Assembly (NCBI GenBank): GCA_012026655.1
Contig: JAAILG010001386.1
Span: forward strand, 1 to 64,000
DNA: 64,000 nucleotides
Direction of reading: 5' to 3'
Source of the DNA: Hydrolagus affinis
Lineage: Eukaryota
In this document: piece by piece, positions 1-64,000 of the stretch
Layout: each line of letters starts with the position of its first letter
Position numbering within the stretch: position 1 is the first letter of the stretch
Notes under the pieces: generated by a model
The model's database searches: none
Told to the model about the DNA's origin: nothing
The model's input: only the letters and a program-made list of their open reading frames with translations
Translations under genes and position numbers: made by a program

Positions 1-343
1 ATTAAATAGTTTATCCCATCATTTGAATTGTTTCAGCCAGTACTAGAAATGTTTACAGTGAAAGAATTCCCTTGTTGCATTTCATTATCCACTTACAGTA
101 AAAGTGATAACATGAGACTCCTTAACCTGTAAAGAGCACTGGAATGAATCCCACAGATTAGCGATAGCTGGTGCTTTCTGGGTGAAGTATCTACGTGCTT
201 TTCTATGCACTATTTGCATTTTCACTCGTTGAATGCATGTTGAGACTGCAGTTCTTCAAGCTAACCTGTGGAATACTTCACTACCAACTTGCTGCTTTGC
301 TCAATCAATTCAAAAGGTTCTAACAGCCAATTCTATCAGTATA

Positions 344-407
344 CAACAACAACAACAACTTTGATTTATATAGCGCCCTCCACGCCGGACGGCATCTCAG
401 AGCGATT
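344..407 (-). mobile_element. L2 LINE extreme 3' end (tail type B) with (TTG)n tail
   Basis: (aac)n followed by tttgatttatatagcgccctccacgccggacggcatctcagagcg; the same tail is attached to longer L2 bodies at 33287 and 45335-45393. Confidence 0.7.
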
Positions 408-440
408 CTGTAAAGGTTCTGCTCCTAATACACTTAGTAT

Positions 441-823
441 TATAATAATAATAATCCTTGAATTTGATATAGCACCCTTGTCACATCTTTGTGACATCTC
501 AAAGTGCTTCACTGAATATATTGTAAAGTGAATAAAATGTACATTTTGTGAGCACAATCCAGCAGCTAATTGCGCACATCAGTGTCCCATAAACAGTCGT
601 GGATCGAGAGACCAAATTATTATTTGAAGTAAATTTTGTTTTGAAGGATTTATAACCAGCAAAGCGATCCATCAATCAACTGACAATCAGATGCCTACTT
701 ATTGCTAGGTGAACAGAGGCATTTGGAGTAATGTTTCACCCTGCTGGAAATCAAACCTGGGAATCAAACCCAGGTCCCCTTGTTTCCAAGCCGAGTGCTC
801 TAACCACTGAGCTACAGTGCTCC
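441..823 (-). mobile_element. tRNA-derived SINE, long subfamily
   Basis: Reverse-strand head GGAGCACTGTAGCTCAGTGGTTAGAGCACTC (A box), B-box region (locally duplicated), central ctctgttcacctagcaataagtagg segment, (TTA)n tail; more than 10 related copies in the window. Confidence 0.85.
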
Positions 824-1829
824 ACAAGTTGTGGCAAAGACATCTCTGACATTCACACGGTACATTTGGTAGCTTGAGGCTTGGCTCAACATAGAAACAT
901 TTGACACCTCAATTCTGAACCCAAAGTCATTGATTGACAGACATGGTACAATTTAATTCTTTTGACATTTACTTCTGCAAAATATTAGCGAGCAATCATT
1001 TTGATTGGTTTCTGCTCTGACTCCAAGAGACCCTGAAGTTTTCCTTTTAATGTGCTTGGGACATGCCTCACTTATTTGTCTTCTCTTCAGATATTTGTCA
1101 CGGAATTAGACAATGATAGCACATTTAGAGGAAAAGTTGCTGATATGGTTTTAAATCTCACTTGACAAAGTTGAATGACTTGTGGAACTAGCTGGGGACA
1201 GTCCCTCATCATCATTATATTCAGGACTTGCTTAATTAATCCCTTTAATTGTCCGGGTGGTGTAAGTAGTTCAGTTCGTCCCTGATGCTTAAAGTATAAA
1301 GAATGTCGAATTCATTGCAGCCAACCTAGAGAATATCAAGTAATTCTGCAGAATCCTCTTAATTGCATAACATTTAAATGAATCTCACGCTGCAATGAAT
1401 AAGCCAAATAACATACTTAGAATGATGGACTCCTTAGTAAATTAAAAGGGCCATGTTGTAACAACTTGAAAACCCAAACCAGTTTACTTTAGTTTATAAA
1501 AAGTTATCAGCTTCTATTTGGTCCACTTGGACATCTCTATCTTGGTTTTCAGAACCAAGAAGTGGTAGAAAGGAAATTCATAGCTCCAAATTTCAGACAC
1601 CTCAGTCCAATAAATAACCCTTTAACAGACGAGCAGTTTAGTGCAATTGAAGGTTTGGTTTCTAGTCATTATAATAAACATTGGCCATTTCCAACATGAA
1701 TTATATGAGTAAAGAGGTATTCTGAAAATCCCAGGGTTGCAGAACAAGAAGACATACATTCAGGGTTGCAAAGCACAAGTTCAAGAAAGTCACCGGGAAG
1801 TATTTCTTTACCGAGAGGCACATTAATTC

Positions 1830-2140
1830 TTAGAGTTTGGTATAGCACCTTTCAGGATGATGTCAGGACCTTTTATATAATATGAAGTGGTATTTTTTGT
1901 GTGGCAGACAATTTGTACACATCAATATCTCACAAACAGCCATGATGTGAGTGACCAATTTTATTCGGGGTGTATTGGCAATGACACTGGGAGAATCTCC
2001 CTTCTCCTTTTCAAATAATACCATGGGATCTTTAACATACACCTGAACAGGCAGACAGGACTTCAGTTTAACATCTCCAAATTACAGGCCACCTTCAACA
2101 ATACTGCACCGCACTGAAGTGTCAGCCTCAACTAGGGGAG
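1830..2140 (-). mobile_element. Old Deu-domain-type SINE relic
   Basis: gacactgggagaatctcccttctccttttcaaataataccatgggatctttaacatacacctgaacaggcagacagg matches related copies at 12863 and 61230 and resembles Deu-SINE/AmnSINE1 cores. Confidence 0.65.
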
Positions 2141-3097
2141 TTCCAAAGCCCAATTAATGACTGACCCAGGTATTGAGAGGATTATAGAGTGGATGTTCTG
2201 GAACAATCAGATGAAATAGGATGAGGAGCTTTCTTCATCCAAACTAATTTTGCGCTGCACTTCAGTAATGATTCATTTAAATAGAAAGTGAGTTGCTTAA
2301 TGGGTTCCTTCATTGTGAAGTGTGCTTATTCATTTTCTAAAGTGTACAATAACTGAGTAAGTTATTCAAAACACATCATTGTGCATGTAACTTGAAACTT
2401 TACAGCAACGAAGAAGGCAATTTGGCTTGTCTTTGCTGGTTGATGGAACCTGTGATGGAAACTGTTAATTTTTATTACAGTGATTATGAGGCTAGCATCT
2501 GAATAGGCTGAATTTATAGTTTCTTAGGGGTATTTATTGCTCCCAAGAGATAGTAGCTGTGCTGGTTAATTGTCTGGAATCCAAAGCTTATGGTCATAGC
2601 CCCAAATCACTGTATGAAATATTGGGGTTTAATTTGCATTTTTTGCTGGAAACAAAATCCTTAATAAAGGGATCAAATGGGAACCCCTCTGGGAAATTGG
2701 AGTGTCATGGTGTGACCCTCGAGAATTGTACACTGATGCAATTGATTCTGGAATGGCATTCCCATAGGTTAGTATGTTGCATACAATGTACTTTTGGTTG
2801 CTAGAAGGAATCCTGCGTTGATTTCCTTATTAAGGAGACCTTAAACAATATTTCCTTCTCAGTTGGAATTTTTGGTGAAATAAAGTTTTTTGATGTCTAA
2901 GTAACCACATAATAGCAATAAGCAACTGCCCCCATCCTGTCACACAATTCTTTGTTGACTTTGAGAACTTAACATTGTTACATTTGCTGATTTTCTCAAG
3001 AACAGTGTCTGGTATATGATGATTTCTAATGCCATTCCCCAATAAGAGTACCTGAAAAGGTCATGCTGACTCACAGGAAGTCTTCTCTGATGTGATC

Positions 3098-3275
3098 ATA
3101 ATAATAAGAAGAACCCTTGCATTTGATATAGCATACAGCACCTTATCACATTGTTACATCATACTCTTCACAGAGTATACTGCAAATGAACTGACGTATA
3201 TTTTGTGGGGGAAACGCAGGAGCTAAATCACACAGCAGTGTCCCACAAACAATTCACCAATTGTCTAACAACCTG
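3098..3275 (-). mobile_element. 3' part of tRNA-SINE split by the Harbinger insertion
   Basis: SINE tail and body end at ...ctaacaac-CTG; the SINE continues after the transposon at 6229. Confidence 0.8.
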
Positions 3276-3490
3276 GGGCCATATCCATGAAACCTTACTA
3301 AGCCTAGTTGGTTACTAAAAAGGCCTGTAGTTGCTTACTAAGCCTAGTTGGTAACTAATTGGTATTCATGAAACATCACTAGCGTTAGTTACATTCTAAG
3401 TTTCGTACTAAAGTTAGTGTTGACCCAGGGTAACTCTAAATCACTAGTTAGCAACTATACCATTTTACCACTGACCACCGACGTGACAAC

Positions 3491-4513
3491 ATGGCCAGAA
3501 GAATCATGGAATTGGTAGAACTTCGTCGTGCTATGCGAAGAGAACGCATATTCTGGGACAGGAGGAACCCAATAGACATATTTAGCGATGCACAGTTGCA
3601 ACAGCGATACAGATTTTCCTGGGAAGGGATAATGCAAATCACAAACTTAGTTGCGCCCGATATTGAACATTCCACAAGGAGGAGCTCCGCCCTTCTACCG
3701 TATCAACAAGTCCTAATTGCACTACAATATTATGCATCAGGAACTTTCCATATGCTCGTAGGGGATCCACTCCAAGTATCCCAACCCACAGCTTGCCGAG
3801 CCATTCATCGAGTTACCAATGCTCTGTGTAGAAAAATTAATGACTTTGTGAAATTCCTGGATGAAAACAGCTCAGCTGAAATTAAGGATGGATTCTTTGA
3901 TATGAGAGGCTTTCCAGGAGTAATTGAATGTGTTGATGGAACACACGTATGGATAGTAGCTCCTCATGAGAATGAAGTAGACTATGTTAATAGAAAAGGA
4001 TACCCCTCTATTAATGTCCAAGTTATCTGTGATCATAGAGGGAAATTTATAAACATAGTGGCACAATGGCCTGGATCAGCACATGAAAGTAGAATTATTA
4101 GGAACAGCCAAGTATGGGACATTATGGAAGCTGGAATGGTTCACGGCTGTATCCTAGGTGACAGCGGATATCCGTGCCGCAATTGGTTGATGACGCCCCT
4201 CCTGCATACGCAAACTGTTCAAGAACGTCGCTACAAGTCGGCTCATAAAGGCACAAGAGTATTGGTGGAACAGACAATTGGTAGATGGAAACGCAGATTC
4301 CATCTCCTACATCTACAAAGTCGAATGAGAAACCCAGAGTCCACTTGCCGTGTTATAGCTGCAACAGCAGTCTTACATAACATTGCCATAGATAGAAATG
4401 AAGCCCTGGGTGAAGACATTGCACCAGGCCGGGAACAACCACAGCATAAAGACTACAATGGTCAATTAAATGTCCCAAGAACAAGAGCAGTGCTGATTGC
4501 AAATTGGTTTTAA
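3491..4513 (+). CDS. Harbinger (HARBI1-like, DDE_Tnp_4) transposase, 340 aa, intronless
   Basis: Motifs RYRF, L.YYASG, VSQPT..R, FPGVI.CVDGTH, NRKGY.SINVQ..CD, WPGSAH, LGDSGY, LMTP, R..VEQTIGRWKRRF, AVLHN; catalytic D/D/E present; good Kozak context aacATGG. Confidence 0.95.
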   Translation: MARRIMELVELRRAMRRERIFWDRRNPIDIFSDAQLQQRYRFSWEGIMQITNLVAPDIEHSTRRSSALLPYQQVLIALQYYASGTFHMLVGDPLQVSQPTACRAIHRVTNALCRKINDFVKFLDENSSAEIKDGFFDMRGFPGVIECVDGTHVWIVAPHENEVDYVNRKGYPSINVQVICDHRGKFINIVAQWPGSAHESRIIRNSQVWDIMEAGMVHGCILGDSGYPCRNWLMTPLLHTQTVQERRYKSAHKGTRVLVEQTIGRWKRRFHLLHLQSRMRNPESTCRVIAATAVLHNIAIDRNEALGEDIAPGREQPQHKDYNGQLNVPRTRAVLIANWF

Positions 4514-5029
4514 TGACAATCTTATAACCAACTACATGTTATCTGACATTTTGTTTCTGAATGACAATTTACTTAAAATGAGAGACATGTATATATGCTA
4601 TTGGCAATAGAGAAAGAAACCATCTTTATTCTACATTATGTTTCAAACGTCTTTCTTGAAAATAAGGTATCATGATATTCAATGATGTTTAAACAGACTT
4701 TTAGCACAACAACTCTTCATATCTTGAATGGTCAACATTTGTCATGTGATCAAGTAAAATGGGTCGTTTGTCGCTTATATTGATTTGGAGATGTTAAATT
4801 CTTTTTGTATGTCATTGTTTTCAGAGGGAATATTTTTTCATATCTCAAGAACAGTAACTCCAATTTGATGAAGCTTCAGCAAAATAAAGCTAATTGTGTT
4901 TTACATGTGACACTTGAAAACTAATTTAAAATAGGTTGCCCGGCAAAATACTTGATTTCCTTGATCACATCAAATTGGTATTTGATTATCAGCGCGTATG
5001 AACTTTTAAGTTATGAGCTTTTAAGCTAT

Positions 5030-5837
5030 TTACAAATTGAAGAACACTCCATCTTCATTATGCACAGTTGACTGTCCTACTTTACGTTTTAACAGTTCAA
5101 TTTCTAGCTTCAGTTTTTCTTGTTTCAAAAGCAAGTTCTCTCGCTTAATCAAAGCATTGTCACGTTCAATGTCAATGAGTTCCTCAAATGACTTATGCTG
5201 CTGCTTCTGTTTTTTTGATGCTGGAATGAAACTCTCAGACGATTTGGAGGTTGATGGTGTTTGTTCCTCTAAACCTTCCTCTTCTGCAGGTAGCTCATCC
5301 ATGTCATCGCCTGTAAAACCAGTCAATATAAATAAAAACAAAAAGCATGTGATCGTTGCATATGAGTAGTGTTTCTGCAAATATTGTGCGAGAATATCCG
5401 TATTCTTTATTATTGTTTTAAATGTAAATATGTCAAATTTCCTTTATTTAAAATGTATCCATTATTTGTTAATGCTTGTCCAATAATGTTGACTATTTAC
5501 GTCCCCAATAACTAACATTTAAGATATTGTAAAACGAAGGGAAAGAGGGACCTTGTGTAGATATAGTCCAAGTATAAAAATGAGTATATAAATGGATATT
5601 AATTATGTAGGTCTAATTCACTCACCTTCATCCTCACAAGATATTTCTCTTGTATTTGGTCCTGCTNNNNNNNNNNNNNNNNNNNNNNNNNNNNNNNNNN
5701 NNNNNNNNNNNNNNNNNNNNNNNNNNNNNNNNNNNNNNNNNNNNNNNNNNNNNNNNNNNNNNNNNNTCATACTTGTCTGCCAAAAAGAGATTCTCTTCTT
5801 GAGAATAATTTGCCTTCCTTGGCCTTTTTGTAGCCAT
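5030..5837 (-). CDS. Harbinger accessory Myb/SANT-like (trihelix, MSANTD/NAIF1-type) DNA-binding protein, spliced, partly hidden by gap
   Basis: ATG at 5837 gives MATKRPRKANYSQEENLFLADKY (RKxNF/YSxxE motif). Upstream exon ends 5626 (GAAG|GTGAG); phase-1 intron 5311-5625 with acceptor ttttacag; terminal exon 5310-5030 encodes an acidic linker, KKQK and coiled coil ENLLLKQEKLKLEIELLKRK. Confidence 0.8.
5667..5766. other. Assembly gap (100 N)
   Basis: Run of N inside the Myb-like gene. Confidence 1.
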
Positions 5838-6228
5838 GTTTGGTAACCTAGCTATATATGCAATTGCTAGAGAATTTGATTTTGATTCACTTACATGCAG
5901 TACACTATACCACATATAGGCCTTGGTCCAGTTGTTTGTATGCTAATCCATGCAAGTGATGGACATGGATTAGCCTAATACACCTGTCACACCATTGTAT
6001 CTATTGTCATCACATTCCATATATGCCCATTCCACCCAAAAGCACCCAATTCCAGTTACTCAAGTATGCAACTAAATTCTCCTAGTATGTAACTAGTTAG
6101 CAAGGTTCTTAGTAAGGTTTCATGAATTACAATTTAGTTGTCAACTCCATAGTTGGCTACTAGGCATTTTAGTATCCTATTAAGGCCTAGTTGGCTGCTA
6201 AGTTAGTAAGGTTTCATGAATATGGCCC

Positions 6229-6365
6229 CTGGTTCCTACTCACTGCTAGGTAAATAATGGAGTGTGGAGTAAGCAAACTTGCCTAAGGCTTTGCCCTGCC
6301 CGGGAATCATACCAGTGTCCTCTCGCTTGTGAGGCGAAAGCTCTGACCAATGTACTACAGGATCC
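6229..6365 (-). mobile_element. 5' part (tRNA head) of the SINE split by Harbinger
   Basis: CTG-gttcctactcactgctaggtaaa...ctacaggatcc is colinear with intact SINE copies. Confidence 0.8.
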
Positions 6366-8054
6366 TTTCACTGGAAGATCTTTCCCAGTTTCCTCATTAA
6401 GGACTTCCTGTAGAGTGGACCTGAGATAGATTTGTGTTAGCGGAGTGTCAAGAGATTGTGGCAGCAGTCCATTTATCTGTGTTTTGTGCCACTGTCTGCA
6501 ATCTTACTCCTCAGAAAACCAGAGTTAGGTTCAGGAAAAAGGGTCTAATTTAGCTTGTTAAGACCTGTTAAAAACTATTAAGGAGCCACTCTTGCAGAGC
6601 AGTGCAGATGAGAAGGCACATAGGAAAATGAATACTTAACTCAGTTCAAACCTGTCATTAGTTGGTTTAATGAAGCAAAAGACCCTGTCCAAGCAGCCAG
6701 TCTTTTCATATGTTAGCTGGGATGGACTGTGTTATCGTAGGAGCCAAATCCAATTTAATCTTCAATTGAACAGATTCACTTTACAGCAGGTGTTGCTGGA
6801 CTGTGATCAACAGCAACAAAGCTGGTGGAATATTTTTCCACTAGCCAGAGGCATGGGGCCAATTATAGTACCCACTGGGTCACCCCAACTGAGATTAGGC
6901 AACCAATTTTAAACCTGCAGGTTGCCAGGAAAAATGGTTGATATCAAGACACTGGACTCATTAACAAAAAAACTTGATTTAATGATGGGAGTACAATAGG
7001 GTGGGTGGTCTGGAAGGATGAGATCGGATAGGTTGAAGAGGCTTCTTCATCCAAACTAATCCTGGGATCTTGTGATCTTCCAGATATGTAGAGCTCATTT
7101 TTCTACCAGCTGTGACATTCCTTGCTGAGTCATTGCAGGACCTATTGAAAAACATTTTTTCAGAAATGTACATACACTTCGCTGAAGTTGTAGGGAACAG
7201 TCTACCTCACATATATAAATCTAATCAGTGTAATTTATCAGTACTTTCTCTTGAATCGCTAGATGATCTTACTCTGAACTTCAGACAGGTTTAAGAAGCT
7301 TCTTTCATGCTGGAAATGTGCAAAAGTTTAGTGTGACAGATACATTTCCTTTCCATCCCATCTTGTTACTTCCTGTAGGTTTCACAGACATGGCAAAAAT
7401 ATCTTTCACCCCTGATCTTGTTTTTAATCAAGCAAAATAGCAGGTCATGTTGCTTAACATTCTGTATCCTATAGAGGATTCTGATCTGATTGTTTTCCAG
7501 CAATTCCTATTAAGTAAACATCCACATGTAAAAAAATAACCTAACTAGTCCCATCTAGTGCATATCATGTCTCAAAAAAAATACAATGTGAATGTTTCAG
7601 CTTGTCGCACTTTTGTCTCCAGATCAGATGATTGTGGTTTCAATTCCGCATAGGGTTCAAGCTCCAAATCAGAACTTTGATTTGAGTCTAGGCTGACACT
7701 CCATTGTAATGTTGGGGGAATACAGCAATGTCAGCATAACACAACACACTTGAAACTAATTGCTGCAAAATAATGGTCATCCAACTATAAGATTCTTTGC
7801 TGGAATCAAATGAGTTTACCCACACTAAAACATACCTCTTAACCAAGTGCTTCCCCCAACATGAAAGCCACTATACAAATATAATTTATTGTTGTATTTA
7901 TCTAATTGTAGCTCCCTATCCTAATGTGACTTATCCCAGCACATTGTAGCAGCAAACAATTTGATCGGCCAAATTATTTCTCATTATAATGTATAATGTT
8001 TGTAATTCATTACTATGTTTGTAAAATGTAAGAAACTTTTAATTTCCTAGAGTG

Positions 8055-8318
8055 AGAGTGAGAGACTGTTTCCCTTGGTTGGAGAAACTATTACTAGGGG
8101 TCACAGTCTTAAGATTAGGGGGTCAGCCTTCTCACACAGAGTTGAGGAAACACTTCTTCACTCAGAGGTTAGTGAATTTATGGAATTCTCTACCTCAAAA
8201 GACTGTAGATGCTCAGTCCTTCAATATATTCAAGACTGAAATTGATAGATTTCTTATGGATAAAGGGATTAACGAATATGGCGATAAAGCGGGCAGATGG
8301 AATTAGATTAGAAGATCA
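8055..8318 (+). mobile_element. CR1 LINE 3' fragment
   Basis: Encodes LRKHFFTQRLVNLWNSLPQKTVDAQSFNIFKTEIDRFL, the CR1 ORF2 C-terminus. Confidence 0.9.
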
Positions 8319-10149
8319 GACATTGTACAACTCTAGAATAATCGTTATCTTCGCAAAGGCTCTCTCTCCAATGATGGCTTCTGGTTTATTAAGACCAACA
8401 TTAAATTTTAATCCCATTTTTCATTTCAAACCTTCTACTTTCAACTGATTTTGAAAGTTAGTTCTCATATTTTCTCCCAGTGATGTGTTTACACACATCC
8501 CCTTTCTTTGCTATTTGTTTCAATCACTCACACTCCCAGTATTTTCTGCTTCATGGAAATATATTTGTGCTCATCCCACATAATCTCTTACCCTCGAAAA
8601 GCCAACATTATTGGCCTTTTATCAGTGTATTCTACAGCTGCCATGAACTCTCATATTATCCATAAACTTGAAAGATCTGACCAATCTACTAACACCAATA
8701 TAGCTTTCAGTAAGACTTCTGCACTGGAATTCGTATCTATGTTTGTTTCTCTGGAAAAGTGCAGTTATATACTTCTGTGATTTACAGTCAAAGGTTTGGA
8801 CATTTCCAAAGATTTTAAGAGGGTGTGGAACCTTGAATATCTATCACCAAACTCACCAAACCTAAGCAATAATAATCCTTGCATTTCACATTGTGCCTTG
8901 TCACATCTTCTAGACATCATAAAGTGCTCCACAGAATATACTGATAGTGAATTGATTGCATGTTTTATGGTTATCTAGTGGTTATTAAGTGAGGTCTCCC
9001 TGGAGCTGAATTGACTCCAGGTGACACGCTTGTCAAAACACAGTATTCCAGGACACTACTGATACAGCCAGCCTGATTCATCAAAGGACAGACCAGTCAC
9101 TGGGTCAGAGAGTCATCCCACTCAGTTCCCGTTAACACTGCAAGCAAAGCCCTAACAGGTAGGGTGGTCTAAGGTGGGCAAGTATCAGGAAAGCTTGTCA
9201 GATAGTAATATCAATGGCAAACTATGGGGCTTTAGCTGACTAGACTCCAGCAGTATGCCAATGTACCCCCAAGCCTTGGCTCTCAGCTCTTGTCTAATAG
9301 TTTCCAGAATTAGGTGAGCTGGAAGCATCCTTTCAGGGAGAGAGTGTGCATTCCACTCCAACAACCCATCACTGGAATTTCCATGTGTCCATGTATAGCT
9401 GGGGTCTCAGTTTGTTCTGGATCCCATAAGCATGGTGATGGGTTTCCGTATATGTCCCAAACTCTGTTGAAAAAAAAAGTGGTTATATAGATTCCTTGTG
9501 ATTTGCTCTATCTCTGTGCTATTGTCAATACATGATTATTTTGCCCATGAACCCAGGGATAAATTCAGGCTTGGTTCTCTCACTTTATTTCTCCTTCACA
9601 TTCCTCCATTCCTCTATGCTTCCCCTATCCTTAGCCATTGTTTTGCTAATGATTGCACAGAGCATTCATCAACAATGCATGTACATAGTACATAGTCGTC
9701 ATTCTCTCTCTCTCAAGTGCAACAGCTGAATCAGGCAGCATTGATCTGCCTATATCTTTCAATAGAGAACTGAAATCTAGTTTCTTTCAATTCTTCAAAA
9801 GCACAGTGTCTTCACGTCTCTCACAAGTCTAAGAAATAAACGACCATCTCTTACCTTTGATGACTTCATCTATCAATATTCTTTATCTCACTCCTCTAAT
9901 CTTAAATTCATCTTTTTCTATACTGGAACTGTTTCCAAGAAGCTTGATTTCCTCTTTCATGATAACGTTTTTATTTTCCCCTCAACAATTCTTAACCTTT
10001 TATAAAACCCAAGTACAGTACATCCAAGACTTGAATACTGGCTGATTCTTTCCTTACTACATAACATTTTAAAAATGTAAATGACATTGCAAAAGTACAC
10101 AAAGCAACAGATGCATGAAGACAATAGAACCTGAGAGTATAGGTCTAGA

Positions 10150-10356
10150 ATTGCAAACGCAATTTCAGGATAGACACCAGTTTGTTTTACCCACAGGACT
10201 GGAATAGTTTACTAGAAAGGCAGGTTGAGGCCAAGACACTGGACTCATTTAAAAACAACTTGACGCTTTGATGAGGGGCCATTAGAGTGGATGTTATGGA
10301 AGAACAAGATCCAATGGTCAGAAGGGTCTTCTTCATCTGAACTGATCTTGTGATCT
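10150..10356 (+). mobile_element. Decayed CR1 3' fragment (related copy at ~6900-7075)
   Basis: gacactggactcatttaaaaacaacttgac...cttcttcatctgaactgatcttgtgatct recurs at 6948-7078, 2180-2250 and 41670 (reverse). Confidence 0.6.
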
Positions 10357-11191
10357 ATATTGATTTCTACAGTGTTTAATAAGAACTAGTTTTCAAATTA
10401 AGACTGAATTAAAGAATTTTGCACTCTTACCTTTATTAATAAAATGATCTTACATGCTAAAACTAGGTTGAACGTCTATCCTCTAATCCTTTCAAGCTTC
10501 AAATATGTTTGTTTTTCTTCCCTGTACTTTTATTGTCTTGAAATAAAGACCCTCCTAAGGCATTACACAAGTGTAATTTAATGTTGTAGTTGCTGTTCTT
10601 TCTCCTCAGACTCATTGTTTTCTGTTTCCCAGATTCTCAAGAGTATGAACCTGCTTTCATGTCAGTTTTCCTTTCCTTTTATACACTGCAGATCTCCAAT
10701 ATCCAAGATTATTTTACAAGATTTGTATGTCAGTCAATGGCTCAGCTAACAGTTGCTGGTTAATTATCAAGTATAAATGCCAAGATTACCGTGCTAACAA
10801 CCCAGCGGTAACTGCACAGTATTAGCACCAAGGGTGCTGGTATGAACAAACAAACAAGCTTCTATTCGTTAGCCTTGACAGATCTATAAAATTGCAGAAG
10901 ACTTTCAGCAAAGCTGTTTGAAAAACAAATCGACTATTTTGGAATGAATTTAAGATTTTGAGATTTGAATCCCAGCATTAGGCTTCCAGATGACAAATTC
11001 TTATTCAGAACTGATATTCAGCATTCAAATTGAGTTTCGATCCTAAAAGACATACAATATTAATAGTGATCCTTGCATTTGGTATAGTCTTTCATGTCAG
11101 GAGGCTTGCAATTTTTGCAAGACACTTTGAGGCATTCCAACATTATATATATCATATCAAATTTAAAGATTAGTATAACTTAACCACAATA

Positions 11192-11360
11192 CAGTAAGCT
11201 CCTGATTGTCATCCAAGGGGAAAAGGTTCAGTTATGCAGAATGACTAACAAGATACAATACATGGATAAATAGATAAATAAATGCGGCCGGGATATGGAC
11301 AGCATGATGACTTAAATAGTGCTGACTTTTAAGCCTAGTTCAAGTAACAGGAGTTTATTG
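11192..11360. mobile_element. Tigger/pogo-like MITE, 169 bp
   Basis: TA-CAGTAAGCTCCTG ... CAGGAGTTTATTG-TA: imperfect TIRs flanked by TA. Confidence 0.65.
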
Positions 11361-12862
11361 TATTAAGTTCAAGGTAGGATAGATGCTACTCAAGGCAAAT
11401 TTTTCAGAAACTTTCTCTGTGAATAGAGCCTGATACAAGTGATTCGTCCATTGCAATTCATAGCTGAGGTAACTAATGAGGCTCATACCAAAAAATTGGT
11501 TTCAGCGGATATCTGTGAATGCGGCCCACACAAGCAAGACTCATCGATCACAGTTATACCACAATAGCTATGCTACAACGTGCGCTGTCTAATCTCTATC
11601 TCAAGTCACAGTCTGATTTTCTGCAGGTGTCATTTGCTTGGCTTTTATCAGCAGCAGTGAGTTTCAGCAATCTGTGCATCTGCCTCCGCAGGGTTTTAGG
11701 TTGTAGTGAACACTTATAATTTACAGTAAAATAACTTGAAATGAACAATTCAGCAATCAAAGCAGCTGTCGTCTTTTATTCCCACTTACAATCCAGCACG
11801 TGTGAATTTAAAAATAGCCTCTCCCTTATACTAAGCACCTAAAGAAGTTAGAAGGGCTCAAAAATAGAACTGTATAATTGTGCAAAGTTGCATGAAGCAA
11901 ACATACATGAACCAAATGTGCGATTTCCAGGAAACAAAATCATGCAAAAGTAGCTGCGAGACAACTCAAAATTAACCTCAGGTGTGTGTTATTCCACTAA
12001 CCTCGGCTCTGCACTTGGCATCTGTGAACCTAGTCCACTGTGTAAGAAATGCAGGGAAAACAGCGTTCTTATAAAACAGCAACATAGTAAAAAGAGCTCA
12101 CAATGGAGTCACTGCAGAACCACTAGGTTAAAGAAGCCATGCTGTGGGCTGTCCTGACATCACTTGAATACCTGTAGACCAGCCTGAGGTATAAATTTGG
12201 GTTCCCACCCTCTGATGCTCACCCTCTTCTCTTGTGCTTACTCTCTCCGTCTCTTTGCAACAACAACTTCCATTTATATAGCGGCCTTCACGCAAGATAG
12301 CGTCCCAGAGTGCTCAATTGCTCATCTATTGAGACTGAAGCAGGTAATGAATGTAATGGTGTTAGACTATGGAAAGTTTGTACTGTCTGGCTTGAAGACA
12401 AACCAGAACAAAAGTATGGAACGTTTAATAACTGACAGTGTAAGTGAGCATGAGACATCTTAATTGTTCAATTTCAGCAGTTGTTTTAGTTGAATGAAGT
12501 CTTGCTTTGTTGCTCTGTGCAAATTATAAGATTGCCAACTGGATTAAATTGCCACCCCTGATTATCAATGGTGTTCACTCTCACATGACTGATGAATGTG
12601 ATACCAGTCAATAATGAGTAAAATCGTTATTCCCATCAGGAAACGGAGGTAATGGAACTTTAGGCCTATCCTAAATGTTGCTGAGAGTACAGCTTTTCTT
12701 TTAAGATCGGCTTTAAATAGGTGGCCTAACCTGACAGGACTTAACATGACAGCTCCAGTGGCTCTTTACTTTCCACCATGTCCCCCTCCTTTGAAGGCAT
12801 CTTCATTCAATTTCCATGATCATTGAATGCTACCTGTGCATAGTCCTATACCAATACTTTTA

Positions 12863-13385
12863 GGTGCCAGCCTAGTTCAGTTGGTAGCAGTCTCTTCTTT
12901 AAATCAGAAGATTGTGGGTTCATGCCCCACTGGAATTTGAACTCCTATGGTCTTGGATTGCACTCCAATGCAATGATGGGGGAATTATTGCATTGTTGGA
13001 GGTGCTCATTCTTCACGGAACAAAGTCCCATCTGTCTGTTCAAGTGGATACTAGAGATCCGAGAGCACTACTCTGAAAGAAAAAGATTTTTCTTCTGGTC
13101 TCCTGGCTGACAACCCAGGTAGCAAGCCCACGTGGGGCCCATATGGGCATGGATCCAACCCAATTTGTCCCATATGGCGCCCATATGGGCTTGCTACCTG
13201 GGAATAACCCAGATAAAAATTATCATTCACTTCATGGCTGTTTCCAGAACATTGCTGCGTACAAATGAGCTGCTATGTTTGCCTACAAATACAGTCACTG
13301 CACACGACAGTAAATCCAGTGAAGTACTTTGAGGTTTCCTCCCAACATGAAAAGTGCTGTATTAAATCCAAGCATTATTATTATT
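12863..13385 (+). mobile_element. Old tRNA-headed Deu-type SINE, interrupted by a MITE
   Basis: Head tagttcagttggtagc...gtgggttcatgcccc, Deu-like core, L2-like tail ending ttattatt. Confidence 0.7.
13114..13202. mobile_element. 89-bp MITE with CCCAG...CTGGG ends (EnSpm/CMC-like)
   Basis: 17-bp perfect TIR CCCAGGTAGCAAGCCCA extending imperfectly to ~34 bp; AA on both sides (2-bp TSD). Confidence 0.8.
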
Positions 13386-13697
13386 TGCTATAATAGATGA
13401 GTATCTCAATGAAATGTTTGAGGTATTTCTGGGTCCCCCTGTAGCACACATGGATCAGATTATTTTATTCTGAAACATGATGGGATCTTTGATGTCTCTA
13501 CGTGGTTACACCAATTCCTTCACAAAAAACAGCACCTTGGGAAGTCCTCCCAATGTAAAAGGCGTCACACAAATGTAATTTTGCATTTTTGTATCTTTAC
13601 AAACAACAACATCAACAAAATTACATTTATAGAGCACCTTTCACATTGGAAGGATGTCCCAAACAAAGTGTGATTAATATATTTGCAGCTTCAAGGG

Positions 13698-14560
13698 AAG
13701 GGTCAATAGAAAATTGTGGAAATATTTGCCAAAAATTCCGAGTGAGGGGATTGATTGATTGGTGCTATTGAGAGGTACACTTTACTGCCAACCCATGTTT
13801 TTTCACTTTATTGATAAAAACTAAACATGATGAAATAACACATATCGGGATGTAGCAAAACAGTTTATTAATACTTTCTTTAACAAAACTGTGTGGCCTG
13901 CTCACTCGTGGGGTGGGAGGGGGGTGGGCAGCAGTGGGGGGGAACACCAAAGCAGATATCCACCCAGAAGCTCACCACCTCTTATCTCTCAGGGCCCACC
14001 ACTGCACACAGACACAGAGACCCAGAGAGAGACGTATACGCACAGACAAAGAGAGACACACACTCATAGACACAAAGAGACACAGGCACATACCCACACA
14101 CAAATACACACACACACTATATTCACAGACAGGGAGAAACACACATGCACACATATACTTATAGATACAGAGAAACACTCATGCATACAAACTGAACAGA
14201 GAGAGACACAGAGGCACATTCACATGGACACTGCCAAACGTACATATGCATATAGAGGAGGGAGACATATACAGACAAACTCACACAGAGACACTCACAA
14301 ACACACACATACAGAGGAGAGAGACACACAGACGCGGTCAACAGCGAGGCCTCAGAGTGGAGCGAAGCCCATTTCCCACTTGCACTGCACATGCGCTTTT
14401 TGAGCTGCACGCAGAGACACAGGTGCCAAGGAAACTTTATTTGATACAGATTTTCAGTGGAGAGCGCTTGTTTATAGAGGAGGGGAGATATTTATTGCAG
14501 AGGTGTTTTTTTTGGCAGATTCCACGGAAAAATTATGGCAGCACTTTTCTATCGGCCCGG
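13698..14560 (+). mobile_element. Non-autonomous DNA transposon (hAT-like termini) carrying a degenerate CA/GA satellite, copy 1
   Basis: Ends aagggtcaatagaaaa / ttttctatcggcccgg; internal sequence shared with 48513-49342; degenerate (cacacagaga)n core ~14004-14332. Confidence 0.65.
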
Positions 14561-15335
14561 CTCACGGTGTAATAAGAGCCCGTACCCTCACATCACATGC
14601 AAAAAGTATTCCAAAATACTATTCCAAAGAGATCAAACTACATTTCCTTTTATGATGAATGAAACAAAAGAAGAGTTTGGTCTTCAATATTCATTTCAAT
14701 TAAAAAAACAAGCTTGTTCCTGGTTGTCTGACAGGCTCACTCATTTCTTTATAAAGAACGGAAGAATCTAATGAAATCGTACAATTGAGGCTTTTTAAAG
14801 TTCTGTTTCAAACAATTCCTTATTTCCTAATGCAGAGAGAGATGCATGGCAGCAATGATAGCTTCAGAAACCCAAGGGAGGCTCTATCTTAATACTAATT
14901 TTCAAAATGTCACAAGTTCTATTGCAGGAAGATGCCAGCCGCAAAACGAAGCTAACAGCTTTGAGTGTTCAGTGATTGCAGTCATAAGGCAGTGCATGAG
15001 CCTGGATCCCTGCTAGACAATTCTGGAGGTGATGGGAAAATAGGAGATGACTGTCAAAAGAAAATGTCAATGTGAAAATGCCACTATAGTGATAGTCAAA
15101 TCACTAAAACATTTAAAGCTCAATGATCCATAGAGGATAGACGTTGACCTCAAAGTAGGTGCTTCTTATTTTCTTCCTAATGTATTTGCTCTCTTGGTGT
15201 GGTTCAACAGTCTACTGCTATTCCATTTACCAAGGCTCCCCAGCTACCCTCATCCTCAGCTCAAAAACCATGTGTGAATAAAATAATTGTACATAGATTT
15301 CTCTTGCTTTCTTCACACTCAGGTTTATTATGCTG

Positions 15336-15707
15336 AATAATAATAATAATAGTCCTTGCATTTGAAATAGCATTTTTCACGTCTTCTAGACATCTCAAAG
15401 TGCTTCACATAATATATACTGTAAAGTGAATTGACTGTACGTTTTGTGGGCAAAACGAGGCAGCCAATTGCTCACAGCAGTCGTGTCCCACAAACAGTCG
15501 TGGATCGAGTGACCAAATTATTATTTACTTTATGTATTTATTTATTTTTAAGGGATTATTACTCCTGTAAAATGATCTGCCAACTGATTAACAACTGTGT
15601 TCCTACTTACTGCTGGGTAAACAGAGGCATGCAGAGTAAGGAAATCTGCCCTGCTCGTGAATTGAACCCAGGTCCTCTCGCTTGCAAGACAATATACTGC
15701 AGGACTC
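15336..15707 (-). mobile_element. tRNA-SINE, long subfamily
   Basis: Colinear with other copies, (TTA)n tail, B box gggttcaatt. Confidence 0.85.
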
Positions 15708-16664
15708 AATTAGTTTCTTACTTGAAACTTTTAGGTAAAAATCAGTGGTGTTAAAGTCAGTAAATCCAATCAGTCCGGCGCTGTATCAAATAGAACAATT
15801 ATTATACAAATATACAGAAAACTCAATCATCTGAATTTTTAAACACTTTGCATAAGACCCTAGAAAATTTACTAGATCCTGATTGTAGATTGATTAATAG
15901 ATCCTTCAAGGTGATGTACTGGGATCCTTGGAATAGCTCATTGTTTCGTGCAGAGCAATATTCCGTGTAAGCGAATTAAATCTGTAATATTTACCATTCT
16001 TCCTTCCGTCTGCAATTATTCATATCCCACTTGATATAAACACCCTATTTGATGTAATTTCCAGTTCCTAGTCCTCTGAGAATGTCACATGATATCATTA
16101 TTACAGCTGAGTAGAGAGAATATGGTATACAGCAACTGAAAGGTTATATAATACAGTAAGTGTGCAACAATTGAACTAAATGGCAACACAAAGAATTGCC
16201 ATATTTGTAAAGTGTATATTAGGATCATTTATTGGGTCATGGATCATCAGCATATGATGTGGAAGGGCAGAGCCCAGACATTTCCCCTCAGGAGTTCATT
16301 CCAAACAAATTGCTCAAATATTTATTACAGTTTTTCTATCTCATCATTCTGCATTGCCTGACATTTTGCTGCCAGTTCTTTCATTTATGTTGTGCAGCCC
16401 ATCCAGAAACCGTGTACACGACAATTCATGTATCAAGCAGCAATTGTCTCAATGTTTGAACTTGGTGCAGTCAATACACAATCTTTAAAAATTACTCTTA
16501 ATACTGTGCTGCAAATTTATTATATGGTCTGTGCATTGAATCATGTATACTATAACTTGGGAATACCTCTGGCTTCCGTAAGGAGGTCATACAATGAATT
16601 AACAAATGTATTCATCTGAAATCATTGGACATGAAAGCATTGTAAATCTGATTCAACAAACTAT

Positions 16665-16900
16665 TAGTCACATGGCTCAATTCATAGAATCTTGCCTCGG
16701 AGACCCAGAAGGTTGTGGGTTCAAGCCCAATATCAGTTTGAGCTCACAATATCTGCTGACACTCCAGTCCAGTGCCGGGGGAGTGCGGCATAATTGGAGG
16801 TCCTGTCCTTTAGATGAAACATTAAACTAAGATTCCATTCATCTAAACAGGTAGATGGAAGATAACCCATGTCACCATTTCAAAAGAGAAGGGAATTTTT
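16665..16900 (+). mobile_element. Old Deu-type SINE fragment
   Basis: ggctcaatt...ccagaaggttgtgggttcaagccc...gctgacactccagt...tagatgaaacattaaac. Confidence 0.65.
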
Positions 16901-18128
16901 CAGTTTAAAGTACAATAAAGGCTACTTGTTGTTTCCTTTTTACATATAAGTTTACACATAGTTAATGCAACCTGCCAATGAGGCACCACTGTTAAACAAA
17001 TTAGATAAGTGCTTTGGGACCTTATTTAAACCCAGGAACAATTATAAGGTAATGATGATGCTGAGGTGATCAGCTATACCATTTACTAATTGGAGTTCAC
17101 CGGGGGTGACAAAGACAAATGGGGAAAGTGCAAATATCTTATAATTTGTTCTGTTCAGAAAAGGCAATAACACACATTATACCCAGGATCTGAGGTCAAC
17201 CCAGATGTGATATCCGTTGCCCCATTGATTGGTCGAAATGATTTGACTATTCAGTTACATTTTGGGAGTTGTCAGTTCACAGCAGGCAATCACAGGAAAT
17301 CAACACAAACTCAATTAGCTATGTGCTGACAGCCACAAAACCTGCTCATTCCCAATTTCTTAGTTGAATGCAAGAAAAATTAAAAGCATGCAGATTTTTA
17401 ATGAGTGCAATTATGGAATCATCAGTCACATACTCCATCTGTTCCCAAATTTCGTAGCAAACACAGATTTACTGAATGGCTGTCTCATTGCAAAAACATA
17501 ATGTTCTTTAAAAACAATTAAGTGTATTCATAAATCAGGTGCATCATTCAAGAAACATAAAGCATTTGCTCTTGTGTCGTATGTTTGCTTATTCATTAAA
17601 CGTCAGCTTAAGACAATTTAGGGCAAATTCAAAAGTTTCTGGTAGACTGCTCAGCAAAACTATAAAAGTTATAGACCATTGAACATTAGAGTTTTAATTA
17701 TTTAAGGCAGCACCAATATTCTCACAAAACAGTACAATATCTCAGTCTTGGTTTTGAAAAGTACTTTATCACTGAAAAACTTCAAACATGAAGAATTTAA
17801 CACATCAATTTTTAGTTTGGATTCTCTGACCCCTGTAAGCAGCATTTGTAAGCGACAATGTCCACGCTCTATTGTAAAGACAATGCAAGCAGCAAGAAGT
17901 ATTCAGAGAGAAGTTAGCTACTTATTGTGATCTGCAATTGCATAGGTGATTAAGATGGAGTTTGAGCTCCATGGGTGGAGTGATGGGTGATTAAGATATT
18001 ATGCAGAATAATGAGACATAGGAGGGATGGTAGAGGTTGATGTATTCAAAAGAGGGGAAACAGACAGTGGATAAGGGGATAGATCTAGGGAGGTTTGGGA
18101 TATGAGGGCCAACCCATTGCCATGTTGA

Positions 18129-18228
18129 NNNNNNNNNNNNNNNNNNNNNNNNNNNNNNNNNNNNNNNNNNNNNNNNNNNNNNNNNNNNNNNNNNNNNNNN
18201 NNNNNNNNNNNNNNNNNNNNNNNNNNNN
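18129..18228. other. Assembly gap (100 N)
   Basis: Run of N next to a G-rich tract. Confidence 1.
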
Positions 18229-20149
18229 GGTGGGGCGGGTGGGGCGGGTGGGGGGGTGGGATTGAAGATAGTGGGAGGGGGTGAACAACTGTTGGGTTTG
18301 AGGGGTAGAGTTGGGAAGAATTTCGATGAGAGGAGGTTTTACCTGTCGGAGGTGGGGGATGCAGGACTTGTGTTGTAGGTGGGTGATGGGGCAGTTGGGA
18401 TGGCTGCTCTGGGACAACCATCAACAAATGCTGCAGACTGACCTTGACCTCAGGACTATTTAACAATTAATTCTGGGCTGAGCAAAGCACAAAATTCTCT
18501 CCTTTTCAGCCGATCGGGAGCAGAACACATGTATTAAACAAAAAAAACATTCTATATTAACTAAAAATTATACTTGAAAAATCATTGCATAAAAATAAGA
18601 GTGGCATGGGGCAAGCTGGAAGAAGATGATTTCATTTGCCTTGAGACAGGTAAATCACCCGCTGTTAGCTGTCATCTGCTCCTTAATTAACATAAGAAAT
18701 ACTTCAAAACTACAACAGATTTTACCTTGTGTTTCTTACCCAGGTCTCTGTTAATGGGCACTGCCAGTTGCATGGCTATATTTTGGACCCCACACCAGTT
18801 ACCACATTTGAATATTATTTTGCTCTTTGAGCAGTTTTCTATTTCAGCTCATACAGGGGAGAAAACTTCACCCAGTTCTAAATTTAACTTATCAATGTCG
18901 TGTCTTAGAATATATTAAATTTGGCAATTTGCCAAGGAAATTACATTCTAAAAGAAACCGAAAAACGGCTTCAAGATTAAGATTGCATTCAACAATTTTC
19001 AAAATTTCTGCACGCTGTGAAATGCTACATAAATATAGTAAATCAGAATGCTCTACTTATCTTGTCTGTTCAGATTCTGTTGTTTTAACACCGCTGTTCC
19101 TTATGGCTTTATCCGTTAAAAGAATTTAAGACTTTATTTAGTCTTTCCTGGCTAGATTTCTCACAACTTGAATAACAACTGGCTGCCAATGATTATGGGA
19201 AATACGTAAAAATAAAAATGAATGTACATTTTAAAAAACCTTCCCAATAATCCATTCCCTTTCAGCTTTCATAACTAGCACACAATTAGATGCTGCACAA
19301 TAGCATTCCTATATTCCTTTGTTATAGATTTAATGTAAAAAAATGTTCGCTGTGAAGGTAAAATAAAATTGACTGCTTGGAGATTAGCCTTGAACTACTT
19401 AAGTTCAATCTTTATTTTAAGTAACGACCTTAACTCGTTGCAACAGTATTTGTACAGACGTGCACCTGCATGTTGCTTTGTTTGTCTGTCTTTCTCTCTT
19501 AATCAAGAAATGCTACATAAAGTGGTCAAAACAAGGCAATGAATAGAAGGGTTTTGTAGTGAACAAACCTTTTTCTTCCAATGCTGTACTGGGACTTATC
19601 ACACCCTTATGATGTGGATATTTGGCAGTTTGTGTATCATGAGAACATTATCAATTCAAACACAGAAAATCAGGCTTCACACTATCGCTTCTGTTTTAAT
19701 AAGATGACAAGGGTCAGTATAAATCTTTTAACATCTTGAAGTGAAAATTGTGACATGGGGTTGTCACACCAAGAATACCACTAAAGGTCTTATGATTGCA
19801 AGGGCACAAGGTTTATCATTGATTCTGCAGGGAGTGGAATCAAGCTGATAAAAGTGTTAAGACAAAGGAATAGAAGATGATAAGAGTTTTACCCCCCAAC
19901 AAAGAGAAGGTTAAGAAGAGCTGTCTTACAAGCAAATGTTACTTCCTTTAAGAATTCTATCAGCCTTGTACTATGATCTGTTATGGACTTCAGTATAATA
20001 ATCTCCCCGAATCACAGGGGAGAACATCCCACAAAACAACCATGGAGCTTATCCCTCCAGAATGCCAATCTGTCATCCTTCCATCACAACATCAAGCTGC
20101 TTTTAAACGAGCCCAGTGTCCTGGCCTTAAACACCCTTACTGGAAATCT

Positions 20150-20500
20150 GGTCATTAATTACCCTCTGACTAAAGAAAAAACTTTCTAGTATATGCCTAA
20201 AATTGCCCTTCATATCTCTAAACTTACTTTCTTTTGTTCTACTGTCTTGTTGCATCTGAAAGTAGTGCTTTTCCAATTTTGTTTATATTTTTGTATATCT
20301 CTATGAGGTCTTCTTTGAGTCAGTTTCTCTCAAGTGTGAAGAGCCCTCGGTTGTCTAATTATTGTTCATAGCCCATACCCTTAACACTCGGGATCATCCT
20401 CCTTGCTCTCTTCTGCATAGCTTCTCAGGCATAGCCAGCCTCCTTATGTCACAGTGACCAGAACTGTATACCCTATTCTAGGTGCAGTCTCGCCAGATCA
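20150..20500 (-). mobile_element. Decayed CR1 ORF2 fragment
   Basis: gaccagaactgtataccctattctaggtgcagtctcgccaga is the reverse complement of the LVRPHLEY.VQFWSP coding region. Confidence 0.7.
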
Positions 20501-20612
20501 ATCACTCAGCATGGCACCTCTGACGATGCAGAGCTTCTCCAGGACTGTAGTGGAGCCTGGACCATGGCTGAACAAAGGAAGTCAAGAATTAGGAAAAGGC
20601 TAAGAAGGTGAA

Positions 20613-20972
20613 GGCTTGTGGAGCAACTTGCCTCATAGGCAGAAGACCTAGGTTCAACTTCCAAGCAAAGCAAAATGTTAGGCAAGTTTCTTTCCTCCAC
20701 ATACCTCTGTTTACCTAGCAGTAAGTAGGAACCCCGTTGTAGGTCGATTGGCGAATCACCTTTTCAGGATAATAACCCCTTAACAAATGTTTTAGTGATT
20801 AATAACTTGATCATTCAATCACAAGTTTTTGTGGGACACCGCTGTGCACAATTGACTGCCATGTTTCACCCACAAAAAAGTCAATTCATTGTACACTATA
20901 TTCTATAAAGCGTTTTGAGACATGTCAAAGACACAATAAGGCACTAAATCAAATGCAAGGATTATTATTACT
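20613..20972 (+). mobile_element. tRNA-SINE, long subfamily
   Basis: Diverged head, ggcaagtttctttcctccacatacctctgtttacctagcagtaagtaggaaccc core, tail aaatgcaaggattattatta. Confidence 0.85.
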
Positions 20973-21699
20973 ATCAAAATGCAATAAGGACTTGTAGAAG
21001 ATGACTAATTGAATAGCTAATATAACGCTTAAAGGATATTTAAAGATGAATTTTCGAAAGAGAACGAGAGAGATCAAAAAATATGCTTCAAATGCTGTAT
21101 TTATGAATCAGGTGTAGTTTGAAGATCAGAAAGGCTTTAGGGAATATATCAGATAAAAACATGATGAAGATCAGGAAATAACAGATGCATTAAATAACAA
21201 GAAGTGACAACAGACATGTTAAATACATAGTGAAAGCTGTTGAAGGCTTTCAATGAAATATCTACCCTATATATAACAATCAAGATAACCGATTAACTCA
21301 CAGCTGCAGCAATCACAGGTGAGAAGCTGAACAAGCAGAAAATGAGCTACAGGGCTTGGCCTTTTGTAAGTCGCTGTGTGGAAATGAACCGCCAAAGCTG
21401 AGTGGTAAATGGTAACTGTGCCTTAAAAAGTAAAAACACACCAGTGAGAATGAGGCAAATTAAACTGACAATAAACACTGCTGTTATCATGAGAAGGCAA
21501 AGGGTCAGTGAAAATCCCATCACATTTTGAAGTGAAGATTGCAACATTCTTAACTTATAGAGTCGTAAAGTGAGCGATTAACATGACTATTGTTTCTTGT
21601 TGTTTGACATCACTGCCGATTTGTGATTCTCGCTATATCTTTAGGAAAAATGCAATGCTCTCTGAAGGATCCGTTCAATTTTTTTAATTGCATCAGATC

Positions 21700-21855
21700 T
21701 GGGGAATCCTGTAGCTCAGTAGTTAGAGCACTTGCTTTACATGCAAGAGACCTGGGTTCAATTCCAGGCAGGGCAAAGCTTTGGACATGTTTCTTTGCTT
21801 CACATTTCTGATAATAATCCCTCAACAAAAATAAAAAATTGGTCATTTCAGCCTT
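21700..21855 (+). mobile_element. tRNA-SINE head, short subfamily
   Basis: ggggaatcctgtagctcagtagttagagcacttgctttacatgcaagagacctgggttcaattcc. Confidence 0.85.
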
Positions 21856-21874
21856 GAAAAGTATAATATAGTAT

Positions 21875-21991
21875 AATATAATTAAGTTTTTACATCTTCT
21901 AGACATCTCAAAGAGCTTTACAGAATATATTGTAAAGTGAATTGACTGTGAATATTGTAGGCAAAACGTGGCAGCCACAGGACTACAGGAT
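21875..21991 (-). mobile_element. Internally deleted tRNA-SINE, tail-to-tail with the previous copy
   Basis: Reverse-strand tail and body joined directly to the head remnant actacaggatt. Confidence 0.7.
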
Positions 21992-22555
21992 TTGACATAG
22001 CTGTTTAAAATTGTGTAGAGATTTCCGAGATTTTTAGCCGAAGAATAAGGGGAAGACACCAACAACAATAGCTACTTGAGTTTATAATGTGCCCCTTATG
22101 CAGGATCGCATCTAGGAACTCTGAGTCACCGGAAGGAGAAGGGAATAAAGAAATAAAGAAGAAGGGAACTGGATGGGTGGTATGCTTGGATGAAGTATAA
22201 ACACTGTCAAAGACTACATAGGGTTACATAGAGTGATGCAGCAGGAAAACAGGCCATTTGGCTCAACTAGTCTATGGCAGTGCCATGCTGTACCTTTCTA
22301 TGTAACTCTATAAAGCTAACTACACTTTCAGTCCTCTGATTGCTGACCAGTAAAGCCTTGCTTCATATACATTGGCGGGACAAGTCTAAATTTTTAATTA
22401 TCAATAGAACGGAATTTTAAACAATATTATAATTAGCATGATTGTACACCCTAAAAATTGCACTCAATTGCAGTAAGTTTAATTTACCATGAATTCCATG
22501 ATTAGAACATCATACTATACTACTTATACAATTCTAATAGAAAACATACATCCTA

Positions 22556-22706
22556 ACAGATAGATTTCTTATGGATAAAGGGATTATGGGATATGGGGAT
22601 AAGGCAGGAGTTAGATTAGAAGATCCGCCATGTTCTTATTTAAGGGCAGGGCAGGCTCGATGGGCCGAATGGCCTACTCCTGCTCCCTTTTCTTATGTTC
22701 TTATGT
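22556..22706 (+). mobile_element. CR1 3' end
   Basis: gatagatttcttatggataaaggg...gggccgaatggcctactcctgctcc...ttcttatgttcttatg octamer tail. Confidence 0.9.
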
Positions 22707-24099
22707 ACATTACAAACATAATCAACCAACCAGCTGTAAGTGAAACAAATTGCTGGAAAAATGTACTATGGGCCATATTTTAAAGCAGTGACTTCAAAAT
22801 ATAGATAGCAACATTGAAATAACACTAATGGAAACGCATTATATCCTTTCAAATTACTTTATTAAATATTATTTTATTGATATTTCATTTATTTAAGCAC
22901 TTTATATAGAGTTCATATACAAGAACTGTAGAATTTTCTGCTCAAGTTATAAACCCACACGGAAGACAGATAGCCTGAAGGCTACAAATAATGATTGCAT
23001 AAACCTCCCAAATATAGGATTACCCTGACATGCTATTGTGCCTATGTTTTTCACATTTAACAAAGTCTTAACATCCTTTCCTTATTTTTTTTCTGATACT
23101 GTAATAATATGCGTCACCATAGACTGCTTTAAAGTTTGACCATGTTTGTTGACCAGTTAGTTTATTAAACCCTGGAATTGACACAACATTCCGTTAATAC
23201 AGTATAAAATCCTTAAACACATGTTTACATGATAAATTCAATTTTAATGCTACACAATCAGTTGACAAGATTCCCGTTGACAATCCTGGCTAAATTTGCA
23301 AACTCTAAGCTTTCTTGGCTATTTTGTGGTCAAATCCAGCTATGCTGACTCATTGAAGATTTTCATACCATGTTTACGTTGTGCATCAGGTCTTTGAACC
23401 TATATAGTCTAAGATGACATACCAATGCAGCACTGTGGGAATGTGTCACATTTCTCTCTTCTGATATCGTGGTCAGCAATCCCCTGAATATTAAAAAAAA
23501 ATAAGGTAATTCACCTCATAGCTGCTTGCAGGACGGTGATGTCTGCAAAAATGTCTGCCATATTCACGCACAAAACAGTCATTACATGTCACAGTATATC
23601 CTGTGAAGCATTTTGGGATGCCATCCCAACATAAATGGTACTATACCAAATGTAAGCAGTATTATTATTCTTGCACTTGTGGTGTGTTGGCAGAGATGAA
23701 TACATATTGACAATAATAATCCTTGTAGTTGATATACTGCCTTATCACATTGTCGAGACGACTCATCAGAGATAAATCAGTATTTCCTTGTTGTCAAGCG
23801 CTCCTCCTGGAAAGCAGGTAGAGCAAGTGGTGTGGATGATGAGAAATGGTATCACCTCCTCGGTAGTATTACAGTGTAAGTTGCACCCTCTTCAGTATGA
23901 ACACTACAAGGGTTATTCCAACACTGGACTGACTCCAAGTTTTTGTTGTTGCTGACTCTACCCATAGTTCATTGGATGCTCTCAGGCATTCCAATGGACA
24001 GTCCACAAACTTTCAAGGACAATTTTAAATGTTATTAAAGATTCAATAGCAGACTGAGACACTAATAACATTGAAAAATTCCCAGTTTTGAAAACAGAA

Positions 24100-24390
24100 A
24101 GCCAGCCCAGATTGCCATTGTTCATTTATGCAGCTTGGTAGTGCATATTGGCAGATCACTCAACCATAACGAGCACCCCAGCAAAACCTAGCCTCTACTC
24201 ACTTAGCTGCCACACTCACAATTGGTAGAGTGTTGCAGAGGAACCAGGGGCAGGAATGCTGCGTGGTTTTCTGTTCCCCAACCCTGGGAAGGTTAGGTCA
24301 AATTATATTCCCCATATAGGCCTACCATGGATTCAAACCAATGAGCTCCTGGTCTGCTAGCTGCAACTTTATCTACTACACCATTGAGGG
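24100..24390 (-). mobile_element. Ancient tRNA-SINE relic, family unassigned (related relic ~56200-56450)
   Basis: Reverse-strand B-box-like ggattcaaacc and a gg..tgg/gattttct..ccc segment shared loosely with 56280-56365. Confidence 0.35.
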
Positions 24391-27300
24391 ATGAAATTCA
24401 GGAACTATTTGACCCCAATTTCCTGAGTACATAATGCACTGGAGATATGGGAGAACAAAAGCTAAATTAGGCTTTCTTAAATTACACATCATTTGCATTC
24501 ACTTACTCAATCAATTATTGATGAAATGTTAAATTCCAAATCTATTACTGGTACATGACAGGCTGAAATATGCAACTTGTTTTAATTTGTTAATTAAATG
24601 CTAGCATAATTGATAATCGATTTATGTTTCTTCACTTTAGTCCCAAAACACTAAAGAAATGTTTTGTTTGATTCCAAATGTTGCAGCTTTAATCAATTGC
24701 TTATCAAAAAATTGCTGTGTGCATATTTTGCTACTGCTACACATCACACAGGCAAGGAAAAGAAAATTGGTTTTGCATTTCATTCTTTAGTTTGCATGTA
24801 ATTTAGCCATTAGAAATAAAGACTTGCAGGTTTTTGAAATTAACTGTAGTGTGTCCACTGTTTCACTTGAATTTACAGCAGATGTTTATATTTCTTTAAC
24901 TTTGTAAGAATTTGGGGAATAATTTTGACACGTCTCACTTTTTAGTTGCCTGATTCAGTATTGCTGGAACATTCCTGTGGCTCTAGAGCATTCTTTGATA
25001 ACTCTTTAGAAAGGTTAAATATTGAAACATTATGCATCAAATTATTTGTGTTGTTGTAGTGTAATAGAAAGCAAATGTACAACACCCTTTTAACATTATA
25101 AGCCGCTCACTAGTGTGTTATGTCAGTTATATGGTTGCTGGCCCTTGGCTTCAGTTTTTTTCCATGTTGCACATTCTGTTGTTATGAAACAAGAGAGTAC
25201 CTCATCATAGCATGCAAGATGTTGGCCACCCCAAAATGCCACTGCAATAGTGGTACAGTGCAGTTTGATTATTGCAAAGGAAATTTGGTTCTCAAAGGAC
25301 TAATCTTTATTAAATAATCATCAATCATCATTACTCGTGATTTACTAAGGAAATTTGGTGTATTTGTAGAAAACTAGGGATATAATATTACTTTTATTTC
25401 TACACCAATGATGAGCGGAAATCCACACCAAAACTACAAATGTATTCATGCTTAAACAATGTTACTGATGTGAATTTATATGAAACCCAAAGACTGAAAT
25501 ACCTTCTAGTCTTAGCCTGTAAGTCCTTTTTGTCTTGAAAAGCATAGAATTGTGGACATTTTCAGCTGTTGATTACTTTCCAGTAAATAAATACTTTCTG
25601 GTTTCTCCCCAAAATTTACCCCCTTTTTATAGTGAAGCTGCTGTGCTGTCTTATCCTGCTTCCCTGGCCTATCTAGACTTTTAAATTAAGGTAGTATTCG
25701 AGCATAGTGAAGTAGTGGATGTTTCATCAGTTGTTTGTTTGGCTACCGAACAGACATTTGGACAACCATCTTAGGGGAAAGGGATAAAATCTAACAGTAC
25801 CAGCTCATTGTTATAAAATACCATTTTCATCTCAACAGTGTTGGAGAGAACCGGTCATTGCTGATGGATAATTCTACACATAAGGCTACCTCACTGACGA
25901 GATCGCTTTGTGCTCCCAACACAACACAACACACATGTGCCATTGAGAAAACAGTGATAGAGAAATTGAAGAAAAAGCACCAAAAATTAGAATTAAAGAT
26001 ACTATATGGGAAAACTGGTAAAGAAAATAATTTACATTTCTAAAGTCTCCTAGTGCAACAAAATACCATTATCCTTGCTTGGGGGAGGGGAAAAGAGGCA
26101 AGCGGGATCTCCATTGGAGCTGAGGCAAGGAATGTCAAAATCGAGACAGACTTCTGTGACCCTCAGTTACTTCTGCAGGAAGGTCTGCAGTACTCCATGG
26201 TACAACCAGTCTGGCTCCATGACAGGACTTGGAGAGGCGGACTGTAGAGTCCAAAGATAAACGGCATTCCATGTCACCAGTTATGATGTCAATGTTGCTC
26301 CTGAGCTGACTTTCCTGAAGCATCAGCTGATCAGAACCTGAGTTGACCTCCATCCTTGGTACCCATTGGACATGATTGCACTGGCATCAAAACTGGTAAA
26401 GACCCATGGAGCCTACAAGCCCATTGTCACTTCTGTGCAGGAGCGATATTCCATAAAAAGAATAGAAAATGAGTACAATTCCTTTGGGAAGGACAATTTC
26501 CAAAGTCCATGGCAACAAAAGGACTCAAGTTCAATTAATCAACACACTTAATGGAATACTTTTGTACAAACTGCTCCATAACACGTTTGTGTAAAACCAG
26601 ATGTTTCTGAGCCTATTTGAAACAGCAAGGGTCTTTTCTTGGCCAATACCTTTACACTCCATTGCTTTGCACGAAAGTTTGTGTTTGCAATGACCTTGAT
26701 TAAATAGAAACAAAAGATTTTATTGGTACCATCTGGACTCTTCTATTTAGGGTTTCATTACAGTTGATGATTGCCTCCAGGGACGCTGCTAGAGACTTGC
26801 TTCAATTTTGACAGAGCCATAGAAATGTGGTCTGCTTTCTCTTAGAATAAAATTATGACTAACAGTTGCAATTATTCTTTGCTATGTCTTTTTTTTAATA
26901 TATATATAAATGTGAAAAGTAGATCTTGCAGCAAAGGGATTGGGTTAGTTTCGTCACTTCATTTCATCCCTGTGCCTCGCTTGGGTCTTTCACAACGAAC
27001 ATAAATCCAAAGCAAGGGCTAATTACTTGGGCATGTACTGAGTTAGCAGACTATTTTAATGGAGTACTTTGCATGCTAGAAGGGAGGAGAAACGTCCTAA
27101 TACCTCTCCCTTCTCTCTGTTTCAATCTGTTCACAGTGGCTGGTGTGCTCGAGGACATGGACTGTAGACCTTTGCTGAGATCACTTTAATTGATTATAAA
27201 ATCTGCATCTGTTAGCCAGATGGGGGGATGGATTTTTGTGTGGGCAAATTTTAAAAAATGATTAACAACAGTTATCACTTATAATGACATTTACCAGATC

Positions 27301-27499
27301 TTCAAATTGTGTCAATGCAACAATACATAACATATTCAGAACACTTGCACATAACTCACAATGTGAGACTGGCTATATAATGCATTGTTTTTTTCAAACA
27401 AAAATCCAGAAAATTGTGAGAAGCTTTTCCTCCTGTGTGATGATGTTAGACAGTTTTAATTTCCACCTTAATATCTACCTCTTCGAATGTGCCGATTGC

Positions 27500-27832
27500 T
27501 CATCTTCCTTTCCTTCCAAAACAAGAGGACATTGTCTTAAAATTAGAATCAGGCCATTTAAGAGTGAAATCAGGAACCTTTTTCTAACACAAATGGTGGT
27601 AGAAATCTGGAATTCTCTCCCCCCAAAGATCGTGGATGCTGGATCATCCACACCTTCAAGAGTGAGGTTGATCAATTTTTGGTAGGTCAGGATAATAAGG
27701 GATATGGGGAGAAAGCGGGAAATTGGAATTGAAAGGATTAATAGAGATACAGATCAGTCATGATCTAATTAAATGGTGGAACAAGCTCCATGGGCTGAAT
27801 GGCCTATTTCTATTCCTGTGTTCCTATGTTCC
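27500..27832 (+). mobile_element. CR1 3' end
   Basis: KTRGHCLKI...FLTQMVVEIWNSLP; 3' UTR gggctgaatggcct and ttcctgtgttcctatgttcc tail. Confidence 0.9.
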
Positions 27833-28187
27833 CTTGGTATCTAAACCCCACCACTGTGCAGTGTTCAAACGCTATCCTGCATGAAGGATACTAAACTAAT
27901 GCAAATGTTCTAAAGATTCACCATCATCATTATTTATTAACACGTGATGAATCTTAGCAATAATAATCCCTACATTTTGTAAAGCTGTTTTCACGTCAGG
28001 AGGTCATGTCAAAGTGCTTCAAAGGATATACTGCAAAGTGTAGTGTCTGTATAGTTGTAGGTGAACTCAACATCTTATCTGAAGGACGGAGAACCTTCCA
28101 GTAATGCAGCTCCTCACTCAGCAATGCCGTGCAACATCAAGCATGCATTAGATAATGAGTTCAAAATCCCAACATGAGGATTGAACC

Positions 28188-28890
28188 AATAATAACAATA
28201 ACAAATTACATTTGTTTACGCCTTTCACATCAGGAGGACATACCAAGGTGCTGCACACTCAAGGATTTGTACCCGAGCAAGTATTTGGGATTAAGAGGAG
28301 TAGAGGGTGGGGATGGTAGGAAAGTGACCGAAGATGCAGTTGAACAGAAGGGTCTTGAGACGTGTCATAGGAAGCATGGGAGGAAGCAAGGCAAAAGGAT
28401 TGTCGGGTTGAGTTCCAAAATGTGGGATCAGAGAGGCTGAAACCAGATCGCCAAGGGTGTGACGGGCCGGATGGGGGAAGTGAAGCAGGCCTGAGCCTAC
28501 TGAACAGAGGGCAGAGAGTGGACTGGTTAATTTGAGTTCAGCAGTTCACAGAGGTGGGAAGGAGCAAAGCCGTTGAGGATTTCGAAGACGAGGATTTTGA
28601 ACTATCCTCTGGGGGATGGGGAAATGAGCTGCAGAATTCTGGATGATTTACAGATTGTGCAGGGTAGATTTGGGAAGACCGACAAGATGGAGTTGGTGTA
28701 GTCAAGCCTAAGTGTAACAAATGTGTGTATGAGGGTTTTGGTGGCCTGAGGAGGTGAGGCAGTGGCGGAGTTGGGCAATGTTGCATAGGTGGCGGAACGC
28801 AGAGCAGGTCATAGCTTGGATATGGGATAGAAAGTTTACAAACCCTTTCGACTCAGAAATGAGAGTGCTACAAATTGAACTAGGCTGACA
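28188..28890 (-). mobile_element. L2 LINE 3' fragment
   Basis: (aac)-type tail plus reverse-strand coding similarity to the L2 RT C-terminal region; colinear with 53788-54597. Confidence 0.8.
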
Positions 28891-31749
28891 CAATGTTTGT
28901 TAATATTCACCACTGTCCTCACTTGTATTCATCACTCCCAATATGAAATATAGGAACAAATCTTCAGTAACATTGCCATCTGTCATTTTGAAACTGCTCT
29001 GAAGCACAAGCTCCCAAGTCACGAAAACGTGATAAATTCCAAGAGATCTTCGAAATTGCTCTATATGACAGGTGGGAAGAAGCAGAAAAACCTCACTGAG
29101 CTCTTACAGATGTAATTGCTATTTCATTTTCAGCAGCACCACGATTACAGCAAACAAAAGATCCCATCAGAAACTCTCACCATAACATATTACAAGTCAG
29201 TCACTGACAGCGAGAATAAAATCCAGTCCGGTGCAGCGGATGAGTCTCGTATTCCTCCAAAGATGAGAGATCAATGGCCTGCCTTACTTCAGTAGTATGT
29301 AGGCCATATGTTTGCATACAAAAATACACAGTCACTACATATAACACGAGTGATTGTGAATTGTTTTGAGACCTTTCGATATTCAGGTGTTATATAAGAA
29401 TTATTATACATTATGATGACCAATTTACCCGAAGAGCTGCCTAACCTCTTCTGGCCTAAATGTATCAATCAGACTGATGGTGAAGTATGGCACAAATACA
29501 CTCCAAACATTAATCTCAGAAACTCTGTAATTACTCAAATCAAAGGCAGGCCTGAATCTAAGGCAGATATTAGAGGGTTTAGGGTGAACAAAATATTTTT
29601 CTGCAATTTTGTGGTACCACTTCTTGCAAGGTGCATTTTAATGAAAATAGCATAATTAGCACAAAGATGCTAATTGAACACATGCAAATTTGTTCCTAAT
29701 TAGACTTAGTCTGACATCACCTCTTACCTCAGTATTGTACTCACTGCTCTCAGTCTCTGATTTAGATATCTGCTTCTTTAGATCAGCTATGAATAAAAAT
29801 ACATAGAAAAACAACTATAAAGCCATTTCCTGATCTAGGCTATAGAAATGCTGGAATATTGGGATTTCTCAGTAGTGTAAACATTGGGATTTCTCTGCTA
29901 TTTCTGAGGTCAAACTCAGTTCCTGTGTGTTTTGTCATCAGCTGATCTGGTAGAGAGTCTGGGCTGTATCAAAAACTCAAAAACTGATCACAAAGGAAAG
30001 ATAAGGAAACATTATGCCATTTCTAATTGAGGAATAAATAAGGTGATAAAATCAAGGAACGCTGTTAAGGAACACTGCAAACTTTACTTCACTGTTGGAG
30101 GATGGATTAGGAATACTATACTTGTTTTCATTCTGGAGAAGTCATTTGGGTATTTTGGCAGCAGAAATATGTTCGCCCACAAATATACAGTCAATTCACT
30201 TTACAGTTCATTCTGTGATACACTTTGAGATGTCCAGAAGATGCGAAAAAGCACTATATCAAATGCAAGGATTATTATTATGTATTTTCAATCGAAACTT
30301 CATCATTATCATAATATACATGCACTGGTTCTACATAGGTTTTGTCTCAAGCTACTCAGAGACAAAGTTGTCAATTTCATATTGAGAGTTCAAGCAAGTT
30401 TTCAGGCTCCTGATACATTTCATCAACTAAGATATCTGTGGTTTAACTCCGTTAAATTGTCAGACAAGTAAAAGAGGGAACTGGGTTATTGTTCAGGAAA
30501 TTTGAGGCTGAATATAATGCTTGAATCATTTACTCTTTTAAAGGCGTGTTGTCTTATTATTACACTTTGGCTATAATCATCCATAAAAAAATTATCCTAA
30601 AAAACTGCAACTATACTCTTTCAAAATTAGTAATACTGCTTGTATTGATATGCAAAATAAATTTGCTATCTGGCTTTAGCAGCAGCTTTTGTCCACTTCA
30701 GATTGAAAAGTGATACAATATTAGCAATATAAAGCAGCTATACCAACTGAAAGGATTGTTATTATCAATAATAATACAAAATAGGAAAAGCAGAATAGCA
30801 TTGAACATTTGATTACTTTAATAACTATATAAAGATTTTAAACATTGAAGAGGAATTAGTTGGACGGACTGCACCAGAGCCTCACTATTTTAGATTTGTC
30901 ATACCTTGAAAGCTCAATGTGCTTCTGCAGCAAAGGATTTTGTTATGATCATTAACATTATTACATTAATTGTCGTACTGGCCTTAGCATTATGTCCCTT
31001 TCTTTGCTAATGCACCTTTAACAAAGCCTTTAAATTAGGTTATTCTTCTATAAGGTTAATGCAAGTCTTAAAATTACCCTGACAGGCTTTGAAAGGGAAA
31101 AAAGGTCTGAAGAGATGAGCAGCATTCTGCTATACTGCAATCTCAGACAATTTAGAGTGGTGCAATAAATTAGTTGTTATTGTATTATTCAAGAAAGGTT
31201 TCATCTAATTTGAATTAGAGTCTCGTTTTTCATTTCTCTTTTATACTATTAGGGATGCACCAGTTAGTTGATAAATAAGTTGTTAATTGACTATAAGTGT
31301 AGTCAGCCAATGTTTTGATGGTTCAATCATATTATCCCCACCAGCTTTACAAATTAATTGATTGCATTTTGTCTTCTTGCTAATTTACCATTAAGTCACA
31401 GGCAGCTGGTGTCATTCTCCTTGCAAACGTTATTCATAATCTCATGGACACAACAGGCATTGTTTCAAATTTCTACAAATAGTTCATATGGAAAGAAATA
31501 TCTCTCTTCACAGCACTCACTATCCCGAGTAATTCCTATGGGCAAGCAATACAATATTGCCATTTCAGATTGTTTGTGTTATCGAACGGTATAAATGTGT
31601 ACCATGGGAGGGGAGAGAGAGGAGAAAAGAGAGGGGAGTGGAATAAGCCACGCTTACATACCCTGCAGCAAGGCAAGTATAGACATCTGGAAGTTATATT
31701 TTTTTTTAAAAATTCCTCCTCCTCTCCGGAAGACACAAACTCACATAGA

Positions 31750-31932
31750 GCTCCAGTTTCACGGGTTCAATACCTCCTATTGCTTCTTTCACATTGAAGC
31801 GCTCCCAACCCCAACTGTTCCACTTTGGATCAAGGGCACACCTGAAATATTATCTTTCTTTTTCAGCTGTTGGTTGATCCGTGCTGGATTTCCAACAGTT
31901 TTTGGCCTATTTTCAGATTTCCAGCATCTGCC
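31750..31932 (+). mobile_element. Decayed Penelope-like terminal repeat
   Basis: attttcagatttccagcatctgc matches the repeat at 62330-62360 (reverse); upstream LQFHGFN resembles the LxPxGLN end of Penelope ORFs. Confidence 0.5.
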
Positions 31933-33286
31933 TTTATCTCTTCAATTCTATGGGCCTGCTGCCTGCTGCTACCTTGTTTATGTTATCAATGATTGTGCAT
32001 ATTTACAAACCACCCACAGTCTATTTCATTATAACAGCTTTTAGATCCTGTCCAATCCTGTCCTCAAAAAACTATTTTCCAACAAGAGGTTCTGGAAAGC
32101 AACCAGAAACATATGATATCATACTTCCCCACATGAAGGGCGATACTAAAATGTAAATTGTTGTTTTAGTTGTAGTGGAGACAGTGAGTGAGGTAAGAGT
32201 CAAACCAGGAAAGGACAGATCTGCGGAGATTGAGCTGGGAGGAGAGGCGGTGTAGGAGGATGGAGTGGTCGACAGTGTCGAAGGCAGCAGAGGGGTCAAG
32301 GAGGACAAGGAGGCAGACAGAGCCCTAATCACAGATGTTTAAAAAGTTGTCAGAGAATTTAAAGGGGTTCAAAGAGGGTATGGCAAGAAAGGAAATGAAA
32401 GGTAGAAGAAAACATGGGGTACCAACACTTTGTGGAGATCCTGTTGAACAGAATTTATATCTAATTCCCCTTTTCTGATTGATTGCGGGTTGCCACTGGA
32501 GGCAGATGCAACAACCATAGGTGTCTGAAAAACTTTAAACTTTAGGTGTATTGTAACCCTAGATCATACTGAGTATAGACATAAATGGTATTTTTCTCTC
32601 TGTTTTTATAACAGATTTCCAGTATTCTGTTACTGAGAATGGATAGCAGCACACTGAGATCAATGCTCCTCAGGATTTTGCTGTCCAACCACCTTCCCTA
32701 CTCCATGCCCTTTCACACATTAGAAGTGATTACCAAGGTGATGTTTACAAACAATGTCACCTTTCAAGAAATGGAGATGGATGGACACATCTTGGTTAAT
32801 CTTTCTTGGCAGCAGATTGATTTGTGTTTATTGGAGCTAAATATAACATGCCAAATATCTGCTCAATGTCCAATTCAGTGTGTACTTCTGTGTAATGATT
32901 TGGTAAACCACTTGTGTTTCAATTGTTCTGCACACTCCCATACTATTACTTGTGGTGACATAAACCATTTTTGTTCAGGAAGAGGCAAAGTAAAGTTAAT
33001 CCAAGCACAATTCCCTTAAAGGTTTCCAATTATAGAACAACCCACCATATCTTTTGTGATCCCACTGGGACAATTCCACCTCCTGAACCACCCCTTCCTG
33101 TATCCTTTGTCATGCATTTAGTTTATTGCACCGGCCAAGCAAATCTATTCCTTTGGTTATAGTTAAATGCTCTGCAGGTTAGATAATAAGTAACAGCAAT
33201 AACCATTCACATAGTTATCTTCAGAGAATTTATAAAGTAGTGTATGATGTTTTTCAATTTGGGGATTAATCAAGATGGATTCAACA

Positions 33287-33730
33287 TAACAACAACTTGC
33301 ACTTATATAGCACCCTCCACGCCGGGTAGAGTCTCAGAGGACATAACAGTAGTGGGGCCTGACTCCAAGTCGGGGGGGATTGGGGGGAGGTGGCCATAAG
33401 GACGGTCAAAGAGAAAGGCTTTTAAGCAGGACTTGAAAATGAGGAGAGAAGGGGCAAGGCAGAGGCATTGAGGGAGAATATTCCAAAGTTTGGGGGTGTA
33501 GTGGCTAAAAGCGCAACCTCCGATAGTGGAGCAGATGGTGCGAGAGACGAGCAGGAGACCAGTGCCAGTCGAAAGGAGGCACCAGTTGATAGATTGGGGA
33601 GTGAGGAGGTCCGAGAGGTAGAGAGATGCCAGTGAGTGAGTGAGTGAGTTTCAACACGAGTGTGAGGATCTTGAAATTGATCCATTCAGTGATGGAGAGC
33701 CACTGGAGCCTGACCAGAACTGGTGAGATA
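33287..33730 (-). mobile_element. L2 LINE 3' fragment (tail type B)
   Basis: aacaacaacttgcacttatatagcaccctccacgccggg tail followed by L2 body. Confidence 0.8.
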
Positions 33731-33944
33731 ATAATTATAATAAAAGTAATCGTTGCATTTGATATAATGCTTTTTCACGTCTTCTAGAAGTCTCAAAGCG
33801 CTTCACAGCATTCACTGAAAATTTAATTGATCCAGCATCCGCAGTATTTTGTTAATTATTTATTATGTGATGTGGATTTCACTGGTCTTTTCTGGTCTGG
33901 TAGGTTTTTGTTTATTTTTTTTTAATACTGTAGTTATTTCCTTC

Positions 33945-33959
33945 CTCCTCTCTCTTTCT

Positions 33960-33991
<32 letters not shown>
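33945..33991. repeat. (CT)n microsatellite
   Basis: Direct reading. Confidence 0.95.
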
Positions 33992-33994
<3 letters not shown>

Positions 33995-34646
33995 GTTTCC
34001 ATTGTGGATGATTCATGATGTCCACTCTTTCATAACATTCAATATCACTTCCTAACCCAAAGGATAGTCAGGTCTTTGCCAACACTAGTCCACAGCCAAA
34101 TCCAGAATGTCATAAATTCATTCAGGTTCCAGTCTCTTTTCCTCCCTGTGAAATCCCTCACATCTCTCACCACTTCCGATCCTGCCATGATGTGGTCCAA
34201 CATGCTGGCCAGGTGATCTACATGTTTTCTCTGCAGTGAGGTGAGATCAAGTCCTTGTCTTTAACTGTACGTTCAGCCACTCTCCCACTTCCACCTCCCC
34301 TACCCTCCACCCCTCCTGATTCCAACACCAGTTCGCGTCCAACCCCTTAAACAAACAACATCTCGTGACATCCTTCCTTTGTTAAAGTCGTTACAAAATG
34401 CGATTTGTTGCTTATCCATTTGGGGCAGACCGGGTATCCATGGTTGTCCAGTGGAGGGTCCGTCTGGAAGGGATGGAAAGTTGAGGGTACATCCTGGGAA
34501 GTGGGTGGTCACGAGGATCCGACTGGGGGTGGTGAGCATCTGGCAATGGGGAGGGTCTGGCCGGGGACTGAGGTGCTTGAATTCAGCTTCCAAAGAAAGA
34601 ATGAAAAATTGAAAATTTTTCCACAAATCTATCCATTTTCAGTTTT

Positions 34647-34960
34647 AACAACAACAAAATTACATTTGTAGAGCACAATTTACATCGGGAGGACGTGCAA
34701 AAGTGCTGATCAGTCAGGGGTCAGGGCCTGAGTATGGTGGGAGGCAGGGTTGGAATGAGGGAGGGAAGAGAGGTAGGAGGGTGACTGAAGACTTAGTCAA
34801 AAAGGAAGGTCATGAGTTGAGCCTTGAAAGAGGAAGGTGGGGAGCAAGGCAAAGGGATTGTGGGATGGAGTTCCAAAGGGTGGGGGCAGAGAGGCTGAAA
34901 GCCAGGCCGCCAATGGTAGGGCGGGTAGGGCAGGAACATGAAGCAGACCGAAGCCTAAGA
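34647..34960 (-). mobile_element. L2 LINE 3' fragment (tail type A)
   Basis: aacaacaacaaaattacatttgtagagc tail; ggagttccaaagggtgggggcagagaggctgaaagcc. Confidence 0.8.
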
Positions 34961-35185
34961 CAGAATGATTCAACAGGCTAAGACTAATTGAGCTGTGGGT
35001 TAGTCAGCCATGTTAGAGTCAGCACGGCATTGTGGTTCCGCTCCCTCTGAGTTGCAAAACAGCTGGTCTGCTTATTGAAGCAACGTGTCTAAGATAGCAT
35101 GAATCAATCAGTTATCGAACAAATGAAGACTGCCTAGTGCAAGTAGGTATCATATGTTATGCTATATAACAATTTTGTTAACTGT

Positions 35186-35592
35186 GGAGTCCTGTAGCTC
35201 AGTGGCTCGCCTTACAACAACAACAACAAAATTACATTTATAGAGCGTCTTTCACATCGGGAGCATGTCCCAGCTGGGTAAGTGAGACAAAGTGAGAGAT
35301 TTACAAAGTGGGAGACCTGGGTTCAATTCCAGACAGGGCGAAGCTTTGGACAGGTTTCCTTATTTCATATGCCTATTAATAATCCCTAAAAAAAAATTGA
35401 TCATTTCAATCCATGCAATTGGCTGCCATGTTTCGCCCACAAAATATACAGTCACTTCACTTTACAGTATATTCTCTGAAGTGCTTCAAGATGTCCAGAA
35501 GACATGAAAAGCGCTATAACAACAACAACAAAATTTTACTTGTATAGCGCCTTTCACGTCAGGTGGACGGCCCAACGCGCTGGATTATTATT
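35186..35592 (+). mobile_element. tRNA-SINE (short subfamily) carrying two antisense L2 3'-end insertions
   Basis: Head ggagtcctgtagctcagtgg, interrupted at ~35214-35300 and ~35518-35580 by (aac)n L2 tails. Confidence 0.85.
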
Positions 35593-36728
35593 CTCTGCTG
35601 TGATTATTGTATATAGTTATCAAAATGTGACATCAGCCTCTATGCGCGAATACTCTTGGTGTTTGCTGCTTTTGTCTCAAAGCAATCGATAGTGACTGTT
35701 GAAATTCATGAACCAGCTGGAATGCTTCCACTATTGGAATACAACCACCTATTGTTGTTGGGATTAGTGGCTTTTGCCAGGTCTAGTATTTGATGGAGAA
35801 TTTCAGGCTCTTTGGTTGCTTGCATTGCTGCACATCAATATAACATTTGATATTTGGCCACAGGTTTTAGATGTTTTCTGTGAAACACATAAATGTATTA
35901 CATTCAGCGACTGATGAGATTCATTCTTTTTCCCAGCTGACTGTCTAGTTGTAAATATACATCCATTTCCCCAAGCAGTGCTGTGGTTGATATGAATCCA
36001 TATTGCCTTGTGGTTTAGATGTGACTGTACATCCAATTTCATGCAAATTAAGTATGGGTATCTGTTTGACTACCTAGCTGCCTCCTAGTGCACAGTTTAT
36101 TTGAGCAAAGTCTCTGGATCCTTTTTAAAGAATCCAAAACTGTTCTAATCTCCAAGTGGTGCTGAAACCCCAGGGTTACAGAACCTTTCTGAAAAAGTTG
36201 ACATTTTTGCAGCATCTGAGTATTTTTACTAATATAGATTGTGGAACCTTCGTAAACATTCAAACGTAAGACGGTGAGCATCAGCAGTGCTAAGCAAATA
36301 TATATCGACTTCAATTTTAAAAAAGTGCCTGGGCTGCAGATTCAAATCAAACCAGTAACAAATACAAGGACTTGATTTTTGCGGGAATAAAAATTCTCAG
36401 CATCGAATGAATAAACTGAATATCAAGTGTTTGATGTCACAAGCTGGAAAGTGAGCAGTAAAATTAATTTAGATTTTCCTCCATCCTTTTCTCCAAAGGC
36501 AAAATTACTCCCTGCATCTCACCCCAGCTTCCATCTGAACTCTATTAAGGCTAACCACACACACATTTCCCAAAAATGACTTTTACAGAAGTTAAGCCCC
36601 CAAAATAGAATGCAGAAAAGATGTTGCCAATAAACAGCTGCAGGTGGAAAGATCTTAGGGCAGACCTTTCACAGTAATGGGTAAAGTATTCCTTTCAATC
36701 CAAGCAGAGCTGTGGCATGAGCAAGCCG

Positions 36729-36729
<1 letters not shown>

Positions 36730-36762
<33 letters not shown>

Positions 36763-36776
36763 TGGGGAGAGAGAGA
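36730..36776. repeat. (GA)n microsatellite
   Basis: Direct reading. Confidence 0.95.
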
Positions 36777-37816
36777 CTTGAGGAACCCGATCACCTGTTT
36801 CTTTTTGGATAAAAAAAGAAAACAAATGCAAAATTCAGAGAGCGAACATGCATCTTGCATTTTGTCTTCACAGAGAGGGTAGATCAAAGCGTTTGTGTTA
36901 ATATGTGCAGCATCATTAGGTGAGAAGTACAAATGTAGTCTGTGCAGGTGGTCGTGGGTGGAAGTGCATGTGGGGCACCAATTAGTCTCTGCCATCTCAT
37001 CTCTGCCTGTGTTAGCAGATCAAAGGAGTTTTGTGTATCATTAGGGAGGGTAGTTGTTCATGGAGCATTTAGGAGTCAATAAAGAAAACAAAGTAATAGT
37101 GCTGGATACACCAATAACAGTAATTAATTACACATTAGTATGTCACCAAGAAAACGAGAAGTTGCATTTCACCCCCGCAACAGAGCTATAGTTTTAATAG
37201 TGTGTCTAAGAAATAGTCAGAAATTACAACACCTTTCCTCTATATAGCACTCTTCATTCAGGATAAATTAATTTCTGGGTGTTAATTTTGTGCCATTTTG
37301 TCAAAGGATTGTTGTCTCATGAAAACTGAATATCTCAACATGGTGCTTGTTGTCACAACTTGTCAATAGATAATAATTGAGTTGTTCTTTGGAGTGCTTA
37401 GATTTTCTGACATGAAGTTTTGAGTTGTCAGATTGGCTCATTCAGTGTTTATGTTAGGGAGCTGTCGTGTCAATCTGAGGGGAACAATAAGTTACTTAAC
37501 ATTGGGGTGCTCTGAAACATTTGTGTTATTTTTTCCACCCGAGTTGTTTCAAATTATTTTGCAATTTGCTTCCATAAGTGAAAATCTTGCTGGTTCATAA
37601 AGCTTACTAACCTTCAGTGCTGCCCACTTATAATGGGATTTCTGCATTATTAAATGCATGTTGTTAAAATCAGTGACTGTGAAGACCAGCAGACTAAACA
37701 TCATCCTAGTTTGGTTGAGTGGGGAAACGCTTTCATATCTGGGTGAGAGATAATGGCTTTCAACACCATCCAGGCTTAATAGGTTTAGTCTTCAACAACA
37801 ACAATAACAACAAGTT

Positions 37817-38124
37817 AGAGTCCTGTAGCTCAGTGGTTAGATCACTCGCCTTGCAAGCGAGCAACCTGGGTTCAATTCCCAGCAAGGAGAAACCTTTGGC
37901 AAGTTTCCTTACTCCACATGTCTGATAATATTCCCTAAAAAAAAACAATAATAAATTGATCACTTCAATCCATGACTGTTTGTGGGATACTGCTGTGCAC
38001 AATTAGCTGCCGTCTTTCACCCACAAAAATGTTCAGTCAATACATTATATCCTGTGAAGCTCTTTGAGATGTCTTGAAGTTGTGCTAAAGCACTATATCA
38101 AATGCAAGAATTACTATTATTATT
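37817..38124 (+). mobile_element. tRNA-Ala(TGC)-headed SINE, short subfamily, well preserved
   Basis: A box TAGCTCAGTGG, anticodon arm CTCGC-CTTGCAA-GCGAG, B box GGTTCAATTCC, (TTA)n tail. Confidence 0.9.
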
Positions 38125-38537
38125 GTCTATCTTTCAATCCTATATTACTTGACCTCTACAACCCCCATCTATGGTGACTTCTTCCTTCTTCCTTGCTCAA
38201 TAGCCAATCCTACCTCTTTAAAACACTCAGGGATGTATCCAACATGAATAGTGCTATGTAAATGCAAGTTCTTGGTTGAAATTATTGCATCCTTATCCTA
38301 ATTTACCAACAAAAAGATTAAAATTGAAAAATAGAATTGCTGGTTGTAGCATGTTGCAGAAGCAAATTATAGGTCTTCTTTCTTACGTAAAAGTCACCAC
38401 ACTTCAGAGTAATTGTGTGAGGTGTTTTGACATGTTCAAACATGAAAGGATGCGATACCAAATGCAAGCCAAATTTATTTATTCTGCCAATGCTCTAAAC
38501 TGCACCTGAAGTAACCTGACCATCAGTTTGTTACATC

Positions 38538-38808
38538 TATAATAATAAACCTTGCATTTAATATTGTGCCTTATCATGTCATTGAGAAGTCTCAAAAGCT
38601 TCACAGGATATACTGTAAAGTGAACTAAAATTTTTGGGTGAAACGTGCCAGCCAATTTTGCACAGCAGGGTCCCACAGTCGAACAACTACTTTTTTTTAG
38701 GAGTGGTAGAGATTACCACCCCTGGAAAGTGATTCGTCAATTGACTAACAACTGGGTTCCTATTAACTGCTCGGTAAACAGAGGCGTGTGGAATAAAGAA
38801 ACTTGCCT
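38538..38808 (-). mobile_element. tRNA-SINE, long subfamily, headless
   Basis: Contains the uninterrupted site gactaacaactgggttcctattaactgc homologous to the Harbinger target. Confidence 0.85.
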
Positions 38809-39519
38809 ACAGTTTGATCCTAAACCTCCCCACACGCCTTCACCCTCCTCTCCCCTCATTCCAACAACCTCTTGTTATATATCCCTGTCATTCATTCCAC
38901 ACTGAAATTCTTCCCTTATTTCATGTGGAAGAATGTAAGCTATCAACTGAAGGTCAAGCGATCACATTAGTTCTGTCAAGTGAACCACTGTTGTGTTTCA
39001 GTCTAAAGACTGAGCATGGTTGAAATGTTCTGCTGGCGTATAATATGTTTCTGTTTTTATTGCGAAATCTAGATGAAGAGCCAAAGCCGATGATGCAAAA
39101 CACCTGCTACAATTTCAGAGTCACTTACATGGATTCCTATTTGGAGAAATCAAAGTTCCTATGATATAGAAGCTGTATCTTCTCTTATCCACTGTTACAC
39201 TCGGTAAGGTTAACTTCTTGATTCCAGCAGTTAACCCTTTGAGCAGATATATAGTATCAGGTCAAATGCAGCCTCCCGCGTTTGTTATTGGTAACAAAAT
39301 TTCCCTCACACAATTTTAAACATGCATTTTAAACTCTTCAGTGATACATTACTCTCCTACCAATGGAAGCCTAATACTGTACATGGCTAACCCCAGATTT
39401 CGCAAGAATTACATGAATAGACCTCAATGACTTTCACATGATGTTTTTAACCCTTGACTACCCTCAAAACACTTGACAAGATATTTTTTCAATAAAGTGT
39501 TTTAAATACATAGGAAAGG

Positions 39520-40340
39520 AACAGCAATATCAATTTGTATAGTGCCTTTCATGTTGGGAGGACAACCACATAAATAAATGACATTGTTGAGCACCTTTCA
39601 CGTTGGGAGGATAACAACACCAGCTCACACTTACATAGTGCCCTCCATGCAGGGTAGCATCTCAGAGCTTTCCAAACCACTCTACAGTCAAAGATGTACA
39701 CCCAAGCTGCGGGTTGGGATCAGGATGGGTGGAGGGCAAGGAAGTGGGGGAGTGGGGTGGAGGGTTGAGAAGGTGATCGAACGCCCAGTCGAAGAGGAAG
39801 GCCTTGAGACTGCTTTGAACGAGGCAAGGGAGGGGCGAGGCAAAGGGACTGCAGGGTGGAGTTCAAAAAATTGGGGGCAGAAAGACAGAAGACCCAATCA
39901 CCAATGGTCTCAAAGCACTTCATATAACTGACTGGGTGCTCGAGCTGAAAGGGGAGCTGAGAAGGGAGAGAAAGGTGGTTGAAAACATAGTTGGAAAGAT
40001 AGGTATTAAGGTGGGTTTTTGAAGGCAGGGGCAAGGTGCAGAGATTCTGAGTTGGAGTTCCAGAGAGAGATAGAGAGCAGAGTAGCTGAAGGCTTGGCAA
40101 TGTGATGGTGGGATATAGCTGGGGGAGGATGAGAAGCAGGCCAGTGTTTGCTGACCTGAAGGAAGGGGCCAGGCCAGTGTAGTTAGGTTCTCAGGAGGTC
40201 ACAGAGAGGTGAGGGCCCAGAGGCATTAGAATGCAAGGGCAACAATTTTTAGTTCAATCCGCTGGGAGATGGGGAGTTTATGGAGCTGAGTGAAAATGGG
40301 AGTGATGGACTCACAAAGCTTTGTGCAGAAGAAAACATGG
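39520..40340 (-). mobile_element. Cluster of nested L2 3' fragments
   Basis: Three successive L2-like tails (39520-39670) followed by two L2 body segments. Confidence 0.7.
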
Positions 40341-41669
40341 GCTGAGAGCTCTGATGGAAATCCATTTGATCCATCTCAAATCATCCTTCTGGCTATCATG
40401 ACATTTATTTGAATTTTGAATACCCTTGAATTATTTTGCCTCTGTCGTCTTGATCTATATAACACCTCTCCTTGTCTGACATAACATCTCTTGTGACTAC
40501 TCTCTGCTTCTCATTAGTGTCTTATCCAATCTCACTTTTTTTGATACAATGGATTCCTGCAGAGATAGGAGCTGCAGAGAATAGTTTTCATTTCAACTCA
40601 GTGAGGATGAAGAAAGAACAAACGACATATGGGACTGTGTATTGGAGAAACAGGAGTTATTTATTTGACGAGGCTGGTTTTTTTTATGTAGCGTCAGTAT
40701 TTCAACAGCCGTATGATAATCAACGGTTACATCAAAATCGACTGACCTCGCATCTCATGTATGCGGGCCACAGCAAAAAGGCTAGGCTTTGCTTCCGCAC
40801 AAACGCTTGAGTTAAGTGTAATGGATTGCTTTTGCTAACAAAGATGATGAACCTTTGAAGAGTAAGGTGACATGTTTAGCTTCACTGAAGCATGCCCAGG
40901 CATCATCAATGTCATTTTTTCAGGTACTCTATAGCTTAGATAGCAGCACACATCCTCTCACCTCCCCACGCTGTCTCCGTTGCAATACTTCTACTTTACA
41001 TTCATGGCTTTAATCAGAAAGCGCTAAAAAGTATTAACATTTGAGCTCCCAAGTGTGACAAGCAGGAGGATATCACACAGACAGAAGCAATGCTATTACT
41101 CAACATAAGCGAAAGGCCATTCTTCTTCCATTTACAGCACTCACTCAGCAATAGAAAAACAATTAGTTCAGCAGTGGAGTTTATAAAAAAAATCCCGCAC
41201 ACAAACAGTGTCTCACGCAGACCACACAAAGCTTCCTTTCGTGTTTATTGTTAAAATAAGCTTTTAGAAATCTGGGAGCCTGGCAGGAGAAAGGAAAAAT
41301 GTAGAGTGCTGAATAATAATAAAGATTGCTGCGTATAAACTATCAATGTATTGTTACTCAGCGATTGCACTCACTCGTTGAATTAACAGAAAAGTACATG
41401 TGCTTTACAATACCCACTTACATAAAGTGGGACTGTCATCATGGAAAATAGTTGGCAAAAATATTTTTGTGTGTAGAGGAAGAAGAGCCAGGGGACACTT
41501 TGTTCTCATCAATCTTACATGCAACATCATGAGTAAATATGGAATGTGACTTTTTTTGCAAACAAATGCCAATAGTTCCCAAATACTTGTTTAGAAAATA
41601 AAGTCTCTTTCTTGTCAGAAACCATCTGAAGTGCGATCCTATTTAGCTTTGACATTTCATTCTCTATCA

Positions 41670-41930
41670 CAAGATTAGTTCGGATGAAGAAGACCCTTTG
41701 GCCCCCAACCCATGATCTCAGCCCTCCAGAACACTCAGCCTACTAACCCTCTATCCTAGCAGCAAGCAGCTTGTTAAACAAGTTCAGTTCAGTGTCCTAG
41801 CCTCTATCATTTTTCCTGGAAAATTGTTCCGGTCGTTGATTACTCTCTGGATTAAGAAAACACTCCTCGGATTTGACCTGAAATTGTGTTTTACAACTTT
41901 AAATGAATGTCCTTTTGTTCTACTGGTTTT
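41670..41930 (-). mobile_element. Decayed CR1 3' fragment
   Basis: atcacaagattagttcggatgaagaagacc tail; tttaaatgaatgtccttttgttct is reverse-strand RTKGHSFK. Confidence 0.7.
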
Positions 41931-42514
41931 AATCTTTCATTTCAAATTGTATACACCTCTATGAGATACATCCCTTCTGGATCACTTTCCCTGAATGCTG
42001 AAAGGCCATATAATGTTCCACAATATCACTTCTGGGCATTTTACTGTTTGTTTTTATGATGTTGGGAAACCAGCCTGGAGTTCCCAACAGAAACTCAGTG
42101 AAACCATATATGAACCAAGATACAGTAGTTAGAACTGAGATCAAGAAAGCATGTTGTGATGAAAATATGGAATGCTCAGCCCACCAAAACTGAAGAGGCA
42201 GAATCAACAGGATGTTTAAAAGTTAGTATACATACTTATGTAGAGGAGATGTAAAGGGAATATGACAAAACCATGAGGCAATAGGATTAAAACGTCAAGA
42301 TCCCAAAATGTAATAAATTGATGGACGAGGTTTGATGGGCTTGATGGACTGTCCGTTCATTTTTTTTCTATAATCCTGTTTCCTAAATAGAATACATATG
42401 TACTTTTTCCAAGTCATTCAAAGCAAATGCATTTGGCCACTGTATATATCAAAGTGGATTTGGATTTCATCCTTATCACCATCTGTGGAAAACTCCATAG
42501 AATTTGCAGGTTGT

Positions 42515-42715
42515 AAGTCAACTGGCAGATTGTTTTCCGTGGGTAATAATCCCTTTTTTTAAAATTTGGTCACTCAATCCATGATCGTTTCTGGGACACT
42601 ACTGTGTGCAATTGGTAGTTGTGTTTCGCCAACAAAATTCACTTTATTCTGTGAAGCACTTTGAGATGCCTCGTGATAAGGTGCTATATGAAATGCAAGG
42701 ATTATTATCATTATT
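42515..42715 (+). mobile_element. tRNA-SINE 3' half
   Basis: ttggtcactcaatccatga...aaatgcaaggattattatc. Confidence 0.8.
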
Positions 42716-44351
42716 CTCATTTTAACATAAACTTTAAGACAGTCACTATGGTAACTAAAAATATCTTGGAGCATTTTATTTGAGCATGATGATTATTTTG
42801 GTCACATTGACAAGCAATCACATTTGCTGTCAGGTTATTTCCCACAAATATGACAAAGTTGACGACCTGTAAATTCAGGCTAAACGGACAATTTCATGCC
42901 AACATCTCACTGCAGAATCCCATTTGCAGGTATTGCAGAATTGACCAGAACTGGTTTCAGGCCGAACTTTTTCAGGCCAAACTGAAATTTTCCTTTTCAA
43001 TTAATTTGACTTATGTCAGATACAGCAGGCAATTATGGGGAAAAAATATTTTGGTGAATTTATTCCTGACAATAATGTTGATATACGCAAGTGTTAATTT
43101 GCTCCAAATGATCGCTATGTCATTTTGTGTTGTATCATGCCCAGTTGAATTAAGTTCTTAGCAAGGCTACAGTGTAGTGGAGGTGATGAACATGATCAAA
43201 TAATTAGCTTCATCGCACATGTTGATTATTTAGACGTGAAACAAATGACAACATAGTCACTCTGTTTCTAACCACAAAATGCAAATAGGGCAATTATGAC
43301 CACACTTCCTGCTGACAACATAAAGCTGTTTACGAAATAAAAGTTCTGCAGCATTTCTGGGGTGAAACCCTGAGAATAGAGTAGTGCTACAAAAGGATCT
43401 CCGTGATCCAAGATTAAAGAGAAAAAATAAATTAGGTTCCAGATGTTACAAATAATTCAGTGGATGTGCTCCCATTGCCACCATTCTCCCCTCCATCTCC
43501 TTTGCGGGAGAGTGTGTGTTTGTATATACAACAACAACTTGCATTTATGTAGCTACTCTCACGCAGTACAGCATTTTGGAGTGCATATAGATGTGATAGG
43601 GCAGAAGTCTGTAAGACCTTTCCTTGGGGAATGCAAGACCTTTCCTTGGAGAATGCAAATACCTCATAAGCTTAATAATGATGTACTGTATTTGAAGGCT
43701 GAGGAGTAGTTAAAGTATAAACCAGCTCAGTGCAACGAATACGGGGAGACACCACAACCAGGATGCAAGAGAAAGTACAGTGGGTTCCTGTGGACTCTTG
43801 CTTTTCTTTCATTCATAAGGTTTTTTTTGTTAATAAAAGGCTGTTATGAATCACTGAAAGTGACTCAAGCACCACAATAGCTCACAGTGAATGTTGGGCA
43901 AGAATAGTTTTGGGCTCAGCTTTGATGTCTTGTGAAGCCAAATGTCTGCTGACAATTTCTCTGGTCTTGTATATGAATCGTGTCCACTTTGGTGAGGTTA
44001 GATACTGCTGCTTAATGGTTTGTCGTCTTCTGAGATCAACTTACTATTGACCTGGGTGAGATCAGGTACTGAGGCAACACAGATCACAACCCACAACTGA
44101 GACCTTTCAGATCTCCATAAGCTGATTTGCTAAAGTTGCAATTGTTTCTACTCAATCTTCCCGACATGAAAGGCGCTCTATAAATGTAATTTAGTTTTTG
44201 TTGTTGTTGTTTCTTATAGTGCTAAATTTAATTGGAAAGTATATTGTAAGGACTATGAAGAGTTTGCTTGTACCCCTATGTCTCAGGTTCACTTCACTCT
44301 AGGCATTATCTTTTGATTTGACACCCACATACGTGGGTGAAGCAAGTCACT

Positions 44352-45007
44352 ATAATGATCTAGACAAGGATATAGAACTTAAAATATCTAAATTCACGGA
44401 TGATACAAAGCTAGGTGGGAAAGTAAGCTCTGAGGATGACGCAAAAAGAATGCAATGGGATATAGACAGGCTAGGTGAGTGGGCATGAAGGTCGCAGATG
44501 GAATATAATGTGCGGAAGTGTAAAGATATTCACCTAGGTAGTAAAAACAGAAAAGCAGATTATTTTCTGGAGGGGTAGAGACTAGATAGAGTTAATGTAC
44601 AGATGGATTTGGGTGTCCTTATATACCAGTTAGTATACAGGTACAGCAAACCACCAGGAAGGCTAATGGTATGTTGGCATTTATTGTTTCCTCTGATTGG
44701 AGAATCTATAACTAGGAGTCCCAGTTTTACAATTTAGTGTCAGCCTTTTTGAACAGAGTTGAGGAAACACTTCTTCACTCAAAGGTTAGTGAATTTATGG
44801 AATTCTGTACCCCAAAAGGCCGTAGATGCTCAGTCCTTGAACATATTCGAGACTGAGATTGATAGATTTCTAATGGATAGAGGGATTAAGGGATATGAGG
44901 ATAAGCCAGGCAGATGGAGTTAAATTAGAAGATCAGCCATGATCTTATTGAACGGCGGGGCAAGCTCAAGGAGCCGAGTAGCCAACCCCTAATTCCTAAG
45001 TTCCTAT
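44352..45007 (+). mobile_element. CR1 fragment with internal deletion
   Basis: NDLDKDIELKISKFTDDTKLGG (RT motif), WQMEYN-like and KANGMLAFI segments, then a jump near 44685 to the LRKHFFTQR region and 3' UTR with ttcctaagttcctatg tail. Confidence 0.9.
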
Positions 45008-45099
45008 GAAAAGCTTCACAATATTTGTGACCCATTTTCCAGTGAGTTTACATCACTGTAGAATCCATGTCTGAAAAACAAAACTCATCAGCATCCATT

Positions 45100-45394
45100 G
45101 CCTTTGCTCTACCGGGTCTGGCCTCCTACTTGTCCCCCGAATCCTCCGTTCTACCGTCAGCGGCCATGCCTTCAGCAACTACACACCGAGGCTCTGGAAC
45201 TCCCTTCCACAATCCCTTCACCTCACCCCCTCTTTTCCCATTTTCAGATCACGGTTAAAGTCCTTTCTTTTTGACCGTGCTTTTGGTCACATTTTTCCCG
45301 CTCGCCTGCTCGACCCTGGGATCTGTTATTGTGCAGCGCCCTGAGATACCATCCAGCGTGGAGAGTGCTATATAAATCCAAATGGTTGTTGTTG
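45100..45394 (+). mobile_element. L2 3' fragment (tail type B)
   Basis: cggccatgccttcagc...ctctggaactcccttcc; tail gcgccctgagataccatccagcgtggagagtgctatataaatccaaatggttgttgttg. Confidence 0.85.
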
Positions 45395-46164
45395 TATCTC
45401 ATGCACAGAACTGTTCGACTTATCCAAATGAGCTTCTGCTTCTAAAATAAATATAAGAATTCTATCTTTTCAACTTAACAATAAACTTACTAGCTAGATT
45501 CCAGTTGGATGCCAGGATCAGCCAGAATTTCAGTTTATGGATTTCCAATATTATGAATGTGACTTTCATGGCTATACCATTTGATAAAGGGTGTCTTTCT
45601 CTGTTATATTCAGAAAGCCCTCAATGTGATGATAATTTAATATGTTACTAAAATGGCCGTAATGACAATGTCATTACGCACAGCAGCTAATCTGCACCAA
45701 CTGATTCACACAACAGGAATGAATGGAATGACCATTTGATGAACTAGGATAAGAGGAACATTATTCAGCACACACAAAAAATTTCTCTTTTCCTCAACAT
45801 TCATGTGAAGCACCAGAAAAAAACAGACAGTTTAATATATCATCAGAATGACAGCTCACTCAGTAGTGCACTGAAATGTGAATCAAGTCTATGGGTTCAA
45901 GTACTGATGCAGAGCTCGAGACCAAAGCCATGAGTGCTACAAAATGAACCAAACAATATGGAAATCTCAGTTAGGGAAAGGTATAACAGTTTCTCAGGAT
46001 TACAATGCTTACCTTTCTAATCTGAAGATGACTGTTCACACAATGTTCATAGTGTAGAAGCTGCTACCCGCACGGCAGACGAACTTTTAGATGGCATGCA
46101 GTGCAGCCTGGTGTCTAACAATATCCGAGAAAACCAAACCACTTGCTAAACACCTTGGCAGAAA

Positions 46165-46337
46165 CCATTACCCTTGAAGAGCAATCTGCCGATTGGCTAA
46201 CAACTGTGTTTCTGCTTACTGCTGGTAAACAGAGGCATTTAGAGTAAGGAAACTTGCTTGAGGTTTCGCCCCACCCAGGAATTAAACCCGGATCCTCTCA
46301 CATGCGAGGCGAGCTAACCATCACATTATGGGACTCC
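46165..46337 (-). mobile_element. tRNA-SINE 5' half, long subfamily
   Basis: gtaaacagaggcatttagagtaaggaaacttgc...gggaattaaacccgg...ggactcc. Confidence 0.8.
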
Positions 46338-47189
46338 TATATAAGGTTTATATACAGGTAAGAGATAGGAAAAGAATAATATAGAATTGAAAACAGACAT
46401 ATAGTGTAGAATTGTCTTGCTTCTTGGTTTGCTAAAAAGTAAATAATGAACGAAATGTTCCACTCCAAAGAAGGAACACACAGATATACAAATTGTGCAT
46501 CAGATTGTTTTGTGCAGTATCGTGGAGAATGATTTTAATATAAAATTGCCACATTTTCTCCTCACCTACATATCCCAAACATGTGATGCACATCACATCT
46601 AATACAGCACAAATTCACTGCCAAATGGGGGGTGGAGATGCACTCTAAAATATCTACTTTATAGGTGAGTAGAGAGGTCATGTTGAGAATCTTATTATCT
46701 CTTGCAACCTTTGATGTTTTTCCAACAAAAAGCATTCTGTTCATAATTTCTTTTCACAACTGGATCTTTTCATATTTCACATTCCAGTCGGCACAATGGC
46801 AGTGGAACTGAATTTCAACAAGCCCCAGTAATTGTTATGTGTTTTCCTCCAGAATCTTGCTATAGGGGTGAATAGGCCTGTCATTTTTTTTTCATATTTT
46901 CTCCATAAAGGGCTGACATACTCCATACTGGACACTTGCCCAGTTACAGTGAATAAAAACAGTGAAAAGTCAGTGATTTATAATAATAAATAACAATCCT
47001 TACATTTGATATAAACACCATATCACTTCAGAAAAAGGCTCAAAACCACACTAAGTGAATGAAGCCCTGTTTTCAATTTGGAAACAATACAGCTGGTGTG
47101 TTCTCCATGTAAGGATAGAGAGCGAGAGACGCAAACATAAACTCTTTCTGTATGTGTGTGCATGCCTTCCTCTTTACTTCTGTTAATGT

Positions 47190-48200
47190 GCATGTCTCTC
47201 ATTCCGCCTTGTGCAGTAGTTCTTCAGGGTTCCGTCTTTGGTCCCCTCCTCTTCAACATCTACATAGTTGGTGACATCATCTGAAGACATGGGGTCAACT
47301 TCCAGATGTATCCAGATGACACCTAACTGTATCTCTCTGCTTGCACCTTTGACTCCAGGACCATTGTTGTCCTGACAGAATGTCTGTCAGAGAGCTAACT
47401 TTCTTCAATTGAACACCAACACTCCATCTCACAAAGTCAGTCCACAATCTTGCCCTTTTGTTCAATCCTCAACTAATCTTTCTACCCCAGATCCATGCTA
47501 TGACTTGCTCTGCCTTTCCCCACCTCACATAATTGCCCAACTCCACCATTGTCTCACACTGTGGGTCACCAAAACTCCCATACATGCATTCATAACTTCC
47601 AGGCTTGACAACAACAACAACAACAACAATAACAAATTGCACTTATAGAGCGCCTTTCACGTCGGGAGGACGTCCCAAGGCGCTGCACAGGAGGCATGTG
47701 ACGATGCAAACTCCTTGCTGGTCGGCCTCCCCAACTCCTCCCTCCACTGGCTACAGATCATCCAGAACTCTGCAGCCAGTATCCTCTCCCACAACTAGAC
47801 TCCGTGACCATATCAGCCCCACCTTCAGCCAACTCCACTGGCTTCCCATCACAAAGAGGATGCTATTTACGATCCTGATCCTCACCTTCAAAACCCTCCA
47901 AGGCCTTGCTCCCCCCTACCTCTATGACCTCCGAAGCCCCTACCAACCTGCCCACTCCCTCCTCTTAAAGGTTTTGACCTGCTTCACATCCCCTTACACT
48001 GCCGTCCACCAGGCCTTCAGCCACTTTGCCTCCATCCTATTTAACCATGCCTTCGGTCACCCTCTTACTCTACCCTGCCTACCTTTCACCCGTCTTGATC
48101 CCAACTTCCAGCTCAGATCCAAATCCCTGATCGGCCAGCGTCTCCAGATGTCCTCCTGACTTGGAAGGAGTTATACAAATGGAATTTGTTGTTGTTGTTG
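47190..48200 (+). mobile_element. L2 LINE RT fragment with internal deletions and a nested antisense L2 tail
   Basis: QGSVFGPLLFNIY, MYPDDT, HAFITSRLD, DHISPTFSQLHWLPI motifs; (TTG)n tail at 48186-48200. Confidence 0.9.
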
Positions 48201-48512
48201 GCTCAGTCCAATTCAATGAAATTATGATTCTGGATAATTAACGTACATACATGCAACTGATATAAATTCTGTAAGGAATGTATTGTGCAATGTCATAAAC
48301 TTCATTCCAATATCTGTCAGGGCATCAACATAGTTCAATAGAGATTATAGTCCACTAAGGGATGCGAGGATCATTATAAAACAGTTAGATAACCTTCCCA
48401 CCATAATCACTAGGATAATATTTTCCATGGCTTAAACTTCAGAACTAAAAACATTGCAACTCTATACCGGTCTAAAGAGGGAAGAGAACAAGGGGGCACG
48501 TATGGTGATCAA

Positions 48513-49342
48513 CAGGGTCAATAGAAAAATGCAGACATATTTTTTTTAAATTGCAGACGCTTTGCAAATCTTGCAGGAAATTGCAGGGCTTTGCTAAATG
48601 TGGGGGGGAAATTGCAGGGGTGGTTTGTGCTATTGAGGTACATTTTACTGCTAGATTTTTTAAACTTGATTAGAAACTAAACATAAGGAAATAGCATGTA
48701 TTACATTGTTGCAAAAAATTATTAATTGCTTCTTTAACAAAAACTGGGTGGACATTTTTTTCTTGGGTGGGGGGATGGGTACAGGAGCTCATTACCTCCT
48801 GGCTCTCAGGGCCGGCAATGCACACAGACCCAAAGACCCAGAGAGAGACACACACACACACAGAGAAACAGGGAAAGACACGCAGTCTCACAGACACACA
48901 GAGACACACATTCAGGGACACAGAGAGACACACATATTCAGAGACACAGAGAGTCAAACTCACAGACACAGCACAAACTCAGAGACCCAGAAAGATACAC
49001 ACACTCAGACCCAGAGAGACACACATATTCAGAGACACACTCACAGATACACACACTCACAGACACAGAGAGACACACTCACAGATACAGACAAACACAC
49101 TCACAGACACAGAAAGATACACTCACAAACACAGAGACACATACTCAAAGACAATCACAACCGCAGGACGGTTCTGAGCTTGGCCTTTTGCTGCCCCGCT
49201 CAGAAGCGTCCAGAGTCGTTCTGCCAGAGTGTTCCTTCGGGCCAGAAAATACACCTATGACAGGTTTTGTAGCACACGGGGAATGTTGTAGTAGAAAATG
49301 TGGTGCGGCCACACTTTTCTATTGATTTACGTTGTGACCCTC
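48513..49342 (+). mobile_element. Non-autonomous hAT-like element with CA/GA satellite, copy 2
   Basis: Starts cagggtcaatagaaaa; ends cacttttctattga...ccctc; colinear with 13698-14560. Confidence 0.65.
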
Positions 49343-50300
49343 CACAGTTGGTGAGCACACTGTCACCTCTTGTCACCATAGCACTTTTCTGGGTGTCAGT
49401 TGTTGGGTATTGACATAAGTGGTTGGTCATACATGGTGAAGAATATAAGAACAATGGGAATTCTGTAATTTCATCTCAGTAATTGAGTCTTTGACATTTG
49501 CGAAGTAAGAATCATAGAATATTTACAGCACAGAAAAGATCCATTCAGCCCATTCTGTGTGTGTGTGCGTGTGCGTGTGTATACTGGGCTAACTCCCCCA
49601 TTGGAGTTATATACTCTAATCCTATTCCTCTTGCCCTTCAATATTATTTTTCTTAGCTGTATTGATACAATGCCTCAGTAAATGCTGCTTCAAAAATCAA
49701 TGATACCATCAATGTTAAGTATTTTGAATCCTGGCCATCCTTCATGTCAAAGTGGAGTCCTTCACTTTAACAGATTCATGCCACATGTGGCTGAGCACAA
49801 TCATTTGTTAGCTGCATACGTTAGCTGGTTCGTATTGCTGTCCAAGGGCCAAGGCACCAGGCAGAATTGCTGCCTAATGACAGAATGTTTGCTCAGCAAT
49901 GCTATTTTATATGCCTCATTGTACCTCTGTGCAAAATAGTCATGAGACACATTTTCGGGCCAATGTAGAAATTGACAATGAGTACCAGTAGGCTTAAGTT
50001 GTTCATCACATTCAACTCCTGCAGCCAGAGATGAGATGTTGTTGCTGGGAATGATGTAATGGCATTGAAGATGGATTGAGGCACAGACACAACCAGCTAA
50101 ATGGCTTCCTGTTTTTAACATTTTGTATTTCTATGTCTCCAATACTGGTACATTACAGATCATCTATATTTTCAGTCACAATACTTCAGAGCAATTTTTT
50201 TTTAGATATTTCAATATTATGTGAAATGCAATGATAATCTCTAATTATTTTATGTGAATGAAAGTTTTTGAAAAAGTTGATGCTATTGACTGGCTGGGCA

Positions 50301-50357
50301 TCCCTCCCTCCCTCCCTCCCTCCCTCCCTCCCTCCTTCCTTCCTTCCCTCCCTCTCT
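50301..50357. repeat. (CCCT)n/(CCTT)n microsatellite
   Basis: Direct reading. Confidence 0.95.
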
Positions 50358-50537
50358 CGCCCACCCAATATATTTGCAATGCATGATGCCCACGCATGAC
50401 GTCGAGAAAGCTGGGAAAAGCAAACGTAGCTACTGTCTCTGAAACTGTGGATCTAGCTCTTCATGCAAATCAATGAGTCCATAACCTCTGGAGCAGTGCA
50501 GCTCTTGTATCTTAAATGAATCAAACAATTCTCCAGT

Positions 50538-53292
50538 TAACATAACAACGTAAGAAATGCTAGACAAGAAAAGATCAAGGTCCATCTGGTTCCCCTTCCG
50601 CCTTCTGGTCGCATGCATATATGTCCTAAACTGCCAATCTACTATATCCCATAATGTTATTTCCTACCAGAAAACCATCTAATGTGTGTTGGAAAGAATG
50701 AACACTTCCTGCTTCAACCATCTCCCAAGGGAGGCTGCTCCATAGGTTTACTATTTACTCATTGAAATAGTGTTCTGAATTTACCCCCACTTCAATTGCA
50801 GGCTCTGTTCTCTGGTTCTCCTATTCTGTACATTGAAACAGCCTGTCTTGCCCCTTTACTATCCTAAAGACAGCAATCATGTCACCTCTCAATCTTTTCT
50901 TTTCCAGCATGAACATGCCCAATTTACTTAGTCGCTCCTCATAGTCAAGTCCTTCCATTTCCTCAATCATGTTTAGTTCTCCTCCGTATCTTCTCAATTT
51001 ATCCACTATAATTTTTATACTGTGGCAACCAGAACTGTTCACCATAATCTAGGTAAGATATGACCAATGATTTATACAATGACAGGATTACCCCACTATT
51101 TTGGCTTGTTATTGAGCTTTTGATACATCCCAATATTTGGTTGCTTTACTCACTACCATAGAGCATTGTTGGGAGAGCTTCAATTTATTGTCAATCAGGA
51201 CTTCCAGGTCCTTTTCATTTTCTATGCATATTATTTTCCTTATGTTCAAATAATAGTCCCTTCCAGGATTTGTGTCCCCGTACAAAGTACTTTACATGTC
51301 TCCACATTGGATTTCATCTGCCACTGATCTGCCCAAGTATATTTAAATCTTCCTGTAACCTATCTTGTTCAGCTTTGCAATCTATCACCTTCATTAGCTT
51401 GGTGTCATTTGCAAACTTAGCCACTGTACTTGTGACTCCTAGTTCCAGATCATTTATAAAACTATTAAACAAAAGTGGTCCCAAAACAGGAACTTCACTG
51501 GTAACATTTTCCCATTTTCCCATTTTTCCCTGTACCACAGGGAATTTCTGGTCAACCAATTGCATATCCAATGTAATATATCTCCACTGTTTACCACTTA
51601 TTCTACTTTCAGTACCAGCCTCTTAAGAGGAACTGTATCAAAGCCTTAGTGAAATCCAGATATACAACATGCACAGCCTTACCCTTATCAAGCTCCCTTG
51701 TCACTCTATCAAAGAAAACCAGTAAATTAGATTGGCAAGATCTTCCCTTCATGAACCCATATTGTCTATCATTTATGATTTTATTTCTGTCCAGATGATC
51801 CATGATTTTATCCTTAATAAGAGTCTCCATAATTTTACCCACAGTGATCAACAAACTTACTGGTCTGTAGGTTCCTGGGTCACTTTTGTTACCTTTCTTA
51901 AAAATAAGAGTAATATTTGCCTTTCTCCAGTCCCCATGAACCCCTCCAGTATTCAGCCACTTTTGAAAGATGTGTGCCAGCATTTCTGAAAATTCCTCCC
52001 TTGGTTCCATAAGGATCCACAGATGCAATTTATCCAGCCCTTGAGATTTATTTACCTTAAGTTTACACATCTGTTTGGCAACCATGCTGTTAGTGATATG
52101 AATAGTGTTAGAACTTTTCTTTGGTTCATCCTTGAATTCTCTTTCCAGATCAAATAGGTTACCTGTCTCCACTTTTGTAAAGACTAATACAAAAAATGTA
52201 TTTAGCACTATTGTAGCCTGTGCAGCATTATTTGTCATGGTGTCTCATGAACCCACCCTTAGTGACCTTATTCCATCACTTGTTTTCCTTCTACTCTTAA
52301 TGTAACTAAAAACCTTTTTTGTTATTATTCTTCACATATTTTGCCATGTTCAATTCAAAGCTTTTCTTTGCCATTCTGATGCCTTTTTTTTTGCAGTTCT
52401 GGCATGTCTTCCATTATTGAGTCTGACTTATTTCCATGCCATTTTCCTTCATGGCCTTAAATGAGTTTTTTTCCTCTTTATGATTTGGTTTGTAGCCCCA
52501 TCCAACCACACAGGAGTACCATTAAGCTTGGTACCTTTGCCCCATATGAATACTTATTGTTCCATTGCCTTCATAATTACCTCCTTGAAGATCCTTCATC
52601 CCCATTGTCATATTTAAGCCTGCCAGGCTCACTCCGACTAGATTTCTCAAGTGTACAAAGGTCATTCCTCTTAAAATTTGGTAGTTTTGTTTGGGTTTTT
52701 ATAACCTCACCAAATCTTGTGATGCCAAATGTGATTGCACTGTGATCTCTGTTAAGAGATCATTAAGAGCTTAATGCTTCCCCCACTTTTATGTTGGAGA
52801 TTGTTTGCCCGCATTGCTCATTATCAAATCCAAGATGTTATCTCCCCGTATGGGCTCCTTTACAAACTGAGTGATAAAGTAGTCTTCCTTTAACTCCAGA
52901 AACATCTTCCGTATCTTACCAGTAGACATATAATTAACCCAATCAATTTTGGGTAAGTTAAAGTCTCCAACCACTATGGTTGGTCCCTTACTAGTAGCCT
53001 TTCTTATCTCACCTCACAGTTCCAGATCAATGCTTTCACCCTGGCATGGGGTCTATAGCAGCCCCCCAGTAATAGCTTACAACAACAACAAAATTACATT
53101 TGTTTAGCGCCTTTCGCGTCAGTTTCCTTACCCTTGTCACCATCTTTTAATTCTACCCAAAGTGATTCTACGTCTGTCTTTTCCTTTATGATGTCCTCTC
53201 TCACTTGTGTCTCAAAACTGTAGCATATATGTAGTGCCACACCACCTCCTCTTCTCCCAATATGGTCCCTCCTAAACACTTTATAATCTTCC
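50538..53292 (-). mobile_element. Long decayed CR1 LINE (APE endonuclease plus RT, frameshifted)
   Basis: YKVFRRDHIGRRGGGVAL, VGDFNLPKIDW, DNILDLIMSN, YRPVSLLITVGKIME, QYGFMKGRSCQSNL, VYLDFTKA, LGPLLF..FINDL, KFANDTKL, RLRGDMI in correct order across broken ORFs. Confidence 0.95.
53080..53122 (-). mobile_element. 43-bp L2 3'-end insertion inside the CR1 endonuclease region
   Basis: acaacaacaacaaaattacatttgtttagcgcctttcgcgtc; CR1 coding (GKET|KLLLG..YRP) resumes across it. Confidence 0.75.
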
Positions 53293-53592
53293 AGAGGTGG
53301 TGGAAGGCTGTATCGGTCATGGAGCAGATATGAGGGAGGAAGGACAGTTCGGGGGTCAAACAAGATGCCCAAATTCCTGACTCGCTTCGAGAGGTGGAGA
53401 GAGCAGCCTTGAATGCTGATGTTGTCAGCGCCTGAGATGCGGAGGCTTTGACACGAGCCAATCAGCAAGGTCTCCGTCTTGTTGACGTTGAGTTGGAGGA
53501 AGTTGGCCCTCGTCCAGGATTCAATGTTGCACAGGACGCCAGTATTCCTGGAGTCGAGGGTGGACGCGGAAAGGAGGAGTTGGGTGTCATCC
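53293..53592 (-). mobile_element. L2 RT internal fragment
   Basis: DDTQLLLS...WTRANFLQLNVNKTETLLIG...VRNLGILFD. Confidence 0.9.
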
Positions 53593-55365
53593 AAATACTG
53601 TTTCAATTAAAATTTTGTGGTAGATTGTTCCAATAAGACCATTCAAGTTGCTAAGAATCTCAACTTTATTTGTAACATTCACTTTCTGCTTCTTTTCTTA
53701 AATTGTGATTATTTGTTGAACATTGCTGCGTACAAATTGGCTGCCACGTTTTGCCCACAAAATGCAGCCATTGCTTTACAGTGTAACAACAACAACAACA
53801 AAATTGCACTTATAAAGCACCTTTCATGTCGGGAGGACGTCCCAAAGCGCTGAACAGTCAGATCGGGACCCGAGCGGTGGGGGAGGGTCTGGGTAGGGGG
53901 AAGGAGAGGGGAAAAGAGTTAGTGGGGGAGCTGAAGGCACAGTCGAAGAGGAAGGTCTTGAGACCGGCCTTGAAGGAGGAAAGGGAGAAAGCAAGGTGGA
54001 GGGGCTGCGGGATGGAGTTCCACAGTGTGGGAGCAGAGCGGCTGAAAGCCCGACCGCCAATGGTTGGGCGGTTAGGGCGGTGGATGTGGAGCAGGCCTGA
54101 GTCTGCTGAATGGAGGGCGCAGAGGCAGGCTGATAGGGGGACAGTAGATTAGAGAGATAGGCAGGGGCAAGGCCGTGAATGGCTTGAAGGTGAGGACAAG
54201 GATTTTGAATTCAATCCTCTGGGGATGGAGAGCCAGTGGAGATGGGCGAGGGTGGGAGTGATGTGGTTGCGGAGCCTAGTGCGGGAGAATACATGAGCTG
54301 CAGAGTTTTGAATGTTCTGCAGCCTGTGAAGGAAGGAGCTGGGAAGGCCGATGTGGAGAGAGTTCCCTTAGTCGAGGCTAGATGTGACGAAGGCATGTAT
54401 AAGTGTTTCGGCAACGTGGGGGGTGAGGTAGTGGCGGAGTCTGGCAATATTGCGGAGGTGGTGGAAAGCTGTACCGGTCATGGAGCGGATATGAGGGAGG
54501 AAGGACAGTTCGGGGTCAAACAAGACGCCCAGATTCCTGACTGGCTTCGAGAGGTGGAGAAAGCAGCCTTGAATGCTGATGTTGTCAGGTGCCTGAGGTT
54601 AAAGTGTCCAAGCGCTTAACCTGTGAAGCGCTTGGACACTTTTCAACACCGTGAAAAAGGGCTTATATCAAATACAAGGATTATAAATAAAAGCAAAGTC
54701 AACACATGTTGATGATCATTACTTGTGCAAAGCAATCACTGCACTATGTTGTTGCTGTAAACGTATCAATGATACAGCATCCCTTGATTATTGAAGGAAA
54801 GATAGTTCAGTAAATCGAACCAACCAAAGAGTAACACAAAATGAAATGCACCATTGGTTTTCATTCATGGTAGTTGAAGAACCACACAACAACATCATTA
54901 TGGTCGTGGCACCTTTCATGTCGGGAGGGTGTCTCAAAGTACTTCATAGGATTTAACTGCAAAGTGTAATTGACTATATATTTCAGAACGTTCAACTGTG
55001 GTGGGTATCAACGTGGACTGGAACCCATACCACAGCACAAGATTTGGAGCGAAAAGTACAGTAAATGTACTGATATAGTGCAAATGTTGACTTTGCTTTT
55101 ATTTATAATACTTGTATTTGATATAAGTGCTTTTTCACGGTGTTGAGAAGTGTCCAAGCGCTTCATAGGTTACAATGTAAAGCAATGGCTGCATTTTGTG
55201 GGTGAAACATGGCAGCCAATTTGTACACAGCAATGTCCCACAAATAGCCACAATTTAAGAAAAGAAGCAGAAAGTGAATGTTACAAATAAAGTTGAGATT
55301 CTTATCAACTTGAATGGTCCTATTGGAACAATCTACAAGAAATTTTAATTGGAACAGTATTTGGA
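53590..55365. repeat. Inverted duplication: left arm 53590-53787 + 54617-54704, right arm 55085-55365
   Basis: Arms are reverse complements (about 15 differences in the first 198 bp, counted by eye) and include unique sequence flanking a SINE tail. Confidence 0.9.
53788..54597 (-). mobile_element. Relatively young 5'-truncated L2 (tail type A), CpG-rich
   Basis: (aac)n tail, 3' stem-loop, L2 ORF2 C-terminal coding; inserted at TAAC in the left arm of the inverted duplication. Confidence 0.9.
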
Positions 55366-56626
55366 CTAGAATATAACCAAGTTAAATATATCTTTTTTTA
55401 AAATCAGTTGCACATTATACCTGCCTTGGAGGGATCTTGGCAGAGCAAAAACCTTCCATTACTGCCAGATGTTTCTTTTAGTGGGGGTCACAATTATGAC
55501 AATAACTCATTTATTTTTAGGCTGTACATGTATATAAATGTCAAAATCTTCTGGGTTGATTTTATTTTTGTTTTACAAAAAGAAAAACTTAAGTTTCCAG
55601 TTCAGTTTATCTTTTGAGTCTGGAATTCAGGTAAAATATTTTGATTAAAAAAATTTGCATGTTCAAAATGATTTCGACATTTGATTGGCGTTCTTTTTAA
55701 TAAATCTTGGAAAATTCCTTCTACACAGAGAAATTCAACAACTTCTAGACTATTGCAGCATTTACACTGCTGGAAACAAAGCTAGGCGAGTAACGTGGAA
55801 CAAAGATTTATAGATCCCAGTCTTTTAAACATTGAGGCTGTTAAAACAACTAACATCCACTTTTGGCTTTGGCACCAAACTGACGTCTACGCGTTATTGG
55901 AATCTTGAGAGTGTTGTGAAATAACGAGGTGTCTCAGGGGTCTATAAAATGTGTGCTTGGCCTGCTGCCCGTGATAGTGGGTATTTAGGACGGCAGCCGA
56001 ACAAATTTAAAAAGAGGTTTCAGTCAAAACTTTTGTAGTAAGGTCTGGGGGTGTTCATTCCTAAAAACTAATGGGTAATTCCCAGACCATCCTAAATGTC
56101 AGTGTTCAATATCAACTTCAAATCAAATATGATTCAACATTGCACCAAAAATTTGCTATGATGAAACTTTGCACGTTTTACCCTAATGAACATTGCTAGG
56201 ACAATTGGAACTGAGGCAGTCACAGCCAAGTCCATTGTTGATATCCTCACTTTCTGCCCACTAAAAAATGAACAGGGAAAGAAAAAGGGCCTGATTTTTC
56301 TCCCTGTTCAGCCAGTGGCAGGCAGGAAGCCAATTCAACACATATCCTGGCTGGGATCAGCTAACTCATCTTAAACTAAGAACCCAATGCTTAATCCAGG
56401 CTCAGTGGACACCGATTCACTGGGGCTCAAACTGCATTTGGCACTCCATGTCGCGACATTTCAGCTATTGAAATCTAACTTTTCCTACCTTTATGTGGCA
56501 GGGTATGCGTCAGAGGACTTTTTATTAAATATAAAAACAACTTGCATTTATATAGCACCATTCATGCAGGATAGTATTTAGGAGCACATAACAATAGCGT
56601 TAACCAACTAAATTACTGTATATATA

Positions 56627-56727
56627 CAGTGGAATCCGCTTTTGCCAGATACCAGTTAAATTGGAATGTCGTGTAAATTGAACAACACGGCAGGCCCCGA
56701 TATGTCTGGCTTAACTGGCTTCCACTG
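56627..56727. mobile_element. Tigger/pogo-like MITE, 101 bp
   Basis: TA-CAGTGGAATCCGCTTTTGCCAGA ... TCTGGCTTAACTGGCTTCCACTG-TA within (TA)n. Confidence 0.75.
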
Positions 56728-56744
56728 TATATATAATAAATGTT

Positions 56745-56902
56745 ATATGTTTGTGAAACATAGCTGTGCACAATTGGCTGCTGCATTTCACCCACAAAAT
56801 ACACAGTCAATACACTTTACAATATATTCTGCAAAGTGCTTTGAGACGTCTCAATGACTTGATAAGATGCTATACTAAATGCAAGGGTGATTATTATTAT
56901 TG
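56745..56902 (+). mobile_element. tRNA-SINE 3' part
   Basis: gctgtgcacaattggctgctgcatttcacccacaaaatacacagtcaa...ttattattatt. Confidence 0.8.
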
Positions 56903-59900
56903 CTATTGCTGTTATTAATATAATTATTACACTGTGATAATTTTCAGAACATGAAGCTAGGCAATAAAGAACTCAAAGACTCAAACATTCACCATTCAAT
57001 TTGGTACAATAGGGCGAGTAAAGCCAATCTATCATTTCAACAGTGTAACAATGTCCCCACTTTTTCTCATAACCAGTTCAACAGCATTGCACTAGACACT
57101 GAAGACAGCTTTAGAATATTGTATTCCAGGGATCAATTCTTAGTCAAATTGTGATCATTGTGTTATTATAATGAATTCTCTTCTTGTTGAACAGTTTCCA
57201 AAGGTTTCACTTATGCAGATGGCATTACTATCCTCTGCATTTTGTTTTCCCCATTGGAGATCTCAACAACCAGTGTGTGGGTGTGTGTGTAAAAAATCAA
57301 TTACACTAAATATTCAAACAGCAACACTGTCGTTGTGTTGAGATGGCAAATTGAAGGCCTGTTCCCTCTTAGTTCCATTTAAATCAGTGTTATGTATAGT
57401 ACAATGTCTTTCTTCCTCATCTGAATACAGTATATGTTGGAGTGTGGTTTTGGATCTGATGCCTGTATCTTAAGTAGCTTGTCAGTAAAATGGCTGCAGA
57501 ATTGCACAGCGGGTATGGACTAAGAGTGGTGACTTATTTGCAGTACATCTTTTTTTAAAAACAAAGTCCCTTCTTAATTTCAAGCCGACAGGACATGACA
57601 TGACTCTTGCAACTTCTTCCCAATGTTTTCTACCATCCAGGCCACAATGCGGCAACATCTGGTTTATTCTGGTATCTCACATCACACCCAGGCAGCTGAA
57701 CCCCTCGTCCACGCTTTTGTCATCTCCCAACTCAATGTTGCCTTCTTCACCCATCCTTCCTATAAACATTTTGTCTACTGGAGAGGATGGAATGGTCTGC
57801 AATGCCAAAAGAAGCAGAGAAATTGAAAAGGACAGAAGAGGGGAAATGGGTTATCAGGAACTGTGATTGATGACCTGGTTCATTTGAAAAATGGCTTGAT
57901 GTTGTACTGGGAGGATGGTAACGTTAGCAATCTGGAAAGATGACATAAAATTGACTGAAAGATGTTTTTCTCCAAACCTCTCTTGTAATCTAATCTAAAG
58001 TTATGGGCAAGAGCTAGACCTTATGTTGCATCTTCGAATTTCTGCACTAGTTATTATTAATTCAATTTACTGCACCTTACTGACAAAAATACCTATGTAA
58101 CTTCTGTTGAAGAGATCTCATTAGAAAAATCTATTACGGTGAAGATTTTTTCAATGAAGATTTTTTCTTTAAGAAAAGTGCATTATGAATCAAGAGTATA
58201 AATCATGTGCTGAGTCCACCAGCTGGGACTCTTTAAAAGGTACTTTCGGCAGTAGATCTAGTCACTCTATTGCTGTATTAATGCTCGTGGAAGAATTGGT
58301 TCAGCCTCCGTTCAAAACTATTCTCTTAAAAGTTTGTGGACATTCCAGTGGGATGTTTTTAATGTTATTAAAAAGCACTCTTTAATAATGCTAAAAACAT
58401 CTGCTGGTTTGGTTAGCGGAGCACTTCTCGAGAACATTTAAGAACAGGGAATCCATCTCCCAGGAAATGCAAAATTTGCTCCCCACTCTGAATCACTCTA
58501 CTATATGAAGTGCTACAACATAGCTAGCAGGAGTGTGAACGAGCCATTGAAAGATTGTAGTTGTACAAATAGGTCAATGTTTGAACAAATTAGGGAGAGC
58601 CCGTGTCCACACAAATTGCATTTGTTCCATCAGGAAGAGGGTTTCTCAGTAGACTGACTGACCTTTTCTGGTTCCATATTTATGCTTTCATGTGTTGCAG
58701 AGCTGTCACCTTTGATTCTTGTTGAAAGTTTTTAAGAGCGTTCCTCATTAGTGCCTGTTTGTATGAATAACTACCGACTCCCTTGTTTCAAATGCATTTC
58801 TGCCTGAAAGTTTGAACTTCTGACTCAAGCATAATTGGTGGTCACTGTACATTGCGCTCATTATTCCAGCAGTTCTTTATCTGAAAGCATTAGGGATGAT
58901 ACCAAAAGTGTGCACCACAGTTGGTATGTCATAGTGGAGTGCACACAGTACCAAGAGAAATCCTATCCACTAGACACAGCAGCGTTTAAAAAGTAGAAAA
59001 TAATAACGAATTTCAATGGCATTTCACAATAGAGCAATTATAACTATCATGTAAACAAAGAACTATGAACATTAACACTGCCAGCTGAGTCAAGTGATTT
59101 GAGATATTCTCCTGAAGCGAAATGTGTCACATAAATGTGAATTGTTGTCGCAGCCTTTACAGTCCAAATCTACCTTAGACATATCCCATGGGCTAACAGC
59201 GTTCAAATGCTTACAAGAGTCCTTCATTAAGTAATTAAATCACCCAAAATTTTTGGGTTGTTTATTTAAAATAAATTAACATACTTGTATGCATTTGAAC
59301 ATGGTTAGATTATGCATAATTAGCTGAACTTCAATTTTACACCCAATTTTTACCATTCATTTGGCTATATCAGTCAAGTGAGATGGTTCTAAACCCCTAT
59401 ATGTAGACCCACGATATGGCTCGCTCCCCCCTCACAGCTTGCATTGAGTGGCCTCTGTGTTCAATTCTCACTAAATGAATGCAAAGTCCCTATAACTAGG
59501 TGTAACTTGACTAATGAGTTCTTCTACGCTGACAGGTACTACCAATTGCTATTTCAATTCAAGTGAATTGGGAAGCTTACATCTCCAGGCTTTCATTCTA
59601 AACAGACTGTGATGTAGGCTCAACATAGTCCCTGCTTCTTTGATTTATACAGAAAACTCGAGATGGCACGGTCATGTAATCTCAACAGAATTTTATTGTA
59701 GTTTCAATTAAATCCACACCTCTTGGCATTAAATCTTAAATGACATGATAAATATCAACAAACACAACTATGAAATAACAAGCACTAATCACACTTAACT
59801 AAATATTCTAGCAGACATTTGTAATGATGTTAATGTAAAGTGCACGAAAAATCAATCGCTGACTTCCCAGTTATCAACAGTCAGGGCACGTACCTTTTGA

Positions 59901-59920
59901 TGTTATCAGGTAGAAAACAT

Positions 59921-60282
59921 GGAGTCCTGCAACTAGCGGTTCCACGACAAGCAAGAGACCTGGGTTCCATTCCTGGTAGGGCAAAATGTTGGGGAACTTT
60001 CCATACTCCACACGACTCTGTTCACCGAGCAGTAAGTAAGAACCTGAGTGTCAGTCGATTTGTAGATCGCTTTCCCGGGTGAATAATCCCTCAAAAAAAC
60101 ACCAAAATAATTTGGTTGCTCAATTCATGACAGTGTGTGAGACACTACTGTGCACAATTTGCTGCCATGTTTCGCCCACAAATATGCAGACAGTTCACTT
60201 TACAGTATATTCTGTGAAGCACTTTGAGACGTCTAGACACGTGAAAAACGCTATGTCAAATGCCAAGATTATTATCATTATT
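59921..60282 (+). mobile_element. tRNA-SINE, long subfamily
   Basis: ggagtcctg head, B box, ctctgttcaccgagcagtaagtaagaacc core, tail. Confidence 0.85.
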
Positions 60283-61229
60283 CCCATGATTGGAACTAAA
60301 ACCCCCGAGATATAGTGTACAGCATTACGAACCAAAAGCATTGTGGAAACTAGCACAAACGTCATAGCAGAGACCAACTCTACCTTCACATTTAAACAGT
60401 CCCATTTGCCACTTTTGTAGGATGTTATGATCCCATGCCACTAATGAAAAAGTAAAAGGACTTTTCTCTCATTTTGCTGGCCAACAATCCTCCCAGATTA
60501 ATTGATCATTCACCTCCAGGCTGTTTATGAGATCTTGCTGACATAAAAGGACTGCTACATTTGCCTACCAAAAAAAAAGCCATCACTGCACTTGACAGTA
60601 ATTAGCTGTGAAGCATATTAAGATATTTTCATGTGATGAGATGCAAGTTGAAAATGCAAGTTCTTCATTTTATCAAGGAGGTCATAAAAGACTCAAGCAG
60701 AGCCCGAGAAACAAATTGGTCAGGATCAGCCTAAACTATTATATCAGTAACTAAGCCAACTGGCCTCATTTCTTTTGATGTTCCCTGGATTTGTTTAATG
60801 TTTTCCCCAATTTCCCTGGAGCTTTAGAGCTTATTTCATGTCTCCAGATTTTTTCAATGTTTATTTTCCAGGATTATACTTTTCTGGTTTTCCATGCTTT
60901 TTTTTCCTGCAAATTTCTGGTTATATCTGTATCTTTCTCACTTAGTGTTTTTTCCAGTTCAAAACACAGTAAATCTATGTGAAATTACTTGATTTCAATA
61001 CAAACATGTTTGAAATTCTTAAATCCCAGGAATTTCTTTTTGATTTATTTAGATTTATTTCTTGTTTGCTTTCTAATTCAGCCAAGTGCAGGGAAATTTT
61101 TGTTGACATCCTTTCTCTGATGACTCACAGTTATATTTCAGGATGTATTATTGAGTTAGGTTCTTTATAAAGGTCCATTCCTAGGTGCGTTGCTGAGTTG
61201 GTTCCAGGAGCAAGTAATAATAATCATCA

Positions 61230-61625
61230 TTACAAGGTGTGATACCTTTCACATTGGGAGGATCATTACAAATCTCTGCATCGGATATATGGTAAAGTGG
61301 AATGACTCTGTTTTCTGTGAATGAACACATCAGCCCATTTGCACATGTCACTACCCCACATCATTGAAATGAATGACAAATTTTATTTGGGGGATTTCTG
61401 GCCAGGACACTGGGAGAAACTCCCTTTTCTTTTCAAATAGTGCCACAGAATCTTTAATAAAACCTGAACAGTTACAAAGGGCCTCATCTTAATGTCTGAT
61501 TCAAGGAATGGCACCTCCCAACAATGCAGTGTCAGGCTAGCTTACGAGTTCAAAGTCCCAATGTGTAGATTGTACCCCTAAACCCGCTGACTCAGAGGAG
61601 GGAGCACTACCAACTGAGCCAGTAA
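61230..61625 (-). mobile_element. Old Deu-type SINE
   Basis: ggccaggacactgggagaaactccc...tttcaaatagtgccacagaatcttt...ctgactcagaggagggagcactaccaactgagcc. Confidence 0.75.
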
Positions 61626-62115
61626 GGAAAACATAATGACACAAGTAAAAATTTTTTTTTGTATTTTGTGGTATACTTTGGTTTTGCAGTCAATTGTTTT
61701 TCAATGGTTTCAAACTGACCAATTCACAATATGAAAGTCTTTTGTGCATCATATCCATACATGTTCTGCATGGGAGCAAATCCGGTGCACCTGACACACA
61801 GAGTGGGATCTCACATTGTAAGCAATAGTCAAACAGTGCTAAGCTTGCTGCATGATTTCTGCAATCTTCAATAAACAGAATTGTAAGGACAGAGGTTTGG
61901 AAATTTGTACCGGTACTTTAAACCTGAGTCCCAACACACACACAGACACACACACATGCACACATAGTTCAATTCCAGACCCACTGTGTGAATGAAGTGG
62001 TGAATTGCCTATAAATACAGTCACTGCACTTAACATCAATTAAACTGCGAGACATTTCAATATTTTGTACTCCCTTTATCAGAGGCAAGAATTATAAGTC
62101 TCACACTTCTTGTTT

Positions 62116-62127
62116 GCCCCCTAGTGG
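62116..62127 (-). promoter_or_regulatory. Candidate CTCF binding motif
   Basis: Minus strand reads CCACTAGGGGGC(A), matching the canonical CTCF core, in non-repeat sequence. Confidence 0.5.
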
Positions 62128-62324
62128 ATGCCATTACAGTTACATACAGGTCAAGGTTTTAAAACAGCTTTTGAAGACAGATGATGTGACATAGAAACAC
62201 CAGATGGGAAAAGGATGAAAATGCCTTTGAATAAAAAGACTCCCTTTAACGTCAACCAAAAGTGGACAATGTGTTTAAATTAGGAAAAAATGTTCTGAAT
62301 CTGCTTTCAGTTACACATTAACAA

Positions 62325-62536
62325 AGGCAAAATACTGCAGACACTGGAAATCTGAAATAAAAACAGAAGTCGCTGGGAACACTTGGCAGGTCAGGCAGCA
62401 TCGATGGAGAGAAGAACGTGAATTCTAATGAGTTCTGACAAAAAGTCATCAACCTGAAACATTAGCCAACTTTCCTTTCTCCATAGATGCTGCCTGACCT
62501 GCTGAGTATTTCCAGCAGTTTCTGTTTTTATTTCAG
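62325..62536. mobile_element. Penelope-like palindromic terminal repeat with hammerhead-ribozyme relic
   Basis: Inverted arms 62352-62410 / 62478-62536; the loop holds gagtt-CTGACAA-aaagtcatcaacct-GAAAC-att. Confidence 0.7.
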
Positions 62537-62587
62537 TTAGATATACAGTACCTGAACTGAAATTTCCATCTCCATCCACGAGAATCA

Positions 62588-62710
62588 TCCTCACACCACT
62601 CAAATTGGAGACTTGTCACACCAGACAACACATACCAGACACCAGATACCAGACAGCCCTCACACCAGACACCCCTCACACCAGACACCATACGCCCTTC
62701 ACACCAGAGG
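62588..62710. repeat. Degenerate minisatellite of (ca)caccagac units
   Basis: About seven accaga(c/t/g) cores with variable spacers. Confidence 0.8.
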
Positions 62711-63062
62711 CTGCTTTCCCTCAAATTATCCAGGGCACTTTCCAACTAACATGAAGATGATCTCCATGCAAAGTAAAGAAATCTAAATAGATGGCTCAAT
62801 CCCTGAAGCTTAATTTCCTCCAAGACTATAGAGAGGAACACAATAACTTTGATTTCTGAAATGCCTGAAAGACATGCTATGGTCTGTCACTAGTCTACCC
62901 AACAGCTGACACCTGTTACCTTTAGGCTGTATCCTTGTGTCCTTCTGTATCTATTAACATTCTAAACACCACTATCTGCTTTGTGTTCCTCCAGGGAAAC
63001 TCCTCTGTTGTCTCCATCAGATAAAGCAGCTTTTAATAACTATGGTTTGGTTTATTATCTTT

Positions 63063-63379
63063 AATAATAATAATACTCCTTGCATTTCACATATCACTTT
63101 TCACATCTTCTAGACATCTCAAAGCACTTCACAGAATATACTGTAAAGTGAATTGGCTGTATATTTTGTGGGTGAAATGCAGCAGCAAATTGTGCACAGC
63201 AGTGTCCCACAAACAGTCGTGGATTGAAATTGCCAATTTATTATTGGTTTTTTTTCTTGAGGGATTATTATCAAGTGTGTGGAGTAAGGAAACTTGCCCA
63301 AGGTTTTTCCCTGCCAGGAATCAAACCCAGGTCTCTCGCTTGCAAGGCAAGGTCTCTAACCACTGAGCAACAGGACTCC
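63063..63379 (-). mobile_element. tRNA-SINE, short subfamily, full length
   Basis: Complete head ...ggtctctcgcttgcaaggcaaggtctctaaccactgagcaacaggactcc and (TTA)n tail. Confidence 0.9.
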
Positions 63380-63781
63380 ATGAGATATCCAAGAGATGTA
63401 TCATATAAATAATGCATGGAATTTTAGAATGTTAAGCTACAAGCAACACAGACTATTACAGCGGCAGGAAAATAGTTTTCATAATTTAGACAGAGACAAA
63501 GTAATAATAATCCTTGCATTTTGATGTAGTGTTTTTACATCTTCTAGACGTCCCAAAGTGCTTCACAGAGACAGAGTATACTGTAAAGTTATTTGACTGT
63601 ATATTTTGTGGGCGAGTGAAAAGATTTGCCATCAGATAAATGTGTTCCCTCCCCTTTGGCTCTGAACCTCTCTTGCTTCATCATATCAGAAGACCACAAC
63701 ATCCCTTTGGCCCATCCAATCTAATTCCTCCAGAACATTCACCCTATTGCCCCTACTACAGTATTTATTTTGTACTAAATA

Positions 63782-63890
63782 TAGTAAAACCTTTGCTATC
63801 TGGCATCCTCGGGACCTGACTGGTGCCAATTAATCAAATATGCCAGATATTTGAATGGCAAGTTGCCGAAAATCCAACAAAAAAAATTAA
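63782..63890 (+). mobile_element. Tigger-like left terminus fragment
   Basis: TA-(c>t)agtaaaacctttgctatctggcatcctcgggacc..tggtgcc resembles Tigger ends; no right TIR seen in the window. Confidence 0.45.
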
Positions 63891-64000
63891 CTTATTTTAA
63901 AACATACCATATTAATAATAGACAACAGAATATTGTATGGCTACTTACCAATAAAGCATTCCAGCGTTTGGTAAGTTTAATAAGTGTGCATGTGCACGCA

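Follow-up and report, generated by a model that had tools for sequence, protein, structure and literature searches.

A young but probably disabled Harbinger transposon of the CWG-targeting type in the chimaera Hydrolagus affinis

Two-gene mobile element at positions 3276–6228 of the window, the 64,000-nucleotide stretch of Hydrolagus affinis DNA that was analysed (assembly GCA_012026655.1, contig JAAILG010001386.1, forward strand, positions 1 to 64,000). The left terminal inverted repeat (TIR) lies at 3276–3301 on the plus strand, is 26 bp long and begins with GGG; the right TIR lies at 6203–6228 on the minus strand, is 26 bp long and agrees with the left at 25 of 26 bp, with one mismatch. A target site duplication (TSD) CTG, of the CWG type, is present on both sides, at 3273–3275 and 6229–6231 (both plus strand, placed by an empty-site test). 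Matched TIRs and the CTG duplication, both claimed in a preliminary description of the locus, are thus confirmed. The left subterminal array (3294–3460, no strand assigned) consists of repeats containing ACTA/TAGT; a 25-bp direct repeat begins at 3294 and at 3334, and a degenerate version of the TIR lies further in, at about 3357–3381. The right array of subterminal repeats (6040–6202, no strand assigned) contains an exact 19-bp inner TIR copy at 6109–6127. Both ends together carry 25 ACTA/TAGT words; 1000 dinucleotide shuffles gave a mean of 10.1 and a maximum of 19, the word having been picked after inspection of the k-mer counts. The subterminal repeats are likely candidates for binding sites of the Myb partner. 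Length as assembled 2953 bp, including a gap of 100 N; true length estimated at 3100–3300 bp after allowing for the gap. Self-BLAST of the window found no further copies of the element and no MITEs.

The transposase gene is intronless, with an open reading frame (ORF) of 340 aa at 3491–4513 on the plus strand. It contains no stop, as the preliminary description had said, and matches Pfam DDE_Tnp_4 (E 2.9e-33); the homologue search gave 424 matches at E ≤ 1e-20. The catalytic residues D149, D224 and E260 are all kept and, among homologues with a residue at the position, are conserved in 120/120, 115/118 and 118/118, respectively. In the predicted model D149 is placed within strand 144–155, D224 right after strand 220–222 and E260 within helix 243–269, and the model has the RNase H-like transposase fold. 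Among the structure matches listed, piggyBac was best (Z 10.0, rmsd 4.7, 233 aligned), and Tn5 gave Z 9.7, rmsd 5.6 and 237 aligned. The best 50 structure matches listed by VIA-align were general DDE folds only, with no Harbinger entry among them, which does not imply that none exists; Foldseek returned nothing for the model at E ≤ 0.001. The sole plus-strand AATAAA of the spacer, at 4883–4888, is a candidate poly(A) signal of this gene.

The second gene is convergent, on the minus strand. Its start (5767–5837, ATG at 5837–5835) comprises 23 codons encoding a basic N-terminus and the first Myb helix. Then follow the assembly gap (5667–5766, a 100-N placeholder, no strand), the visible 3' end of the preceding exon (5626–5666, 13 codons and one base), a phase-1 GT-AG intron (5311–5625, 315 nt, 28% GC) and the last exon (5030–5310), encoding an acidic linker, a conserved leucine-rich segment and a terminal VFFNL. 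The intron is the only one visible, with donor AAG/GTGAGT and acceptor TTTTACAG/G, and the frame is open until the stop at 5032–5030. The sole minus-strand AATAAA of the spacer (4625–4630) is a candidate poly(A) signal. With the last exon as query 17 protein matches were obtained, two of them full-length (P0215 and P0217); both carry Myb_DNA-bind_5 (E 2.6e-14 and 7.7e-12), and both match the first 23 codons too, independently of the last exon. The match of this first piece scores 81, against a maximum of 33 among 290 unrelated proteins and of 40 among 2000 shuffles, and is identical to P0215 at 15/20 residues. P0202 matches at 88% over the last exon, its similarity extending into the intron, where its frame differs from that of the exon. 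Through relatives matching both visible ends, the gene is identified from sequence as the Myb/SANT partner. The gap conceals an estimated 85–100 residues, and with them roughly three quarters of the Myb domain. Of the spliced Myb/SANT-like gene proposed earlier, the in-phase splice sites and the affinity of both ends to Myb_DNA-bind_5 proteins therefore hold; the domain itself lies mostly in the gap, and Pfam gave no match with the visible pieces alone (last exon; first piece as 23, 33 and 58 aa). 'Structurally complete', as the element had been called, is for the same reason an overstatement.

The element interrupts an old tRNA-headed SINE on the minus strand, its 3' part at 3098–3272 and its 5' part (tRNA-like head and body) at 6232–6365, both with approximate bounds from self-BLAST and SINE alignment. 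Nine SINE copies were aligned, four of them a short variant without the insertion site. In this paralogous empty-site test the flanks joined with one CTG align gap-free to all five copies spanning the site; joined with none or with two, they require a 3-bp gap. A 1-bp duplication of T with GGGG termini yields the identical empty site, and a single copy is compatible with both readings; the published NuwaI pattern favours CTG with GGG termini. The gap inside the element and the invertebrate identity of its nearest named relatives could point to an assembly artefact, either contaminant invertebrate DNA or two distinct copies joined over the gap. Against this, the two halves of the element continue gap-free into the two halves of a single host SINE, which rejoin colinearly with one CTG; an artefact is extremely improbable. 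The insertion site reads AAC-CTG-GTT and matches the Harbinger3_DR target consensus at 10 of 15 positions, including all seven central ones. The suggestion of a site-preferring system thus draws a positive signal from one site, a score that 69 of the 2254 CWG sites in the window equal or exceed.

Among host SINE heads ARAGORN calls one tRNA-Ala and one tRNA-Val, and Rfam detects in the window only four tRNA-like SINE heads. The host SINE body may resemble the CORE domain. In the window, two SINE families have about 140–190 bp of their 3' ends in common, with some 70% identity. Of three L2 fragments compared with the SINE tails, two gave no BLAST match at E < 0.01, and the match of the third may be an embedded SINE piece. 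CmiSINE is, in the available text of its description, holocephalan-specific, with a tRNA-Ala-like head and a 3' end of about 160 bp common to a second, older SINE family (PMC5499810); as far as that text describes it, the host SINE is of this kind in both head and shared 3' end. CmiSINE (consensus SINE2-1_CM) further has a CORE domain in its body and a tail derived from L2. Taken by themselves, the SINEs flanking the element would point to a holocephalan host. A reverse-transcriptase piece at 51612–52244 matches only turtle, bird and unnamed proteins (38–54%) and is classed on these matches as vertebrate CR1, nothing more specific. No host gene was found in the window: 95 of 103 long and 145 of 376 short non-repeat frames, the long ones searched outside the transposase region and simple repeats, gave CR1 reverse transcriptase and one sub-threshold match.

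Repeats of the window are much more decayed than the element. Their self-hits of at least 100 bp (206) have a median identity of 74%. The earlier statement that the element is recent relative to the surrounding LINEs and SINEs is borne out. In simulation, with indels either absent or at 5%, the ORF is expected to stay open 6–58% of the time at 1–3% neutral divergence, and it did so in 0/2000 runs at 15%; with 10% indels the probability at 3% is only about 2%, which would point to a younger or a selected copy. In an alignment of 120 homologues 54 columns reach a conservation of 90% or more, and the transposase departs from four of them: P123L, G146E, D199E and N249K. The residues found are almost absent among homologues (L123 0/118, E146 0/120, E199 0/117, K249 1/117). 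G146E stands three residues ahead of D149, in the first catalytic strand. D199E is a conservative change. R22W and R44W are further private changes, both with CpG-decay codons; CpG transitions could account for 4 of the 13 departures seen at well-conserved columns, and the CpG observed/expected ratio of the ORF is 0.56. At the same 54 columns the 13 closest relatives have 0–3 departures each vs 4 in the element, and four or more also occur in 15 of 107 full-coverage homologues, so that the count in the element is not an extreme one. As the window holds no second copy of the family, family-level and private changes are not directly separable.

The copy is probably young (about 1–3% diverged) and, with four near-invariant transposase sites changed, probably inactive; together with the gap, these changes count against the functional integrity implied earlier. 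Should the odd residues be family-specific and tolerated, the element would be intact and still active. The stop-free ORF of 340 aa, the complete triad, the canonical splice sites, the 25/26 TIR match and the identical TSDs agree with that, as does a leave-one-out test among 12 close relatives, in which the element scored 6.5%, inside the relatives' range of 1.7–7.4%. It is nevertheless unlikely, given four residues almost absent among about 118 homologues (one a Gly-to-Glu change near D149), two Arg-to-Trp changes with CpG-decay codons in an ORF depleted of CpG, and the TIR mismatch. Less likely by far is that the two genes are a domesticated pair like HARBI1/NAIF1, kept open by host selection. 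The two genes are adjacent, the transposase ORF is open, and co-domestication from single insertions is recurrent according to the available text of PMC9710019; on the other side, TIRs and TSD are fresh, the element splits a SINE, the changes fall in the most conserved columns, and at such an age an open ORF is expected without selection. With good confidence, positions 3276–6228 are thus read as a single inserted Harbinger of the autonomous type that targets CWG (NuwaI / Harbinger3_DR-type), young as a copy but probably disabled.

The nearest named relatives of the transposase are from the ribbon worm Lineus longissimus (P0006, 72%; P0008, 71%), the snail Gigantopelta aegis (P0010, 68%) and the sea spider Nymphon striatum (P0015, 58%). 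All four proteins are annotated 'putative nuclease HARBI1' and fall in the same clade as the element (support 100/100), yet they are too distant for a donor. Named vertebrate transposases are 37–44% identical to the element, and its grouping with the seven vertebrate sequences that carry names is rejected by an AU test (p 3e-65). Since Harbinger families are old paralogues, that rejection is not by itself proof of transfer. A hagfish Harbinger likewise nests among Lineus sequences, at 72%. Three clade motifs, carried by 8, 9 and 10, respectively, of the 13 closest relatives, occur 0 times in the available fish, coelacanth and amphioxus Harbinger protein supplement of PMC9179366, where a general motif occurs 13 times. 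Short, broken transposase relatives above 75% were not found among 89 matches.

Arrival of the family in the holocephalan lineage from a marine invertebrate is, on this protein evidence, plausible at about even chances. The horizontal acquisition suggested earlier therefore stands as plausible, with kin at 68–72% against 37–44% for named vertebrates and no match at donor level. That an undescribed CWG-targeting Harbinger family passed from a marine invertebrate to the chimaera lineage no more than a few tens of millions of years ago is put forward tentatively, as somewhat less than evenly probable. Vertical inheritance, opposing the transfer step only, would mean that a long-established Harbinger lineage of chordates remained active in this fish lineage with few copies and was overlooked by surveys. 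According to the available text of PMC9179366, Harbinger families are of old origin and extend across species boundaries, and PIF-Harbinger is listed for the whale shark in that of PMC8455134. Searches, which sample relatives only, gave no transposase relative above about 79%, and 12 of 16 clade rows are the window itself or lack a species name and could include fishes. The named members of the fully supported clade, however, include no vertebrate, named vertebrates are far below Lineus and Gigantopelta in identity, and DNA transposons evolve neutrally once inside a vertebrate host, their persistence being due mainly to transfer (PMC7070016). Vertical inheritance is accordingly considered rather unlikely. 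Chimaera genomes have been described as very poor in DNA transposons. Two surveys, in their available parts, report Harbinger/PHIS elements absent from elephant shark or sharks (PMC9179366, PMC4482050). No description of a Harbinger family in a chimaera was found in the literature; subscription journals, Repbase Reports and supplements may hold one.

In the mechanism proposed, the Myb/SANT partner would bind the subterminal repeats and bring the DDE transposase into the nucleus, as demonstrated for Harbinger3_DR. The transposase would cut at the GGG ends and insert into the palindromic AAC-CWG-GTT with a 3-nt stagger, giving the CTG duplication observed. The element landed within the old SINE copy and has since probably undergone about 1–3% of neutral drift, with conserved transposase residues changed and the ORF still stop-free; loss of activity is the probable outcome.

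The main interest of the locus is a distribution record: a young copy in a chimaera, with nearest named kin in ribbon worm, snail and sea spider. Such a copy would render transfer from marine invertebrate to chondrichthyan directly testable. If true, the transfer would overturn the reported absence of Harbinger/PHIS from elephant shark and add to the repeated sharing between nemerteans and fish. A consensus would then supply a second two-protein transposon that is adapted to vertebrates and targets a palindrome; with an identity of about 40% to teleost Harbingers, it would allow target-site rules to be compared. An active consensus could aid structural work, no Harbinger transposase being among the structure matches listed.

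Member, as judged from its sequence, of the superfamily PHIS / PIF-Harbinger, CWG-target NuwaI / Harbinger3_DR type. The DDE transposase, the Myb/SANT second ORF, the TIRs and the 3-bp TSD agree with the superfamily and with the two-gene PIF/Harbinger-type element first proposed. The TSD is CTG, not the TWA of PIF/Harbinger in the narrow sense (Han 2015), and the site AAC-CTG-GTT is not the NuwaII target C/TNA/G. NuwaI is defined, in the available text, by CWG TSD, GGG termini, TIR of 12–61 bp and DDE plus Myb/SANT proteins, and the 23 families of Han et al. 2015 are from bony fish, oyster, sea anemone, Daphnia and beetle (PMC4482050). Assignment to NuwaI follows this published description, the transposase tree having been built without named NuwaI families. 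The element has a CWG TSD (one insertion), a 26-bp TIR beginning with GGG, a strand-strand-helix placement of D/D/E (model), a DDE_Tnp_4 transposase of about 340 aa and a Myb_DNA-bind_5 partner, and its nominal 2953 bp is within the listed 1154–8497 bp (PMC4482050). It differs in host: compared by description, no cartilaginous-fish family is listed in the available text, though the C. milii genome was searched (PMC4482050).

Harbinger3_DR of zebrafish is NuwaI-2_DRer. It was reconstructed and is active in vertebrate cells (Sinzelle et al. 2008, as cited in the available parts of PMC3016246, PMC9710019 and PMC9179366), so that the reconstruction advanced earlier is not new for this group; with the two-protein requirement and the CWG target also published, mechanistic novelty is small. 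By description, the two elements share two proteins, a CWG-centred palindromic target and subterminal repeats. The Harbinger3_DR transposase is 343 aa long vs 340 aa, its TIR 12 bp vs 26 bp, and its length 4204 bp vs about 3100–3300 bp (gap-corrected estimate); it is demonstrably active, whereas the present element is probably disabled. Harbinger transfer into a marine vertebrate has been reported for Harbinger-Snek of sea kraits, which likewise has its nearest relatives in marine invertebrates; in the available text it has an invertebrate match of about 90% at the DNA level, vs 72% at the protein level for the best named match here, and expanded massively in its hosts (PMC8437027). HARBI1 and NAIF1 belong to the same two protein families. 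Domesticated genes of that type have lost their transposon ends and occupy a conserved locus in single copy; the present locus differs in changes at conserved sites and in fresh TIRs and TSD, intact within the SINE.

Harbinger element at 3276-6228, with 26-bp terminal inverted repeats identical at 25 of 26 positions, GGG as the outermost bases and CTG at either flank. The flanks are the two halves of a single old minus-strand SINE. Rejoined with one CTG, they align gap-free with five of five site-spanning SINE copies in the window; rejoined with zero or two CTG, they require a 3-bp gap (nine SINE copies aligned, four being a shorter variant without the insertion-site stretch). The matched termini and CTG duplication of the preliminary description therefore stand, and the gap-free rejoining confirms one genuine insertion. 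It also makes contamination, or a chimeric junction at the gap, less likely. With a single copy, a 1-bp duplication with GGGG termini, which gives an identical empty site, is a possible alternative. The interrupted SINE differs from the other copies inside the duplicated triplet, and so had probably become a usable target by drift when the element arrived. At about 3245-3255, roughly 20 nt away from the element, it is without about 70 nt of the long SINE variant.

Transposase frame on the plus strand (3491-4513), 340 aa, uninterrupted and carrying the DDE triad as earlier claimed (DDE_Tnp_4, E 2.9e-33). The triad is conserved among homologues (D149 120/120, D224 115/118, E260 118/118). In the predicted model (mean pLDDT 79) D149 lies in a strand, D224 after a strand and E260 in a helix; by structure comparison the model resembles the piggyBac (Z 10.0) and Tn5 (Z 9.7) transposases. 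Four of the 54 columns with at least 90% conservation are altered in this copy: P123L, G146E, D199E (in the HD motif) and N249K. The altered residues are found in 0/118 (L123), 0/120 (E146), 0/117 (E199) and 1/117 (K249) homologues. Against 12 close relatives, 13 of 217 well-conserved columns differ, and CpG transitions could account for four (V20I, R22W, R44W, P123L). Speaking against decay, 15 of 107 full-coverage homologues show at least four departures at the 54 columns, and the leave-one-out rate of 6.5% is inside the relatives' 1.7-7.4%; probable dead copies are among those relatives. The copy, put forward earlier as structurally complete and a candidate for reconstruction, is probably disabled, judging from the four altered columns.

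Four changes per 126 nonsynonymous sites give 3.2% (0.9-8.1%), and element divergence is estimated at about 1-3%. In simulated neutral decay to 1, 2 and 3% divergence the frame stays open in 58, 34 and 19% of runs if there are no indels and in 38, 15 and 6% if indels are set at 5%; at 15% divergence no run keeps it open. The open frame is thus a sign of youth, not of function. SINE copies in the window diverge 10-36% from their majority in a crude alignment, so the element is, as proposed, the less decayed. With the faster clock given in PMC5499810 (1.0-1.1 x 10^-3 per site per My; the alternative rate is about sixfold slower), 1-3% corresponds to roughly 10-30 My. The element is a genuine, young and probably disabled NuwaI-type Harbinger copy.

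Partner gene convergent, on the minus strand. Starts at 5837 with 23 codons before the gap, continues after it with 13 codons and a 315-nt phase-1 intron with consensus splice sites, and in the gene model has its last exon ending at 5030. Each visible piece alone finds no match in Pfam. The last exon finds 17 matches among 1.84 billion representative proteins; the two full-length ones (P0215, P0217) both carry Myb_DNA-bind_5. Their N-termini took no part in that search, yet the first partner codons are identical to them at 15/20 (P0215) and 9/20 (P0217) positions, a match backed by controls. Because these proteins independently match the N-terminal codons too, the gene is a real Myb/SANT partner. 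The element had been described as structurally complete; the splice sites of the partner stand, but about 85-100 of its residues by alignment, more than 100 N can hold, are hidden in the gap, with about three-quarters of the Myb domain. A further match, P0202, is 88% identical across the last exon and also matches the intron with the frame shifted, so a close family copy exists elsewhere and the intron is non-coding. A leucine-rich C-terminal segment (5033-5200, minus strand) is strongly conserved among the partner proteins; no Pfam model covers it, and it is a candidate for dimerisation or transposase binding. Many of these proteins terminate in an aromatic-x-L motif. The sole candidate poly(A) signals of the two strands in the spacer lie beyond one another (4625-4888), so transcripts of the two genes would have about 260 nt in common and might pair as dsRNA.

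ACTA/TAGT words number 25 in the two ends (shuffle mean 10.1, maximum 19 in 1000 shuffles), the word having been chosen after counts were seen. Inner copies of the terminal repeat are present at both ends. Since the Myb protein of Harbinger3_DR, the reconstructed zebrafish member, is described as binding a subterminal 9-bp motif and carrying the transposase to the nucleus (PMC9710019, PMC9179366), these arrays and inner copies are likely binding sites of the partner. The palindromic target AAC-CTG-GTT agrees with the Harbinger3_DR consensus as given in PMC3016246 at 10 of 15 positions, a score reached by 69 of the window's 2254 CWG sites; the AC-CWG-GT core occurs at two of the 2254, the element's site included. 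The suggested site preference thus keeps modest support, from a single site, as one common to both elements.

Top transposase matches, among those listed, reach 71-79% BLAST identity and are followed by Lineus and Gigantopelta. Aligned-column identity is 72 and 71% to Lineus, 68% to Gigantopelta, 58% to Nymphon, 44% to hagfish and 37-43% to six bony fishes. In a tree of 50 rows (the window and 49 of 120 listed matches, namely the top 20 and selected named ones) the transposase nests in a 16-row clade (support 100/100), with no vertebrate among its named members and most of it without names. DNA transposons are described as evolving neutrally within hosts (PMC7070016); 72% identity across the vertebrate-nemertean split would therefore be hard to retain by descent, and transfer is the simpler reading. 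The earlier proposal of horizontal acquisition holds to that extent, on protein-level comparison, but protein searches gave no donor-level match. In the neighbouring clade a transposase of the hagfish Myxine glutinosa (P0021) nests with three Lineus proteins (100/100) and is 72% identical to one of them (P0019), a second pairing of marine vertebrate and nemertean.

Host genes were not found among the open frames searched in the window. Repeats in it include fragments of CR1 and of L2, and also two SINE families with tRNA-like heads, whose 3' ends are common to both over about 140-190 bp; one head is called tRNA-Ala and another tRNA-Val. Rfam tRNA matches at 757-814, 21708-21772, 37824-37884 and 63310-63374 are SINE heads, not tRNA genes. 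A CR1 reverse-transcriptase fragment (51612-52244, minus strand; RVT_1, E 2.7e-10) is 38-54% identical to CR1 proteins from turtle and bird and to unnamed ones, and is adjoined by nested L2-like and SINE fragments (53097-54704); the CR1 tail in the window presumably resembles chondrichthyan CR1. An old second-family SINE copy (12860-13390) contains an 89-bp element (13114-13202) whose 17-bp terminal inverted repeats match perfectly and which has no further copies in the window. Its ends may resemble those of Spy-type MITEs; its flanks do not form AAATTT, the Spy target as stated in PMC4482050. Two related, degenerate (CA/GA)-rich simple-repeat tracts (13965-14328 and 48782-49141, 68% alike) generate long spurious open frames, and a second 100-N gap (18129-18228) adjoins a G-rich repeat. 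The SINE pair fits, compared by description only, the CmiSINEs and SacSINE1-CM of Callorhinchus milii in PMC5499810, where CmiSINEs are reported to be lacking in the sharks, the skate and the bony fishes examined. A holocephalan host is accordingly likely.

NuwaI is defined by Han et al. (PMC4482050) by CWG duplications, GGG termini, 12-61-bp inverted repeats and DDE and Myb/SANT frames, and Harbinger3_DR is listed there as NuwaI-2_DRer. The element is NuwaI-type, an assignment resting on these structural features, all of which it shows among those tested. A TWA-type PIF/Harbinger is ruled out by the CTG duplication, NuwaII by the AAC-CTG-GTT target; a domesticated gene is likewise ruled out. 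With C. milii among the genomes searched, Han et al. report PHIS absent from sharks and also from coelacanth; Etchegaray et al. (PMC9179366) contradict the coelacanth absence and did not find Harbinger in elephant shark. The shark and elephant shark negatives are soft, given that contradiction. PIF-Harbinger is listed for whale shark in PMC8455134, and three clade motifs are missing from the protein supplement of Etchegaray et al. A not-yet-described CWG-targeting family may have crossed from a marine invertebrate to a chimaera within the last few tens of My, a reading quite possible if short of probable. Use as a reconstructed transposition tool is already anticipated by Harbinger3_DR; Harbinger in a chimaera through marine horizontal transfer would be the possible new point, for which Harbinger-Snek of sea kraits, as described in PMC8437027, is a marine precedent.
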